64,000 nucleotides of DNA from Gemmatimonadota bacterium (GCA_040389905.1 JAZJZK010000020.1:1-64000); one strand, 5' to 3'. Shown: positions 1 through 64,000, counted from the first letter of the stretch. Notes: a model not told the origin generated them from the letters alone. Translations and numbers: made by a program.

Positions 1-51
1 CGGCCGCTCACGCCACGGGACAACGCCTGGTATTTTTGCGCCAAGAAGTAA
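1..51 (+). CDS. 3' end of an upstream CDS (partial, ...RPLTPRDNAWYFCAKK*)
   Basis: Open frame from base 1 to TAA at 49-51; the rest lies outside the window. Confidence 0.4.
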   Translation, partial: RPLTPRDNAWYFCAKK

Positions 52-112
52 CTAAGCGTATCACTGCTCGGGAGGTACCGGATTTCAGTCAACTGACCGT
101 AGCTGCCGCGCG
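51..112 (-). repeat. Diverged relic of an internal RHS gene segment (direct repeat of ~5250-5311)
   Basis: 64-112 matches 5263-5311 at 47/49 nt; weaker similarity extends to ~51. Confidence 0.9.
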
Positions 113-137
113 GCGTCGGACGCTACTGACTTTACAG

Positions 138-161
138 GTGTATGGCAGTACTGCCATACAC
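138..161. repeat. 24-bp perfect palindrome, copy 1 (GTGTATGGCAGTACTGCCATACAC)
   Basis: Self-complementary; near-identical copies at 27260-27283 and 39554-39577. Confidence 0.9.
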
Positions 162-174
162 GCGTTACTACTAT

Positions 175-216
175 CCTCTCACGGTGGGGAGTCTCCGATA
201 ATCCCGGCGCGATTCA
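175..216 (-). mobile_element. IS3-family terminal inverted repeat remnant (probable IRL)
   Basis: Reverse complement of 189-216 (TGAATCGCGCCGGGATTATCGGAGACTC) is 22/28 identical to the IS end at 7448-7475. It is followed by an SD-like GAGAGGAT but no transposase. Confidence 0.65.
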
Positions 217-254
217 ATGAGACACGCCCGATCGCTGCGCACGAATGTCGGTAG

Positions 255-545
255 CTAGACGGGAACGGCTTCGCGCAGCACCCGCTCCCGCATCCGCGGG
301 CCGAGTCCGCGCTCCGTCACGATGTCAACGCGCCTACCCAGCAGGTCCTGCAAGTCCATCAGCAGGCCGCCGACGTCGAAGACGCTCCGCCCAGGGTTCA
401 TGCGCACCAGGAAGTCGATGTCGCTCAACTCGTCTGCTTCTCCCCGAGCGACGGACCCGAACACGCGAACATCCGTCGCGCCATAGTGGGCAGCGAGACG
501 CAGTACCTCAGCTCGGTGGCATTTCAACGCATCGGTGGCGGTCAT
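255..545 (-). CDS. Minimal nucleotidyltransferase (MNT/MntA-type antitoxin)
   Basis: 96 aa with [16 protein letters not shown] and RRVDIVT motifs. Confidence 0.85.
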
Positions 546-782
546 GGGTCGTAGAACGGTAGCTACCTGAATTTACTCCGTCGCGCGGACACGGTCCAAT
601 TGTAGTCCAAGTGCTCGGCTGCCTTCTGCTGAGCGAGTCGATCCGACTGCGCTTAGGGCAGCCTCCGCGAGCCAATGGCCTGTACCTCGTACAAGCGGCA
701 AGTCCAGATCCCTCGACGTACCATTTTTCAACAACTCCGACCCCGCGCCACCCAGACCAGTCTCTTGGGGAGTGCGGCGCGG

Positions 783-900
783 ATGACGGAGCGGCGTTTG
801 GTCGGATTCGGAGAACGGCTCGCCGCGTTGCGCCAGCGGCGCGGGCTGACGCAGACCGCACTCGGCGACGCGGTGGGCGTCTCCAAAGGCGTGATCGGAT
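783..900 (+). pseudogene. Truncated XRE-family HTH regulator
   Basis: MTERRLVGFGERLAALRQRRGLTQTALGDAVGVS is the N-terminal part of an HTH_3 domain; similarity stops just before the next XRE gene. Confidence 0.65.
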
Positions 901-915
901 CCACAGGAGCCTGCC

Positions 916-1269
916 ATGACGCCCACCGACCGGCAATTCACCAAGGAGCTTGGCCGCCGTCTCGCGACGCTGCGCCAGGAGGCGGGCCTCACCCAGCAGG
1001 CGGTCGCCGCGCACGTGGGCGTCGCACAACAGACCCTCGCCCACTACGAGGTCGGCCGGCTCAAGCTCCCCGTCACGCTCGTCCCCAAGCTCGCGGCGTT
1101 CTTCGCCGTGCCCACGGATGTCCTCCTCGGCGTCACCAGCGCGCATCCCGGCAAGCGCGGCCCCACGCCCAAGCTCCAGCGCCAGCTCGAGCGCCTCTCT
1201 CGCCTCCCCAAGGCGCAGCAACAGACCGTCCTCGCCATGCTCGATGGCGTGCTCCTGCAGCACGGCTGA
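916..1269 (+). CDS. XRE-family transcriptional regulator (type often found near rhs loci)
   Basis: HTH LGRRLATLRQEAGLTQQAVAAHVGVAQQTLAHYEVG with C-terminal KRGPTPKLQRQLERLSRLP..QQTVLAMLDGVL. Confidence 0.85.
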   Translation: MTPTDRQFTKELGRRLATLRQEAGLTQQAVAAHVGVAQQTLAHYEVGRLKLPVTLVPKLAAFFAVPTDVLLGVTSAHPGKRGPTPKLQRQLERLSRLPKAQQQTVLAMLDGVLLQHG

Positions 1270-1366
1270 CCGTTTCTCTCTTAGCTGCTAAAGAAGAAGC
1301 CCGACCAGTTCCTTTGGCCGGGCTTCCGACGCATCACAACAATAGCTTCGGCAGTGATCAAGCTCG

Positions 1367-1834
1367 CTACTCTTGCTCCGATGCTGGCGCCTCGTCGACG
1401 CTGATGACATCAATCTCGAGCGAGGCATGGATCCCTGCCAGTGCCTGCAAGACAGTCGACCCGACTCTGAGTAAAGGCACTTCATCCTCGGGAAACACTG
1501 TGCACTTCAGGGTAGCTATTGTCCCGGAAGGTAGGCCCTTAAACAAATTCTCCTTGCCTCGCAACTGGTGGAGAATGTTTGAAATTTGATCTTCTAACGG
1601 TGCTCGCGGATCAGTTTGGGAATGCAATGACCAGTATGTAAGCCGCGCACGCCTCCCCGTATCGGTGCCATTGTGCGTCAGTAGCGGCTCCCCAGTACGT
1701 GCTGCTCGGCTTGGCGAAATCCCGAGAATACGTGTAACGTCGGCTGGCTGATCACCAAACCCACTTAGAACTAAACTGGTACGAATCGACGGGAGCAGTG
1801 CAGCTGAAATAGGGGTGTCACGCATCGAGATCAC
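1367..1834 (-). CDS. DUF4279-like protein, putative immunity protein of the RHS toxin
   Basis: P.DVTRILGISPS..G, YWSL, LQALAGIHASLEIDV pattern; directly downstream of the RHS tip; more AT-rich. Confidence 0.7.
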   Translation of the reverse strand: MISMRDTPISAALLPSIRTSLVLSGFGDQPADVTRILGISPSRAARTGEPLLTHNGTDTGRRARLTYWSLHSQTDPRAPLEDQISNILHQLRGKENLFKGLPSGTIATLKCTVFPEDEVPLLRVGSTVLQALAGIHASLEIDVISVDEAPASEQE

Positions 1835-1869
1835 ACGATGATGAGTGTTCGTGAGCGAAAGACATCATT

Positions 1870-3225
1870 TTATGGATTGGGTTTGCCGAATAAATCTTTT
1901 GCCATGCGCACTAGCTCGTCCCAAGTAAAATCACCCTTCTTGTTCTTGGAGCCACCATCACCTGATTCCTTACATTCGTGAATGTGCTCCGACATACAGT
2001 CGTACTGCGGACCTGTAGCCTGTACGCCTGTGGCTTTCTGAATGGCGGCGCGAATTTGCTTGCCTTCGCTCCTGCTATACACCGCGGTTGCGTCTGCTGC
2101 CGCTATCGCCCCGCGAGTTCTGTAGCCCAGTTGCACACCGTCACCAGGAAACGCGGGAGTAAGTAGAACACCCGCAACCAAGCCGAGACCGATAGGTCCA
2201 ACTGCGGGCCCCATCGACGCCGCACCGGCCGCAAGGCTGGGGCCAAATGCGACAGCATCCGACGCTATTGCACCGCCACCTGCAACAGCCATAAGACACC
2301 ACGGCATCGGCGTGCACAGGCCGAACGGATCCGAGAAATTGACCGGGTCGCCACTCGCAAACCCGTAGAGGTTCATCCCCCCGGCGAGCCCGATGGGGTC
2401 TTCCTGCGTGAACCGACCTGACTTCCCATCATAGTACCGGTTGCGCATATACTTCAACCCCGATTCGTCCCGCTTGTCCCGAATCAGGCTCCCCGCCCAG
2501 CCCTGCGATGCGTGCATACTCTCCTCAGAGTACGTCTGCAACTCGTTCCCGGGCCAGTCGATATCCGTCGGCGCCGCCACCCCGCTCGCCTTTGACCCCG
2601 CATCGTACTCCCCTCGGAATCCCGCGTGCGGAATGATTGTCTGACCGTTCCTTATCAGCGCCAGCGGTCGGTCCAGCGCCCCACCGTGGATGTAGCCCAC
2701 CACGCCGAAGTAGGTCGCAGATGCCGTCGTGTCGCCCCGCGCATCCGATTCCATCTGGGCATCGGATGCCGAGTGATGCCCCTGTTGGCGAATCTCATAA
2801 AGCAGCTGATCGCCGTTCCACACGAACCGCTCGATGTGGCTGCGCGCCAGTGAGTCGCTGCCCGATGCCGCGTTGTCCGCCTGCGACCGAACGAGTACGC
2901 GGCGCCCGAGTGCATCGTACCGGTATTCCTCGAACACGGTTCGCGTTTCGCGGGACGTTGATGTCCCAACGCGCGAATAGACGCGCAGCTTCTCATCCGC
3001 CCCGTAGTAGCTGGCCGCGCCGAAATCGCTCACCGGCACCGTCGTCGCGCCGTTGCCCCCACCGGCATCGTGCACGGAACGCCGATGCACCGCGTGCAGC
3101 GAATCGTTTCCTGACGCATCGTATTTCGATCGCGTCGTGTCGACTGGCTGCCCCTCGTGTGCCCCGGACATGTTGATTTCCGTGCTGGTACTGGCGATGC
3201 GCTCCGTGCCCATCACATAGGTCAT
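1870..3225 (-). CDS. RHS repeat-associated core plus C-terminal toxin domain (3' part of frameshifted RHS gene)
   Basis: YRYDALGRRV, GLKYMRNRYYD..SGRFTQEDPIGLAGGMNLYGF..GDPVNFSDPFGL core with DPxGL cleavage motif, then a variable tip. Confidence 0.9.
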   Translation of the reverse strand: MTYVMGTERIASTSTEINMSGAHEGQPVDTTRSKYDASGNDSLHAVHRRSVHDAGGGNGATTVPVSDFGAASYYGADEKLRVYSRVGTSTSRETRTVFEEYRYDALGRRVLVRSQADNAASGSDSLARSHIERFVWNGDQLLYEIRQQGHHSASDAQMESDARGDTTASATYFGVVGYIHGGALDRPLALIRNGQTIIPHAGFRGEYDAGSKASGVAAPTDIDWPGNELQTYSEESMHASQGWAGSLIRDKRDESGLKYMRNRYYDGKSGRFTQEDPIGLAGGMNLYGFASGDPVNFSDPFGLCTPMPWCLMAVAGGGAIASDAVAFGPSLAAGAASMGPAVGPIGLGLVAGVLLTPAFPGDGVQLGYRTRGAIAAADATAVYSRSEGKQIRAAIQKATGVQATGPQYDCMSEHIHECKESGDGGSKNKKGDFTWDELVRMAKDLFGKPNP

Positions 3226-6200
3226 CGTTTTCGCACTCTGATTGCCACATCCGTGAACTGCTGCTGTCCCAGCATGCTGCCATACGCGTCCACCGTCATC
3301 TGCTCGGTTGACGCAAACGCATTGTTCTTTGACCGGCCCGTGTAGGCGACTGCGCCGAGGCCAGCGTAGGCAGTCCTGACATCGTGCAGGATTCCCGGGC
3401 TAATCGCCGCCAACGTCCGCGTGACGCGCCCGCCTTGGTCATACCACAGCGAATCCAGGTGGAGTTGCGAGTATCCATTGAGCGCGACCCAGTCTGCGCG
3501 TGCCGTGACGCGACTCCCCTCATCATACGCCCACGTGCGCGTGACATTCCCGGGCGCAGTCGCCGTCTTCAGCCGGTCGGCATGATCATACGTAAACCCG
3601 AAGACTGTGCCATTCAGACCCGTGACCTGCGCGAGCGTGCCCTTGCCCGGAGTGTACTGGAACGACTGCGGGCAGCCCGTGCATCCAGCGAGCGATGCGG
3701 GATGCGTGAGGGAGATCGGCCGGCCGCTCGCGTCATACGAGTGCTCGATCCCGTACACGTGCTGCGTGAAGGCCGTCGCTCCCGGATTGTTGTAGGTGCG
3801 GATCCGTAGTGTGTCCGCTTTCAACTGCCCGTTGGGATAATAGGTGCGGCTGATCTGCGCCGCTCCGTTGTTGGCGGTCGCGATGCCGCCGGTCGGATCG
3901 TACGTAAACTCGCTCACGTCTTCCGCGATCTCGACCGATGCGCCATAGAAGGGGAATCGGTATCCGCGGGTATTGCACGCCGACAGATCCGAGGGCCAGA
4001 AGACGCTGCAATGGGCACTCGAGTCGTAGTGCACCGCCGGCACCACCCGTGACGTGAGACGGTTGAGCGCATCATAGGCGCTCACGATCGCGTAGTTCCG
4101 CCGGGTGCGGACGCGTGTCACGTTGCCGGCCGGGTCATACGAGGTCGAGTCCACACCACCGCCCGGCCGCGTCTCGGTGCGCACTCGGCTTGCAGCATCG
4201 TAGGTCCACGTGCTCGCGAGAGACGTTGAGTCAGGGCTCCCCACGCGCGTCACGCTCGTGAGCGCGCCGTTCTTGTCATAGGCATTGATGACCGTCATCG
4301 TTTGCGCCGGCACGCTGACCGTGGCGCCGTTCGTTGCCACCACATAGGACGTTGCCGGGCCGCGCGATGCCGTTCGCGTTACGCGATCCAGCAGGTCATA
4401 CGTCGTGACATCCGTCCGCGCGTGGGTCGCGTCGATCGGCGTCGTCACGGAATCCACGCGGCCCAGTGCGTCCGTGTGCATCGTTGTCGTCACCTGCAGC
4501 GCGGATGTGATCGCGCTGGGATTGCCGTACGCGGTCTCGTACTGGATGCGCTCGCGCTGACTCGTGGAGTTGTGGGCCGTCTGGATGTATTCGAGTTGCC
4601 GGGTGCCGCTGGCGTAACTGAAGAACACTTTCGCCGAGTCATGCGTGCCGGCACGCTGCCAGAGCTGCAGCGGATAGGCCGTATCGAACGCAAAATCTGT
4701 CCGTTCACCCGACGGCCCGATCACTGTGACGGGGTGATCCCACTTGGAATGCCAGGTGTAGGTCGTCGTCGACGGCGCGTTGTTGCCCAGGGCGTTGGTG
4801 ACGGTGACGACGCTGTCCAAGCCCCGCGCATTGCGCACGACGGAGGTCGTCACGTTCGTCGGACTGATGACGCTTGCCGCCAGCATCGGCCATTGCAGGC
4901 TCCGTTCGAGCCGGGTTTTCTGCCCGAGCGCGTTGATCGTCGTATCCGGTGCACCAAACCTGTTGATATAGAAGCGCGTCGTATCCGCCGCATCGGTCCG
5001 CGGCCCATCCCACCACCCGTACGCCGTGGCGACGGGCACGGGCTTCCCACTGCAGGTCGTGAGCGACATCGTTTCCGAGGGACAGAACCCGTGCACGATG
5101 TTCGCCCCCGTGGACGCCATATCGAACGTCGACGCGATGAGGCCCCCGTACGGGTCAAACCCGAACGTCGTGACGTGCGACATCCGATCGGTCCGCGTCG
5201 CCATCCGCCGGGCCGGTGTGCTGTTGTCGTACGTGAAGGTCACCGCCGTGCTGAGCGCATTGCTGCTCGGGAGGTACGGAATTTCAGTCAACTGACCGTA
5301 GCTGCCGCGCGCCTTCAGGGTCGTTACCCGATCATCGCCGGCAATACCTGGCGCGTGAATGGCCACTATGCGCGTCACATGGACGGCGCTACTGTCCGGC
5401 CCATAGTCGAACGTGTACGCGCGCTCGGTCCCGCCGCTCGGCACGGGCACCGTGATCTTCGTGAGCACCGCATCGTATGTGAAGGTCGTCAGGTGCCCAA
5501 GCACATCGCGCGTGGAGGTATGTTGGCCGCTGCTGTTGAATTCCACATACGCGCCGTTCGGTAACCGGCGACGATAGCCACTGTTGTTGGCATGCATGAT
5601 GAGCGTATCCGGCCGGTCCACGGCGGGACTTACCAGGAACACGCTGTCGGTGGTGTTCGTGCGCCGGTACATGCGCGTACTGCCGTCACCACCAATCCAG
5701 AGATTTCTGTATGTGTCGATCGGCTGGATCGTCTCGAGGCCATCGAGCCACCACCCCGCACCAAACGGACTACCCGAGCGATTCACGACCACGAACGTGC
5801 CGGTGTCCGGCTGGCTCGTGCTGGAGCTGTCGCCATTCTTGTAGGCCTTGATCTGCAGCGCGTATGAATACGCGCCCGTGTTGAAGCTGGCGATTCCCGT
5901 GTCGAGCGGAATCGTGATGCGGTTGTCTGCACGCTGGGTGATCGACGTCCATCCGAATTTCGTGGACGCAATGACCTTGTCCGCATACCCAGGGTGCGGG
6001 GTCGTGACGACGGCCCGGATTGAGTCGGCACCATCGAGCACCATCACGTTCGCCGCCAGCATGACCGACGGGCTCGCGGCGCGACTACTATAGACGAGTG
6101 TCGGCGCGCGCGTCTTGCCCAGGGTGGTCACCGCGGGCAGCGGATGGACCACGCGGAGCTCGCCGCATTCGTACGCCGAGGCGTCGCTCACGGCGATGGT

Positions 6201-7447
6201 GAGACACGCTCCGCGTGAGACGGACGTGCCGGGATTGATCGCGTTCGCCACGACTTCCACGGCCGACGGAGTATAGGTGCGGATCGCAAGCTTGCCGGTT
6301 GCTTTGGTCGCCGAATCAATCGAGTGGCGCGCCAGGAGCCGCAGGGTGTCCATCGTGGTGGTGGCCGTGGCAGCCTTGTACGTGACCGTCACTCCGATGC
6401 TGTTGTTCGGCCAGAGCATCGGTGTGGTGTCGTGCAGCGAATCCGTCGTGGACGGATGCAAGAGAGCGCACTTCGCGACGGACGTCGGGCACGTGAGCGT
6501 GTAATTGAATGCCGAGACCGTATCGCCGGTGTTCTTGATCATGAACTCGTATTGCTTCAGCTCATTCGGTGACGGCACCGCAACGGCAACGGTCGGTGTG
6601 ACAGCCACCGACTTCACCGCTCCCGCGCCGGCAAAGCGAACCGTGTAGTCGCCGGTGTCCGCTTGGGTACCGGTCGTCAGGCCGAGCTTCACCTTGCCCT
6701 CGACCCCATAGGCTGAATCAGCTCGCGTCATGTACGACACCCAGGCCTTCGTGCTCTGCCCCGAGCCGAGCGTGACGGAGAATCCGGTGCCCCACGTTGT
6801 GAAACAGTTGTACGCGAACCCGCTGCAGAGCGGTGCATACGTGATGGTCACGCTCTCTGTTCCGTAGTTGGCGATCACGAACGACAGAGAGTCCTGCGCG
6901 TTGCCCGGCATCGTTACGCGCTGACCCTTGGTGTACGTCGTGAATGCCGGCCCGGCCGGCCCGAACGTCTTCAGCGTAACCTTGCCGGTAGATGATGTCA
7001 CTGCGCCGTTGGGCGCCGTGACGCTCGCCGTGAGATTCCAGTCGCGCTGAAGACCTTGGATGTACGGCGCCTGCACTGTAAGGAACACTGGGACTGTTTG
7101 CCCAGCCTCGACATCGACAGTGGTTGGTGGAGTAGTGACGGCGTAGGTGAAATCTGTGGGTACAGGCGCGCTGATCGCGTAGGTTGCGCGCTCGGTGCCA
7201 ACGTTCTTGACGCTGAAGGCTCCGCCCAGGTATTGCCCGTAGAATGCTGAATACGAACCATCTTTCGGCTGGACATCGGGCAGGTACAGCGACGCCATGG
7301 AGGGTGTCTTCGTCATGACAGAGCCCGTGTCCGCCGCATTTCCAGCGGGCGAGGCGTTCACTGCAATGAGCCGCAAGGCCGACGTATCCTGCGGGTTCGC
7401 AGCCGTCGTGAAGAAGACGCGCGCCGTGTCGGTTTCCTGTGGCGGTA
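3222..7447 (-). CDS. RHS/YD-repeat protein, N-terminal part with Ig-like beta domains; 5'-truncated by an IS3 end and frameshifted near 3250
   Basis: SPFGAGWWLDG and many YD repeats (YDLLDRV, YDPAGNV, YDALNRL); frame is open upstream of 7376 up to the IS end at 7448. Confidence 0.85.
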
Positions 7448-7680
7448 TGAATCGCCCCGAGTTCTCCGGAGACTCAGTGGGGTGAGTGCACCAGCCGCGA
7501 CTGGTGCTGTGCCACGCCGATCAAACTGATCCTCATACTCCGCTGGGGGAACATGGCCCAGCGGTTCCAAGCCGACACGTGTTGAACCAGGCGACCCATG
7601 CCAGCGTCGCATATTCGACATCGCCTCAGCAGCGCCACGGCCCGGTGTGTCGATGATCGTTCGTGCGTTCTGGCGCGCCC
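7448..7680 (-). mobile_element. IS3-family remnant (IRR plus degenerate integrase C-terminus)
   Basis: TGAATCGCCCCGAGTTCTCCGGAGACTC end resembles IS6110/IS629-type IRs; minus strand encodes DVEYATLAWVAWFN..(frameshift)..EPLGHVPPAEYE. Confidence 0.8.
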
Positions 7681-8126
7681 ATGTGTCTACCATGATGTGG
7701 TGACCTGCCTCTCGGCGCTGGCTGAGGCTGAAGGACGTTGGCGCCGCTGTCACGAGTTCGGAGTGTTCATTTGGTGGGGTGAGGTGCCCATCTTCGTCGA
7801 TTCGTTTGACAAGCATCTCGGGCTTGACGATCCGACCACGCCACCACCTTCTCACCAGCTGGCCAGAATTTCCGGAAAACGCGCGCCAGAAATGCCGGAA
7901 CGCACAACGCTGTGCCATCGCTACTTATGCGTTTCGCCATGTCCGCACCGTGCGACAATTCAGGCAAATGGTGCGCACAGTCGCTCGAATGCTTCGCAAA
8001 TGAAGTAATAGTCCCCGACGTGCGACTCGACCCATGCGTTGTCGCCTCGGCGTCTTACTCCGTTAGCTTCAAGAGCGACGCGACGGAGCACCAAGGCCGT
8101 CCTTACAAGCCTGGGGGCTTAGGCGC

Positions 8127-10334
8127 ATGAGACGCTGCAATCGTCTGATACTCGCAGTCTTTGCAGTCGGCGCCGTCGCCGGCGGCGCACATGCGCAGCA
8201 GGTCACCATCGCGGCAGGCACGTCGCCATCCGCGCAACTTGCTCCAGGCGCCACACTCGCGGTCCCGCTGGCCGCAGATCTGTCATCGGCGAGCGGCGTT
8301 ACGCTCACAACGCTTGGCATGTCGGTTACATGGAGCCAGAACAGGCTCGTACTGGACTCCGTAATCGCGGGCGCCTTTGGCTCACTGACAACCAATACGA
8401 GTGCTGCGGCCACCGGCACGCTGACGCTGTCCGCCAGCAGCGCCTTGGGCGCAACCTCGTCGGCCACCATCGGCACGCTCTACTTTACAACGGCCGCCGT
8501 GCCCGGCGGCACGCAGCTGCGCCTTGCGCCCTCCGCCGCCAGCGACCCCTCCGGAACGAGCCTCCTCCCGATTCTCCGCACTCGGCCGCTCGATGTCTGC
8601 GTGCGTCCAACCGGCTCCTGGGGCGACGCGAACGACGACAATGCGGTCAACATCGTGGACGCGCAGCAGATTGCGCGCTTTAGCGTCTCCTTGAGTGTCG
8701 CGAGCGCGGTCATGGTGAGCGCGCGTGGCGACGTCACCAACGACGGAAGCGTCAACATCATCGACGCGCAGCAGATCGCGCGCTACAGCGTGGGGCTGTC
8801 TGCGGCCGCTCGCGTGAATACCCTCGCGGCGACTCCTCCGGTCGTTGCCACAATTGCCGTAACACCGAACGCACCTGCCCTCGTGGAAGGCACAACCTCG
8901 CAGCTCACGGGAACGCCGAAGGATGCGGACGGAGTAGACGTCACGGGTTGCGCCGTGGTGAGCTGGTCTACGAGCGATGCCACCACACTCACCGTAAGCG
9001 CGAGCGGCGCGGTCAACGGCGTCGCGGGCGGCTCGGCAGCGATCACCGCGTCGTCGGGTGCGGCGACAGCGAGCGTCACCGTGTCGGTATCTCAGAACAG
9101 GGCGACGTACCAGCTACCGGGCATCGATCTCGGACTCCACCGCGACGGCTCTGCCTTGGGATCATCGGTGTCGGAAGCGAGCGTGCTCGACATGCTGCGG
9201 CGGCTCAAACCCTTCGCGCAACGCGTTCGCTCCTACAGCATGATCAACGGCGACCAGTACATCGTCACCCACGGGCACGCGCTTGGATTTCAGGTCGCCT
9301 GCACCGCCAACATCATCGGTGGAGCGAACGACCAGCATGAAATCGACGCCCTCAACGCCGCAATCGATGCTCGGCTCTGCGACCTGGCGATTGTCGGGAA
9401 CGAAACATTCCTCGTTACTCCCGAACATCCGTCTATGCCGGAACCCACGCTGCTGTCGCGCATCGCGGAAGTGGCGCCGCACGCGCGGGCGGCCGGCATT
9501 CCGGTGACCACCGCGCAGACGAATTCGAGCTACCTGGAGCACCGAGAGAATCTGTTTCCGGCAGTCGACGTCGTGTTCGCGAACTTTTTCCCCTATTGGA
9601 ATGGTGTACCCGTGGAGCTGGCGATCGCGCAGCTTCACGAACAGTTCCAACTGACGCGCGCGGAGGCTGAGCGGGCGGGCAAGAGCGTGATCGTCTCCGA
9701 GTCCGGGCATCCCTCCGACGGGAACGCGTTCGTGACGAGCGCCTGGGGTTCACCGGGCGCGGTGCCTTCACCAGTCAACGCAGCGAAGTATTTCCTGAGC
9801 TTCGTGTCGTGGGCGCGCGCGCTCAACGTGCCGTATTACTTCTTCGCCGCCTTCGACGAACCGGCCAAGGCGAGTTCCTCGCCGCAAGAAGCCCATTGGG
9901 GGCTCTGGGATCGCAATGGTCTTCTCAAGGCCGGCATGCAGCAGGTGTTCGACGGCAACACCCTCCCCGTGGTGAGCGGCACCGGTGGGCCGAGTATTCA
10001 GTTCACTCACGTTCCGTCGACGGGGAGCCTGTCGGATTCACTCATCACCGGACGAGTGGAGCAGGTAAAGCCGGCGGACTATGTGGTTGCGGTCTACATC
10101 AAGGTGGGCTCGTACTGGGTGACGAAGCCATTTCTCGATGCGCCAACGGCCGCGGTTCTCCAGGATGGCAGTTGGCGCTGCAAGTGCATGTCGGAACCCT
10201 CGGATCACGACGCCACGGAGATCAGGGCGTTCCTTATTCCGGCGCTGGTTCGGCCGCCGGTACTCAAGTACGGTTTTGCGACGAGTCTGCCGGCATCGCT
10301 GGCGGAGTATCCGAACGCCGTCGTGGTGCCCTGA
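8127..10334 (+). CDS. Secreted modular glycoside hydrolase: cohesin-like, dockerin, Ig-like (Big_2) and GH17 beta-1,3-glucanase domains
   Basis: Signal peptide; dockerin duplication GDANDDNAVNIVDA / GDVTNDGSVNIIDA; GH17 motifs IVGNE, ANFFPYW, VSESGHPSDG, FAAFDEPAK..EAHWGLW. Confidence 0.8.
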   Translation: MRRCNRLILAVFAVGAVAGGAHAQQVTIAAGTSPSAQLAPGATLAVPLAADLSSASGVTLTTLGMSVTWSQNRLVLDSVIAGAFGSLTTNTSAAATGTLTLSASSALGATSSATIGTLYFTTAAVPGGTQLRLAPSAASDPSGTSLLPILRTRPLDVCVRPTGSWGDANDDNAVNIVDAQQIARFSVSLSVASAVMVSARGDVTNDGSVNIIDAQQIARYSVGLSAAARVNTLAATPPVVATIAVTPNAPALVEGTTSQLTGTPKDADGVDVTGCAVVSWSTSDATTLTVSASGAVNGVAGGSAAITASSGAATASVTVSVSQNRATYQLPGIDLGLHRDGSALGSSVSEASVLDMLRRLKPFAQRVRSYSMINGDQYIVTHGHALGFQVACTANIIGGANDQHEIDALNAAIDARLCDLAIVGNETFLVTPEHPSMPEPTLLSRIAEVAPHARAAGIPVTTAQTNSSYLEHRENLFPAVDVVFANFFPYWNGVPVELAIAQLHEQFQLTRAEAERAGKSVIVSESGHPSDGNAFVTSAWGSPGAVPSPVNAAKYFLSFVSWARALNVPYYFFAAFDEPAKASSSPQEAHWGLWDRNGLLKAGMQQVFDGNTLPVVSGTGGPSIQFTHVPSTGSLSDSLITGRVEQVKPADYVVAVYIKVGSYWVTKPFLDAPTAAVLQDGSWRCKCMSEPSDHDATEIRAFLIPALVRPPVLKYGFATSLPASLAEYPNAVVVP

Positions 10335-10380
10335 CGCAAGGGGACTGTCCGATTCGGGCGCTCCGTGAAATCTTGTGCCG

Positions 10381-11004
10381 ATGACCAAACCGACATTCAC
10401 CGGCCGCTCGGCCGCATTGATCTTCGTGGGAATCGCGGCTGGGTTCGGGGCGCTCTACCTCCTCTTTATCGCGGCCTTTCCGTATTTCTACGCCGAGTCG
10501 GGGTCAGCGCGGTATGCGCGCGAGCATCGTGGTGAGGCGTTCGTCGAAGTCGTCGCCGCCGCAGCGCTACTCTGGCTCGCGTGGCAGTGCGTCCGCCGCG
10601 CCATGTTGCCGCGCACGCGTTGGACGGTCGTCGCCGTGCTGGCCGTGCTTTGGGGAGCGCAGGCACTCCGCGATTACACTCGCACACCGGAGCACGTGAA
10701 GCACGTTGGGGGACCGTGGTATGTCGTCGCCGTGCCGCAGCCACGGGAGATCGACACCATCTACTTCAGTGTCTATTACAAGCGGCCGCTGCACTTCACG
10801 CTCACCGAGTCGCTCGTGGGCGAATACAAGTTCGTGCCGCCGGACTGCCTGGTGTACCGTGGGCTGAAGGTGGTGGGCCGGCCGATCCTGGCGATGTGCG
10901 GCTATCGCGCACCGGTGGAGACGTACGATACGCTGAGTGCGGAGTCTGACCTTTTGCAGCGCGCCAGGACTCAGCCACGGTATAACGGTAGGAGCCCATT
11001 GTAG
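10381..11004 (+). CDS. Hypothetical membrane protein
   Basis: Three hydrophobic segments followed by a soluble domain; no family recognised. Confidence 0.6.
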   Translation: MTKPTFTGRSAALIFVGIAAGFGALYLLFIAAFPYFYAESGSARYAREHRGEAFVEVVAAAALLWLAWQCVRRAMLPRTRWTVVAVLAVLWGAQALRDYTRTPEHVKHVGGPWYVVAVPQPREIDTIYFSVYYKRPLHFTLTESLVGEYKFVPPDCLVYRGLKVVGRPILAMCGYRAPVETYDTLSAESDLLQRARTQPRYNGRSPL

Positions 11005-11273
11005 GCGAGCGTCGTGCCGAGTGACGGCGTCTGCCATGCCTGCGATGGGAAATGCGGATGTTGCGCCCATCTAGTTATCCGCTTCCATCCGCTCACTCCG
11101 CGTTCTCGTGCCGGCGGCTATGCGCTGGGACATGCGCGGCGGCCGCTCATGCCTGTCCTGGCTTCGTCTCTTACTGCAATCGCGTAAACGCCGTACTTTC
11201 GCGTTTGCCCCCAATGGTCTTTACCCTCCCCGTCGCGGCTGACCTGATACGCTCCCACCTTTTACGCCCTACC

Positions 11274-12359
11274 ATGCCTAGGACTCATCCACTAATCGCG
11301 CCACTCTCGCGTATGGCACTCGCAGTTGCCCTGTGCGCCACCGCGCCACTCGGCGCCCAGAGTGCGAAGACGATTGTCAGCGGCGCCGAGTCGACGCTCG
11401 TGACCGGCAAGCAACGGATTGCGGCTGGGAAGGCGCCACAGCACGGCGTCGCGCGCGTGGACTCCGCGGGGACGCCGGCCGCACGGACCTTCAGCTTGCT
11501 CTACAAGGCGAGCGACGTCACCGCCCGAGTCGCCGACACGGTGGAGTACACGCTCGAGGGTGGGGCAGCCCAGAAGCTCGCCGTTACCGTTGAACCAAAG
11601 GCGGCAGGCGTGAACGCGTCAGCGCCCGGCGGTTCGCAGGCAACAGCGCCTACCGCCCCGAAGGGCCTGGACCAGGACACGTACAGCGAAGGGTTCAAGA
11701 CGCTCTTCCTTATGTTCGTCCTGGCTGCCGTCCTGGAGTCTGCCCTCGCCAGCATCTTCAACTGGCGACCATTCATCGACTTGTTCAACGCCCGTGCGGT
11801 CCGTCCACTCGTTTCGTTCATCGTGGCGCTCATCGTGGTCAATACGTTTGACCTCGATCTCATTACGCGGCTCGTTAACGCCTCGACCAAGGCCGCCACT
11901 CAGTCCGGTGCGTCCGGTCTGATCCTGACCGCGCTCGTGTTGGCGGGCGGCAGCTCCGGCGTGAATTCCCTCCTCGTTACGCTCGGCTACCGGGAGAAGA
12001 AGACGCCTGAAACGGCGACGCCCAAGCCGCCGCCAACCAAAGCATGGATTGCCGTTCGCGTCACGCGGCAGCGTGCCGTTGCGTCGAAGCCCGTTCTCGT
12101 GCACATCGGAGCGGTGGTGGCGCCTGCCACGCTTCCCCCGTTAGCAGGGACCATCACGGGAACGTCGAAGAAGGAGCGTTACTACTTCGTGAGCGATCGC
12201 GGCCGATTCCCGACGTACGGCGGACACGAGGTGCCGGCAGGTTCCGTAGTCTATGTCGCCGTGGTGGGCGTTGATGCCTCCGGTGCCGCCGTGACGGAGT
12301 CGACGGGCCCATACACCGTCGCGGGGGGCGCAATCATCGACCTGAGCTTCGAGCTGTGA
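11274..12359 (+). CDS. Hypothetical signal-peptide-bearing membrane protein
   Basis: Signal peptide, small beta domain, three TM segments (LVLAGGSSGVN) and a C-terminal beta domain. Confidence 0.65.
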   Translation: MPRTHPLIAPLSRMALAVALCATAPLGAQSAKTIVSGAESTLVTGKQRIAAGKAPQHGVARVDSAGTPAARTFSLLYKASDVTARVADTVEYTLEGGAAQKLAVTVEPKAAGVNASAPGGSQATAPTAPKGLDQDTYSEGFKTLFLMFVLAAVLESALASIFNWRPFIDLFNARAVRPLVSFIVALIVVNTFDLDLITRLVNASTKAATQSGASGLILTALVLAGGSSGVNSLLVTLGYREKKTPETATPKPPPTKAWIAVRVTRQRAVASKPVLVHIGAVVAPATLPPLAGTITGTSKKERYYFVSDRGRFPTYGGHEVPAGSVVYVAVVGVDASGAAVTESTGPYTVAGGAIIDLSFEL

Positions 12360-12414
12360 CGTCACGGTGAAGGCTGGGCCAGAACACGCGCGCGCCTTTC
12401 CGCGTTGAGCGGGT

Positions 12415-12555
12415 AAGGGCTCGTTCTCGACGCTTGTTCTCGAGCTCTCCCTCAACCATCTGGCTCCAGCTCAAGCTCTGATACGCTCATTGCTCGCAGC
12501 TCACGCTCACGCTCAGGCTCCAGCTCATAGCTCCACAACCAAGCTCCGGCTCACT
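12415..12555. repeat. Low-complexity GCTC-hexamer repeat tract
   Basis: Runs such as GCTCAC, GCTCAG, GCTCCA; related to the tract at 47581-47755. Confidence 0.6.
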
Positions 12556-12566
12556 TCCAGTTCCCA

Positions 12567-12891
12567 ATGCCTGTTCGAATCGATCACCTGGTCGTCCTAT
12601 GCTGGAGAACCGCTCCTTCGACCACATGTCAGCTTCCTCACGCCGCTCGACCCGCGCATCGATGGACTGTCGGGCAATGAGAGCAATCCTGCGTCAGTCG
12701 GACGCCCGATCACAGTAAACGACAAGGCCAGCGGTTTTGATAACCTCGGCGGCGATCCCGGCCACGATTTCCTCGACGTCAACTTTCAGGTCTTCGGCAC
12801 CAACACCTCGGCGGCCGGTGCGGACGCGACGATGGACGGTTTCGTCCAGAGGTATGAGGAGCACGCCGGCAAAAGAGGGGTCCGGCCATAA
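12567..12891 (+). pseudogene. Phosphoesterase / phospholipase C family 5' fragment
   Basis: Across frameshifts reads MPVRIDHLVV(L)-MLENRSFDHM-..IDGLSGNESNP..DPGHDFLDVNFQVFG..MDGFVQ; ends prematurely at 12891. Confidence 0.75.
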
Positions 12892-13100
12892 ATCGCCGCC
12901 ATTGTGGTTTTTAGCATCCCTGCGCAAACTTTGGCTTCGGTGGTCGCGTCGCGGCACGATGCTGCTGCGCACACCTCCGCCGGGCACGCGCATTTGCTCT
13001 CAGTCCTTTGGCGATGACGCCCAAATGACGGATCGAAGTAGCGTCAAGTAGGGTCACGTGCGACGCGGCACGTTCGGAACGGTATTCTCGACACCGGACT

Positions 13101-16100
13101 ATGACTGACGTCGAGCTATCAATCGTTGGGGACTGCACGATCTGCCTCGGTGAGACTCGCGTCACGCCGGGTGCTTCGCACCTTTTTGCGCTTCTCCTGC
13201 TCCTGACCGCTGAAGGTGATCGCCGATTCTCTCGACGAGAGATTCAGGAGTTGCTGTTCAGCGACGACGTCGGTGATGGTCACGCCCTCCACAGTCTTCG
13301 TCAGCTATTTTACCGGCTCCGCAGACTTGGTGTCGCCCTCGAAGAGACTGCGGCCGGCATTTGCGTCAGTCAGCGAGATGTGTCCAATGCGATCCTCGGG
13401 CTACAGGCGATGAGTTCGGAGGATCGGGCGAGGCTTTCCTTGCAATCCGTTTCGGTGCTGCCTGGATACGCACCGCGATTGCCAAGCTGTTTCCTTGATT
13501 GGCTGGACACGTTCAGGCATTCGGTAGGCATGCGCGTCCGGCACTTGCTTCGCTCCGATCTCCGTGAACTTCGGTCAGCGCATTCGTGGAATGCAGTAGT
13601 GGCGCTGTCGGGAACGTTGGAGCGCCTCGATCCTGATGCGACTGATGTCGTGCTTCAGCGCGCGGAGGCGCTCGCGATGCTGGGCAGGCGGTCCGACGCG
13701 ATAGACGTCTTGGACCTCATCGTTCGCGAGCGAGCCGATCTTCCGACATCCGCCCGCGACGAAGTCAGCCGGCTCAGATCGCGGGTTGCCAAGAGCGGCG
13801 ACGCTCCGCGCGACGGCACATTGCGCGGCAGGGACGACTGCGTGGCCTTCCTGCGGCAGGAGTGGGAGAGCGCTGCATCGGGCGGCGCGAGGCTTTGTAC
13901 ATTGATTGGCGCCTCCGGAATTGGCAAGACACGGGTCGCGGCGGAATTCGCTAGTGCAGTTGCGCTAGGGCCTGCGAGAGTGATCCTTTATCGCTGTGAT
14001 GCGCAAACGCGTTCGCAACCACTCGCTCTGTTCTCCCAAATCCTTCCACAGCTAAGGCGCTTACGTGGTCTGCTGGGTACAGCGCCGCGACACTTGGAGG
14101 TGCTCGAGCGTCTCCAACCATCGTTGCCGGCGGAGAACTCCCATGCCCCCGAAGGTCGGTCATTCGAGCACCTGCGAGTAGAAATACAGGGCGCACTAGT
14201 CGACTTGCTTGAGGCCGTCTCATCGGAACAGCGCCTCCTTGTCGTCGTCGACGATGCTCACCTCCTAGACGATGTCTCTGCCGCTGTGCTTCGGCACCTT
14301 GGTAGCTCCGTGAACACCGCGGATCTGCTGATCATTGCCTGCTGTCGCCCTGGTGAGGCGTCCCACGCAATCGTGCAACGTGCCGCTCGGGCCTCCTCCT
14401 TCTTCCTTGCGCCGCTCGACAACGCCGCTGCCTCGCTCGTCGTCACCGATATTCTGGGCGCGTCGCCTTATGGGGGTGAGCATGTCGATTGGTGCGTCGC
14501 TCAATCCGCGGGCAGTCCATTCTATCTGCGAGCGTTGGCGCTGAGCCTGTCGTCAGGTGGCTTCCCGGCACGGAGTTTTGATGTGAGTTCGCTCGCCTCC
14601 GGTTCGTACTTCGGGCTCGCGTCCGACGCGCGAATGGTTCTTGAGACCTGCCTTCTCCTAGGGCGTTTTGCGACGTTGCGACGCGTCGCCGCCACGACGG
14701 AGCTTCCGGAGATTGCCCTGCTTCACGCGCTTCGCCGCTTAAGCGATGACGATCTGGTGCACCACGTCGATGGGTTGCTTCAGGGACCTCACGCAATCCT
14801 CGCAGACGCTATTCGCTCGCTTGTGCCCGCGTCCGTCGCCTGCGTTCTCAAGGCACGCATTGGACGGCTACTCGCTGCCGAGTGTGCCACCGACGACTAT
14901 TCAGTGGCGCTCGCGATCTTCGCCGCGGAGAATTTGGTCGGCGGCGACGATCCAGTCGGAGCCGTTGGGCTACTCATTAGATGCGCGAGTGACGTCGCAG
15001 GCATGGGTGAGCCCGCGGCTGCTGCGAGTCTACTCCGAGGTATCGCTGCCGAAACGCTCCCGGCGGCAAGCCGCGTCGAACTGTTGGACGCGCTCGTGAC
15101 ATTCGCCGAGGCTGGCGGCGCCCGGCAAATTGCGCTCGACGCACTTCGTGAGCGACTCGGTCTTGGTCAACTAATGCAGCAACCCGCAGCCGTTATTCGA
15201 CAGCTCGAATACCGCATCGTCGATGCTGAACTCCTGAATGGTGGGTCGCTACAGTCTGCCAAGGATCCCCTTCTGCGCATACTCACCGATCCGGTCACCT
15301 CGTATGAGACGTCGATTCAGGCACTGGTTTCGCTTCTCATCATCGCGGATGCCGAGTACGATTCCGCGTTGGCAGATATGCTCGTGGCGTGGGTAGAAGT
15401 TCACGCCACGCGCGGTCAGAGCGATCCTGAGACGATGCGAGCGCTCCTCGTCTATCATTCCACATTTGGCAATGTCCGACGCGCCTACGAACTGACGACG
15501 GCATTGCTCAGCCAGTATCCGACACCATCTGCAATGGCGGGTTGTCGCCGCGCGCGACGTTTCGCAGCGTACTCCCTGTACAGACTGCAAGATGTCGGGC
15601 AATCTCGTCGGATCCTCGAAGAGGAATTTGCTTTCGCGCACGGCCACGGGATTCTCAGTGAGGCGATGTACTGCGCGTCATTGCTAACTGAGCTGGCGAT
15701 CGTGGAAGGCGACTTTGCACTCGCGGAGGAGTGGTTCGCGCGAACGGGGCTTCTGTTGCATGAGGCACCCGCGCAGAAACTTGCGCCGAACGCAGGCTAT
15801 TGCTCGAGCGCGGCCGTACTGTGCATGATGCGCGGTGCTTACGCCGATGCTGAAGGATATGTTGCCTCGGCAGAACGCGAGGATATGCGGACGCGTTCGG
15901 CGAGGTACGAGGCAGTGTGTGCGGTACTGAAGATTCGTCTTGCATTGGTGCAGGGGCAGCTTGCCGCGGTGCGCCCGGACATTGAGCGTCTCAGAGTCCT
16001 GTTTTCGCGCGGTCGACAGCTTGGGGGGCAAGACCGCGTATCCGCCGTTCTGTGGTGTGTGGATGTGATGGATGGGAAAGCCGACGAGGCCTCGCGCCTT

Positions 16101-16238
16101 CTCCAGCAATACTTGAGCCGAGAGAGACGCGAGCCAGGCCCTCCAGACTGGTTTCTCACGCACACTACATCTGCCGATGAAGCGTGGCTGTTCCAGGACC
16201 GCGTGATGGCACGTGCATACCAGCGCCCACTCACGTGA
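13101..16238 (+). CDS. STAND-type regulator (SARP/BTAD-like N-terminus, AAA_16 ATPase, TPR-like C-terminus), paralog 1
   Basis: HSLRQLFYRLRRLG; LRGRDD; Walker A GASGIGKT; Walker B VVVDDAH; AGSPFYL; helical C-terminus. Confidence 0.8.
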   Translation: MTDVELSIVGDCTICLGETRVTPGASHLFALLLLLTAEGDRRFSRREIQELLFSDDVGDGHALHSLRQLFYRLRRLGVALEETAAGICVSQRDVSNAILGLQAMSSEDRARLSLQSVSVLPGYAPRLPSCFLDWLDTFRHSVGMRVRHLLRSDLRELRSAHSWNAVVALSGTLERLDPDATDVVLQRAEALAMLGRRSDAIDVLDLIVRERADLPTSARDEVSRLRSRVAKSGDAPRDGTLRGRDDCVAFLRQEWESAASGGARLCTLIGASGIGKTRVAAEFASAVALGPARVILYRCDAQTRSQPLALFSQILPQLRRLRGLLGTAPRHLEVLERLQPSLPAENSHAPEGRSFEHLRVEIQGALVDLLEAVSSEQRLLVVVDDAHLLDDVSAAVLRHLGSSVNTADLLIIACCRPGEASHAIVQRAARASSFFLAPLDNAAASLVVTDILGASPYGGEHVDWCVAQSAGSPFYLRALALSLSSGGFPARSFDVSSLASGSYFGLASDARMVLETCLLLGRFATLRRVAATTELPEIALLHALRRLSDDDLVHHVDGLLQGPHAILADAIRSLVPASVACVLKARIGRLLAAECATDDYSVALAIFAAENLVGGDDPVGAVGLLIRCASDVAGMGEPAAAASLLRGIAAETLPAASRVELLDALVTFAEAGGARQIALDALRERLGLGQLMQQPAAVIRQLEYRIVDAELLNGGSLQSAKDPLLRILTDPVTSYETSIQALVSLLIIADAEYDSALADMLVAWVEVHATRGQSDPETMRALLVYHSTFGNVRRAYELTTALLSQYPTPSAMAGCRRARRFAAYSLYRLQDVGQSRRILEEEFAFAHGHGILSEAMYCASLLTELAIVEGDFALAEEWFARTGLLLHEAPAQKLAPNAGYCSSAAVLCMMRGAYADAEGYVASAEREDMRTRSARYEAVCAVLKIRLALVQGQLAAVRPDIERLRVLFSRGRQLGGQDRVSAVLWCVDVMDGKADEASRLLQQYLSRERREPGPPDWFLTHTTSADEAWLFQDRVMARAYQRPLT

Positions 16239-16380
16239 CGGTAGCTCGACAGAGTATTTATCGCCTCGCGAAACGCGACGTCCAGTCACGCGATCTGTTT
16301 GACGACCGGCCGACACCTTCCATCGGTGGGGGCCGGTTGATGGGCGCACGGGTGAGTGCCCGTGGCGATGCGTTCGAGCC

Positions 16381-19300
16381 ATGACTGACGTCGAGCTATC
16401 AATCATTGGCGATTGCACGATTGCCGTCGGTGGTACGTCCGTCACGCCGTCTGCCCCACACCTATTCGCGCTGCTCCTTGTACTGATTGCCGACGGGGAG
16501 CGCCAACGCAGCCGTCGCGAGGTCCGGGAGCTGCTGTTCAGTAGCGACGTCGATGACGCGAATGCATTGCACAGCGTCCGCCAATTGTTATACAAGCTGC
16601 GTCGGCTCGGCGTGGGCATCGAGGAGACTCCGGGCGGAATATGCGTCGTCGATCGCACCGGGTGCGATGCCCTCCGTGCCCTTCGGTGTCTGAGCGCCGA
16701 AGCCCGCGCCGGGCTGTCGGCGCACAACCTGGGCGTGTTGCCCGGCTACGCCCCCGCCCTCCCGAGTTGCTTCCTCGATTGGCTTGACACCTTTCGCGAT
16801 TCAGTTGGCGCGCGTGTGCGCGAGTTGCTTCGCGGCGATCTGCGGGATCTCCGCGCCGCGCATTCCTGGCATGCCGTGGCGGCGCTGGCCACCACGCTGG
16901 AGCGGCTCGACGGTGACGCCCCCCATTTCTGTCTGGTGCGCGCCGAAGCCCTTGCTCGTGTCGGCCAGCGACCGCGCGCGCTGGATGTCCTGGAGACCCT
17001 CCTGCGGGAGCGGTCCGATCTTGCCCCGGCGGTGCGCGACGAAGCGCTGCGACTCCGCGCCCGCATTTCCAAGACGGGCGATGTGCCGCGCGACAGCACG
17101 CTTCGAGGGCGGGACGAGTGTCTTGCGTTCCTCAAACGCGAGTGGGAGTGCTCGTCGAGTGGCGGGGCGCGCCTGTGTACCTTGCTCGGTGCGCCGGGCA
17201 TCGGCAAGACGCGCGTGGCTACCGAGTTCGCGACGAGCGTGGCGCTGGGCACGGGGCGGGTGATTCAGTATCGCTGCGACGTGCACACCCGGGCGCAGCC
17301 CCTGGCACTCTTTTCGGCCGTGCTCCCAGCGCTCCGGCAACTGCGCGGCAGTCTCGGGGTGTCGCCGAGGCATCTCGAGTTGCTGGATCGGCTCCAGTAT
17401 CCCTCGCACCCCGCGCATGCGGAGGCCGGCGACACGCTCGTCGACTACATGCGGGCGGAGTTTCAGCGGGCCCTCGTCGACTTGTTCGAAGCGGTGACGA
17501 GCGAACAGCACGTGCTGTTGGTGGTCGACGACGCGCAGTTCTTGGACGACTCGTCGTCTGTCGTGCTGACCCACCTGTGCAATTCCGTCAATAGCGCGGC
17601 CTTGCTGGTCGTGGCGTGCCGGCGTCCGGGCAATGCACCCGGTGCCGTTGCCGCGATCGGCGAACGTAGTGAGTGTCACGTCCTTACGCCACTAAATGCG
17701 GCGGATGCCCTGCTGGTAGTTCAGGAGCTCGACAGTCAGCGGCTGCACGACGAAGCAGAGCTCGCGCTGCGCGTGGCGCAGGCTGCCGGGAATCCCTTTT
17801 ACTTGCGAGCCGTGGCTCTGCACCAGGGCGAATCGGCGGTTGCCCCCGTCGACATACGTTCACTGGCGGTCGGCATTTATACGCAGCTGACACCGGACGC
17901 CAAGACGGTTCTTGAAGCGTGCTTGCTGCTGAAGAAGAACGCGACCATTTCTCGCGTCGGCATTGTTTCCGCAGTGAATGACGACGCGCTGCTGCAATGC
18001 TTCCGCCACCTTGAAGAAGCCGACTTGATTCGTATGTCGGGGCAATCGCTGGTTGGCCCGCACGACTTACTGCAGGAGGAACTCCTGCAGTTGATCCCGA
18101 CATCCGTGTGCGCGATGCTGCAACGGCGGATTGCCGCGACGCTGGAGAGCGACTGCATCGCGGAGCAATTCGCGCCGGAGCTGGCCTGGGCTGCCGCGCA
18201 GAGTTGGATGGCACTGGGCGATCATTCCGCTGCGACCGCGCTGGTGCTTCGGTGCGCGGAACACGCTGCGTCGCTGGGTGAGCCCGCCGCGGCTGTGGAC
18301 CTCTTGACTCGCGTTGACCGAACACAACTACCGCCATCTCAGCGGGCGGTGCTCTGCGAGGCACTTGCTGCGCATGCACAGCGTGGTGGCATTCCGGCAC
18401 TCGCTGCGAGCGTGCTTGGTGAGGCTCTTAACCTTGCGCGAGCTTCATTCATGTCAGCGACGCGCATTGCGCAGCTTGAAGTCGCAGCGATCGAAGCGAA
18501 CCTCCTCAACGGGGGCGACTCACAAACGGCACTCGCCTCGCTGCTGTCTATTGTAGACGATACGACCGCTCCCCCGCAGGTCAGGGTCCGTGCGGGACTG
18601 CGAATGATGGTTCTCGCTGACGTTGGACTAGACGTGCCGCTCGCCGAGCTTGCAAGAGAACGCATCGGCTCCATTCCGAACGTCGATGCCGATAATGCTG
18701 AGGTAAACAGGAACCGAGCAAGTCTCGTTTACCACACAACCTTCGGTGACCCGGAGCTTGCGAGGGCAATTGCAGTTGCGCTGCTGCAGAGGTACCCGGA
18801 ACCGGTTCTTTCTTGCGCGGGATCCGAAGCGCGACACTTTGTTGCCTTCGCGTTTTACCGTATGCGTGATTGCGCCAGCGCTATTCCCATTTGCGAGGCC
18901 GATTTCGACTTCTTCATGCAAAACGCAGTGCGGAATCAAGCATTGTATGTGGCCAGCCTGCGGACAGATATCGCAATTGAGGAGGGCGACTTTGAAGGCG
19001 CGGAGGCCTGGCTTGCCAGATCGCAAGCGGCTGCGCACGGGTCTGAGGCAGAACTCTTGTCGCCCGGGTCAGGCCATACAGCAAACGCGGGAATGCTTGC
19101 ACTGATTCGAGGTGAATACGCCGTCGCCGAAATACTTCTTCAGGAACCTCTCCGTCAACATTCCCTCGTTCGCTCGACACGGTTTCGCGCAATATATTTG
19201 GCTCTTTCGCTGCGAGTTCGATGCCGGCGCGGCGACGACGTATTGCCTAGCAAAGACGTTGAGGAGCTAGAGCGTCTGTACGAACTTGGTAGCCGACTTG

Positions 19301-19506
19301 GCGGGCAGGATGCCATAGTCGCAGTCCTTTGGTGCGCGAAAGTCTTGTGCGGCAAGGAGCAAGACGCAGCCGACCTGCTGCGCACTTATTTGTTGGACCG
19401 TCGAAGGGAACGCTACTGCGTGGACTGGTTCCTATCCCATACCACGATGGCTGACCCAACTTGGCAACTACCTGCCGTTACTACTCAAGCTCGATATGCT
19501 ATTTGA
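16381..19506 (+). CDS. STAND-type regulator, paralog 2
   Basis: Same architecture: GAPGIGKT, LVVDDAQ, AGNPFYL; colinear with paralog 1. Confidence 0.8.
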   Translation: MTDVELSIIGDCTIAVGGTSVTPSAPHLFALLLVLIADGERQRSRREVRELLFSSDVDDANALHSVRQLLYKLRRLGVGIEETPGGICVVDRTGCDALRALRCLSAEARAGLSAHNLGVLPGYAPALPSCFLDWLDTFRDSVGARVRELLRGDLRDLRAAHSWHAVAALATTLERLDGDAPHFCLVRAEALARVGQRPRALDVLETLLRERSDLAPAVRDEALRLRARISKTGDVPRDSTLRGRDECLAFLKREWECSSSGGARLCTLLGAPGIGKTRVATEFATSVALGTGRVIQYRCDVHTRAQPLALFSAVLPALRQLRGSLGVSPRHLELLDRLQYPSHPAHAEAGDTLVDYMRAEFQRALVDLFEAVTSEQHVLLVVDDAQFLDDSSSVVLTHLCNSVNSAALLVVACRRPGNAPGAVAAIGERSECHVLTPLNAADALLVVQELDSQRLHDEAELALRVAQAAGNPFYLRAVALHQGESAVAPVDIRSLAVGIYTQLTPDAKTVLEACLLLKKNATISRVGIVSAVNDDALLQCFRHLEEADLIRMSGQSLVGPHDLLQEELLQLIPTSVCAMLQRRIAATLESDCIAEQFAPELAWAAAQSWMALGDHSAATALVLRCAEHAASLGEPAAAVDLLTRVDRTQLPPSQRAVLCEALAAHAQRGGIPALAASVLGEALNLARASFMSATRIAQLEVAAIEANLLNGGDSQTALASLLSIVDDTTAPPQVRVRAGLRMMVLADVGLDVPLAELARERIGSIPNVDADNAEVNRNRASLVYHTTFGDPELARAIAVALLQRYPEPVLSCAGSEARHFVAFAFYRMRDCASAIPICEADFDFFMQNAVRNQALYVASLRTDIAIEEGDFEGAEAWLARSQAAAHGSEAELLSPGSGHTANAGMLALIRGEYAVAEILLQEPLRQHSLVRSTRFRAIYLALSLRVRCRRGDDVLPSKDVEELERLYELGSRLGGQDAIVAVLWCAKVLCGKEQDAADLLRTYLLDRRRERYCVDWFLSHTTMADPTWQLPAVTTQARYAI

Positions 19507-19598
19507 ACGCACTGCTTCGCCATGTCGCCTGCTTGATTCAAATCAAAGTCAGAAAAGGTGAGCCTTCCCTCGGCAAGCCCAGATCTCGCTTACGTACC

Positions 19599-20918
19599 TT
19601 ACTCGGCCCCTGACATAAGTCTAAGCAAATTACTCTTCGGATGGCCGCGGTTAGCTGGGGGAAATAGTGATCCCCATAGATTGCTCGCAAGCAGCCGGTC
19701 GGTAATCGCTGGATCGAATTGCCGGCCTCTGCATCGGAGTAACTCTGCACGAACGTCGTCTTCACCCAGTGGGCCACGATATGGACGTTTCGTTGTCATG
19801 GCATCTACGGTATCCGCGAACATTATGACGCGCGACGCAAGTGGAATCGCTTCGCCCTGAAGACCGTCGGGGTATCCGCTACCGTCCCAATTCTCATGGT
19901 GGTGTCTCACCGCCGGCACCATTTCCCGGAGAGTCGTCATCGTTGCGACAAGGTTTGCTCCGTCGGTCGGATGCTCCTTGATAATTCCCCATTCGTCCGG
20001 CGTGAGTCGTTCTTCTTTCGCTAGAATGGGAGCATATTTGTCAAAAATCTTTCCGACGTCATGGAGCAGAGCCGCCGTTCCAATCTTCTCGACCTCTCCT
20101 GAGGACAAATTCAGGAGCCTGGCAATACTCATTGCATATTCTTTCACGCGCCGGGAGTGTCCGGAGGTATAGGGATCGCGTGCTTCGATCGACTTCACCA
20201 TCAACTCGAGCAGTTCACGATTGGTCTGCGCGAGTTCCAGATTAGTTGTGTTCAGTTGGCGCAGACCTAGGATAGGAAGCCAGAGAACCGCGGCAAACAT
20301 CGGCCCATACTTTGAATAGACCCACGCGAAGGCAAACACAAGCGGTAGTGCGAGTATGTCGAGCCCTACCGTACTCGCATTATTATCGCGCCACACCTGC
20401 AGTGTTCTGCCGCCCGTGCTCAATGCAATCACGTGGCTTACGAGAAGCGTGTTAGAGACGAACACGAGGCCATACGAGGCAGTTACCGCGAGGCCAATTT
20501 TGACTGTTACGGCAAATACCGCGAGATCGCGGAGGTCGAACAAGCTCTCTCCGCCGAGAACGCGATAGACTATGATCGCGCCTGAATAGCTGAGAACTAA
20601 CTGGGAGCAGTTAAAGATTATTTTCCGCGCGCCGCGCTTTTTCGCAATTTCTGAAAGGGAATTTGCACCGCCAACGGCTACCAGTGCCGCAAAATTTGGC
20701 ACCAGCATTACAGCGGCCATATACGGGATAAACGAAATCGAACCCGTCGCGCCGCGCGGCAAAAGAAAGCCCAATAGCTCAGCTGTGAGCGCGAGAACCG
20801 CGAGTGTTCCAACGGTACCTATGCTATAGTCGCCGCTCGGTGGGGCCACGACGAAGAGCAACGCAGCCGATGCGATTGCAAGGATACTTGTTAACGATAT
20901 GAACGTCTTCGTCGTCAT
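19599..20918 (-). CDS. Membrane-bound HD-GYP cyclic-dinucleotide phosphodiesterase
   Basis: Multiple N-terminal TM helices; EARDPYTSGHSRRV, LLHDVGKI, HHENWDGSGYPDGLQGEAIPL, DAMTTKRPYR. Confidence 0.9.
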   Translation of the reverse strand: MTTKTFISLTSILAIASAALLFVVAPPSGDYSIGTVGTLAVLALTAELLGFLLPRGATGSISFIPYMAAVMLVPNFAALVAVGGANSLSEIAKKRGARKIIFNCSQLVLSYSGAIIVYRVLGGESLFDLRDLAVFAVTVKIGLAVTASYGLVFVSNTLLVSHVIALSTGGRTLQVWRDNNASTVGLDILALPLVFAFAWVYSKYGPMFAAVLWLPILGLRQLNTTNLELAQTNRELLELMVKSIEARDPYTSGHSRRVKEYAMSIARLLNLSSGEVEKIGTAALLHDVGKIFDKYAPILAKEERLTPDEWGIIKEHPTDGANLVATMTTLREMVPAVRHHHENWDGSGYPDGLQGEAIPLASRVIMFADTVDAMTTKRPYRGPLGEDDVRAELLRCRGRQFDPAITDRLLASNLWGSLFPPANRGHPKSNLLRLMSGAE

Positions 20919-20965
20919 GACATGAGAGAAGGTTTGACCGCCCCTTTTGTTGCTTGCTCGTTCGA

Positions 20966-21025
20966 CTACGCCCAATTATTGGTACCTGCAAAACAGAACG
21001 AGAAAAACGACAATAGGAATGACAT
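20966..21025 (-). CDS. Small hydrophobic peptide MSFLLSFFSFCFAGTNNWA (19 aa; absent from ORF track)
   Basis: ATG at 21025, TAG at 20968-20966; AAGGAGGAGGTGA SD ending 6 nt upstream of the ATG. Confidence 0.7.
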   Translation of the reverse strand: MSFLLSFFSFCFAGTNNWA

Positions 21026-21031
21026 TTCGCG

Positions 21032-21044
21032 TCACCTCCTCCTT
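21032..21044 (-). promoter_or_regulatory. Strong Shine-Dalgarno for the small ORF
   Basis: Minus strand AAGGAGGAGGTGA contains the full anti-SD complement AGGAGGTGA. Confidence 0.75.
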
Positions 21045-21155
21045 TTCGAAAGTCGTGGTTTCCCACGCCAGTCCACAGAGTTGGCTCCGCTATGTGTTCA
21101 ATTCCGCTCCGCTGAAATCCGCTCCAACAAAAGGGGCCGGCCCACTACCTACGCA

Positions 21156-21938
21156 TCAAATTTCCACCCATCTGTTCGTCGCATCCAACACCGCCAACAC
21201 ACTCGCAGTCTCGATCCCATCCTTCACTTCTGCGCTTCCAGTTAGTAACGACGTGTCACGACCAAATCTTGTCGTCAGCGCCACGAACACGAACTCTCGC
21301 TCGAACGCATCAATGAGCCTGGCGCCCTCGAAGATCAGCGCCCGCCCCTCAGTATCCGACTTCTGCACCGCCGAAACCGCTGCCTTGCACGACGTCTCGA
21401 TCCGCAGCCGGTCGCTCTCCTGACCCGTCGCCTCGCCGACGAACACTTCCGCGCCACGACGCAGCGTCACTCGGCAGCTCATCCCCGTCGCACGGGAGCG
21501 CCGCACTTCCACATCCTCGAAGTACAGCTCGCGCCTGGCTCGCTTCACGGATAACGGCTCATCGACCACCGCATGCATGCTCCCGACTGCTGGCGTCACC
21601 CGGGCAGCCCGAATCGCCTCCGCTGCCGGACCCTCGCTCGTGGCCACCGATATCTTCTTGTGGCTCACCCGCATGCCGAGCTGCGCCAACAGCGCGCTCT
21701 CGATATTCCGCACCGTCTGCTTCGGCGATACCTCGGTCGTCGTCAACACGTGCACCTCGGCCACTTCACCGTTGTGACCGGGAATGATCCGCACGTTGAG
21801 AACGCCTGGGAGCGTACCCAGCAACTCTTCCGCTCGCGCAATCGGCAACACCGTCCCCGCTATTGAGGACGTGTCATCATCTGGACGCGGTGCTTCGGAG
21901 GCGGGGGCGCTATGGGACTTCGCCGACACCGTCAACAA
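21156..21938 (-). CDS. Conserved hypothetical two-domain protein (SPKQxVRxIESAL motif)
   Basis: EVHVL..SPKQTVRNIESALLAQLG N-domain and beta-rich C-domain ending AVLDATNR; start codon uncertain. Confidence 0.75.
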   Translation of the reverse strand: MLTVSAKSHSAPASEAPRPDDDTSSIAGTVLPIARAEELLGTLPGVLNVRIIPGHNGEVAEVHVLTTTEVSPKQTVRNIESALLAQLGMRVSHKKISVATSEGPAAEAIRAARVTPAVGSMHAVVDEPLSVKRARRELYFEDVEVRRSRATGMSCRVTLRRGAEVFVGEATGQESDRLRIETSCKAAVSAVQKSDTEGRALIFEGARLIDAFEREFVFVALTTRFGRDTSLLTGSAEVKDGIETASVLAVLDATNRWVEI

Positions 21939-22072
21939 GTTGTGGTGTGATGGATAAGGAAGGATCTACCGCGAGCTTCTCCGCGCCACCGCATCAGGGC
22001 ACTGTAGCCTGCCGACCTCGACAAAACTATGAGTCGCAATAGTGACTTAAGAATCTCTAGGTGATGCATCAA

Positions 22073-23647
22073 CTAGTCAAGCGAATACTCCAGCTCCGGC
22101 AGCCGATACTCCTTGATCTTCCGGTACAACGTTCGCTCGCCAATACCCAGCAGGTCGGCGGCGCGGCGGCGATTCCCGCGCGTTTCCTTCAACGCCGCAG
22201 CAATCACCGCCCGCTCCACCTCGGACATCTTCGTCCCTGGAGCCACCGTCACCACGTTCGGCGGCGGCGCCTCATCACGCGGACCAATCGCCCCGATACT
22301 ACCACCCGCCACGCTCGGCGCAACCACCTCCCCGATGAATGCGCCTCGCCCACTCCCCAACGGCGGCATCGCCCGGTCATCATCCATGCGCCGCCTGAGC
22401 TCCTCGACCTGAATCTTCAGCTCGAGCAGGCTCCGCAGGATGAACTCCAATTCGCGGCCCTGCCCGCTCGCATGCTCTGTGCCCGTGTCGACAAAAGGCG
22501 CCGAGCGCACGGGGAGCAACCGCCCACTGCCCTCCCGGATCTGCCGCGGCAGGTCCTGGGGCCCGATCTCGGTGCCGTGTGAGAGCACCACCATGCTCTC
22601 CACGAGATTCTTGAGCTCTCGCACGTTGCCCGGCCATGGATACCGCACCAGCATCTCCATCGCCGGCGCCGAGATGCCCGGAAAGGGGCGCTCGTGCTGG
22701 GCGGAGAGGTCGCGGATGAAGCGACGCACCAGAAGTGGAATGTCCTCCGGCCGCTCCCTGAGTGGCGGCAGGTAGATGTTGAGGACGTTGAGCCGGTAGT
22801 ACAGGTCGGCGCGGAAGTCCCCCTCCTCCACATGCTCCCGGAGCGGCCGGTTCGTGGCCGCAATCACCCGCACGTTCACGCTGATCGTCGACGTACCACC
22901 CACCCGCGTGAACTCCCGCGCCTCCAGCGCACGCAGCAGCTTCACCTGCGTGGACATGGGAATCTCGCCGATCTCGTCGAGGAACAACGTCCCCCCATCC
23001 GCCAGCTCGAAGCGCCCCAACCGCCGCTCGGCCGCCCCGGTAAAGGCGCCCTTCTCGTGGCCGAATAGCTCGCTCTCGAGCAGGGTCTCCGGCAGCGCAC
23101 CCACGTTGACGGCGATGAACGGCTTGTTCCTCCGGGGGCCAAGCATCGCGAGGGCGCGTGCCACGAGCTCCTTGCCGGTGCCGCTCTCGCCCTCCACGAG
23201 CACGGTGCTGCTCACGGGCGCCATCTGCTCGACCTTCACCATCACTTCGCGGAGCGGCTCGCTTTCGCCGATCAGCCCCGTGGCCTCCTGGAGCGCATGC
23301 CGCTCCATGATGCGCTTGACGCCGAGCGCGACGTCGTCGGTGTGAATGGGTTTGGTGAAGAGCTCGACGTAGCCCTGCGCGCGCAGCGCGTCGCGCTGGA
23401 CGGGGTCGTCGCCGGCGATGAGTCCGACGACGGGGACTCCATCCCACAGGAGCTCGCGCACCAGTGAGACGTTTGCGGAGTCGGTGAGCTCACCGCTGAT
23501 GACGACGAGGTCGGGCTTGGCGCGCTTGATCTCGCCGCGCATGTCGTCGAGCGGGCTGACGATCTCGGTGGTGACACCGTCGGCCTCGAGGCGGGCATTG
23601 AGCCGCACCGCGGGTTCGACGTCGTGTAAAGTGATGAGTACGCTCAT
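22073..23647 (-). CDS. Sigma-54-dependent Fis-family regulator with degenerate receiver domain
   Basis: GESGTGKE, ESELFGHEKGAFTGA, FLDEIGE, WPGNVREL, C-terminal HTH (LGIGERTLYRK). Confidence 0.9.
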   Translation of the reverse strand: MSVLITLHDVEPAVRLNARLEADGVTTEIVSPLDDMRGEIKRAKPDLVVISGELTDSANVSLVRELLWDGVPVVGLIAGDDPVQRDALRAQGYVELFTKPIHTDDVALGVKRIMERHALQEATGLIGESEPLREVMVKVEQMAPVSSTVLVEGESGTGKELVARALAMLGPRRNKPFIAVNVGALPETLLESELFGHEKGAFTGAAERRLGRFELADGGTLFLDEIGEIPMSTQVKLLRALEAREFTRVGGTSTISVNVRVIAATNRPLREHVEEGDFRADLYYRLNVLNIYLPPLRERPEDIPLLVRRFIRDLSAQHERPFPGISAPAMEMLVRYPWPGNVRELKNLVESMVVLSHGTEIGPQDLPRQIREGSGRLLPVRSAPFVDTGTEHASGQGRELEFILRSLLELKIQVEELRRRMDDDRAMPPLGSGRGAFIGEVVAPSVAGGSIGAIGPRDEAPPPNVVTVAPGTKMSEVERAVIAAALKETRGNRRRAADLLGIGERTLYRKIKEYRLPELEYSLD

Positions 23648-23849
23648 TGGCTGCGTCGCCGCGTGAGGGTATGGATTCGCATGGCGTGAAAAGATAATGC
23701 TGGGACGGCAGCCTTGTTCGCTATTTCGTGCGCGCGACAGCGCACAGCGCATACATAGGGTGGCCGCCACGATGTGTGTCGGGGATAGCAACCTCAGCGT
23801 AGAGCGGGACCCTCTCGCGACTTCGCGATTCCCTGACCCCTTAGACGCG

Positions 23850-26345
23850 ATGCGCCTCGCTCTCATCGCTCTCCTCTGCTGCGCGGCCGGCACACTCCAC
23901 GCGCAGGGCACACGGCGCCCCATCTCATTCGTAGGCGTCGTACGCGACTCGGCGACCGGCGAAGCGCTTCCTCACGCTCGCGTGACCATCGTCGACATCG
24001 GCCGTTCGGCGGAAACCAACGCCGACGGGCGCTTCGTTCTCGTCAATGTGCCCGTTGCCACCCATACGGTGCGCGTGCATTACATCGGCTACCGCCCATT
24101 CGAGAAAGCGCTCGACGGCGACGCCATGGCAAAGCCGCTCACCGTCGCGCTCGTGCGCTCGGCGGTGCTGCTGGCAGGCACCAAGACCGTGGCCGATCCC
24201 GAGCAGGGCATGGCGCCGGTCGTCGCATCGGGCGTCAGTCACACCGCAATCTCGCCGGCGCTGGTCGAGGCAATGCCGTCGCTCGGCGAGGTGGATGTGT
24301 TTCGCGCGCTCCAGATGCTGCCGAGTGTGAGCGGCACGGGAGACGGCACCGCGAGCTTGTCGGTGCGCGGTGGATCGCCCGACCAGAACCTCGTGCTGCT
24401 CGACGGCATGACGGTGTACCACGTCGATCACTTCTTCGGCATGTTCAGCGCGTTCAACAACGATGCGCTCAAGGACATCCAGCTTTACGCCGGCGGGTTT
24501 CCGGCGCGGTATGGCGGGCGATTGTCGAGCGTCGTCGACCTCACCGGGAAGGCCGGCGACGAGCACACGGTGCGCGGCAGCATGGGGATGAATCTGCTCG
24601 GGGCGCGCGGCGAGATGGAGATTCCCTTAGGCAAGGGCTCGTGGCTGCTCTCGGCGCGCCGTTCATACACCGATGTCATCCAGAGTGGGCTGTATAACAA
24701 ACTGTTCGCCGCTAGCGGCGGTACGAGCGCAACGACGACGAACACGACGGCCGGCGGCAATTTTCCCGGCGGGCCCGGAGCGGGCCGCAACAGGTTCCAG
24801 CAGCAGACCGTGAGCCCGACCTTCTACTTCTATGACCTGAACAGCAAGCTCACGTATCGTCCAACGGAGAAGGATTTCCTCGCGCTCAGCTTCTACGCCG
24901 GGCGCGACAACCTCGACCAGTCGCAGGCGGCGCCCACGGGCGGCGGGCCGTTCGGTCCGGGCGGCCTTGTCGGCACGACGGGCACCACACCATCGGGAGT
25001 CCAGGATCTCACCGCGTGGGGAAACCATGGTGCGAGCGGACGCTGGTTCCGCCAATGGAGCGACCGGCTGTCGTCGGATGCGCTCGTCGCGGCATCGCGC
25101 TACACGAGCGACGGCTCGCGGACCGCGAGCGGCGGCGCGTTGGGCGGTGGGGCACGCTTCGACTTCGGGTTGACGGAGACCAACCGCGTGGACGACCTGA
25201 CGTTCCGCGTGGACAACGAGTTTCGGGTGGCGCAATGGTCGCACATTGCGTTCGGTACGTGGATTACGCGCAACCGTGTGACGTACGACTTCCTCGTCAA
25301 TTCCGACACCACGCAGCGCAATCGCAACACATCGCGCGACGGACGCGCCCTGCTTTCCGCCGCGTACGCGCAGCACGTGTGGACGCCGGTCTCCGCGATC
25401 GAGCTCACGACGGGCGTGCGCGCGAGCCAGTACGATGCCACGGCGACGACGTACCTGGAGCCGAGGCTTTCGCTCACGGCGCAGCTTCAGCCGTGGCTTC
25501 AGTGGAAGGGCGCGTGGGGGCGCTATCACCAGTTCGTCAGCCGCGTCGAGAACGAAGACGTCTTGCAGGGTAGCCGCGATTTCTGGCTGCTCGCGGACAG
25601 CTCGCTGATGCCGAGCGCTGCGGAGCATCGCATCGTCGGGTTGTCCGTGGAGCGGCCGCGATGGACGCTCAACGTCGAGGCCTATGAGAAAACACTGTCG
25701 AACGTGGCCCTCTTCTCGCGGCGGTATCGCGATGCGTTCGGCGTGAATACGGGCTCGTTCTTCTACCAGGGGAGTGGCAACGTCCGCGGACTCGAGTTCA
25801 TGGCATCGAAGAAGGCGGGCGCGCTCACGGGCTGGGTGAGCTACACGCTGTCGAAGGGAACGAACACCTTCGCGGCGGTCGACAACGGAACGCCCTTCCC
25901 CTCGCAGTACGACCAGCGCCACGAAGCCAAGACATTCGCTGCATATGCGCTCGGGAGTTGGGAGCTCTCGGCGACCACGCTGTATGGATCCGGGCGTCCG
26001 TATACCGCACCCGAAAGCCAGTACGAGGTGAAGCTGCTCGACGGCACCACGCAGAGCTACGTGCACGTGGGCGCGAAGAACGGAGAGCGACTACCGGCCT
26101 ACGAGCGCGCCGACCTCGCCGTCTCGCGTCTGTTCAGAACGGACGCCTTCGATTGGAAGCTCGGCCTGTCGTTCTACAACGTCACCAACCGGCGCAACGT
26201 CTCGTACCGCAAGTTCGATCTCAGCCAGTCGCCCGTGTCGATCACCGATGTGACGCAGCTCGGGTTCATACCGAGTATCGATCTCAAGGTGACGCTCCGC
26301 GATATCAAGAAGGTGTTCACGGATTCATTTGGAGGAAACCGCTGA
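23850..26345 (+). CDS. TonB-dependent receptor
   Basis: Signal peptide, carboxypeptidase-regulatory-like domain, plug (LSVRGGSPDQNLVLLDG; GGFPARYGGRLSSV) and beta-barrel. Confidence 0.9.
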   Translation: MRLALIALLCCAAGTLHAQGTRRPISFVGVVRDSATGEALPHARVTIVDIGRSAETNADGRFVLVNVPVATHTVRVHYIGYRPFEKALDGDAMAKPLTVALVRSAVLLAGTKTVADPEQGMAPVVASGVSHTAISPALVEAMPSLGEVDVFRALQMLPSVSGTGDGTASLSVRGGSPDQNLVLLDGMTVYHVDHFFGMFSAFNNDALKDIQLYAGGFPARYGGRLSSVVDLTGKAGDEHTVRGSMGMNLLGARGEMEIPLGKGSWLLSARRSYTDVIQSGLYNKLFAASGGTSATTTNTTAGGNFPGGPGAGRNRFQQQTVSPTFYFYDLNSKLTYRPTEKDFLALSFYAGRDNLDQSQAAPTGGGPFGPGGLVGTTGTTPSGVQDLTAWGNHGASGRWFRQWSDRLSSDALVAASRYTSDGSRTASGGALGGGARFDFGLTETNRVDDLTFRVDNEFRVAQWSHIAFGTWITRNRVTYDFLVNSDTTQRNRNTSRDGRALLSAAYAQHVWTPVSAIELTTGVRASQYDATATTYLEPRLSLTAQLQPWLQWKGAWGRYHQFVSRVENEDVLQGSRDFWLLADSSLMPSAAEHRIVGLSVERPRWTLNVEAYEKTLSNVALFSRRYRDAFGVNTGSFFYQGSGNVRGLEFMASKKAGALTGWVSYTLSKGTNTFAAVDNGTPFPSQYDQRHEAKTFAAYALGSWELSATTLYGSGRPYTAPESQYEVKLLDGTTQSYVHVGAKNGERLPAYERADLAVSRLFRTDAFDWKLGLSFYNVTNRRNVSYRKFDLSQSPVSITDVTQLGFIPSIDLKVTLRDIKKVFTDSFGGNR

Positions 26346-27178
26346 TGCGCCGACCGCTCAACATGTTGGCCGCATGCGCCGCCGCAGTGCTCTCGGCGTG
26401 CGCAGGCTCGACGGAGCCGGTGCTTTCCTACGCGCGGCAGCCTGTGGTTGGCGCGTATCTCTACGCGGGCGAGCCCGTCAACGACATCCACCTGACCTGG
26501 ACGACGACGCTCGACGCCAGCGACACGATTCCCGCGCCGATCAACGACGCCAAGGTGTCGTTGAAGCGGCGCGGCGTAACGTATTCGCTCGTGAAGTCAC
26601 CGGGCGACAGCGGGTACTACCGCTATCCCGGGAGCGATCTCGTCGTCGCCATCGGCGACGTGTTCGACCTCGAGATCATCGTGGGCGGCCAGACGATCAC
26701 GGCAACGACGACGGTTCCACGACAGCCAGGCAGCGTGACGTTATCGGCCGACACCTTGAAAGTTCAGACGCCGGGGCCGCCCACGCCGGGGAGTCCGCCG
26801 CAGTTCGTCGAACAGGCCCGCGTGACTGTGCGGTGGCCAGCTACATCAGGTGCGCTCTATTACGTGACGGTCGAGAATCTCGAGACGACACTCACGCCCA
26901 TCATCGACACCACGAGCTTCTTTCGGGTCGGCCGAGGACGGCTCATCTTCCCACCGACGGCTGCGGATTCCTTCACCGTCAACGCGCAGTCGCTCACGTA
27001 CCTCGGGCGTCACCAGGTGCGAGTGTTCCGGATCAACGAGGAGTATGCGCAACTGTATGCGTCACGCCAACAAGACTCCCGTGATCTCAACGAGCCGCTG
27101 AGCAACATCCGCGGCGGCCTCGGTGTGTTCAGCGCGTTCGCGAGCGATACGGCGCGGTTCGTAGCGGTCAGACCGTAA
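26345..27178 (+). CDS. DUF4249-like lipoprotein
   Basis: Lipobox LSAC; C-terminal SNIRGGLGVFSA; start overlaps the receptor stop. Confidence 0.8.
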   Translation: MRRPLNMLAACAAAVLSACAGSTEPVLSYARQPVVGAYLYAGEPVNDIHLTWTTTLDASDTIPAPINDAKVSLKRRGVTYSLVKSPGDSGYYRYPGSDLVVAIGDVFDLEIIVGGQTITATTTVPRQPGSVTLSADTLKVQTPGPPTPGSPPQFVEQARVTVRWPATSGALYYVTVENLETTLTPIIDTTSFFRVGRGRLIFPPTAADSFTVNAQSLTYLGRHQVRVFRINEEYAQLYASRQQDSRDLNEPLSNIRGGLGVFSAFASDTARFVAVRP

Positions 27179-27191
27179 CGAGAAGGGAATT

Positions 27192-27218
27192 GGAGATGGT
27201 CAGGACGGCGATTCTCAC
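27192..27218 (-). repeat. Diverged relic of the mog 5' end (VRIAVLTIS)
   Basis: 22/27 identical to 29751-29777; all differences are synonymous or GTG/ATG start. Confidence 0.75.
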
Positions 27219-27259
27219 GGCGTGCAAGCTAGCGCTCGAGTGCTGTGCGCCATACAGCG

Positions 27260-27283
27260 GTGTATGGCAGTATTGCCATACAC
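27260..27283. repeat. 24-bp palindrome, copy 2 (GTGTATGGCAGTATTGCCATACAC)
   Basis: One difference from copy 1. Confidence 0.9.
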
Positions 27284-27340
27284 CCGCTAGAAACCGTGCG
27301 TTCCTCAGGGGAGCGTCACCTTCTTCTTGCCCGAAGCGGG

Positions 27341-27785
27341 TTACGAAATGCGCGTCTGGCTGCGCCGCGCGAAGCTCGCGATGCCAAGCAGGCCTGTGCC
27401 GATCAGGACGAGACTCGCGGGCTCCGGCGTGGCGTCGGTTGGGCCTGACGAAAACTCTTCAAAGGTCAGATCAAAGAGCTCGTATGAATCCATCACTGTA
27501 CTCGGTCCGTAGCCATCCAGGGTCGTACCAAACCACACCGTACGCATACCCATCGACGCTCATGGTGCTGAAAACCTGTGTGGTTGTCAGCATCGAGAGA
27601 AAGTACGTTTGTCAATGACTGTTCGGCGGTCAAGCTGTACTCAGCGCTTCCAGACGTAATGAGCGTTCCGCCCAAGTTCGGGGCATTCGTCCACAGCCCG
27701 ATCGTCAGGGTTCCCGCCGCCTCGGACGGACTATTGAAGTAGTTCGTAATGGTGAACCCGGCGACAAGCAGATCCTCGGATAGCG
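27341..27785 (-). pseudogene. PEP-CTERM protein fragment (5'-truncated, frameshifted)
   Basis: C-terminal TPEPASLVLIGTGLLGIASFARRS sorting signal; upstream coding-like sequence spread over several frames, abutting the kinase stop. Confidence 0.7.
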
Positions 27786-27787
27786 CG

Positions 27788-28912
27788 CTAGCGCGGCAAC
27801 CGCACCGTGAACAACGTTCCGGCTTCAGTCGACGATCGCACGTCGATGCTCCCGCCGTGCGCGCGGACGATGCGGTCGGCGATGTAGAGTCCCAAACCCA
27901 AGTTCCCAGCCGGCGCCGACGCGACTTTCTCGTCCTTCACGCGCTTGAAGGGGCTGAAGACTCCCGGGATGTCCTCGCGCGGGATTGGCACACCGTAGTT
28001 GTGCACGCGAAGCACCACATCGGCACGTTCGCCTTCGACCGTGACGTCGATCGTCGCCTTGGGCATGCCGTGCTCGACGGCGTTGCCGACGAGGTTCGAC
28101 ACAACCTGACTGACGCGTGGACAATCCCATGTGCCTTTGACATCGCCAGTCGTGCTGAACTCAACGACCGCGTCAGGATTCGCGACACGGATTTCATCGA
28201 CGACATGCTTTACGGCGACGCCAAGGTCCATCGCTTCCGGGGTAACGGGAATTCCCGAGCCGAGGCGGCCGCGTGTGAAGTCGAGCAGATCGCCGACCAT
28301 GCGGTGCATGCGCCTGGCGCTGTGGACGATGCGCGTCGTCAGCGTGCGATGCGGCTCCACGAGCTCGCCGGTGTCGAGCATGAACTGCGACGCCATGAGG
28401 ACCGCACCGATAGGCGACCGGAGATCGTGGCCGAGGATGGCCAGGAACATCTCCTTCGAGCTGTCGAGGTCCTGTGTGTAGCGCGAGATCGACTCCGCGA
28501 GAGCCTGATCGATTGACTCGTTGAAGCGCATCAGGTCCTGGAGGTCTTCCCCTTTCAGCGCGCCGCACTCCTTGACCCAGAGGCGAATGACGCTGGCGCG
28601 CAGCGCGCGGTACTCCGAGACCATTTCGCCAACCGAGAAGCCGCTCTGCGCACGACCTGACCCATGGACCTCCGCCGGCGTGTCCGGTTCGTCCGGCGTC
28701 GAATCCTCGGTGCCCTTGGACTTTTGCACTTGCTCGAGGTCAGTCTGCGGCGTCCGCAAGTCTGCGACGATGATCGCGAGCATGGCCACGGCATGATCGC
28801 GCAGTGCCGAGTGATCCATGACCTGGCCGGCGGGTCCGCTGATCGCCGCGAAGGCTTCCCACTCGACGAGAATCTCTTCTGCGTGTGTCTCGATGTAGTC
28901 GGGCAGCCGCAC
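27788..28912 (-). CDS. Sensor histidine kinase with RsbRD-N-like N-terminus
   Basis: H-box ILGHDLRSP, N-box SNLVGNAVEHG, G-box GLGLYIA; N-terminal EEILVEWEAFA..HGSGR..EYRALR. Confidence 0.9.
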   Translation of the reverse strand: MRLPDYIETHAEEILVEWEAFAAISGPAGQVMDHSALRDHAVAMLAIIVADLRTPQTDLEQVQKSKGTEDSTPDEPDTPAEVHGSGRAQSGFSVGEMVSEYRALRASVIRLWVKECGALKGEDLQDLMRFNESIDQALAESISRYTQDLDSSKEMFLAILGHDLRSPIGAVLMASQFMLDTGELVEPHRTLTTRIVHSARRMHRMVGDLLDFTRGRLGSGIPVTPEAMDLGVAVKHVVDEIRVANPDAVVEFSTTGDVKGTWDCPRVSQVVSNLVGNAVEHGMPKATIDVTVEGERADVVLRVHNYGVPIPREDIPGVFSPFKRVKDEKVASAPAGNLGLGLYIADRIVRAHGGSIDVRSSTEAGTLFTVRLPR

Positions 28913-28939
28913 GGTTCCTCTGGATGACAGTGTCGTGCG

Positions 28940-29200
28940 TCAGCGAAGCCAGCTCAACGCGGTCAGGGCACGCGAGTCCAGCGTCTGCCAGTTGGTGGGG
29001 TAATTCCAGACTCGGTGCACCTCGTCATTCGACGAGAAGACGAGACAGACGCCGGCTCGCTCGCCCGGCGTATTCGCGCTCTGCTGTGCAAAGACACGCC
29101 AGACGACCTGTTCTGGATCCGAGTACACTCTGGACGGAGAAACGACCGGCTCGAGGAGCACCGGCAGCGCCTTCTGGTCGTCGTGCGTGGACATGGGCAT
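28940..29200 (-). CDS. Small hypothetical protein
   Basis: 86 aa ORF with SD GGAG; CLVFSS..RVWNYP.NW..L motif. Confidence 0.6.
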   Translation of the reverse strand: MPMSTHDDQKALPVLLEPVVSPSRVYSDPEQVVWRVFAQQSANTPGERAGVCLVFSSNDEVHRVWNYPTNWQTLDSRALTALSWLR

Positions 29201-29300
29201 TCAGCGCTCCTCGCGCAAAGCGGTCGCGGCGAGAGAGCACTCACATGCCGATGCTACAGCGACTTAGCAATCATTGTACCAAATCGTACAGCGGTGAGAA

Positions 29301-29777
29301 TCAGCCGCTATGATCGGTCGGCTGGCCGCGCAGGATCCGAATGGCGTGATCGATGATCGGCTCGATGGCCGCGAGTGATTCCTTCACGCCGTTCGTCGAA
29401 CCCGGGAGGTTGATGACGAGCGAACTTCCGCGGATGCCGCACACGCCGCGGCCGAGCGCCGCGCGCGGAAAGCCCTGCCCCGTGACCAACCGAATCCGCT
29501 CGGCGATTCCCGGCACGTCGCGCTCGATGATCGCGCGCGTGGCTTCGGGGGTGACGTCGCTCTTGCTGAGCCCCGTGCCGCCGGTCGTGATGACGAGGTC
29601 GGCCTTGTCGTAGTCGCACCAGTCGACGAGCACCCGGGCGATCGCTACGGCGTCGTCGGGCACGATGGTGCGAGCGACGAGACGATCGCCCGCCCACTCG
29701 GCGGCGGCGTCACCGCTCGTGTCAGCGCGCTCGCCGCGCGAGCCGGCGTCGGAGATGGTGAGAACGGCGATCCGCAT
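29301..29777 (-). CDS. mog: Molybdopterin adenylyltransferase (MogA/MoaB family)
   Basis: MRIAVLTISD..DTSG, TTGGTG..DVTPEA, INLPGS. Confidence 0.9.
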   Translation of the reverse strand: MRIAVLTISDAGSRGERADTSGDAAAEWAGDRLVARTIVPDDAVAIARVLVDWCDYDKADLVITTGGTGLSKSDVTPEATRAIIERDVPGIAERIRLVTGQGFPRAALGRGVCGIRGSSLVINLPGSTNGVKESLAAIEPIIDHAIRILRGQPTDHSG

Positions 29778-29790
29778 GAAGGTAGAGCCC

Positions 29791-30366
29791 CTAATCTTCG
29801 ATGCTGGCAAAGAACTGTCGCACATCCAACTCGAATGCCGGCACGGAAGGAACTGGTTGCCAGATGAGCCGATCATCGACAAGTGCGGCGCGGTCGTCGC
29901 CGGGCTTCCAGACTTCGAAGATCTGCGCCTCGCCGTCGACGACCCAGTAATCGGGCACACCATTCCCAAGGAAGAACTTTCGTTTGGTGATGCGATCGTG
30001 GCGAGCGGAGCCAGAAGACACGACTTCCGCGGCCAGCATGATGCGGGTAATCAGCGCATCGAGCGGCGGAAGGCGGCCCGCGACTCTTGGAATGACGAAG
30101 AGATCCGGCTCGAACCTGGAGTCAGGGGTAAGAGCAACGGTGCACGGGCTGACGTACGCCTTTCCAAGCCGATGGTGCTTCACATACTCACGAATGAGCA
30201 CGAAGAGCTCGACAAGAATTGCCTGGTGGCGATTGGAAGGGGCCGGCGTCACGAGCAGATCGCCGTCGACCAGTTCGTAGCGCGGCGTGTGTCCGTCGCG
30301 CCCTTCGATGAGTTGCTCGAGGTCTTCGACCGTCCAGCGGTCGCGGTGAACGACTGGCATGGCCAT
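29791..30366 (-). CDS. Uma2-family (PD-(D/E)XK-like) endonuclease
   Basis: RYELVDG.L.VTPAP..HQ, EPDLFV, AEVVS, GVPDYWVVD. Confidence 0.85.
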   Translation of the reverse strand: MAMPVVHRDRWTVEDLEQLIEGRDGHTPRYELVDGDLLVTPAPSNRHQAILVELFVLIREYVKHHRLGKAYVSPCTVALTPDSRFEPDLFVIPRVAGRLPPLDALITRIMLAAEVVSSGSARHDRITKRKFFLGNGVPDYWVVDGEAQIFEVWKPGDDRAALVDDRLIWQPVPSVPAFELDVRQFFASIED

Positions 30367-30388
30367 AAGATGCTCGGCGACGAGCGGA

Positions 30389-31480
30389 CTACAAGTGCGA
30401 GGCTTCCTTGTAGAACGGGGGCTTGGTCACCGTCGCAGGCAGGCGCTTGCCGCGAATCTCCACCTCGAACTGCGTCCCTTCCTTCGCACCAGCCGTCGGC
30501 AGATACGCGGTGCCAATCGGAATACCGAGCGTGGGGCTCATCGTCCCACTGCACACCACACCACTCGGCTCGCCATTGTAAAACACGGGATAGCCGTGCC
30601 GCGGGAAGTTGCGATCACTCATCGTGAAGCCCACGAGCTTCTTCGTCACACCCTCGGCCTTCTGCTTCGCGAGCACATCGCTGCCGACGAACTCGCCCTT
30701 GGGCAGCTTGACGAGCCACGCGAGGTTCGCCTCGAGCGGCGTCACGGTGTCATCGATATCGTTGCCGTACAGCGCCATGCCCATCTCGAGTCGCAGCGAG
30801 TCGCGTGAGCCAAGTCCCGCCGGCGTGATCTGCCCCGTGGCCATCAGCGCCTCCCAGATCGGCACCGCGACTTCATTTGAGATGTACAGCTCGAAACCAT
30901 CTTCGCCGGTGTAGCCCGTGCGCGAGATGATCGCCGGCTGCCCTGCAATCTTGCCCTCGGCAAAATGGTAGTAGCCGATCGTCGACAGATCGGTCTCGGT
31001 GAACGGCTGAAGAATGCCCGCCGTCTTGGGCCCCTGCACCGCGAGCAGCGTCATCTCGTCCGTGGCGTCGTGCAGCGTGACGCCGAACTTCTCCGCGTGA
31101 CGCGAGATGTGCGCGAAGTCCTTCGGCGCATTGCTCGCGTTCACCACCATCATGACCTTGTCCGGGAAACGATAGACGAGACAGTCGTCTTCGATGGTGC
31201 CGCGGTCGTTGAGAATCGTCGAATAGTGCACCTGCCCCACAGCCAGCGCGGCGACGTTGTTCGTCGTCACATAGTTCACGAAGTCCACGGCCTTGTCGCC
31301 GGTGATCCAGAACTCGCCCATGTGCGAGACGTCGAAGATTCCGCACGACTCGCGCACCGCCTTGTGCTCGGCCACGATGCCGGTCGGATACTGCACGGGC
31401 ATCTCATAGCCGGCGAAGGGAACGATCTTGGCGCCGAGTGCGACGTGGATTTCGTGAAGGGGGGTGCGCTTGAGAGTCAT
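30389..31480 (-). CDS. gcvT: Glycine cleavage system aminomethyltransferase T
   Basis: [49 protein letters not shown]. Confidence 0.95.
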
Positions 31481-31544
31481 CGTGCCATGTGGGTGAGCGT
31501 TGTCGGGAAGATAATATGCGCAGCAGCGGAGTCGCTGATTGTGT

Positions 31545-31634
31545 TGTCACCCCGAGCGACAGCAGCGAGTCGAGAGGTCTGCACCTCAACCCCAGACTGA
31601 ACGTGCAGATCCCTCGACTTCGCTCGGGATGACA
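31545..31634. repeat. REP-like palindromic element (TGTCACCCCGAGCG...CGCTCGGGATGACA)
   Basis: Terminal inverted repeats with internal TGCA..TGCA stem; half-copies near 47791 and 54249. Confidence 0.75.
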
Positions 31635-31782
31635 TCCACACAAATGCACAGTCGCACAGGACATTTTGGCGGACTGGTCCTGGAATGTTCCTTTACACGG
31701 GACTGTCACGAAACTTGGCACTTTTCGCCAATCGCAGGCCTCGCGATATCATAACTCGTTGAAGGACAGACACTTGTAGTTC

Positions 31783-31798
31783 TGGTGCGCCGATTGCT
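31783..31798 (+). promoter_or_regulatory. Putative sigma-54 (-24/-12) promoter
   Basis: TGGTGC-GCCGA-TTGCT has the GG-N10-GC spacing, ~75 bp upstream of 31872; the same cluster encodes a sigma-54 activator. Confidence 0.55.
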
Positions 31799-31871
31799 AA
31801 TGGAGTGAGTGCCCGATGGCGCGCGATGTTGACGAGCCGGGGCAAGTTCTGGTTCGAATCGGAGTAGGATC

Positions 31872-32525
31872 GTGGTCTCAGTCCGTCGTACCTTATCGAC
31901 GTTTGCCTGCCTCTCGGCACTCGTCGCAAGTGCCTGCATGAGTGGCGACGGCAAGTCGCCCTTCGACCCCACGGCCAAGGCCCCAGAGTCGTCGCTGCTC
32001 GGCACCGTCACCGGCATACTCGGCTTGAATCTCGACACGCTCGTCACCGTGTTCGCGATCGATCCCAGCGAAACCGCAACCTATCACATCGGCAATACGC
32101 ACAGGCTCATCGTGCAGCAGGGTGGCCTCTGCGCGCTGAGCGCGCCGTACGGCGTCAACCTGTGGGACACGGTGTGCGAGGTCGCGAGCTTGCCAGTCCT
32201 GGTAACTGCGAAGAGCTGGACCGATTCGCAGGGACGTGCCCGAATCGACTTCACGCCAAGCCTGCGCTTCGCACCACTGGCGGGTGGTCAACCCTCGGCG
32301 GTGCTCTACCTCAAGGACAACGCGGCCGCGCACGACCTGTCGTCGAAGATCCTCTACTGTGGCCTGCTGAGCTGCATGGACGAGGGCGCGAGCGACCCCA
32401 CGATGGCGACGATGCACGATGCGGCGAACGGCTGGGTGTACCGGCGCATCAAGCATTTCAGTGGCTATCAGGTGGCCACCGGGTTCACCGGCGAGCCCTC
32501 GGATTCGACAGCGCAGCAACAGTAG
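31872..32525 (+). CDS. Lipoprotein of unknown function with C-terminal HFS motif
   Basis: Lipobox ASAC; C-terminal RRIKHFSGYQVA. Confidence 0.7.
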   Translation: MVSVRRTLSTFACLSALVASACMSGDGKSPFDPTAKAPESSLLGTVTGILGLNLDTLVTVFAIDPSETATYHIGNTHRLIVQQGGLCALSAPYGVNLWDTVCEVASLPVLVTAKSWTDSQGRARIDFTPSLRFAPLAGGQPSAVLYLKDNAAAHDLSSKILYCGLLSCMDEGASDPTMATMHDAANGWVYRRIKHFSGYQVATGFTGEPSDSTAQQQ

Positions 32526-32534
32526 CCCACGCCC

Positions 32535-35500
32535 GTGAAAGAGCGCTCTCCGTCGCGGCGCAGGTCGGCCCGGGTGCCTGGATCGGCATTGCGCCTCGTC
32601 ATGTCCGGCGACGCCACGGTGACGGACGACGATAGGCTTCGCGACGCTCGCGCCCGAGGACTCCCAGCGGACGTATGCAACGCGCTCAACAATCTCGGGC
32701 TGTTGCACACAAGCCACGAGCACTGGGCGACCGCCTCGGCGTGCTACGAAGAGGCGCTTCAGATCGCCGAGGTGCTGGGCGACACCGCGTCACGCATCAG
32801 CATCGCCGTCAACTTCGCCGAGCATTTCCTCGCGCAGGGGCTGTTCGATCGCGCGCGGAGTGTGGCGAACCTCGCGGCCGAGCTTTCGCAGCGCACCAGC
32901 GATAGTCACGCCGACGGCGAGTTACAGAAGGTGTTCGGCGTCATCGCGCGGGAGAGCGGCGAGCTCGCACTCGCCGAGGAACACCTCACGAAGGCGCAGG
33001 CGATTGCGGAGCGTCGCAACGACCTCGTGTTGCTCGCCGAAAGCACCAAGGCCAAGGCCGACGTGCATCGCGCACAGGGCCGGAACCGCGATGCACTGCT
33101 CTGCCTGAACGCCGCGTACCGAACGCTCTCACCGCTGCGCGCGCGCCGCGAGGTGGCGGATATCGACGCACGCGTCTCGCGGCTCGAAACCGACTTCCTC
33201 GACGTCGTGCGGAAGTGGAGCGAATCGATCGAGTCGAAGGACCACTATACGCAGGGCCACTGCGAGCGCGTGGCGGACCTGGCATGTGCGCTTGGCGCGC
33301 ACGTGGGTCTCGACGTGCAGGCGCTCTTCTGGCTCCGCATCGGCGCCATGCTCCACGATGTGGGGAAGCTCGTCATTTCGGCCGATGTGCTCAACAAGCC
33401 CGGCCCGCTCACGAGTGCCGAGTGGGAATTGATGCGGCAGCATCCGCGGCACGGCGTGGAGATGCTCGCGGACATCGACTTTCCCGTGGGCGTACGCCAG
33501 ATCGTCGAGTCGCACCACGAGCGGTGGAACGGGACGGGGTATCCGAGTGCCACCAGTGGCGAGGCGATTCCGCTGGCGGCGCGCATCGTTGGCGTCGCCG
33601 ACGTCTATGATGCGCTCGCCTCCGAGCGGAGCTACAAGCGGTCGCTCTCGCATCAGGACGCGCTCGATCTCATGCGGCACGACGTCGGCAAGCAGTTCGA
33701 CCCGGCGCTGTTCGCCGCGTTCGAGCAGCTCTCCGCGGAGAAGACGTCGCGTCGCGGCGGCCATCGGTCGCCGGCAATGCATCCGCGATTGGAGAGCGCG
33801 GGTGGCGGCGCGTCACTGGACGAACTCACGGGACTGCCGCTCCGTCGCGCGTTCATCGATCGAGCGCGAGAAGAGTTGCGTTCGCGCCAGACGCCGCTGT
33901 CGTTACTCGTCATCGACGTGGACCACTTCAAGCTCGTCAACGATACGTACGGCCATCTCGCCGGTGACGGCGTGTTGCGCGGAATCGCGGCGGTGCTGCG
34001 GCAGAGCGTGCGCCCATCCGATTTCATCGGACGCTATGCCGGCGACGAATTCGTGGCCCTGCTCCCCGCGACGACGCCGGCCGACGCGATGGTCGTCGCC
34101 GAACGGATGCGACTCGCGGTGCACACGCTGACGATGAGTCCGGACAGCCGTTCGGCGGTGAGCGCGACGATTTCGCTCGGTATCTCCGGAGCGCCAGACG
34201 ATGGCACGAGCATCGAGGAGTTGTTCGCGGCTGCCGACGCAGCGCTCTACGACTCGAAGCTGCGTGGACGCGACCTGGTGGTGCGCGCGGGCGCACACGA
34301 CGGTACGGCGCCGGATGCGCTGCTCCGCGCCGAAGGCTTCTTCGGGCGCGAGGAGGAGCGGCGGCGGCTGACGAAGGTGCTGGATGAAAGCATGCACGAG
34401 GGTGCGCGCCTGGTCACGATCACCGGCGAAGCGGGGGTGGGGAAATCGGCACTCGCGCGTGAGCTCGCAGCGGATGTGCGGATGCGCGCCGGTTCGCTGG
34501 TGATGGCGCGCTGCATCGACACCGAAGCGCGCGCGCCCCTTGCTCCGTGGACCTCACTGCTGCAGTCCATCCGCGTGCTGCGCATCGTTGCGGACCGAAC
34601 GTGGCGCGAACTGCCGCGACTGCTCGCCGACGCACCGGCCAGCGTCCCGGCGTCCGTGAATGGAAGCCGCTTCGCGCTCTTCGAGGAGGTCGCCGAGTAC
34701 CTGCGGCTTGCGGCGGCCACTCGGCCGCTCGTCATCGTGCTCGACGATATGCAGTGGGCCGACGAGACTTCGTGGGACCTGCTCGAGCACGTGGTCGCGC
34801 GCATGGGGCGCGATCGCATTCTGTTCTGCGTCACGCTGCGCGATGAGGACAGCGGCGACGACATCGCCGCGCGGCGCGCCCGCATGTCACGCGACGAACG
34901 GTGCACCGATCTCCACCTGACGCGGATGTCGCCCGAGGCACAGCGCGAGTGGCTCCAGCACGTGCTGCGTCAGCCAGCCGACGAGGGGCTGGCGGCGTAC
35001 CTCTTCGCGCAATCCGAGGGGAATCCATTCTTCGCTGTGCAGGCGTTGCGCGCGTTGATCGACGAGCGATCGCTGCGCTGGACGAACGATGCGTGGGCGT
35101 GGACGGCGCCGACGCGGTCACACGTGCCGGTCGCCGTGAACGATCTCCTCAACCGGCGCGTGGCTCGGTTATCGCCAGACGCGCGGCGGATCCTCGCGGG
35201 CGCCGCGGTGATCGGCCGCGCGATCGAAGTGGACGTGGCAGTGCTCGCCGGCATCGGCACGGAGTCGGAGATCCTGGATGCGATCGACGAAGGCATCAGC
35301 GGCTCGGTGCTCGACGTATCCGGCGAACGCGGCGAACACCACGTCACCTTCGCGCATGCGCTGCTCGTCGAGATCATGCGCGACACGCTGAATCCCGGCC
35401 GGCGCACGCGGCTGAACGAACGCGTCGCGGCTGCGATGGAGGAGCTTCGCCCCACGTCCGTTTCCGCGCTCGCGCACCACTACGAGAAGGCGGGAGTGAA

Positions 35501-36896
35501 CGACAAGGCGCGCCGATATGCGTGCCTTGCCGCGGAACACGCGGTGTCGGTCTACGCACATGCCGACGCGATCGAATTATTGCGCGGCGCGGAGCGTCAC
35601 ACCTTCGACATGAAGGAACGCGCGCGCATGCGCCTGCGCCGCGCCGCGATCGCCGAGTCGGCCGGGCGGTACCGCGACGCGGAGGATGCGCACCGCTCGA
35701 CGATGTCGGAGCTGTTCGGCGGACTCGATGCGGCGCAGCGAGCGGAATCGCGCCGAGCGATCGTGCGGATGCGCGCGTTGCAGGGCGAGAGTGTCGAGTC
35801 AACGCGCGCATCGTGCCGCGAACTGCTCGCACAGGCCGAAGTATTGGGACTCGACAGCGAGCGCGCGGCGTTACTGATGGCGCTGTCGCAGTCGTATGGC
35901 CGCACAGGAGAGACGGGCCCTGCGCAGGCGATGGCGGCGGAGTGTCTGGCCATCGCGGAAGGTCTCGACGACCCCGACCTGCTCGCCGAAGCGCTGCTGC
36001 GTGTGGGGACGTCGCTGCTCCACGACCGCCCGGCGGATGCGATGACGCACTACGTCCGCGCGATCGAGATGCACCTGTGGCGCGACGACGTGCTCGGCCA
36101 GATTCGCTGCCAGATCAACCTCGGTGTCGCGCACACGTACCTTGGCGATCTTCACGCGGCCGACGTGTCCTACCGGCACGCACTCGCGCGCGGACGCGAA
36201 ATCCACACGCCAGACTTTGCCGGACTCGCGGCACTCAACCTGGGCGCACTGAGCATGAAGCGCGGGCGGTTGTCCGATGCGCGCACCGAACTCGAGGAGG
36301 CGCACGCGCTCTTCCGTGAGGTGAACAACGAGCCGCACCGCATTGCCGCGATCTACAACCTCGCGCACCTGGCGCGCGAGGAGAAGCGGTACGACGACGC
36401 GTCGTCGCTGTACGAGGAGGCGCGCGATCGGGCCGGCAACGTCGCGCTGCACGAAGTGTGGGTGGGTGCGACGGCGGCATTGGGCCTGATTGCGCTCGAC
36501 ACTCAGAATTCCGATAGGGCCGAGGCTGCGTGGCGGGCGGTTTCGAGTCGGCTCGGCGCGCTCGGCGACGCGTGGTTCCAGGGGCGCGAGCTGGTCGAAG
36601 CGTTCGCCATTCGGATGGCTCTGCTGGAGAACGAAGTCGACACGGCGCACAAACGCTTTACCGATAGCGTCGATCTCGGCGCAACGCACGACGCGTACGG
36701 TGCGGCGTGGCTCATAGCGAACTGCGCAAAGGCCATTTCGGATCGTGCACCGGCAGCGCGACCGGGCATTGTGGGGATTGCTCGCGACTACGCGCGGCGG
36801 GTCGAGACGATGGGGTTGCCGACGCTCACCGCCAGGTTTGCCGAGTTGCTGGCGGATGGGGCCGCCGAATCGGAGGACACTCGAGTCCAAGCCTAA
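32535..36896 (+). CDS. Hybrid TPR, HD-GYP, GGDEF, AAA_16 (STAND), TPR signalling protein
   Basis: HDVGK..HHERWNGTGYP; DVDHFKLVNDTYGH..RPSD..RYAGDEF; GEAGVGKS..LDDMQWAD..GNPFF; TPR repeats at both ends. Start uncertain. Confidence 0.85.
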   Translation: MKERSPSRRRSARVPGSALRLVMSGDATVTDDDRLRDARARGLPADVCNALNNLGLLHTSHEHWATASACYEEALQIAEVLGDTASRISIAVNFAEHFLAQGLFDRARSVANLAAELSQRTSDSHADGELQKVFGVIARESGELALAEEHLTKAQAIAERRNDLVLLAESTKAKADVHRAQGRNRDALLCLNAAYRTLSPLRARREVADIDARVSRLETDFLDVVRKWSESIESKDHYTQGHCERVADLACALGAHVGLDVQALFWLRIGAMLHDVGKLVISADVLNKPGPLTSAEWELMRQHPRHGVEMLADIDFPVGVRQIVESHHERWNGTGYPSATSGEAIPLAARIVGVADVYDALASERSYKRSLSHQDALDLMRHDVGKQFDPALFAAFEQLSAEKTSRRGGHRSPAMHPRLESAGGGASLDELTGLPLRRAFIDRAREELRSRQTPLSLLVIDVDHFKLVNDTYGHLAGDGVLRGIAAVLRQSVRPSDFIGRYAGDEFVALLPATTPADAMVVAERMRLAVHTLTMSPDSRSAVSATISLGISGAPDDGTSIEELFAAADAALYDSKLRGRDLVVRAGAHDGTAPDALLRAEGFFGREEERRRLTKVLDESMHEGARLVTITGEAGVGKSALARELAADVRMRAGSLVMARCIDTEARAPLAPWTSLLQSIRVLRIVADRTWRELPRLLADAPASVPASVNGSRFALFEEVAEYLRLAAATRPLVIVLDDMQWADETSWDLLEHVVARMGRDRILFCVTLRDEDSGDDIAARRARMSRDERCTDLHLTRMSPEAQREWLQHVLRQPADEGLAAYLFAQSEGNPFFAVQALRALIDERSLRWTNDAWAWTAPTRSHVPVAVNDLLNRRVARLSPDARRILAGAAVIGRAIEVDVAVLAGIGTESEILDAIDEGISGSVLDVSGERGEHHVTFAHALLVEIMRDTLNPGRRTRLNERVAAAMEELRPTSVSALAHHYEKAGVNDKARRYACLAAEHAVSVYAHADAIELLRGAERHTFDMKERARMRLRRAAIAESAGRYRDAEDAHRSTMSELFGGLDAAQRAESRRAIVRMRALQGESVESTRASCRELLAQAEVLGLDSERAALLMALSQSYGRTGETGPAQAMAAECLAIAEGLDDPDLLAEALLRVGTSLLHDRPADAMTHYVRAIEMHLWRDDVLGQIRCQINLGVAHTYLGDLHAADVSYRHALARGREIHTPDFAGLAALNLGALSMKRGRLSDARTELEEAHALFREVNNEPHRIAAIYNLAHLAREEKRYDDASSLYEEARDRAGNVALHEVWVGATAALGLIALDTQNSDRAEAAWRAVSSRLGALGDAWFQGRELVEAFAIRMALLENEVDTAHKRFTDSVDLGATHDAYGAAWLIANCAKAISDRAPAARPGIVGIARDYARRVETMGLPTLTARFAELLADGAAESEDTRVQA

Positions 36897-36997
36897 AAGC
36901 ATTGGTGTCATCCGCGACAACAAGGGGACGCTGCAGCAGCGGAATTTCGTAACCGATGTCACAGCGGGCGACGTTGATCCGCCGCGACATTGGGTGA

Positions 36998-37993
36998 ATG
37001 TCCGAGCCACAGCAGGGCTTCACGCTCGATCGAATCATCGGCACCAGCGACGCGCTGGTGCAGACGCTGGGGAGCGCGCGCCGAGTGGCGCAGGCGTCGA
37101 CGTCGACGGTGCTGATCATCGGCGAGACGGGCACCGGCAAGGAGCTATTCGCTCGCGGGATTCACTACGAAGGGGTCCATGCCGCGGCGCCCTTCGTCGC
37201 AATCAATTGTGCCGCGATACCGGACACGCTCCTCGAGTCGGAGCTGTTCGGCCACGAGGCGGGCGCATTCACCGGCGCGACGGTGCGGAAAGTGGGCCTG
37301 ATGGAGCTCGCGGGAAACGGCACGCTCTTCCTCGATGAAGTGCACCAGCTCCCGATACAGGCGCAACCCAAGCTGCTCCGCGCACTGGAGGCGCGGCACG
37401 TGCGGCGGCTTGGCGGCACGCAAGAGATCGCGATTGACTGCCGCATCATCGCGGCGTCGAACGTCTCGATCGAGCGCGCGGTGGAAGAGGAAACCTTTCG
37501 CGACGACCTGTTCTACCGGTTGAATGTGCTGCGCATCGACATTCCGCCGCTACGCGAGCGCCGTGGCGACGTGCCCATTCTCGCGCGGCACTTCGTGCGT
37601 GAGATGTGCAGGGAACACCGCCGCGGCGAGAAGGAACTGACGACGCAGGCGTTGTCGCTGCTCGCCGAGCATCGCTGGCCCGGCAACGTGCGCGAGCTCA
37701 AGAACGTGATCGAGCGTGCAACGGTCCTGAGCGGCGCGAGTGGGGCGATTACGCCGGCGCACCTCGCGATCAAGCATCGGGTGCCGCGGCTAGCGGTATC
37801 GTCAGGCGCGGCGCTCGCCGGCGAGATCGAGGTACCGATGGAAGGCAAGTCGATGCGCGCGATCGAGCGGGAAGCGGTGATGCTGACGCTCCGCGCAACG
37901 GACGGAAACCAGAGCCAAGCGGCGAAGATGCTCGGCATCTCGCGGCCGACACTGGCGAAGCTCGTCCGAGAACAAGAACCGAGCGCGAGTTAG
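36998..37993 (+). CDS. Sigma-54 activator lacking an N-terminal sensory domain
   Basis: Starts almost at the AAA domain; GETGTGKE, GAFTGA, WPGNVREL, Fis HTH. Confidence 0.9.
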   Translation: MSEPQQGFTLDRIIGTSDALVQTLGSARRVAQASTSTVLIIGETGTGKELFARGIHYEGVHAAAPFVAINCAAIPDTLLESELFGHEAGAFTGATVRKVGLMELAGNGTLFLDEVHQLPIQAQPKLLRALEARHVRRLGGTQEIAIDCRIIAASNVSIERAVEEETFRDDLFYRLNVLRIDIPPLRERRGDVPILARHFVREMCREHRRGEKELTTQALSLLAEHRWPGNVRELKNVIERATVLSGASGAITPAHLAIKHRVPRLAVSSGAALAGEIEVPMEGKSMRAIEREAVMLTLRATDGNQSQAAKMLGISRPTLAKLVREQEPSAS

Positions 37994-38031
37994 CCCGCCG
38001 AGATGTGAGCCGGAGCCAACGCTCACCACAC

Positions 38032-38336
38032 GCTGATAACTAGGGATGGGGGCGAGGGCTCAGGAACGGGCCAACCGCAGGCTGGGGCGCGGGCGTGGGC
38101 TGGGGCTTGGGCTGGGGCTTGCCTGCAGGCCCGGGCAGGGGCCGGGGCTTGCGCTGTGGGCTGACTTCTGGCTGGGGCTCGGGCCCAGACGACAGTCTGC
38201 AGTCGGTTCAACACTTGGCCCGGGCCCGAAGCCCGGGCCTGCGGGTAAGCCCGTGCCCCCAGCCCTAGCCCACGCCCGCGGCCAAGCCCGCGGTTGGCCC
38301 GGACCCCAGCCCCCGCCCCCATCCATAGTTATCAGC
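38032..38336. repeat. ~305-bp inverted-repeat element with ~115-bp G-rich/C-rich arms (MITE-like)
   Basis: GCTGATAACTAGGGATGGGGGC... pairs with ...GCCCCCATCCATAGTTATCAGC along most of the arm length. Confidence 0.85.
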
Positions 38337-38460
38337 CGGACAGTTCTGATCATCTGATTCAGTCTGATTCAGCCTGATTCGGAAGTGACGCGCTTGGGTG
38401 TCCATGGGTTGGGCCGAGCGAGACCGGAATTCACTGGTCTCATCCAGGAGGGGGTGGAGC

Positions 38461-39342
38461 ATGCACCTTCGTCGTCTGACGATTGGTTTCGCGTTTGGAA
38501 TGCTGGCCACGGGCGCAATGGCAGGAACGTCGGGTACGCAGCGTGAGATCGAGGTCCGCCGCATTCGCGCGCATTTCGACAGTGTGCTCATCGAGCTGTC
38601 GGCGCGCGATGCCCACGCGCTCTCGCCGGATCAGCAAGCGCGTCGCCAATGGGTGATGCACGAAGTCGCCGCCTACCGCGACCGCGGTGATTTCCCACAC
38701 AACTACGACTTCCCCGGTCAGTCCGTGCCGTACTTTACCGATCGAAAGACCGGCACCCTGTGCGCCGTGGCCAACCTGCTCGCGAAGAGCGGCGCCAACG
38801 ACATTGTCGCTCGCGTAACGCGCACGAACAACAACGTCTGGGTCGCCGAGCTCGAAGCAGATACCGCGTTTACGCGCTGGCTCGATGCCAATGGCCTGAC
38901 GCTCGCCGAAGCGGCGCGGATTCAGGTGCCCTATCAGGCGCCGGTGAGCAAGGCCGAAGTCGCCCGCAATGCCGGCTTCGCCGTTGTCGCGGTCGCCGCA
39001 GTACCGGCGACGCTCGTGGCGAGCCTCTGGAATGCCACCGGCAATGCCGATGGACATCGCGGTGGCGTGACCAGGACCGGGATGGTCGTCGGTGCGATCT
39101 CCACGGCACTTGGCGCCACGATTCTCACGAAGAACGATTTCAATCAGGGCATCGGCCAGAGCATGATGGCCCTTGGGGTGACGAGCATGGTACTCTCGAC
39201 GCGATCCATATCACGCCATGATGCGATCGTGAGCGAGCAGGCCGCACGCGCTCGTGCCGTGGCGGCGACGGCATCGGTTTCACCGACGTTCGACGTGCAC
39301 AACGGCGCCGGTGCCCGGCTGGCGGTCTCGATCGGCTTCTAG
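38461..39342 (+). CDS. Exported hypothetical protein, paralog 1 (RIRAHFDSV..FP.N..PYF.D..LCAVANLL..EAARIQ.PY)
   Basis: SD GGAGG, signal peptide, C-terminal hydrophobic segments, terminal Phe. Confidence 0.75.
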   Translation: MHLRRLTIGFAFGMLATGAMAGTSGTQREIEVRRIRAHFDSVLIELSARDAHALSPDQQARRQWVMHEVAAYRDRGDFPHNYDFPGQSVPYFTDRKTGTLCAVANLLAKSGANDIVARVTRTNNNVWVAELEADTAFTRWLDANGLTLAEAARIQVPYQAPVSKAEVARNAGFAVVAVAAVPATLVASLWNATGNADGHRGGVTRTGMVVGAISTALGATILTKNDFNQGIGQSMMALGVTSMVLSTRSISRHDAIVSEQAARARAVAATASVSPTFDVHNGAGARLAVSIGF

Positions 39343-39386
39343 CGGAGCGTTTCGCAAGTATCGATAGCACGGTCGCACGGCACATT

Positions 39387-39405
39387 GAACGCGGATTGAG
39401 CGGAT
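39387..39405 (+). repeat. GAACGCGGATTGAGCGGAT repeat (solo copy)
   Basis: Identical 19-mer at 54620-54638 and inverted at 54794-54812. Confidence 0.75.
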
Positions 39406-39553
39406 TGACCAGCGAAAACGTGATGGGTTCGGCGAGGCACGACACCGGCGCGCTGACCGACTCGGGCCCGGCGGTTCCAACCACCCTGCTATCGGAACTT
39501 CGGTGACACTCCGTTAGGTCGTCACACTACGCTGTGCGCAGGGTCCTGGAGGC

Positions 39554-39577
39554 GTGTATGGCAGTATTGCCATATAC
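39554..39577. repeat. 24-bp palindrome, copy 3 (GTGTATGGCAGTATTGCCATATAC), stem extended by GAGGC/GCCTC
   Basis: Two differences from copy 1; the hairpin spans 39549-39582. Confidence 0.9.
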
Positions 39578-39694
39578 GCCTCTGACGCATGGTGTATTCA
39601 GCGGCAGAGAGCCATTGCTCTTCCGCCCCGCGTAATGAATGTTGCGTCGCGCAAGCTGCATCAGGCGGTTCCCCCAAATCATGGAGCTTTCGGT

Positions 39695-40627
39695 ATGCAC
39701 CTACTTCGTCAGGGCAGGCTCGGTGTCCTCGCTGTAATGACAATCCTCGCGGTCGGCGCGGTGCCGCATGACGCACCGCGGGCACGAGAAGTCGCAAGGA
39801 TACGGGCACATTTCGACAGCGTACTGAAAGAACTCTCGAAACGCGACATCCGCGACTTGGCGACCGGCGCTCGCAGCAACCGCGCAGAGTTGATTGCCGA
39901 GCTCCGCCGCTATCGCGACGCCGGCGCGTTTCCCGTGAACCGCGATTTCGCGGACGCTGTTCCCTATTTTGTCGATCGTGAGAGCGGCGTCCTCTGCGCT
40001 GTGGCAAATCTGCTTGCCTACAGCGGCCGAGCGGACATCGTGGGGCGCGTGCGTCGAACGAACAACAATGTCTGGGTGGCCGATCTGAAGGGGGATACGG
40101 CGTTCGGTGCATGGCTCGAACGCCACGGCATGACGCTCGCCGAGGCGGCGCGGATCCAGGTGCCCTACTCACCGAGCCCGGAACGCCAGGCGTTGGGCGC
40201 TCTGGGCGCTGGGGTCGGGGCGATCGCGGACCTCACTCGCGGGCAGAAGATCCGGAATGGCATCTTCTTCACGGCGGCGCCGATCATGACGGGAGGCGCG
40301 ATTGTGACGAGCCTGCTCAATGCCACATGGAACGCCGACGGCCATCGGATTGGCCCGAGCCAGAGCGGAATCGTCTTCGGCGCGTTCACAACGTTCGCCG
40401 GTCAACAGGTGCTCGCGAAGACCAACCTCTCGCCGACGATCGGCCGTTCCGCGATGGCGGTGGGAGTGGGCAGTATCGCGCTGTCCACCTTGTCGATGCG
40501 GCGGCACTCCCGCGTCGCCGCGCTGGAATCGAAGTCGAAAGCAGTCGTTGCGGATGCCGAGCTGCTTCCGACGATCGACGCACAGGGCCGGTCCGGGGCA
40601 CGAATCGGAATGTCGCTGCGGTTCTAG
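39695..40627 (+). CDS. Exported hypothetical protein, paralog 2
   Basis: Colinear with 38461-39342. Confidence 0.75.
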   Translation: MHLLRQGRLGVLAVMTILAVGAVPHDAPRAREVARIRAHFDSVLKELSKRDIRDLATGARSNRAELIAELRRYRDAGAFPVNRDFADAVPYFVDRESGVLCAVANLLAYSGRADIVGRVRRTNNNVWVADLKGDTAFGAWLERHGMTLAEAARIQVPYSPSPERQALGALGAGVGAIADLTRGQKIRNGIFFTAAPIMTGGAIVTSLLNATWNADGHRIGPSQSGIVFGAFTTFAGQQVLAKTNLSPTIGRSAMAVGVGSIALSTLSMRRHSRVAALESKSKAVVADAELLPTIDAQGRSGARIGMSLRF

Positions 40628-40731
40628 TCGTATCCGCCGCAACGGGCTTCGATCGGGTTCTAGCAGATACCATGCAGAGTTTCGATACTTCCTGAAAGAA
40701 ACCGATGACGTGTCTCGCCAAGGAGGCAAGT

Positions 40732-41115
40732 ATGTTCGATGACTTGGGAGTCTTTCACACCAACATCGCAATCGCAGCAGGTCCCGGCGCATCACATCGA
40801 GTGCATCTCCATAACGTGATGGTGGACACCGGCAGCGAGTACAACTGGATTCCGGCGGAACTTCTCGCGGACGTCGGAGTCGTTCCTGTACGCATCGACC
40901 GCTTCGAAAGAGCCGACGGACGCGTTATCGAACGCCCCGTCGGCCTCGCGGTCGTCTTCGTCGGTGACCGGTCGGCGGCGACTATGGTGGTATTTGCGAA
41001 CCCTGGCGAGAAGACCCTGCTCGGCGCGCACGGACTCGAGGGCCTGAATCTTCGCGTCGACCTCGGACGTCGCGAACTCATCCCGGCAGGCCCGATGCCC
41101 GCGGCCGCCGCCTAG
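40732..41115 (+). CDS. Clan AA (retropepsin-like) aspartic protease
   Basis: VMVDTGSEY and LLGAHGLEGL motifs; SD AGGAGG. Confidence 0.8.
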   Translation: MFDDLGVFHTNIAIAAGPGASHRVHLHNVMVDTGSEYNWIPAELLADVGVVPVRIDRFERADGRVIERPVGLAVVFVGDRSAATMVVFANPGEKTLLGAHGLEGLNLRVDLGRRELIPAGPMPAAAA

Positions 41116-41181
41116 CGCATAGCGCATAGCGGAAGGCGGAGAGTGGATGTAGAATCGGACGTCCTCTTCGAGAGCGTCCCC

Positions 41182-41964
41182 GTGCAGAAAATCCGAATCA
41201 TCGCCCTGTTGCTCGCCGTCGCCGGCAGCGCATCGGCGCAGCAGACCAATCAGCCCATCAACCAGCTCACCGCCGAAGAGAAGGCCGGGGGCTGGCGCCT
41301 GCTGTTCGACGGCAAGTCGTTCGCCGGATGGCGAGGGCTGGGATACGACACCGTGCCGACCAACCATTGGGAGATCGACAACGGCACGATCCACGTGATG
41401 GGGCGGGCGCAGGTCAAGAAGGGCGCCGACGGCCGCGCGCTCCCTGGCGGCGATTTGCTGACGCTCAGCACGTTCAAGGACTTCGAACTTGCGTTCGAGT
41501 GGAAGGTGCCGCCGGCGTCGAACAGTGGGGTCAAGTACAACGTCGACGAGAAGATGTCGATGGGCTCACCCACGCTGTCGAGCGCGACGGTCGTCAGTCA
41601 CTCGGCACTGGGCTTCGAGTATCAGGTGCTCGATGACTCCCTCCATTCCGACGGCAAACTTCCCATACATCGCGCGGGAGCGCTGTATGAGCTCATCCCG
41701 CCCAACGCAGACAAGAAGCTGATGCCCGTCGGCGAGTGGAACCGGTCGCGCATCGTGTTTCGTGGCAACCACGGGGAGCACTGGCTGAACGGCAAGATGG
41801 TCGTCACCTATGAAATGGCGACGCCGGTATTCGATTCATTGATCGCGAAGAGCAAATACCATGTGATTCCCGGATTTGCGAATCGGCGTACGGGACCGAT
41901 TATCCTCCAGGATCACAATGAGGAAGCGTGGTTTCGGAGTATTCGCATTCGCGAGATCAAGTAG
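41182..41964 (+). CDS. DUF1080 / 3-keto-disaccharide hydrolase
   Basis: GWRLLFDGKS..GW, DFEL.FEWK, NSGVKY, EYQVLD, GEWN, ILQDH..WFRSIRIR. Confidence 0.9.
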   Translation: MQKIRIIALLLAVAGSASAQQTNQPINQLTAEEKAGGWRLLFDGKSFAGWRGLGYDTVPTNHWEIDNGTIHVMGRAQVKKGADGRALPGGDLLTLSTFKDFELAFEWKVPPASNSGVKYNVDEKMSMGSPTLSSATVVSHSALGFEYQVLDDSLHSDGKLPIHRAGALYELIPPNADKKLMPVGEWNRSRIVFRGNHGEHWLNGKMVVTYEMATPVFDSLIAKSKYHVIPGFANRRTGPIILQDHNEEAWFRSIRIREIK

Positions 41965-43293
41965 ATGACCGACCTCGACCGTCGTGCGTTCGTGACAAAG
42001 AGTACCGCTGCGGGACTCGGGTTAGCCGTCACGAACGCCCTGCCCCGCTCCCTGCGGAACTACCGGTCGCCGGCGGAGAAAGTCGTCGTGGCGGTAATCG
42101 GGTTGAACGGTCGCGGGATGGTGCACGCGCAGAACTTTGCCAAGCTCGCGAATTCAGAGGTCGCATACCTGTGCGACGTCGACAGCACGGTGCTCGCGAA
42201 GGCGATGGCCGCGAGCGCCAGGAACGGCGCGAAGCAGCCCAAGGGCATCGAGGATTTCCGCCGAGCGCTCGACGACAAAAGCGTCGATGCCGTGTCCATC
42301 GCGACGCCGGATCACTGGCATGCGCCGATGGCCATTCTTGCGTTGAAGGCAGGCAAGCACGTCTATCTCGAGAAGCCGTGCGGACACAATCCACGCGAAG
42401 GCGAGTTGCTCGTCGAAGCGACGAAGAAGTACGGGAAGCATGTCCAGCAGGGCTCGCAGCAGCGTTCGTCTCCACGCACGATCGAAGCGCTGCAGATGAT
42501 TCGCGAAGGCGCGATCGGCAAACCGTACATGGTGCGCGCATGGTATGCGAACACGCGGGGGAGCATTGGACGCGGCAAGGCGGCACAGGCACCGTCGAAC
42601 CTCAACTATGACCTGTGGCAGGGGCCGGCGCCGCGCGTGCCATACCGCGACAACGTCATTCACTACAACTGGCACTGGTTCCGCCGCTGGGGCACCGGTG
42701 AGATCTGCAACAACGGCACGCACGAGATCGACATTGCGCGGCTCGCGCTTGGTGTCGACTATCCGCAGAGCGTGACGTCGAGCGGCGGCCGCTATCACTT
42801 CGAGGACGACTGGGAGTTTCCCGACACGCAGGAAGTGACGTACGATTTCAGCGGCGGCAAGACGATCATCTGGCAGGGACAGAGCTGCAACGGCCTCAAG
42901 CTGTTCGATCGCGCGCGCGGTACTGCGATTTACGGAACATCGGGTTCGATCATTCTCGACCGCGATGGCTACGTCCATTACGATGTGGCTCAGAAAGTCA
43001 TCAAGCAGAACATCGAGGGGCAGCGCGGCAACGCCGTCGAGCTCACCGGCGACGACGCCGCCACGACGATCCACATGGAGAACCTGCTTTCTGCCATTCG
43101 CACTGGTGCGACGCTGGCCGCGCCGATTAGCGATGCCGCGAAGAGCGTGCACCTCTGCCACCTCGGCAACGTGGCGCAGTTTACGGGCAGGAAGGTTTTC
43201 GTGGATTCGGAAACAGGTAAGCCGGCCGGTGATGCGATGCTCGAGAAGTACTGGTGGCGAGGGTACGCACCGGGCTGGGAGCCTTCCCTCTGA
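41965..43293 (+). CDS. Tat-exported Gfo/Idh/MocA oxidoreductase
   Basis: DRRAFV twin-arginine signal; IATPDHWHA, GKHVYLEKP, NNGTHEID. Confidence 0.9.
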   Translation: MTDLDRRAFVTKSTAAGLGLAVTNALPRSLRNYRSPAEKVVVAVIGLNGRGMVHAQNFAKLANSEVAYLCDVDSTVLAKAMAASARNGAKQPKGIEDFRRALDDKSVDAVSIATPDHWHAPMAILALKAGKHVYLEKPCGHNPREGELLVEATKKYGKHVQQGSQQRSSPRTIEALQMIREGAIGKPYMVRAWYANTRGSIGRGKAAQAPSNLNYDLWQGPAPRVPYRDNVIHYNWHWFRRWGTGEICNNGTHEIDIARLALGVDYPQSVTSSGGRYHFEDDWEFPDTQEVTYDFSGGKTIIWQGQSCNGLKLFDRARGTAIYGTSGSIILDRDGYVHYDVAQKVIKQNIEGQRGNAVELTGDDAATTIHMENLLSAIRTGATLAAPISDAAKSVHLCHLGNVAQFTGRKVFVDSETGKPAGDAMLEKYWWRGYAPGWEPSL

Positions 43294-43405
43294 ACTGACG
43301 ACACGAGTACTTCGTACAACCACTTACGTACGAAGTACCCGGAACTGTGTACCCGGACTGGCATCCAACCCAAGAAGAGCCATCGAACCTTCTTCGTCGC
43401 ACCTC

Positions 43406-44725
43406 TTGATCGCGAAGCGATACGAAATTATCCGCCCAATCGGCCAGGGATCGTTCGGGCGGACATTCCTCGGGCGCGACCGCGAGGCGAATCGCGACGT
43501 CGCACTCAAGATTCTCGACAAGCGTGCGGACGTCGATCTCAAGTCCCTCGAACTCTTCGAGCGCGAAGCGGCCGTGCTGCGCTCGACTCGGCACCACGGC
43601 ATTCCGGAGGTGTTCGACCTCCTGCGCGATGAATGGGAAGGAGTGCCCGCGTCGATTCTCGTCATGGAATACGTCGAGGGCGAATCGCTGGCCGCGATGA
43701 TCGACGCGAACCGGCAGCACGATCCCGCGGAGGTGATGCATCTCTTTCTCGAGATGCTGGGAATCCTCGAGTACCTGCACGGCCGAGTGCCGCCCGTGGT
43801 GCATCGCGACATCAAGCCGTCGAACATCATTGTGCGCCCGAACGGGCAACCGGCGCTCGTGGATTTCGGATCGGTGCGGCGCGTATTTCTCGAGGCCGAC
43901 GAAGCGGGATCGACGATCGTCGGGACGTATGGCTACATGCCGTACGAGCAGTACATGGGTCAGGCCACTCCCTCGAGCGACCTCTACTCGCTCGCCGCCA
44001 CGTTTCTGCAACTGCTGACCGGACGGCCGCCGCGCGAGTTCATGAGTGGTGAGGGCCGGATACAGATCCCCGAGAATCTGCCGGGCGATCCGCGACTCGG
44101 CCCCATCCTCGTCAAGCTCCTCAAGCCATCGCCGGCGGAACGATATGCGAGCGCGCGCGACGTGCGTCAGGCGTTGCTCGCGCCAGCCTCGCCGACACTA
44201 ACGGGCTCGTCGAACGTCTTGCGGTCATCGTCGCGCGTCGCGATGCGCAGCGCGGTCGATCTCTCGTCGCTCGGCCCTGTGCCGCGCCCGATGGACAAGA
44301 CCAACCGCGCGCTCCTCGACCGCTTGTCGCCGTCCGCGCTGGAATTGATGGATGCGGATGCGAAGCCAGGGGACGAACCTGGTCTCATGGATTGGCTGAC
44401 GGTCGCGTTTTTCTCGGTGCTCACCGTCGGCATCCTGCCGGTGGTGTTTTCGAGCATGGCGCGCGCGCGGCGCCGCCGCATGCGCCGGTTCCTGCGCGAA
44501 GGGTTTCCTGTCGTTGGCGACATCCTGAACATCGAACAGGAATCGATTGCGTTCGAAGGGAAGATCTCGAAGGTGGCGTATCAGTTCGAAGCGGACGGTG
44601 AGGTCCATCGCGATGTGGACAAGATCCTTCCGGTCATTGCGAATCGCTGGCAACCTGGGGACCGCATCCAGGTGCTCTACATCGCGGAACTGGGGTACGA
44701 CAGCGTGATCGTCGCTGCGCGGTAG
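43406..44725 (+). CDS. Serine/threonine protein kinase with C-terminal membrane anchor
   Basis: IGQGSFG, VALK, HRDIKPSN, VDFG, GTYGYMPYEQ; start uncertain. Confidence 0.85.
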   Translation: MIAKRYEIIRPIGQGSFGRTFLGRDREANRDVALKILDKRADVDLKSLELFEREAAVLRSTRHHGIPEVFDLLRDEWEGVPASILVMEYVEGESLAAMIDANRQHDPAEVMHLFLEMLGILEYLHGRVPPVVHRDIKPSNIIVRPNGQPALVDFGSVRRVFLEADEAGSTIVGTYGYMPYEQYMGQATPSSDLYSLAATFLQLLTGRPPREFMSGEGRIQIPENLPGDPRLGPILVKLLKPSPAERYASARDVRQALLAPASPTLTGSSNVLRSSSRVAMRSAVDLSSLGPVPRPMDKTNRALLDRLSPSALELMDADAKPGDEPGLMDWLTVAFFSVLTVGILPVVFSSMARARRRRMRRFLREGFPVVGDILNIEQESIAFEGKISKVAYQFEADGEVHRDVDKILPVIANRWQPGDRIQVLYIAELGYDSVIVAAR

Positions 44726-44743
44726 GCAGTGTGGGCGGCGCAT

Positions 44744-44797
44744 GGCCTTTGCGTCCTCTGCGGTAAAGCCTTTGCTTTGCTGCAGTTCGTAACTGAA
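44744..44797. repeat. CCTCTGCG-type intergenic repeat fragment between convergent genes
   Basis: GCGTCCTCTGCGGTAAAG..TGCAGTT resembles the right arm of 62585-62761. Confidence 0.5.
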
Positions 44798-44834
44798 CAG
44801 CATTGCGTCTAAGCCACACAGACTCAGTCTGGGC

Positions 44835-46046
44835 CTAGACAGGCCGCCCGTACGTCAGTCTTCGCCATACCCACTCGACTGGCCCGAAACGGAATCGCGA
44901 CAACCATAAGGCACTGAGCGGAATCTGAATCGCGATGATCGTCGCCGCGATGGCCATGGCCGTCGATGCGCCAACGTGCCACCAGAGGCCAAAGCCGAAA
45001 CCATACGACAACACCACGCAGACGACCGAATGCGTCAGGTAGTTCGTCAGCGCCATGCGGCCAAGTGGCGCGAATATCGAGACTAGGCGGACGCCATGCA
45101 CGAGAAGCAGTGAGATCGATGCGGCGTATCCGATGGCGAGCATCGGAACGCCGACACCCTGCATTGCAACACCAAGGAGTGCGCCGACGGATGGCGGAAA
45201 ATAGGGATGCTTTTCCAGGGCCCAGACGGCGATCGCGTTCGCGGGCAGACCCACCACCAATCCGAGAAGGCTCCACCGCAACAGTGTAGCGCGATGGCTC
45301 GCGGGTGAGAGTGCAATGCCGGTACGCACGGTCCACAGACCGAGCACGAACATGCCAAGTACTTTAGGGAAACGCACTGTCACGAAGAGATCGGCCCAGC
45401 GGGCGCCGAGAAAGACCAGGTTGCCAACGAGCGCGTCTTTCAGGCCTCCCGAGCCAATGGCTTCGAAGTAGGCGAGCATCGGGGCCGGCATGCCAGAGCC
45501 ACCCGAAGCCGCCGCTGGTTCCACGCCGACGGCCAACCAGATCCCCAACGCAACGAGATACAGCACGGTGGGAATTGCGAGGAGGATCAACGTCCACCGC
45601 AGCAGCTCGCGGTCGGTCTTTCGCGCAAACCACGGCAGCGTAAAGCCGAGCAGCGCGTACAGCATCAGGATGTCGCCGGCCCAGATGAACACGGCGTGGA
45701 TTGCGCCAATCCCGAGGAGAATGCGCAGACGTCGCTTGAATCTCGGCAGCGCCGGCTCACCGCCGCGAGCGAGCTGTAATCCGAAGCCGATGCCAAAGAG
45801 CAGTGAAAAGATGGAGTAGAACTTTCCATCCACGAGCACGTGTTCGAGCATGAGCGCGATCGCATCTCGCGCGGCCGTCGGCAATGCGGCGATGCGCTCC
45901 GGCGAGGCGACGAAATGGCCGAAAAACACCAGCACGTTGGCGAAGAGGATGCCGGTAACGGCAACACCGCGCACGATGTCGAGTGCCTGGATGCGGTCGC
46001 GTGTTGGGGAGGTCGAGCTCTCGGTGGTGATCTGTGCGGCGCCCAT
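44835..46046 (-). CDS. DUF418 (YeiB-like) membrane protein
   Basis: RIQALDIVRG, GKFYSIFSLLFGIG, WAGDIL, GRMALTNYL, GPVEWVWRRLTY. Confidence 0.9.
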   Translation of the reverse strand: MGAAQITTESSTSPTRDRIQALDIVRGVAVTGILFANVLVFFGHFVASPERIAALPTAARDAIALMLEHVLVDGKFYSIFSLLFGIGFGLQLARGGEPALPRFKRRLRILLGIGAIHAVFIWAGDILMLYALLGFTLPWFARKTDRELLRWTLILLAIPTVLYLVALGIWLAVGVEPAAASGGSGMPAPMLAYFEAIGSGGLKDALVGNLVFLGARWADLFVTVRFPKVLGMFVLGLWTVRTGIALSPASHRATLLRWSLLGLVVGLPANAIAVWALEKHPYFPPSVGALLGVAMQGVGVPMLAIGYAASISLLLVHGVRLVSIFAPLGRMALTNYLTHSVVCVVLSYGFGFGLWWHVGASTAMAIAATIIAIQIPLSALWLSRFRFGPVEWVWRRLTYGRPV

Positions 46047-46094
46047 GCGCGCTCCGGTTGGTCCTATTGGGTTCCCATACGGAGCGTCACGCCG

Positions 46095-46658
46095 TCAGGT
46101 TTCGGCCGCTAGAGCTCCCTGCACCGGCGCCGGCAGTCCGTCGATGCTCGTGGCGTTCCGCTCCCGCCAATAACGTGGCAAATCATCTCCTTTGGCTTCC
46201 GCCCATCGAATCAGGCTGTCGCGCTGCTTTACGAAGTTCATGACGGGCACGGCAAATCCGCACGATGTCTGCACACGCGAGACTTCGGCGACGATGATCT
46301 GGCGTGATCCTGGGTAGACGGGAAACTGCTGACTGAGCTCCGCCCACTCGCGCGTATCCGGGATCACCACGTGCCCCGTTCCATACAGCCGCAGAATCTG
46401 CGGCGCGCCGGAAAAGGCGCAAAACATCAGCGTGATGCGGCCGTTCTCGCTCAGGTGCGCCGACGTCTCGTTACCGCTGCCCGTCAGGTCGAGATACGCC
46501 ACGCGATTGGGCGACAGCACGCGGAGACAGTCCAAACCCTTTGGCGACAGGTTGACGTGCCCATCGCCGGAGAGGGGCGCCGAGGCGACGAAGAAGATCG
46601 GCTGCGCCTCGATGAAGCGCTTGAGTGCGGGAGTGATGGATTCTACGACTTTGCCCAT
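46095..46658 (-). CDS. Pyridoxamine 5'-phosphate oxidase-family FMN-binding protein
   Basis: FFVASAP..GHVNLSPKG, YLDLTGSGNET, VQTSCGFAVP. Confidence 0.85.
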   Translation of the reverse strand: MGKVVESITPALKRFIEAQPIFFVASAPLSGDGHVNLSPKGLDCLRVLSPNRVAYLDLTGSGNETSAHLSENGRITLMFCAFSGAPQILRLYGTGHVVIPDTREWAELSQQFPVYPGSRQIIVAEVSRVQTSCGFAVPVMNFVKQRDSLIRWAEAKGDDLPRYWRERNATSIDGLPAPVQGALAAET

Positions 46659-47410
46659 TAGACTGGCTCCGGACCCGAGTCCCATTCGAAGAAGCCCCTC
46701 ACCTCGATCGTGCGATCGCCGATGCGGTACGCCAGCGCGAGACGCTCCTCAGGTGAGGCTGCGCGTGCGAATTGAATCGCGAGATCACCGAGCGATGGTT
46801 CCAGCGCGGAAATCTCGCTGACGAGCGCCTTGGTGCGCGGGACGGGGTGCCCGTGCACGCGCAGCCAGAATTCGAGCATCTGCGTGACCGCACGCGCGAG
46901 TATGAGCGCGGCGACCGTACTGTCCACGTCCGTGACGTCGGCGCCATCCTCGAGCAGCGTAGCCGCGACGTAGCGCGCACGCTGGACATCGTCTGCCGAG
47001 AGCAGTTCGGGCTGCGCGAGCCATTCGCGACTTTCGGCACGCAACGTCTCGATCACGGGATCGCGATCGAGCATGACGAAACCCGTTGCCACCATGTGTG
47101 CCGTGACGCGGCGTCCCCCGCGCTGTTCGCTTGCGAAGTAGGACCGAACGGTGTGCGGAGGGTTGATGAAGATCTCCGTCGGAACGTCGCAGAAGAATCG
47201 CTGCACGCGGCGCCGATGCGGCGCGGCGTGCACGACCCAGAGATCGATGTCGCTCGCGGGGTGCGCGTGCCCGCGAATAATGGTGCCTGTGGCGATGATC
47301 CCGAGGGGTGTCGTCTCACCGAGGACAAATGACACGGCCGCCCGAAGTGCCGAGGCATAGGGCTCTCCGAGTGGAGGCCATTGGCAGTGCGCGAGTGCTC
47401 GGTCGTCCAC
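46658..47410 (-). CDS. Nucleotidyltransferase-domain protein with helical (HEPN-like) C-terminus
   Basis: GIIATGTIIRG..SDIDLWV. Confidence 0.7.
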   Translation of the reverse strand: MDDRALAHCQWPPLGEPYASALRAAVSFVLGETTPLGIIATGTIIRGHAHPASDIDLWVVHAAPHRRRVQRFFCDVPTEIFINPPHTVRSYFASEQRGGRRVTAHMVATGFVMLDRDPVIETLRAESREWLAQPELLSADDVQRARYVAATLLEDGADVTDVDSTVAALILARAVTQMLEFWLRVHGHPVPRTKALVSEISALEPSLGDLAIQFARAASPEERLALAYRIGDRTIEVRGFFEWDSGPEPV

Positions 47411-47580
47411 TGAGTCGGCGTGCTCCGCGCCTATTGCGACGGCGGTTCGAATACGGTGACCGCCGCAGCGCCCCTCTCACAGGCAACGGGCAGCAGGAGT
47501 GTGGACAATCGCATCACGTGCTTCATGCTGTAATCTACCTACCGAGTGGTGCACCGGAAACGGTGAAGAGAATCCTGGGT

Positions 47581-47729
47581 GAGCTACCAGCGAGAGCGTG
47601 AGCATGCGCGTGAGCCTCGAGCAATGAGCTCTTCAGAGCTTGAGCGTTTAGCTCAGAGCTCGAGCTTCGAGCTCTTGATTGCTCAATGCTGTAAGCTCAC
47701 GCTCCCACTCACGCTCGGGCTGGTAGCTC
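47581..47729. repeat. GAGC/GCTC-rich imperfect long hairpin
   Basis: GAGCTACCAGC...GCTGGTAGCTC termini with GAGC- then GCTC-hexamer arms. Confidence 0.75.
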
Positions 47730-47815
47730 CGACTCGAGCTCAGGCTCCAAGCTCGTTTTGCGCCCGCCTTGCGATACTAAAGCGCCAGCCCCCTCGACTT
47801 CGCTCAGGAGGCCAT

Positions 47816-48199
47816 TCATGGCGACGTGACTTTTCGCGCATCGACTGGAGCGCTCGAAGGCGCGCGACTCCGTGCCTCGATGGTGACCATCCCCGTGTCT
47901 CGACGAATCGTGACGTACCGTCCGTCCGCGCTCGCGACGAGGCGGCCATTTTCGCGAGCTTCAACGTGGACACTGGCGGTCGTGTCTAAAGCGGTGACCT
48001 GCATCGATCCCACTGTGCCGGAATCCGACATGATCTCCCATTTCAACCGGCCGATCATCGAGTGCGACGGCGAGTCGCCAGTTCGCGTAACGTAGAAGGA
48101 CGCATTGTTCGGCGCCGTGATGGTGATGTGCAACGGTTGTGACTGAGCGGCCAAGCCGGAAACAGGTACCGCGAGAGACAACAGAAGGCGTCGAAGCAT
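47816..48199 (-). CDS. Small secreted hypothetical protein
   Basis: Signal peptide MLRRLLLSLAVPVSGLAAQ; beta-rich. Confidence 0.6.
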   Translation of the reverse strand: MLRRLLLSLAVPVSGLAAQSQPLHITITAPNNASFYVTRTGDSPSHSMIGRLKWEIMSDSGTVGSMQVTALDTTASVHVEARENGRLVASADGRYVTIRRDTGMVTIEARSRAPSSAPVDARKVTSP

Positions 48200-48318
48200 G
48201 GTGGGCTTCCTTGTCGAGAGAAGTGCAACAACACGCGAGTTGCGCACGGATAACCCCTCGCCCAGTGATTGTTCCGCCCTCCGCGGTGAGTGTCGCTGGG
48301 CACAAGCCTGCAACGCAG

Positions 48319-48732
48319 TTAACCGCCGCGCCGAACCCGCGCGAAGACAGTGGCGGTGATGAGCGCGACGACGAACGCCGGCATGCCGACCAACAATGGC
48401 CACACTAGCAGTTGCATGATTGGAAAGCTGCCATGGACTTCTCGCGCGTGAAACGACGCCGCTGCTGCCAGGCCGAAGCCACCGAGTGCAGCCGCGAGAG
48501 CGGCGTGAAACGCGGTCGTCGAGAGCCGGCTTCGGAGACGAACGTGCTCGTAGCCAATGTGCGCCGCGAAGGCGACGGCACTGAGCGCCCACGCCGCAAG
48601 TCGCCATGCAACACGCGTCTGGTTTGACGCTGCGGATCCAGCGAGTGATCCGAAGATCAAGCCTGCGCCGAGGTATAGCACGCCGACGGCGAGCACCGCG
48701 CCGATCCATCGCAGCGTTCTCGGACTCGACAC
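48319..48732 (-). CDS. Hypothetical 4-TM membrane protein
   Basis: Four hydrophobic segments; start uncertain. Confidence 0.55.
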   Translation of the reverse strand: MSSPRTLRWIGAVLAVGVLYLGAGLIFGSLAGSAASNQTRVAWRLAAWALSAVAFAAHIGYEHVRLRSRLSTTAFHAALAAALGGFGLAAAASFHAREVHGSFPIMQLLVWPLLVGMPAFVVALITATVFARVRRGG

Positions 48733-48745
48733 CGGCGCTGCCACC

Positions 48746-49039
48746 TCAGAAGCCGAGCAGGAAGACGGGCGCGGCCGCAGCGAGGCCGGCGGCCAGATGA
48801 AGGGCAAGCATCATCAGGGTCTCCTTCGGCGCGCGTGGGAACCACTTGATCGCGAAATATGAAATCACGAAGAACTGCGCGGCCATCAGCAGTTGCCAGA
48901 TGTGCGCCGCGGCGCCCTCGTCCGCTTGCGGTTGGGTACCGAAGCGTGCGACGTGCAGCCCGACGGTGGCCAGCGCGGCAAGCGACATGATGAGCGGCGC
49001 GAGCGCGCTCGGTTGGCGAATCATCTTCGAGAAGCCCAT
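48746..49039 (-). CDS. Small 3-TM membrane protein (DEGAAAHIWQLLM motif)
   Basis: SD AGGAG; hydrophobic 97 aa. Confidence 0.65.
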   Translation of the reverse strand: MGFSKMIRQPSALAPLIMSLAALATVGLHVARFGTQPQADEGAAAHIWQLLMAAQFFVISYFAIKWFPRAPKETLMMLALHLAAGLAAAAPVFLLGF

Positions 49040-49196
49040 CGGTGGTCTCCTGAGTGGCTGAACAGCGGTCCCAAAGGGAGAGTAAAGCACTTTGCCGTAG
49101 AAAGCAATCCCGACCCCTGCCGCCATGTTGACACGCCGGAGTCCACTCCGGATGCTTCCTCCTCCAACGAAACTCGTCCCCAGCTGAGGATGCGCT

Positions 49197-49658
49197 ATGA
49201 AGGTACGCGTGCTGATACTCGCGATGGTAAGCCTGACGGCAATGGCACCCACGGTCGCCGCGCAGGCCGGCGCTGCTCCGGCGAAAGACCCGGAGTTCCT
49301 CACCCCCTTCGGCAAGCCGGTGTACCCGTTCTCCCCAGCGGTGCGCTATGGGAACCTGCTTTATCTCTCCGGCCAGATCGGCACGGACAGCACGGGCAAG
49401 CTCGTCACCGGCGGAATCGACGCCGAGGCGCGGCAGACGATGAACAACATCCGCGACGTACTCGCCCGCGTCGGGTCATCACTCGATCGCGTCGTCAAGT
49501 GCACCGTCATGATTGCCGACATGAAGGAGTGGCCGGCATTCAACGCCATCTATGCCACCTACTTCCCGAATCATTTTCCCGCGCGAAGCGCGCTCGGTGC
49601 GAACGGCCTCGCCCTCGGTGCGCGCGTCGAGGTGGAGTGTTTGGCGGCGCCCCGCTAG
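49197..49658 (+). CDS. RidA/YjgF family protein with signal peptide
   Basis: FSPAVRYGNLLYLSGQIG, FNAIY..FPARSA..LALGARVEVEC. Confidence 0.9.
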   Translation: MKVRVLILAMVSLTAMAPTVAAQAGAAPAKDPEFLTPFGKPVYPFSPAVRYGNLLYLSGQIGTDSTGKLVTGGIDAEARQTMNNIRDVLARVGSSLDRVVKCTVMIADMKEWPAFNAIYATYFPNHFPARSALGANGLALGARVEVECLAAPR

Positions 49659-49680
49659 CAGCGCGTTCGGCGCCCGGCGC

Positions 49681-51003
49681 CTACGTCATTTCGCTGAGCA
49701 CCTCGCACCACACCAGGAACGCCGAAAGCCGCAGGAGAAGTTCCCCGACGCGCGCGGCAATTCGTTCGTACGACGTGTCCGCGTGCGCGGCACGCTCTGG
49801 CACTCGGCCGAGCATCACGCCTTCGATCAGTGCGGCGACGCTCGCGTCCGCGTTCGGTGAGCAGACCACCGCTCCCAGGCGTGCCGCCTCCCGCGCGGTA
49901 GCGCCGTCCGGTTCGGTGATCACGAGCGTCCGCACGCCCAGCGCCACGCACTCGTAAAGCTTCGCAGGAATCTGAAGCGCCTGATTCTGTGCGAGCACCA
50001 GCGCGAGATGCGATCGACTGATTACGTCGAGTGCCTCATTGGTGGACACGATGCCAAGGGCGATCACGCTGTCCTGCAAGCCGAGGTTCTCGATCAGCTC
50101 CCTGAAGCGCACCGCGTGCGGGCCGTCCATGCTGCCCGCGACGCGAAGCGTGCACTGTCCGCGAAACGCAGGATATTTCTCAAAGAGCATGTGCATCGCT
50201 CGCAACACGACGCCGAAATCCCTGCCCACGTACACGGAGCCCGCATAGGCGATCGACAGCCCGGGGTACTTCTCCATCGCGGCGGGGCGGACGCGCTCGT
50301 AGTCAACGCCATTGGGGATCCACGCGACCTCCTTGTGAGGGAACCGGGCGCGAAGCGCTTCGCTGAACTCGCGCGTCGTCGCAACGAGGCAGCGCGCATT
50401 TCGGACCACGCACCGTTCCATCCAGGTGAGGAGCGCGGTGGAAGTAGGCCGAGTGTTGTCCTGCCAGATCCACGGGTCCCGCATGTCCACAACGTGCGCG
50501 ACGCGGCTTCCGATGGTGCAGGCCAGACCGGCAAGGTGCGTAGAGTGAGGTGGCCCAGTCGTCACCACCGCATCGAATCCCCGTTCGCGAAGCAGCCCTC
50601 TGGCAACCGACGCCGCGGCCACATTCCAACCTCGGCCATGATCGGGAAACGCCAACGCGCTGCCAGCAAGCTTTCGCACTGGGTTGAAGATCGCTGACCT
50701 CACACGGCTCGAAGCTGCAGTGCTGACCGCCAGTTGCGACGCGAGTGCGCGGTTGACTGGGGATGCGGAGGATCGGCGCCAGTCGGAATAGGCGTCGTTG
50801 AGGGTGCGGCGGCGGGAAACGGAATGCACGGTGATGCCGTCTTCCGGCGGCAGCGCTGCCGGCGGCGCGGCGGTCACCACGTCAACGACCCATCCCGAGC
50901 GTGCCAGGTATTTGGAGATGCCGGCCCACCGATACCCACCGACGGCGCCGTCAGGAGGAAAGTGGTACGACAGGATCAACAATCGCGGGCGAGTACCCTT
51001 CAC
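49681..51003 (-). CDS. Glycosyltransferase family 4
   Basis: LLILSYHFPP..GGYR, TTGPPHSTH, DMRDPW, IPNGVD, IPAKLYEC. Confidence 0.85.
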   Translation of the reverse strand: MKGTRPRLLILSYHFPPDGAVGGYRWAGISKYLARSGWVVDVVTAAPPAALPPEDGITVHSVSRRRTLNDAYSDWRRSSASPVNRALASQLAVSTAASSRVRSAIFNPVRKLAGSALAFPDHGRGWNVAAASVARGLLRERGFDAVVTTGPPHSTHLAGLACTIGSRVAHVVDMRDPWIWQDNTRPTSTALLTWMERCVVRNARCLVATTREFSEALRARFPHKEVAWIPNGVDYERVRPAAMEKYPGLSIAYAGSVYVGRDFGVVLRAMHMLFEKYPAFRGQCTLRVAGSMDGPHAVRFRELIENLGLQDSVIALGIVSTNEALDVISRSHLALVLAQNQALQIPAKLYECVALGVRTLVITEPDGATAREAARLGAVVCSPNADASVAALIEGVMLGRVPERAAHADTSYERIAARVGELLLRLSAFLVWCEVLSEMT

Positions 51004-51116
51004 TGCATCGTCGCGGCAAGGGTTCGCGACAGATGATTCGGTCGCGTTCCCACGAGCATCACCGGCATCGGCGCACGCACACTGGCAGCTCCTGTGTGTC
51101 GAAATTGAATTGACGT

Positions 51117-51330
51117 TTAACAATATCTCACAGCAGCCGCGCGGCAAAGGACGACCGCGCATGCGACCACGGTCCCGACAGAGCCCGCCGGAACGAGCAA
51201 TTGTCGCGACACGCCGTCGCGCGCGGCGCTCACGAACGCCAACGAGGAGAAGGGAAGATAGAGCCCGATTGCGGTGCCCAGGCCGGGCGACAGCTGCCGC
51301 GTGGCGATGGTGGGGATGATGTGAAAACAC
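51117..51330 (-). pseudogene. 3' fragment of an HXXEE-domain-like membrane protein
   Basis: HIIPTIATRQLSPGLGTAIGLYLP resembles the H..TI..R.YSPG..TA..LY.P C-terminal motif; N-terminus missing. Confidence 0.45.
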
Positions 51331-51426
51331 ACGCCGCTCGCCCAGTCGCCATGCTCGGAACCTCTCGCGGGAATCGAGTTTGCAAGTAACTTGATTTCGT
51401 ATCCAACCGTCAGGCGACCCCACCGC

Positions 51427-52956
51427 ATGCGGCTCTGTATCCCCTTCCTTCTCGCAGGGCTCGCCGCGCCCGTGGCGGCGCAGTCAGCGGACACCGTGCG
51501 CCGCGCGCCCGCAAGCAGCGTCAGCGGAGTCGTGCGCGACAGCATCGCGCGACAACCACTCGCCGGCGCGACGGTACAGATCGTCACCGCCGACAGCCTC
51601 GCGCGCGTCGCGCGAACGGTCATCTCCGACTCACTCGGCCGCTACACGTTCAGCGAGCTACCGCCGGGACGCTACACGCTCGGCTTCTTCCACACGATGC
51701 TCGATTCGCTTGGCCTGGAGCCAACCTTGCGCCAGGTGCATGTACCGGGCGATCGATCAGTGCATGCGGACCTCGCGATTCCCTCCGCAGAACGCATCCG
51801 CACGACAATCTGCGGCCCGCGGTCCGCGCTGGATTCCGCAGCCGTGCTGATCGGCGTTGTGCGGAGTGTGCGCGATGGCGCCCCCGCGGCTGGCGCGACG
51901 GTCACCGGTGAGTGGACAGAGCTCACCCTCAACCGAGCGCGCGTCGTACAACGCGTGCCACGGCTCGTTGCAACAACGGCCGAGAATGGCTGGTTTGCGA
52001 TGTGTGACGTGCCCAGCTCAGGGACGATGGCGCTGATGGCGCACCGCGGCGGAGATAGCACTGATGTCGTCGAGCTCCAGTTGCCACCCGGCGGATTCTT
52101 CCGACGCGAACTCTATCTCGGCTCAGCGGGGATAGTCGTGCCGGATGTGACGGAGCGTTCCGACTCACTCGCGCCGGCACCGCGCGCGGTCCGGAAAGGA
52201 AGCGGGCGGCTCACCGGCGTTGTGCTCGCGTCCGTTGATCGGCGACCGCTGCAAGGTGCTCGGGTGAACATTGCCGGAGGCGCGGAGACGACGTCGAACG
52301 AGCGCGGCGAGTTTACGCTGCTCGACGCGCCCGTGGGCACACGCATGCTGGAGGTGCGGGCGATCGGCTACTATCCGGAGCGGCGGCGCGTGGACGTTAT
52401 CGACGGCGCGCCGGCCGTGCGCCTCGAGCTTTCGACGCTCAAGGCCGTGCTCGACACGCTGCGAGTGACCGCCGTCCGGAACCGTCAGGACAACGGTTTC
52501 GCCCAGCGGCGGCGCTCCGGCATCGGCGTGTACCTGACGCCCACGGACATCGGACGGCACGCTCCACTCGAGGCGTCCCGCATCTTCACGACGGTTCGTG
52601 GCGTTCGCTTGACTGAACCACCGAACAGCCGCTTCATCATGCGCGGCATCACGTCGTTGTGGTGCGCCCCAACAGTCTATCTCGACGGCCACGCGATCTT
52701 CGATCTCTCCGCGGACGAGCTGAACGTCGCGGTACGCGTGGAAGAGATCGTCGGCATTGAGATCTACGCGGAGCCCGGCGGGATACCGGCGGGCTTCGCG
52801 CAGGGCCTTATGGGAGGGTTGGACATGAACGGCACGGGTGCCTCCGCGCTTCAGGCGGGAGCCGCGCAGTCGAGCCGCTCGCGCGCGCCGGAGCTGGAGG
52901 CCAGTGGCGTCGGGTCACGCGACCCATGCGGGAGCATCCTTGTCTGGACGCGGTAA
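51427..52956 (+). CDS. Secreted protein with carboxypeptidase-regulatory-like repeats and plug-like C-terminus
   Basis: VSGVVRDS..PLAGATV..SDSLGRY; GFAQRRRSGIG; C.PTVYLDG..GIEIY..CGSILVWTR. Confidence 0.8.
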   Translation: MRLCIPFLLAGLAAPVAAQSADTVRRAPASSVSGVVRDSIARQPLAGATVQIVTADSLARVARTVISDSLGRYTFSELPPGRYTLGFFHTMLDSLGLEPTLRQVHVPGDRSVHADLAIPSAERIRTTICGPRSALDSAAVLIGVVRSVRDGAPAAGATVTGEWTELTLNRARVVQRVPRLVATTAENGWFAMCDVPSSGTMALMAHRGGDSTDVVELQLPPGGFFRRELYLGSAGIVVPDVTERSDSLAPAPRAVRKGSGRLTGVVLASVDRRPLQGARVNIAGGAETTSNERGEFTLLDAPVGTRMLEVRAIGYYPERRRVDVIDGAPAVRLELSTLKAVLDTLRVTAVRNRQDNGFAQRRRSGIGVYLTPTDIGRHAPLEASRIFTTVRGVRLTEPPNSRFIMRGITSLWCAPTVYLDGHAIFDLSADELNVAVRVEEIVGIEIYAEPGGIPAGFAQGLMGGLDMNGTGASALQAGAAQSSRSRAPELEASGVGSRDPCGSILVWTR

Positions 52957-52993
52957 GCAGCAGCTATGCCCTCGCTTGGGGTGATAAGCGCTC

Positions 52994-54142
52994 TCATGGC
53001 CTCCGCGGCACCGCGAGCACGGCATCAAACGCCGGCTTCGGCTTGCGATCGCGCCCGAAGAGCAGCGGATAGTTCATGCGCCCCGGTATCGGATAGCCGT
53101 TCTTCCACGACGCACCATCGTGCACGCCCCAGAAGGTGACGCGGTCGATCTTGTCGCGCTTCTTGTAGAAGATGCCGAACAGTTCGGCGTAGCGATCCGC
53201 GAGCTGCTTCTGTACGTCCGGCGGTAGTCCGCCGCGATAGGGATCGAGGTACGTCTTGAATTCCTCGAGCTGGAACTGCGGGTCGCTCATGACCTGGCCG
53301 ATGATCTGTCCTTCTCGGGTCAGCGGAAGGACATCGACGTCCATTTCGGTGATCATGACCTTCATGCCGACGTTCGCGAAGGAATCGATTGCGGCCTCGA
53401 TGTACTCGGTCTTGGGAAAGTTCAGCCCCCAGTGGCCCTGCATGCCCACACCGTCGATGCGGATGCCTTCCTTCTTCAACATGCGCACCAGCCGGACGAT
53501 GCCATCGCGCTTGGTCGGACGCCACGCATTGAAGTCGTTGTAGTAGAGTTCCGTGCCGGGGGCGTACTGCTGGGCATACTTGAACGCGTACTTCACGAGC
53601 GTATCGCCATTGCCGATGGCGTTGACCCACGTCGTCTTGCGATACGACCCATCGTTGTCGATGACTTCGTTGACGACATCCCAGCCGCCGACGCGCCCCT
53701 TGTATCGACCGGCAACCGCCTCGATATAGCCGCGCAGACGCTCGAGCTGCACGTCGCTCGGATTTGGTTTGCCGTCCTTGTCCAGGAAAAACCACGCGGG
53801 CGTGGAGTTGTGCCACACCAACGTGTGGCCGACGACGAACATACCGTTCTTCTCGCCGAACTCCACATACGCATCGGCGGGGCCCCAGTTGAAGACGCCA
53901 GGCTGTGGGTTGATGGACTGGTGCTTCATGACGTTTTCCGGCGAGATCGTATTGAACTGCTTCAACACGATGTTCCGCGTAGCGGTGTCGTTGCCCGAGA
54001 TCACGCCCGGGTTCAGCGCACTGCCGATGAGAAATGCATCGCGGTACGCGTCTTTCAGCGTAGCCCCCTGGGCGTTCACGGTGCTCGCGCTGGCAGCGAC
54101 GAACATCGCGATGCACGCGTGGAGAAGTCGGCTCTTCATCAT
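52994..54142 (-). CDS. GH10 endo-1,4-beta-xylanase
   Basis: SPENVMK, GHTLVWH, WDVVNE, LYYNDFN, GVGMQGH, ITEMDV, VTFWG. Confidence 0.92.
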   Translation of the reverse strand: MMKSRLLHACIAMFVAASASTVNAQGATLKDAYRDAFLIGSALNPGVISGNDTATRNIVLKQFNTISPENVMKHQSINPQPGVFNWGPADAYVEFGEKNGMFVVGHTLVWHNSTPAWFFLDKDGKPNPSDVQLERLRGYIEAVAGRYKGRVGGWDVVNEVIDNDGSYRKTTWVNAIGNGDTLVKYAFKYAQQYAPGTELYYNDFNAWRPTKRDGIVRLVRMLKKEGIRIDGVGMQGHWGLNFPKTEYIEAAIDSFANVGMKVMITEMDVDVLPLTREGQIIGQVMSDPQFQLEEFKTYLDPYRGGLPPDVQKQLADRYAELFGIFYKKRDKIDRVTFWGVHDGASWKNGYPIPGRMNYPLLFGRDRKPKPAFDAVLAVPRRP

Positions 54143-54406
54143 CGGCAGCATTATTGAGGGTCCAGCGAGCAACGGATTCGCTAAGCTAGGCGCCAATGCC
54201 GCGCGAGCAAGTCATCCGGTTTTCTGCACAGTACTGCGATCGAGCAGGTGCAGGCCCTTCGCTTCGCTCAAGGGCGACAAACAGACGGAACGACAACTGA
54301 TCGAGGAGCGGATTTCTCGAATGCAACGGAAACAACCAGCTCACGCGCTGAGAGAAACAGATTCGGCTGGCCGCGATGGGTTGCGCCTTGCGGCTTCCCT
54401 CGATCG

Positions 54407-54563
54407 GAAGCGAAGTCGCGCCTCTCGGAGCTCGTACAGCGTGCTGCTCGTGGTGAGGAGATCATTATCGCTCGGAACGGACGATTTCGACGCGCCCCTA
54501 CCGCCGAACGTCCTCGCCGCATTCGAGGGAGGCGATGCTTGAAACCGCTGTTTACTTGACACG
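54407..54563 (+). pseudogene. Collapsed Phd/YefM antitoxin and PIN toxin (vapBC-like) remnant
   Basis: EAKSRLSELVQRAARGEEIIIARNG joined out of frame to DDFDAPLP..AAFEG*, then a TTG start and an LLDT-like PIN beginning. Confidence 0.65.
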
Positions 54564-54609
54564 GGTGCGCTGCAGCGGCTTCAGGCATTTCGACAGCCTG
54601 GACTGCCTG

Positions 54610-54821
54610 AACCCCATGGGAACGCGGATTGAGCGGATCTGAACCGAAAAACGGAGATTTGCTCTGCGACCATGGCGACTGGCTCGCACCAACACCGGCC
54701 GATGCACCAGCACAGAACTGACCTTTGAATGCGATGGGCTGGCCTCGGGTCTCCGAAACCAGCCCGTGTGCTCTATCGTTTTTCTTCTTTTCCATCCGCT
54801 CAATCCGCGTTCACTGGGGTT
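54610..54821. repeat. Inverted-repeat element with GAACGCGGATTGAGCGGAT arms (MITE-like)
   Basis: Perfect 19-bp IR 54620-54638 / 54794-54812 plus AACCCC/GGGGTT outer pairing. Confidence 0.8.
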
Positions 54822-54867
54822 GCAGTTGCGGTTAGACCGCAGCCGACCGGACCACTATCTTCTGCAC

Positions 54868-55788
54868 ATGACAAATCTCGCTCGAAGGGTGCTAGCAGGC
54901 GTCGCACTGACAGTGGTCGCGGCGGCACCCGCACGCGCACAGGCCGCGCGCCTCACCGTTACTGCAGATGATGGCCACTCGCTTGTGGTATGGGAGAGGC
55001 ATCCGGCCGGCGCACCGCGCGGCGAGATCATCCTGCTACACGGCCGCACGTGGAGCGCGCGCCCCAACTTCGACCTGCGCGTGCCGGGAAAGAACGTCTC
55101 GCTGATCGATGCGCTCGTCGCGCGCGGGTACGCCGTGTACGCACTCGACCAACGCGGCTATGGCGCGACGGCACGCGACAAGACCGGTTGGCTCACGCCC
55201 GATCGCGCGGAAAAGGACGCCGAGAACGTGGCCGATTGGGTCGCGGCGCGTGCGCCGGACAAGCGCAAACCCGCGCTCTTTGGTTACTCGCGCGGATCGG
55301 CAACGGTGATGCTCGCCGCGCAGCGGCATCCAGCGAAAGTGTCCGGCTTGATCCTGTACGGTTTCTACTACGACATCACCGGCACACCCGATCTCATCGT
55401 GGAACCGTCGAAGCCACCTCGCGAGCGCACGACGAAGGAAGGTGCCGCCGAGGACTTCATCACACCGGATTCAACTCCGGCCGGCGTGAAGGAGGCGTAC
55501 ATCAGAAGCGCGACAACGCTCGATCCCGTTCGCGTGGACTGGCGGCGCGAGGAGCAGTTCAGGGCACTTGATCCGGCGAAGGTGCATACGCCGACGCTCG
55601 TCATCAACGGCGAGCGTGATCCCTATGCGAAGGACGCCAACATCCCGGCCTTTCTCGCGAAGCTGGGAACGATAGACCACTGGTGGATCGTTCTCGCGAG
55701 TGCGGATCACGTCGCGCACCTCGAGCGACAGGCTGCCTTCGTTCAGGCACTCGTTTCCTTCATGGAGCGCGACGGGAAGCCCCGGTAA
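54868..55788 (+). CDS. Secreted alpha/beta hydrolase
   Basis: LLHG, ALDQRGYG, GYSRG nucleophile elbow, GERD, ADHVAHLE. Confidence 0.85.
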   Translation: MTNLARRVLAGVALTVVAAAPARAQAARLTVTADDGHSLVVWERHPAGAPRGEIILLHGRTWSARPNFDLRVPGKNVSLIDALVARGYAVYALDQRGYGATARDKTGWLTPDRAEKDAENVADWVAARAPDKRKPALFGYSRGSATVMLAAQRHPAKVSGLILYGFYYDITGTPDLIVEPSKPPRERTTKEGAAEDFITPDSTPAGVKEAYIRSATTLDPVRVDWRREEQFRALDPAKVHTPTLVINGERDPYAKDANIPAFLAKLGTIDHWWIVLASADHVAHLERQAAFVQALVSFMERDGKPR

Positions 55789-56242
55789 AGGGATCTCGGC
55801 AAATCGGACAGGGACCCAATCGCGGCTCGACGCCAAGTGAGAGGGTCACGGGCCCTCGCACGAGGGTCTGGTGGGCGACCGTATCGTTGATGGTCGCGGT
55901 AATCGTCACCGTCTTGGCGCTGGCGTGTCCCGTGAATTGCGCAGGAACGGCGGGGCCGACCTGGATGGGATACGCGCGAACCACGTAACTGCCGGCGACG
56001 CTGAAGTTGCCCTGCGCATCGGCGTTCAGCTTTCCGGAGATGTCACCGAAGGTGCAGCCGACGTGCAGATGGAGCGCGGTGTCGCCAACGATCAGGCCGC
56101 CGCTGTCGCCGCCCCATGTCCCCTCGGCCAACTCACCGGTAAAGGCGGCGTCACTTGTGTCGCTCGCCGAGCACGCCAGCGCGAGTACGATGGCGAGCGC
56201 AACGGCGAGGGTGGCTGGGGCGACTGGGTTGATGCGCTTCAT
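55760..56242 (-). CDS. Hypothetical lipoprotein
   Basis: Lipobox LAC; GTWGG..GC..G; C-terminal CPIC. Confidence 0.7.
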   Translation of the reverse strand: MKRINPVAPATLAVALAIVLALACSASDTSDAAFTGELAEGTWGGDSGGLIVGDTALHLHVGCTFGDISGKLNADAQGNFSVAGSYVVRAYPIQVGPAVPAQFTGHASAKTVTITATINDTVAHQTLVRGPVTLSLGVEPRLGPCPICRDPFTGASRRAP

Positions 56243-56291
56243 GTTGGACTCCCTGATGACACACTGCCCAACCTCGTTCACCCAGCAACCG

Positions 56292-56876
56292 TCACTCGGT
56301 CGCGCTACCGGTCTGATGCTTTCGGCGAACGAGCACGAACGTCGTGGCATTGTCGGCGCGATCCTCGAGCCCTTCAGCGATGACGACCAGCCCAAATAGC
56401 CTGGCGGCCCATGCTCCTGCGATCGCCGCCACCGTTCGATCTCGGCGAATAGCGACTAGTCGTGCGGCGCCGGCCGTGTCGTGCGCTTCGACGGCTTCGA
56501 TCGCTGGATGTTCGGCCAGAAAGCGTTTGCACTGGAGCAGGGCCATTTGATGGCTGAGCACTTGACGCACGTCGTCGAGCTCCGTGCCCGGTAAACCGAG
56601 CAGCGCGAGGCGAACAGGAAATTGCAGTTCGCGGACCTGTTCGATGGACGTGAAGAGTGACATCGCGTCGATCGACGCATGCACCGGTCCGGCGATGGAA
56701 TTCCGGACCGGCATGACCGCGTAGTCGGCGTGCCCATTCACGACCGCGCGCACGGCGTCATCGAATGTGGCACACGGAAGCAACGTTATCGGCCCTTCCA
56801 CCAATTGCGCTGCCGCGGCCTCGCTGAACGCGCCGCTCTCACCCTGGAATGCGACGATGGGGACGACAGGGCTCAC
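56292..56876 (-). CDS. pheA: Prephenate dehydratase (catalytic domain only)
   Basis: VAFQGESGAFSE, PVRNSIAG, SHQMALLQC, DTAGAA, EDRADNATTF; no ACT domain. Confidence 0.75.
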   Translation of the reverse strand: MSPVVPIVAFQGESGAFSEAAAAQLVEGPITLLPCATFDDAVRAVVNGHADYAVMPVRNSIAGPVHASIDAMSLFTSIEQVRELQFPVRLALLGLPGTELDDVRQVLSHQMALLQCKRFLAEHPAIEAVEAHDTAGAARLVAIRRDRTVAAIAGAWAARLFGLVVIAEGLEDRADNATTFVLVRRKHQTGSATE

Positions 56877-58564
56877 GGCGCGCGATCGACGACGAGTGGA
56901 ATGACCGTCAGGCGACCGGTCACTGGCATGCGGAGAACTGGTAGGTCGCGGCCAGACAGCCTCGCTCGGATCGTGACGCCTGTCTCGAGCCGAGGCGCAC
57001 AGAATTGAAAGAGACCGTTGGTACCCGTCGTGTATCCGCCGATGAGATGGGGAAGCGCGGCCGGCTCACCGCGCTCTTCGATGACGCCCGTTTGCGAGGG
57101 CTCCGTGAACGCGGAGATTTGCACATCGCCAACGAGATTCCCCTTCCGATCGATGGCGCGTCCGAGCACGAAGATGGAGTCGCCAACAGTGTACCGCTTG
57201 TCGCTGAGGCACTTGAGAGCGACGGCTTCTTCGACCGTCTGAATCTTGATGGAATCACGAACCGTCGTGCCGTTTACGGCGAGGAAGTTGTAGGACGTGG
57301 GCAGATCGAAACGAATGGGCTCGAGTCGCGGGTCCACGACGGCGAGCGTGTATGGGCCGTTGACGAGATCCGACAGTTCGAGGAAGCCGGCTGAGTCTAC
57401 CGTCGCACGATACGGCGTATCGGGGATTCTCACGACCGTGCCGGCTGCCGGCTTGCCGTTCGACGTTCGCACGTGTGCCCGCAGCTTCCCGAGGTCCGCG
57501 TGCCACGTTCGTCCATCGGGCCATGTGGCGTGCGCCACAAGTCCACCTCGTTGATAGGCATACAGCCGCTCGACGGTGGGGGTGTTCCTGAACGTCGAGT
57601 CGTAGTGCGCACCGATCAGGCGCATCGACCAGTTGTCGATCATACTGACCGTCGACAGATCGCGGAATGCCACCAAACCGCCGGGATCGAGACGATCGAT
57701 GCGGGAGGGAAAGCCCGCATACCGATACGTCATGTCGCCGATCGAACGCTTGGCGGTGTCGATCCAGATGACGCCGTCGACGTCGATGCGGTTGCGCTTC
57801 GATTCAGCCGCCACAAACCCCAGTCCCACCTGATTGGGACGCGCGCGCTCTGCATCGACGATGCGGAAGCAGTAGCCGAGTGTGAATTCGTCGTCGAGCA
57901 ACACGTCGGCATCCGGCACGAAGAACCACTGCGCATTGGCGTCGTCGCGCATGAAGCCGCGCGTGATGAACTCACCCGCCGTGTAAGCCGCCTGGTACGA
58001 TTTCGGTGCGCGCTCGAGCGAGTCTCTGCGAACGTTCTGCGATGAGATCCTGTCGCTCGTACCGTCCATCTCGCGCTCGAAGTCATACAGGATCAACATC
58101 GGCGGATCGGACTCGCGCTGGACGACACTGGTGAGGAGGCCGGCGCGCGTCTGCTCGAGCAGGGCGGCGGTTGCCCGCTCGTCCTTCCGGCGTGGACAAT
58201 GTGCGTTGGCGAATGTGCGAACGGGCTCGAGGATCGTGGCGAGCCACGCGAGTGTCAGATTCAACTCCGTTACGGTGCCGGCCATTGCGGGCAACGTGAT
58301 GTTCCGCGGCCGGAAGCCAAGACGAACAATCCTGCCGCGCCGCGCCGCGCCCAGAAACGGGATCTGGTAGACACCGACCTCGTTCGACACGCCGCGCATG
58401 ATCGTGGTGCCTGCGGAGTCGATCAGCGAGACGACCGCGCCCATGATTGGCCGCCCGCTGGCGCTGTCGCGTACAACCCCGCGCAGCTGCTGCGCGCTCG
58501 CGTCCACTCCGTTGGAGAGGGCCATTGCAACGACGACGAAGGCGGTCCGGCGAACGAGATGCAT
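56873..58564 (-). CDS. Secreted carboxypeptidase-regulatory-like domain protein, paralog 3
   Basis: AQQLRGVVRDSAS, RLGFRP, PDADVLLDDEF..GYCF, DVDGVIWIDT. Confidence 0.8.
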   Translation of the reverse strand: MHLVRRTAFVVVAMALSNGVDASAQQLRGVVRDSASGRPIMGAVVSLIDSAGTTIMRGVSNEVGVYQIPFLGAARRGRIVRLGFRPRNITLPAMAGTVTELNLTLAWLATILEPVRTFANAHCPRRKDERATAALLEQTRAGLLTSVVQRESDPPMLILYDFEREMDGTSDRISSQNVRRDSLERAPKSYQAAYTAGEFITRGFMRDDANAQWFFVPDADVLLDDEFTLGYCFRIVDAERARPNQVGLGFVAAESKRNRIDVDGVIWIDTAKRSIGDMTYRYAGFPSRIDRLDPGGLVAFRDLSTVSMIDNWSMRLIGAHYDSTFRNTPTVERLYAYQRGGLVAHATWPDGRTWHADLGKLRAHVRTSNGKPAAGTVVRIPDTPYRATVDSAGFLELSDLVNGPYTLAVVDPRLEPIRFDLPTSYNFLAVNGTTVRDSIKIQTVEEAVALKCLSDKRYTVGDSIFVLGRAIDRKGNLVGDVQISAFTEPSQTGVIEERGEPAALPHLIGGYTTGTNGLFQFCAPRLETGVTIRARLSGRDLPVLRMPVTGRLTVIPLVVDRAP

Positions 58565-58574
58565 GGTGACAGTC

Positions 58575-60266
58575 TTAGGGATTTGGCTCGATCACAAGTG
58601 GAACGATCGTCAAGTGGCCTGTCACGGGCAACCGGCGCGTGGGTGCCTTCCACTTCTCCTTGCGAGCATGCGCCGTGATCGTCGCGTCGAGCTTTGCGCC
58701 GCAGAACTCGAAAATGCCGTCCGTTCCAGTCGGAAACCCGCCGACGAACCGCCCACTCAAGGTCTGCTTCGTTCGCATGGCGTGAACCGGTAGTGCGTCG
58801 GTGGTGACAGTAACATCGACTTCGGGAACCGGTAGTCCGCGCAGATCGAATATCCGCCCGAACACGAGCGTGGTATCGACCGAGACGAATTGGCGAGTGT
58901 CCTCGCACCGTGCAATTGCCCACTCTTCCGCCGTCTGGATTCTGAGCACTCCAGCGTGTGTGGAGTCATTTGCCGCGAGGAAATCGAACGTCGTCGGAAT
59001 GTCCAGGTTGAGCGGTGCAAGACGCGGGTCGATCACCAGCAACGAATACCGCCCGCTGATGAGATCATCGATGGCGAACATGCCACTCGAATCGACGACC
59101 GCGCGATAGGGCGTATACGGCATATACATCTCCGTTCCCGCTGGAATCCGTCCTTCGGACCCGCGCACGTGGAGACGCAGTTTGCCGAGTGGTGCGTGCC
59201 AGGCGCGACCATCGGACCAGGTCGCGTGAGCGACCTGCCCTCCTTTCTCGAAGGCGAACAACGTTTCCTCGATCCTCGGAGCGTATCCTCCAGCGAAGCG
59301 CACCGTGTCGTAACGCGCTCCAATGATCCGCATCGTCCAGGTGTCGATCAGCGTCTGGCCGTCGGTCAACTCGCGAAAGTTGATCCTCCCGCCGGGATCG
59401 AGCGTCTGGATGCGCCACGGAAACCCGACGTAGCGGTAGTCGATGTCGCGCAGCTCGCGCGCCGCCGTATCGATCCACACCGCTCCGTCGATATCGATGC
59501 GGTCGCGGCGGGAATCCGCCGCGCGGAACCCAAGCCCAATCTGTCGCGGACGCGCTTTCGCCGGATCCATGATCCGAAAGCAATAGCCGAGTGTGAATTG
59601 ATCGTCGAGCAGCACTTCGGCGTCTGGCGCGAAGTACCGCGGGCCTGTGTCCTCGTTCTGCATGAAACCGCGCGTGAGAAAGTCCGTCGCCGAATACACG
59701 GCGACAAACGATCGCGGCACGGCGCCGACGGAGTCGCGGCGGACATCCTGAAACTTGATGCGAGAGCTCGTGCCCTCCATGTTGCGCTCGACATTGTACA
59801 GGATGAGCGACGGCGGATCCGACTCGCGCTGGACGACGCTCGTGAGCAGCCCGGCGCGCGCTTGTTCGAGGAGGGCCTGCGTCGCGGCGGCATCACGGCG
59901 ACGCGGGCAATGCGGATTGGCAAGCGCCACCACCGGCTCGAGGAGCGTCGGCAGCCAGGTAAGGGAGAGATTGAGCTCGGTCACCGTGCCCGTCTTCCCG
60001 GGCAGCCGGATGTCGCGCGGCCGGTATCCGAGTCGCACGACGCGTCCGCGTCGCGCATCGCCTAGAAAGGGAATGTCGTAGATGCCATGCGCGTTCGAGA
60101 CGCCACGCATGATTGGCTTGCCAACAGAGTCGAACAGGGTGATGACCGCGCCGGTGACAGGGCGACGGCTCGCGCTGTCACGAACAGTACCGCGCAGCTG
60201 CTGGGCGCCGACAGGAACTGACGCGGCAAGCATACTGGCACACACCACAATCAGAAGTTTCCGCAT
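58575..60266 (-). CDS. Secreted carboxypeptidase-regulatory-like domain protein, paralog 2
   Basis: Colinear with both neighbours. Confidence 0.8.
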   Translation of the reverse strand: MRKLLIVVCASMLAASVPVGAQQLRGTVRDSASRRPVTGAVITLFDSVGKPIMRGVSNAHGIYDIPFLGDARRGRVVRLGYRPRDIRLPGKTGTVTELNLSLTWLPTLLEPVVALANPHCPRRRDAAATQALLEQARAGLLTSVVQRESDPPSLILYNVERNMEGTSSRIKFQDVRRDSVGAVPRSFVAVYSATDFLTRGFMQNEDTGPRYFAPDAEVLLDDQFTLGYCFRIMDPAKARPRQIGLGFRAADSRRDRIDIDGAVWIDTAARELRDIDYRYVGFPWRIQTLDPGGRINFRELTDGQTLIDTWTMRIIGARYDTVRFAGGYAPRIEETLFAFEKGGQVAHATWSDGRAWHAPLGKLRLHVRGSEGRIPAGTEMYMPYTPYRAVVDSSGMFAIDDLISGRYSLLVIDPRLAPLNLDIPTTFDFLAANDSTHAGVLRIQTAEEWAIARCEDTRQFVSVDTTLVFGRIFDLRGLPVPEVDVTVTTDALPVHAMRTKQTLSGRFVGGFPTGTDGIFEFCGAKLDATITAHARKEKWKAPTRRLPVTGHLTIVPLVIEPNP

Positions 60267-60272
60267 GTCGGG

Positions 60273-61961
60273 TTACGGGATCGAGTCAATCACGATGGGC
60301 GCGATGGTTAGGCGGCCTGTCACGGGCAGCCGTTTCGTTGCCGGCTTCCACTTCCTCCGTCCTGCGCTGATGGTGATCGTCGCGTCCAGCGTTGAGTCGC
60401 AGAACTGGAAGATCCCATCGGTACCCGTCCCAAAGCTGCCCACAAAGCTGCCAGAAAGCTGATCCGTCGTCTTGATGGCGTGGAGAGGCAGCGCATCGGT
60501 GGTGACGCCGACGGCCACTTCGGGGAGTGGACTTCCTTGCCGATTGAAGACTCGCCCGAGAACAAGAGTGGTGTCGACCGACACGTAGCGGCGTGTTGCC
60601 GCGCAACGCGCGATCACCCAGTCCTCCGCCGTGGGAATGCCATGGCTGGCATGCACGATCGAATCGTTCGCTGCCATGAAGCTGAACGTCGTTGGAATGT
60701 CCAGTTTGAGCGGCGCGAGACGCGGATCGATCACCAGGAGCGAGTACGGACCGCTGATGAGATCATCGATGGCAAAGACACCGGCGGAATCTACGACCGC
60801 GCGATACGGCGAGTACGGGAGATACATCTCCGTGCCTGCCGCTGACCGGCCATCCAGGAGGCGCACGGTGAGACGCAGCTTGCCGAGCGACGCATGCCAT
60901 GCGCGGCCATCCGGCCAGAGCGCGTGGGCCACCTGCCCGCCTTTCTCGAACGCAAACAGCCTCTCCTCGATCTTCGGCTCGTAGCCGGCGGTGCGGAGGG
61001 TGTCATAGCGCGCGCTGATGATGCGCATCGTCCAATTCTCGATCAATGTCTGGCCGTCGGTCAGTTCGCGAAAATTGATCTTTCCGCCAGGCTCGAGTAT
61101 CTGGACGCGCGAAGGAAAGCCGGCGTACCGGTAGTCGATGTCACGCAGTTGGCGAGCGGAGGTATCAATCCACACCACCCCGTCAATGTCGATGCGATCT
61201 CGACGCTGATCGACCGCCTTGAAGCCAAGCCCAATCTGTTGCGGCCGTGACTTTTCCGGATCCATGATCCGAAAGCAATAGCCCAGGGCGAACTGGTCAT
61301 CGAGTAGCACCTCGGCATCCGGTGCGAAGTAGCGCGGCCCGCCATTCTCGTACTGCATGAAGCCGCGTTTCAGGAAGTCCGTCGCGGAGTAGACGGCGAC
61401 GTACGACCGCGCGACGTGGTCAACGGAATCACGGCGAACATCCTGGAACTTGATGCGCGAACTGGTGCCCTCCATGGTGCGCGCGACGCTGAACAATACG
61501 AGCGACGGCGGATCCGACTCGCGCTGCACGACACTCGTGAGCAGCCCGGCGCGCGCTTGCTCGAGCAGCGCCTGCGTCTCGGCGGCATCGCGTCGTCGTG
61601 GGCAACGCGGATTCGCAACCGCGACGACGGGCTCCAGGAGTGTCGGTAGCCACGCCAACGAAAGGTTGAACTCCGTGACCGCGCCGGTCTTGGCTGGGAG
61701 TTGGAGATCGCGCGGGCGAAAGCCAAGGCGTACCAGGCGCCCGCGCCGAGCGTCACCGAGAAAGGGTATCTCGTAAATTCCGTTCGCGTTGGATACGCCG
61801 CGCATGATAGCCTTGCCCGCCGAATCGAACAGCGTGATGACCGCGCCGGTGACCGGGCGCCGGCTTGCGCTGTCTCTTACCATGCCGCGCAGTTGCTGGG
61901 CGCCGGCAGGAACGGACACCGCAAGCAGCGCAGCACATATCCCGACGAAGAGTCTCCGCAT
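60273..61961 (-). CDS. Secreted carboxypeptidase-regulatory-like domain protein, paralog 1
   Basis: Start MRRLFVGICA chosen by alignment to the paralogs. Confidence 0.8.
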   Translation of the reverse strand: MRRLFVGICAALLAVSVPAGAQQLRGMVRDSASRRPVTGAVITLFDSAGKAIMRGVSNANGIYEIPFLGDARRGRLVRLGFRPRDLQLPAKTGAVTEFNLSLAWLPTLLEPVVAVANPRCPRRRDAAETQALLEQARAGLLTSVVQRESDPPSLVLFSVARTMEGTSSRIKFQDVRRDSVDHVARSYVAVYSATDFLKRGFMQYENGGPRYFAPDAEVLLDDQFALGYCFRIMDPEKSRPQQIGLGFKAVDQRRDRIDIDGVVWIDTSARQLRDIDYRYAGFPSRVQILEPGGKINFRELTDGQTLIENWTMRIISARYDTLRTAGYEPKIEERLFAFEKGGQVAHALWPDGRAWHASLGKLRLTVRLLDGRSAAGTEMYLPYSPYRAVVDSAGVFAIDDLISGPYSLLVIDPRLAPLKLDIPTTFSFMAANDSIVHASHGIPTAEDWVIARCAATRRYVSVDTTLVLGRVFNRQGSPLPEVAVGVTTDALPLHAIKTTDQLSGSFVGSFGTGTDGIFQFCDSTLDATITISAGRRKWKPATKRLPVTGRLTIAPIVIDSIP

Positions 61962-62079
61962 GGCGCCCAAGGTATGGCCATTGCGACGGGACGGGAAGGA
62001 GCGGCGCACATTTCGGTATCCAAAGTTGTGAACGCCGCGACTGCTTTCTAAGACCGTTGACCCCCGATAGCTTCGGACC

Positions 62080-62568
62080 ATGCGACCCATGATACGCTCG
62101 ACGCTCTTTGCGGCCATTGCTTGCGCGACCTTCGCCTGCGCCTCCGGCGGTGGCCCAGAACCAGCGGCCATGCAGCCCGTTGCCGGTGAAGAGAAGTCCC
62201 TGGACGGCCTCCACTACGTCGACGTCACGCCGGGCTCTGGAGCCGCCGCTGCGAGGCTGCAGTGCGTTTACGTGCACTACACCGGCTGGCGTGCAAATGG
62301 GCGTCAGTTCGAGACCTCCCGCGGAGGAGACCCCGTCTCGTTCGTGCTCGGCGTGGGAACGGTGATGCCGGGGTGGGACATCGGCATCGCGGGCATGAAG
62401 GTCGGCGGCCAGCGGCGTCTCATGATTCCCGCGCGTCTGGCGTATGGAGACAAAGGCAAGGCGCCGTCCATTCCTGGAGGCGCGTCGCTGGTCTTCGATA
62501 CGGAGCTCATGGCGGTGACGGATGCGCCGGGCGGCAGGGCGTGCCCAGCGTGGAAAGACGTGCGATAA
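62080..62568 (+). CDS. FKBP-type peptidyl-prolyl isomerase (lipoprotein)
   Basis: Lipobox FAC; VHYTGW..G.QFETS, VMPGWDIGIAGMKVGGQRRLMIP..LAYG. Confidence 0.9.
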   Translation: MRPMIRSTLFAAIACATFACASGGGPEPAAMQPVAGEEKSLDGLHYVDVTPGSGAAAARLQCVYVHYTGWRANGRQFETSRGGDPVSFVLGVGTVMPGWDIGIAGMKVGGQRRLMIPARLAYGDKGKAPSIPGGASLVFDTELMAVTDAPGGRACPAWKDVR

Positions 62569-62584
62569 GAGCGTGAGGTGCGGA

Positions 62585-62761
62585 ACTACAACAGCCTGAA
62601 CGCAGAGGTCGCAGAGAAACTGCAACAGCCGCGGAGGTCGCAGAGGACAACTCACGCAGTCCTCTGTGAACCTATGTGGTTCATTTCGTTTGGTGCAGTT
62701 CCGCAGTCCTCTGCGACCTCTGCGAAACCTCTACGTCCTCTGCGTTAAGGCGGTTGCAGTT
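62585..62761. repeat. CGCAGAGG/CCTCTGCG inverted-repeat element between convergent genes (possible bidirectional terminator)
   Basis: Left arm AACGCAGAGGTCGCAGAG, right arm CCTCTGCGACCTCTGCG..CCTCTGCGTT. Confidence 0.75.
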
Positions 62762-62770
62762 GCTCTGCAG

Positions 62771-63241
62771 TTAGCCGAGCGCCTGCACCGCCGCTTCCAC
62801 TTCCGCGGCGTGCCCCTCGGGCTTCACTTTCTCGAAGACGCGCGCAATACGACCATCCTTGTCGATGACGAAGGTGGTGCGGTTCACACCGAAGTACTTG
62901 CGCCCGTACATCGACTTCTCGCCCCAGACGCCGTACAGGTTGCAGACCACCTGATCGGTGTCGGCGACGAGCGGGTAGTCGAGCCCGTACTTCTGCTTGA
63001 ACTTTACGTGCTTCTTCACGGGATCCGGACTGACGCCGATGATCGTCGCGTCGAGCCCCGCGAAACGCGGCAGCGCCGTCTGAAATCCGCACGCTTCCAC
63101 GGTGCAGCCCGACGTGTCGTCCTTCGGATAGAAGAACAGCACCACGGGCGACCCACGCAGTGACGAGAGTGTCAGCGTGCTTCCATCGTCGATGACCGCA
63201 GAGAAATCCGGCGCAATGTCGCCGGCCTTTGGAATGCTCAT
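62771..63241 (-). CDS. bcp: Thioredoxin-dependent peroxiredoxin Bcp
   Basis: [39 protein letters not shown]. Confidence 0.92.
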
Positions 63242-64000
63242 GCCAACTCCTCGCCGCCGATGAGAACGGCCATGATTGCCTTCTGAATGTGCAGCCGATT
63301 CTCCGCTTCGTCCCACACGCGGCTCTGCGGTCCGTCGATGACTTCCGCTGCGACCTCCTCCCCGCGATGGGCGGGGAGACAGTGCAGGAAGATGGCGTCG
63401 GAGGACGCGCGCTTCATGAGGGTCCCGTTGACGGTGAATCCGGCGAAATCACGCTCGCGCTTCTTTTGTTCGTCCTCCTGGCCCATGCTCGCCCACACAT
63501 CTGTGTTGACGACGTGCGCGCCCTCCATCGCCTCGGCGGGATCGCGCGTGAGGGTGATCTTGGCGTGACCCTTCGCGCGTTCGAGCAAATGATCCGCCGG
63601 CTCGTACCCCTCGGGGCACGCGAGTGCGAGCTCGAAACCCAGGCGGTACGCGGCGTTGATCCACGAGTTCGCCATGTTGTTGCCATCGCCGATCCACGCC
63701 ACCTTTTTCCCGCTCATCCCGCCAAGGTGCTGCCGGATCGTCAGGACGTCGGCGAGGATCTGGCACGGGTGCAGCAGGTCGGTCAGGCCATTGATAACGG
63801 GAACCCCCGAGTACTTCGCGAGTTCCTCGACGTCCTGATGGGCGAAGGTACGAATCATGATGCCGTCGACGTAACGCGACAGCACACGCGCCGTGTCCGC
63901 AATCGGTTCACCTCGGCCGAGCTGTACATCGCGCGGCGAGAGGAAGAGCGCGCGTCCGCCGAGTTGGTAGGTACCCACCTCGAAGGACACGCGGGTGCGC
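63238..64000 (-). CDS. argF: Ornithine carbamoyltransferase (5' end outside the window)
   Basis: [49 protein letters not shown]. Confidence 0.95.

Follow-up and report, generated by a model that had tools for sequence, protein, structure and literature searches.

We report that a short open reading frame (sORF) preceding an HD-GYP gene of the Gemmatimonadota is, judged from the comparison of related loci, very probably a conserved micro-gene that is translated. On the same comparative grounds, it lies within a structured RNA leader of the HD-GYP gene that is conserved and represents a new RNA motif with no entry in Rfam. Our preferred reading, to which we give an even chance of being correct, is that this micro-gene of the folded leader opens, through its own translation, a helix (P1) lying over the HD-GYP start, and that the hydrophobic peptide it encodes, with Trp at its end, likely enters the membrane and would act on MASE9, the sensor domain of the enzyme encoded downstream.

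Results

The features of the locus are listed in Table 1 by their positions in the window, i.e., the whole stretch of 64,000 nt that was analyzed. An earlier note on this DNA had pointed to a 19-aa ORF on the minus strand, with a Shine-Dalgarno (SD) sequence 6 nt before its ATG and a stop codon 47 nt upstream of a membrane HD-GYP gene. The ORF, its SD and both spacings were borne out, the in-frame ATG of the HD-GYP gene lying 47 nt past the sORF stop. The SD, which we take to be the complement of the 16S 3′ end, has an 8-nt core (GGAGGTGA) that is nearly invariant among relatives. In a 75-row alignment of the region, GG.GGT is invariant and GACGC occurs in at least 90% of rows, and the distance from SD to start is 5-7 nt among relatives.

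Table 1. Features of the leader, the sORF and the neighboring genes (positions in the window).
Feature	Position	Strand	Remarks
Terminator-like hairpin	19551..19570	-	Past the HD-GYP stop; consensus match only, 1 found vs. 2.6 expected in shuffles
MASE9-HD-GYP gene, 439 aa	19599..20918	-	HD_5 and MASE9 profile matches; HDVGK, HHHE and GYP motifs in the translation
P1 helix, 3′ strand (CAACAAAAGGGGCGGTC)	20936..20952	-	Begins 13 nt past the sORF stop; ends 17 nt before the HD-GYP ATG
sORF	20966..21025	-	19 codons + TAG (ATG at 21025-21023, TAG at 20968-20966); product MSFLLSFFSFCFAGTNNWA; homologous sORFs in relatives, coding signature
SD run of the sORF (AAGGAGGAGGTGA)	21032..21044	-	6 nt 5′ of the sORF ATG; core at 21039-21032
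P3 hairpin (GGCGTGG-GAAA-CCACGAC)	21052..21069	-	Immediately 5′ of the SD; in alifold and window folds
Three GAGCGRAG-type repeats	21083..21124	-	Conserved blocks in the 75-sequence alignment A3; GAGCGGA at 21124-21118, AGCGGAGCGGAA at 21113-21102, AGCGGAGCC at 21091-21083
P1 helix, 5′ strand (GGGCCGGCCCCTTTTGTTG)	21125..21143	-	Starts 12 nt past the stop of the 260-aa gene
Conserved gene P0002, function-unassigned, up to 260 aa	21156..21938	-	Found in 59/61 relatives
Sigma-54-dependent activator (AAA+, Fis-type HTH)	22073..23923	-	Upstream neighbor; not always in the module

A comparable sORF was looked for at syntenic loci and was found, together with a conserved SD and a Trp-containing tail. 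The upstream gene had a full-length match in 124 loci, from which we counted the 92 that had at least 450 nt downstream of this gene or a complete sORF. Detected from the RNA motif and SD only, with Trp not a criterion, a complete sORF was present in 87 of the 92. The remaining five (L039, L040, L041, L047, and L048) possess the sORF too, placed further downstream, after an inserted HTH-REC gene or with a variant SD. Among same-genus loci with sufficient downstream DNA, it was found in 20 of 20. The 77 unique peptides are 15-39 aa long, apart from one 79-aa frameshifted read-through, and in 72 of them Trp is the final residue (14) or the one before it (58). Two or more Trp occur in 40 of 76 peptides, three of which end in WW. 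The final residue is almost free, with 13 different residues observed, and all three stop codons occur among the sORFs.

Comparison of 32 equal-length sORF pairs gave 151, 112, and 222 differences at the first, second, and third codon positions, respectively, and the differing codons comprised 115 synonymous and 184 non-synonymous changes. T occupies codon position 2 in 42% of sORF codons vs. 28% in the neighboring CDS. Hydropathy is frame-specific, with a mean (Kyte-Doolittle) of 0.90 in frame vs. 0.22 and 0.16 in the other two frames. These codon-position statistics indicate that a hydrophobic peptide is under selection at the amino-acid level; by this signature and by its recurrence at related loci, the sORF is not due to chance. 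Family peptides carry 1.4 charged residues on average and lack signal-peptide or double-glycine leader features. Many of the lengths in the range are short for a bilayer, those of 15-20 aa being too short to span it. The family is almost never annotated and has no entry in Pfam or NCBIfam: when 10-11 of its peptides were scanned against both collections (E up to 10), all matches were at chance level, and an ESM Atlas search with a 39-aa member gave no usable match. In an exact look-up of seven peptides, records existed only for the 31-aa and 39-aa members, of which a single one is named, as 'hypothetical protein'.

The leader that surrounds the sORF is made up of a covarying long-range helix (P1), a covarying hairpin, and three GAGCGRAG repeats. 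P1 encloses the sORF, whose stop codon abuts the 3′ strand of the helix in most lineages. RNAalifold predicted 14 P1 pairs in 16 same-genus leaders, most of them with compensatory changes, and double changes were seen in 12 of the 29 pairs predicted in total. When applied to the 75-sequence alignment A3, it returned only 2 pairs, because variable hairpins were misaligned, and the named pairs were therefore counted by script. Counted in this way, the 11 consensus P1 pairs were formed in 78% of cells vs. 65% (maximum 68%) with 3′ strands shuffled among rows, and 9 of the 11 showed double changes. The mean duplex energy of P1 was -39.7 kcal/mol for cognate strands vs. -31.6 for non-cognate strands. 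The base of P3 covaries as well (column pair 163/188: GC 30, AT 22, GT 18; column pair 164/187: CG 38, TA 19). A further element, P2, is predicted in the window's leader between GCGGAGCC and the SD-proximal GGTGACGC; this pairing does not vary, shows no covariation, and is disrupted in 3 of the 75 sequences, and we offer its pairing with the SD as a hypothesis only. P1, P2, and P3 are all contained in the MFE and centroid folds of the window's leader, a fold that is modestly better than those of shuffled sequences (z = -1.92; 6 of 200 shuffles equally good).

Since P1 covaries and its 3′ strand falls in the interval from the sORF stop to the HD-GYP ATG, an RNA helix is present over the HD-GYP initiation region. 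Across loci, the 3′ strand starts 0-16 nt past the sORF stop. In most genera the interval is 0-6 nt, and outside the window's genus a GGGGG(T) run lies mostly 9-17 nt before the HD-GYP ATG. The geometry is looser in the window's genus (13-16 nt past the stop, with the G-run ~20-22 nt before the ATG), which makes direct unwinding by a terminating ribosome and masking of an SD less clear there. The gap between sORF stop and HD-GYP start has a median of 38 nt, a value based on HD-GYP starts that were assigned with a simple rule, several of them clearly wrongly. The HD-GYP start has no SD other than the G-rich stretch in P1, and we infer that this G-run serves as the SD of the HD-GYP gene. A TTG at 20975 was considered as an alternative HD-GYP start; it overlaps the sORF and is unlikely.

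A covariance model of the leader (R1) matched in 85 of 151 sampled Gemmatimonadota genomes. A MAG labeled Gemmatimonas aurantiaca (L104) carries the module. An Rfam scan of positions 19000-24500 on both strands (E up to 10) gave four chance-level matches, none of them in the leader, and nothing resembling the combination of leader and sORF was found in Rfam, Pfam, NCBIfam, or the literature searched.

The gene downstream is predicted to encode a phosphodiesterase of the c-di-GMP-degrading type with a MASE9 sensor. Its HD_5 domain (PF13487) covers residues 239-405 and scored 114.5 bits (cut-off, 27.2), and the catalytic motifs HDVGK and HHHENWDGSGYP are found in the translation; the roles of the HD, HHE, and GYP motifs are as given in the preprint that defines MASE9 (bioRxiv 10.1101/2021.11.05.467447). 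The match to MASE9 (PF20972) is marginal, at 24.4 bits against a cut-off of 24.3, or 26.4 bits in a genome search in which this gene was the only match to the family. The MASE9 family search also matched Thermus and Thermotoga control genomes. Wherever the HD-GYP gene is present, the sORF is directly upstream of it; even where an HTH-REC gene has been inserted after P0002, the 260-aa gene upstream of the leader, leader and sORF still stand directly before HD-GYP.

P0002, whose true start is probably near residue 30, had no match in Pfam or NCBIfam. Its structure model (pLDDT 75.8) consists of an alpha-beta-beta-alpha-beta domain followed by two beta-beta-beta-alpha units, and the best Foldseek matches of the model were the regulatory domains of LeuA and citramalate-synthase. 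The earlier suggestion that P0002 and the sigma-54 regulator belong to one unit with the sORF stands in part: P0002 usually, though not always, accompanies the module, and the sigma-54 activator was upstream of P0002 in two of the three families checked (f1 and f3, not f2). A search of loci L001-L050 for sigma-54 promoters with a degenerate pattern (GG, ~10 nt, TGC) found none in same-genus loci and none at a conserved position, and a sigma-70 consensus scan of 19400-22200 gave 0 sites.

Two further observations concern the peptide itself. In one genome (G130), the leader and a 26-27-aa, W-ended sORF occur with no HD-GYP gene within ~2 kb downstream, and a second copy, with HD-GYP, lies 13 kb away. 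This stand-alone copy is the only one observed, and it could have arisen by a recent rearrangement. In addition, the complex of a peptide with MASE9 was predicted, using a relative's natural 31-aa peptide and its own MASE9 domain (235 aa) in place of the window's pair. The prediction gave weak support, with a score of 0.56 vs. 0.00 for the best of three controls; at least 90% of contacts agreed between runs, and partner pLDDT was at least 66. The mark applied is reached by 116 of 157 solved complexes and by 2 of 215 mismatched pairs, and scores of 0.60 or under account for only 18 of the 157 solved complexes and for both passing mismatches, counts that hold only roughly because the alignments were self-supplied. 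By this calibration, a predicted complex with such a score is wrong more often than it is right, except where the guess had been likely beforehand.

Discussion

The sORF lies in a structured leader whose closing helix covers the HD-GYP initiation region, so that translational gating in cis is at least as well supported as a role of the peptide as a ligand. In the mechanism that we propose, the upstream part of the leader, with its three GAGCGRAG repeats, P3, and a possible pairing between the last repeat and the SD, would set the frequency of sORF translation, and a bound factor, perhaps the neighboring 260-aa protein, may act through this part. A ribosome arriving at the end of the sORF would melt P1, thereby freeing the G-rich stretch and the HD-GYP start codon for initiation or re-initiation, and HD-GYP output would follow sORF translation. 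The released peptide could then partner MASE9 as a subunit or intramembrane ligand.

Small membrane proteins modulate sensors or pumps in a number of systems, including MgrB-PhoQ, SafA-PhoQ, KdpF, AcrZ, and CydX. Like these modulators, the sORF product is an unannotated hydrophobic peptide of <50 aa encoded beside its presumed partner, here a membrane sensor domain whose ligand is proposed to bind within the membrane, according to the preprint defining MASE9 (bioRxiv 10.1101/2021.11.05.467447). Unlike MgrB-type modulators, many of the peptides (15-39 aa) are too short for a full transmembrane helix, a C-terminal W(x) is conserved, and the predicted partner belongs to the HD-GYP enzymes, not to the kinases or transporters. 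The earlier note took the peptide for a ligand or modulator of the adjacent transmembrane sensor. The sORF proved real and tied to HD-GYP, while the partner role is plausible only, in view of the selection for hydrophobicity, the one stand-alone copy, and the weak complex prediction; the peptide may bind the MASE9 domain. It is possible, although in our judgment rather doubtful, that the Trp-ended micropeptide is an intramembrane ligand or obligate subunit of the MASE9 sensor, a self-made peptide signal that is set by the new RNA leader and tunes c-di-GMP degradation. In that case, the leader is possibly read by the neighboring protein with its amino-acid-binding-like fold. If true, this would constitute a peptide-to-second-messenger circuit that has neither a kinase nor an RRNPP receptor.

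A purely cis-acting device, in which a leader or arrest peptide places or stalls the ribosome by P1 and the released peptide is functionless, is a rival that we consider unlikely. Stalling could be due to the nascent chain acting at termination, or to the terminal Trp codon being decoded slowly while charged tRNA-Trp is in short supply. Leader control of this kind operates in secM-secA, tnaC, and mgtQ-mgtB, and a chain of 15-39 aa is still within the exit tunnel at termination, a point in its favor. Likewise, the W codon is last or second-last, and closest to P1, in 72 of 77 peptides, 40 of 76 have at least two W with three WW ends, and the stop adjoins the P1 3′ strand in most lineages. However, hydrophobicity is selected at the amino-acid level over the whole peptide, including N-terminal parts that vary in sequence and length, and a W that may be last or second-last before an almost free final residue is loose for an arrest that depends on the peptidyl-transferase center. 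Moreover, a stand-alone copy exists that has no HD-GYP gene downstream, and no Trp-metabolism gene is linked to the sORF.

The gating step of our preferred reading has parallels in leader ORFs that unmask a downstream gene, such as secM-secA, erm, and cat. In Salmonella, mgtQ-mgtB is reported to work likewise (PMC8092293). As in these systems, a short ORF that is very probably translated stands just before the HD-GYP gene, presumably on the same mRNA, and the initiation region downstream is covered by an RNA helix; in most genera this ORF ends next to the helix, where a ribosome would open it. Unlike in secM, erm, or mgtQ, the helix spans a long range and takes in the entire sORF as well as 100 nt of structured upstream sequence bearing three repeats, the peptide is selected for hydrophobicity along its whole length, and the predicted target of the gating is a c-di-GMP phosphodiesterase. 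A structured RNA before a very short ORF is also known from the Downstream-peptide / glutamine-II riboswitch of cyanobacteria. The leader described here resembles it as a conserved structured RNA directly 5′ of a tiny ORF, and differs in having no Rfam match (E up to 10) and in pairing across the sORF to the initiation region of the next gene.

Streptococcal SHP and ComS/XIP are short hydrophobic peptide pheromones with Rgg/ComR receptors, and the earlier note had drawn an analogy with them. In such a scheme, the peptide would be a quorum-sensing pheromone that is exported, processed, and sensed from outside by MASE9-HD-GYP, which we regard as very unlikely. In size and shape the peptides are, as we take it, like ComS and SHP (short and hydrophobic, at ~17-25 aa, with Trp near the C-terminus and missed by gene callers), and the candidate receptor is a membrane protein. 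The analogy found no support, however. The host is a Gemmatimonadaceae bacterium, of a diderm lineage, and the peptide gene is located inside the mRNA leader of a membrane enzyme. No cytoplasmic Rgg/ComR-type receptor was found among the scanned neighbors (HD-GYP, the 260-aa protein, and the sigma-54 activator), no transporter, exporter, processing, or protease gene is conserved beside the sORF in the loci compared, and the peptide has no features of a signal-peptide or double-glycine leader. Since the peptide is translationally tied to the gene of its presumed receptor, a subunit or cis device fits better than a diffusible signal.

An independent membrane-active peptide, toxin-like or membrane-perturbing and merely co-regulated with HD-GYP without contacting MASE9, is most improbable. 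The peptide is hydrophobic and Trp-flanked, the strongly structured leader could repress translation tightly, and a stand-alone copy is known; yet the sORF is adjacent to one orthologous HD-GYP gene almost everywhere in the phylum, neither an antisense RNA nor any antitoxin-like feature turned up, and the complex prediction, though weak, is well above its controls. That the ORF is untranslated and its conserved bases belong to a non-coding RNA structure is scarcely credible even for a region within a conserved structured RNA, given that in-frame start, W codon, and stop are kept while length varies from 15 to 39 codons, that a near-invariant SD stands 5-7 nt 5′ of the start, that third-position differences are in excess and hydropathy is frame-specific, and that all three stop codons are in use. 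Two other candidates were rejected: a RiPP precursor, as the sORF has no conserved maturation enzyme next to it, and Trp-codon attenuation of the trpL type (most peptides have one terminal W, the sORF is followed by HD-GYP, and there was no sign of a terminator/antiterminator pair).

To our knowledge, no ligand is known for MASE9 or for most of the membrane sensor domains found in c-di-GMP enzymes. For MASE9, the conserved peptide specified by the leader of the enzyme itself is a concrete and testable candidate. Experiments are feasible, since the Gemmatimonadota are widespread in soil and include cultured members, and 85 of the 151 genomes sampled from the phylum contain the leader. Our preferred reading, in which translation of the micro-gene opens P1 and its product acts on MASE9, would join two ideas that are usually separate, namely the gating of translation by an upstream ORF and the small membrane-protein partner.

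The short ORF and its neighborhood

Preceding the MASE9-HD-GYP gene are a micro-gene and a new, structured RNA leader; both are real and conserved, and neither is annotated. The short ORF (sORF) described in an earlier note, its Shine-Dalgarno (SD) site 6 nt before the ATG, and its stop 47 nt before the HD-GYP ATG were confirmed in coordinates and sequence. The SD contains GGAGGTGA, which we take to be an 8-nt match to the usual 3′ end of 16S rRNA. The ORF listing instead starts the HD-GYP gene at a TTG at 20975, overlapping the sORF. The HD-GYP protein matches HD_5 with 114.5 bits (cut-off 27.2), contains the HDVGK, HHHE, and GYP motifs, and gives a marginal MASE9 match (24.4 bits vs. a cut-off of 24.3), the sole one in a search of the window's genome. 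The GC content is 54% for the HD-GYP gene (19599-20918), 40% for the sORF, 63.3% for the whole window, 62.7% for the upstream ORF P0002, and 66.6% for the sigma-54-dependent activator.

Features of the locus and predicted pairings of its leader RNA (RNAalifold)
Feature	Position	Strand	Description
sORF	21025..20966	-	ATG at 21025; encodes MSFLLSFFSFCFAGTNNWA; TAG stop 20968-20966
SD run	21044-21032	-	AAGGAGGAGGTGA, 6 nt 5′ of sORF ATG
HD-GYP gene	19599-20918	-	first in-frame ATG at 20918, 47 nt past sORF stop
P0002	21938..21156	-	260-aa ORF upstream, without Pfam or NCBIfam family
Sigma-54-dependent activator	23923..22073	-	upstream neighbor
P1	21143-21125 with 20952-20936	-	long-range helix enclosing sORF
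P2	21090-21083 with SD-proximal segment	-	predicted pairing of GCGGAGCC with GGTGACGC
P3	21069-21052	-	hairpin

The earlier note had also suggested that P0002 and the activator may belong to the same unit. P0002 accompanies the module in most cases; in four loci an insert lies behind it, and one HD-GYP copy (genome G130) lies at a site without it. Families f1 and f3 have the activator upstream of P0002, and f2 does not. Across loci L001-L050, no sigma-54 promoter consensus was found in the same-genus members or at any conserved position, and a scan of 19400-22200 gave no sigma-70 consensus site. Directly past the activator stop (window 22040-22075) lies a conserved GC-rich hairpin without a T-run, e.g., GCGTGCCG-AGGT-CGGCACGC in relatives.

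Conservation and coding signature of the sORF

The marker gene used to collect loci was P0002, which 59 of 61 related genomes contain. Within the genus, 20 loci have sufficient downstream DNA, and every one of them carries an ORF of 17-21 codons (39 in one), preceded by GG(A/G)GGTGACGC and encoding a hydrophobic body with W at or adjacent to the end. Among 124 loci with a full-length P0002 match, 92 were usable because they had a complete sORF or at least 450 nt of DNA downstream. A detection blind to W, which required an AGCGRAGC anchor followed by GGNGG and a start codon, returned a complete sORF in 87 of these. The five missed loci (L039, L040, L041, L047, and L048) also have one: in four an HTH-REC gene is inserted after P0002 and the sORF lies behind it, immediately 5′ of HD-GYP, and in one the SD is variant. 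A conserved SD and a short hydrophobic ORF, features that the earlier note proposed to look for, recur at this site, and 72 of 77 unique peptides end in Wx (58) or W (14). The remaining five comprise a 79-aa frameshifted read-through, one Y end, one WGA end, and two peptides with W 5 or 6 residues from the end. The read-through aside, peptides measure 15-39 aa; starts are ATG (72), GTG (14), and TTG (1), and all three stop codons occur.

The insert in L039, L040, L041, and L047 (f2) codes for a receiver domain with a fused excisionase-type HTH and separates P0002 from the leader-sORF-HD-GYP unit; the L039 and L040 peptides end in SI rather than W. In L032, L034, and L038, HD-GYP matches begin only at query residues 211-298, and a 1-nt shift causes the L038 read-through; these anomalies are either assembly indel errors or decaying copies. 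The L011 row of the sORF sets comes from an unpublished genome (G012), and no claim depends on it alone.

Differences between 32 equal-length sORF pairs number 151, 112, and 222 at codon positions 1, 2, and 3, with 115 synonymous and 184 non-synonymous differing codons. T occupies 42% of sORF second positions vs. 28% in neighboring coding sequences, and the in-frame mean hydropathy is 0.90, while the two shifted frames give 0.22 and 0.16; therefore, selection for hydrophobicity acts on the peptide, and base composition does not account for it. Judged from these sequence signatures, the sORF is very probably translated. A search for public RNA runs listed none.

A structured RNA leader

Conservation at the RNA level extends over the entire intergenic region. 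With 16 same-genus leaders as input, RNAalifold predicted 29 pairs, 12 of which carry compensatory changes. In 75 non-redundant leaders from several families, 78% of cells across the 11 consensus P1 pairs are paired. Exchanging 3′ strands at random between rows lowers this to 65%, with 68% the highest value among 200 shuffles, and double changes occur at nine of the 11 pairs. Mean duplex energy is -39.7 kcal/mol for cognate vs. -31.6 for non-cognate strands. The base of P3 covaries (one pair has GC 30, AT 22, and GT 18, the next CG 38 and TA 19). P2, a hypothetical pairing, is invariant, without covariation, and disrupted in 3 of 75 sequences. The leader also contains three conserved GAGCGRAG repeats. 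P1, P2, and P3 all occur in the minimum-free-energy and centroid structures of the window leader, whose fold is only modestly above shuffles (z = -1.92). No Rfam family matched the leader (19000-24500, both strands, E up to 10).

Many independent contigs of metagenome-assembled genomes (L003, L013, L017, L019, L024, L055, L058, L063, L064, L070, L071, and others) end 2-6 nt from the P0002 stop or inside the leader, probably because the assembly graph breaks at the junction between a strongly conserved CDS end and a leader that varies between strains. Two matches in G157 (L135 and L146) look like one locus split in this way.

A covariance model built on the 5′ part of the leader was run on 151 genomes sampled from the phylum and found it in 85, one of them (G105) unpublished: 24/31 in f1, 54/71 in f2, 2/2 in f3, 1/1 in f5, 2/6 in f6, 1/3 in f11, 0/16 in f7, and 0/13 in f10. 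The window's genome has one copy.

The upstream ORF P0002

In the structural model of P0002 (pLDDT 75.8), two beta-beta-beta-alpha units come after an alpha-beta-beta-alpha-beta domain. Foldseek ranks highest the regulatory domains of LeuA (E = 2e-5) and citramalate synthase, which bind leucine and isoleucine, a likeness that falls in the predicted C-terminal half; dsRBD proteins match more weakly. P0002 may be a small-molecule-binding factor; a role in reading the leader RNA is speculative. P0002 is widespread in Gemmatimonadota, with its motifs in an estimated 1300 stretches of the genome collection and a second, weaker match to its C-terminal half in each genome. Order-level homologs align only from about residue 31, and the true start is probably near a GTG/TTG at residues 29-31. 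The first ~20 nt of the annotated ORF (TTGTTGACGGTGTCGGCGAAG) are nearly nucleotide-invariant within the genus, followed by a CCCCCGCCTC block (window 21870-21960; L002-L026); this conserved DNA may be regulatory.

Possible function of the module

A pheromone of the SHP/ComS type, the analogy drawn in the earlier note, is not supported: the host belongs to the Gemmatimonadaceae, a diderm lineage, and the neighboring genes scanned include no Rgg-type receptor.

Action of the peptide on MASE9 is a tentative reading. The peptide is similar in kind to small membrane proteins that act as modulators, such as MgrB. For a function of the peptide itself speak the selection for hydrophobicity over its whole length, the tolerance in the place of W (last or second-last), and the nearly free final residue; against it, many of the peptides fall short of the length needed to cross a bilayer. 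Complex prediction with the MASE9 domain and the natural 31-aa peptide of a relative scored 0.56 (best of three controls, 0.00), with at least 90% contact agreement between runs and partner pLDDT of at least 66, which lends weak support. The calibration counts apply only approximately, since the prediction used our own alignments: 116 of 157 solved complexes reach that mark, as do 2 of 215 mismatches, and at 0.60 or below it is reached by only 18 of the 157 plus both passing mismatches. In the preprint defining MASE9, ligand binding within the membrane is suggested (bioRxiv 10.1101/2021.11.05.467447). G130 offers a single case of a stand-alone sORF: a leader and a 26-27-aa W-ended sORF lie behind P0002, followed by a terminator-like GC-rich hairpin and TTTTGT, with no HD-GYP within ~2 kb downstream; the hairpin is visible in the sequence and is not among the terminator-scan results. 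A separate leader, sORF, and HD-GYP, without P0002, lie 13 kb away on the opposite strand. The two sites of this split module are L136 and L137 on contig C11, at about 73.6 and 86.8 kb.

Gating through P1 is the better-favored reading, and we consider it fairly probable. In most genera the P1 3′ strand starts 0-6 nt past the sORF stop and holds GGGGG(T), mostly 9-17 nt 5′ of the HD-GYP ATG. The gap from sORF stop to HD-GYP start has a median of 38 nt, with starts chosen by a simple rule and several mis-set. The window's genus is looser, with P1 13 nt past the stop and the G-run ~22 nt 5′ of the ATG. Since HD-GYP has no SD-like element other than the G-run in P1, a ribosome completing the sORF would, from this anatomy, unwind P1, exposing the initiation region of HD-GYP, or start translation again there. 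P2 may partly occlude the sORF SD. This RNA logic is closest to leader ORFs that unmask a sequestered initiation region, as in secM-secA and the erm leaders. Another such case is mgtQ-mgtB (PMC8092293).

No published description of the module was found in the literature on MASE9, on HD-GYP with sORFs or uORFs, or on Gemmatimonad HD-GYP, in a search that reached only a minority of subscription-journal papers. Taken jointly, the most likely function, to which we give about an even chance, would be translational gating of the HD-GYP gene combined with a probable membrane partnership between the peptide and MASE9.
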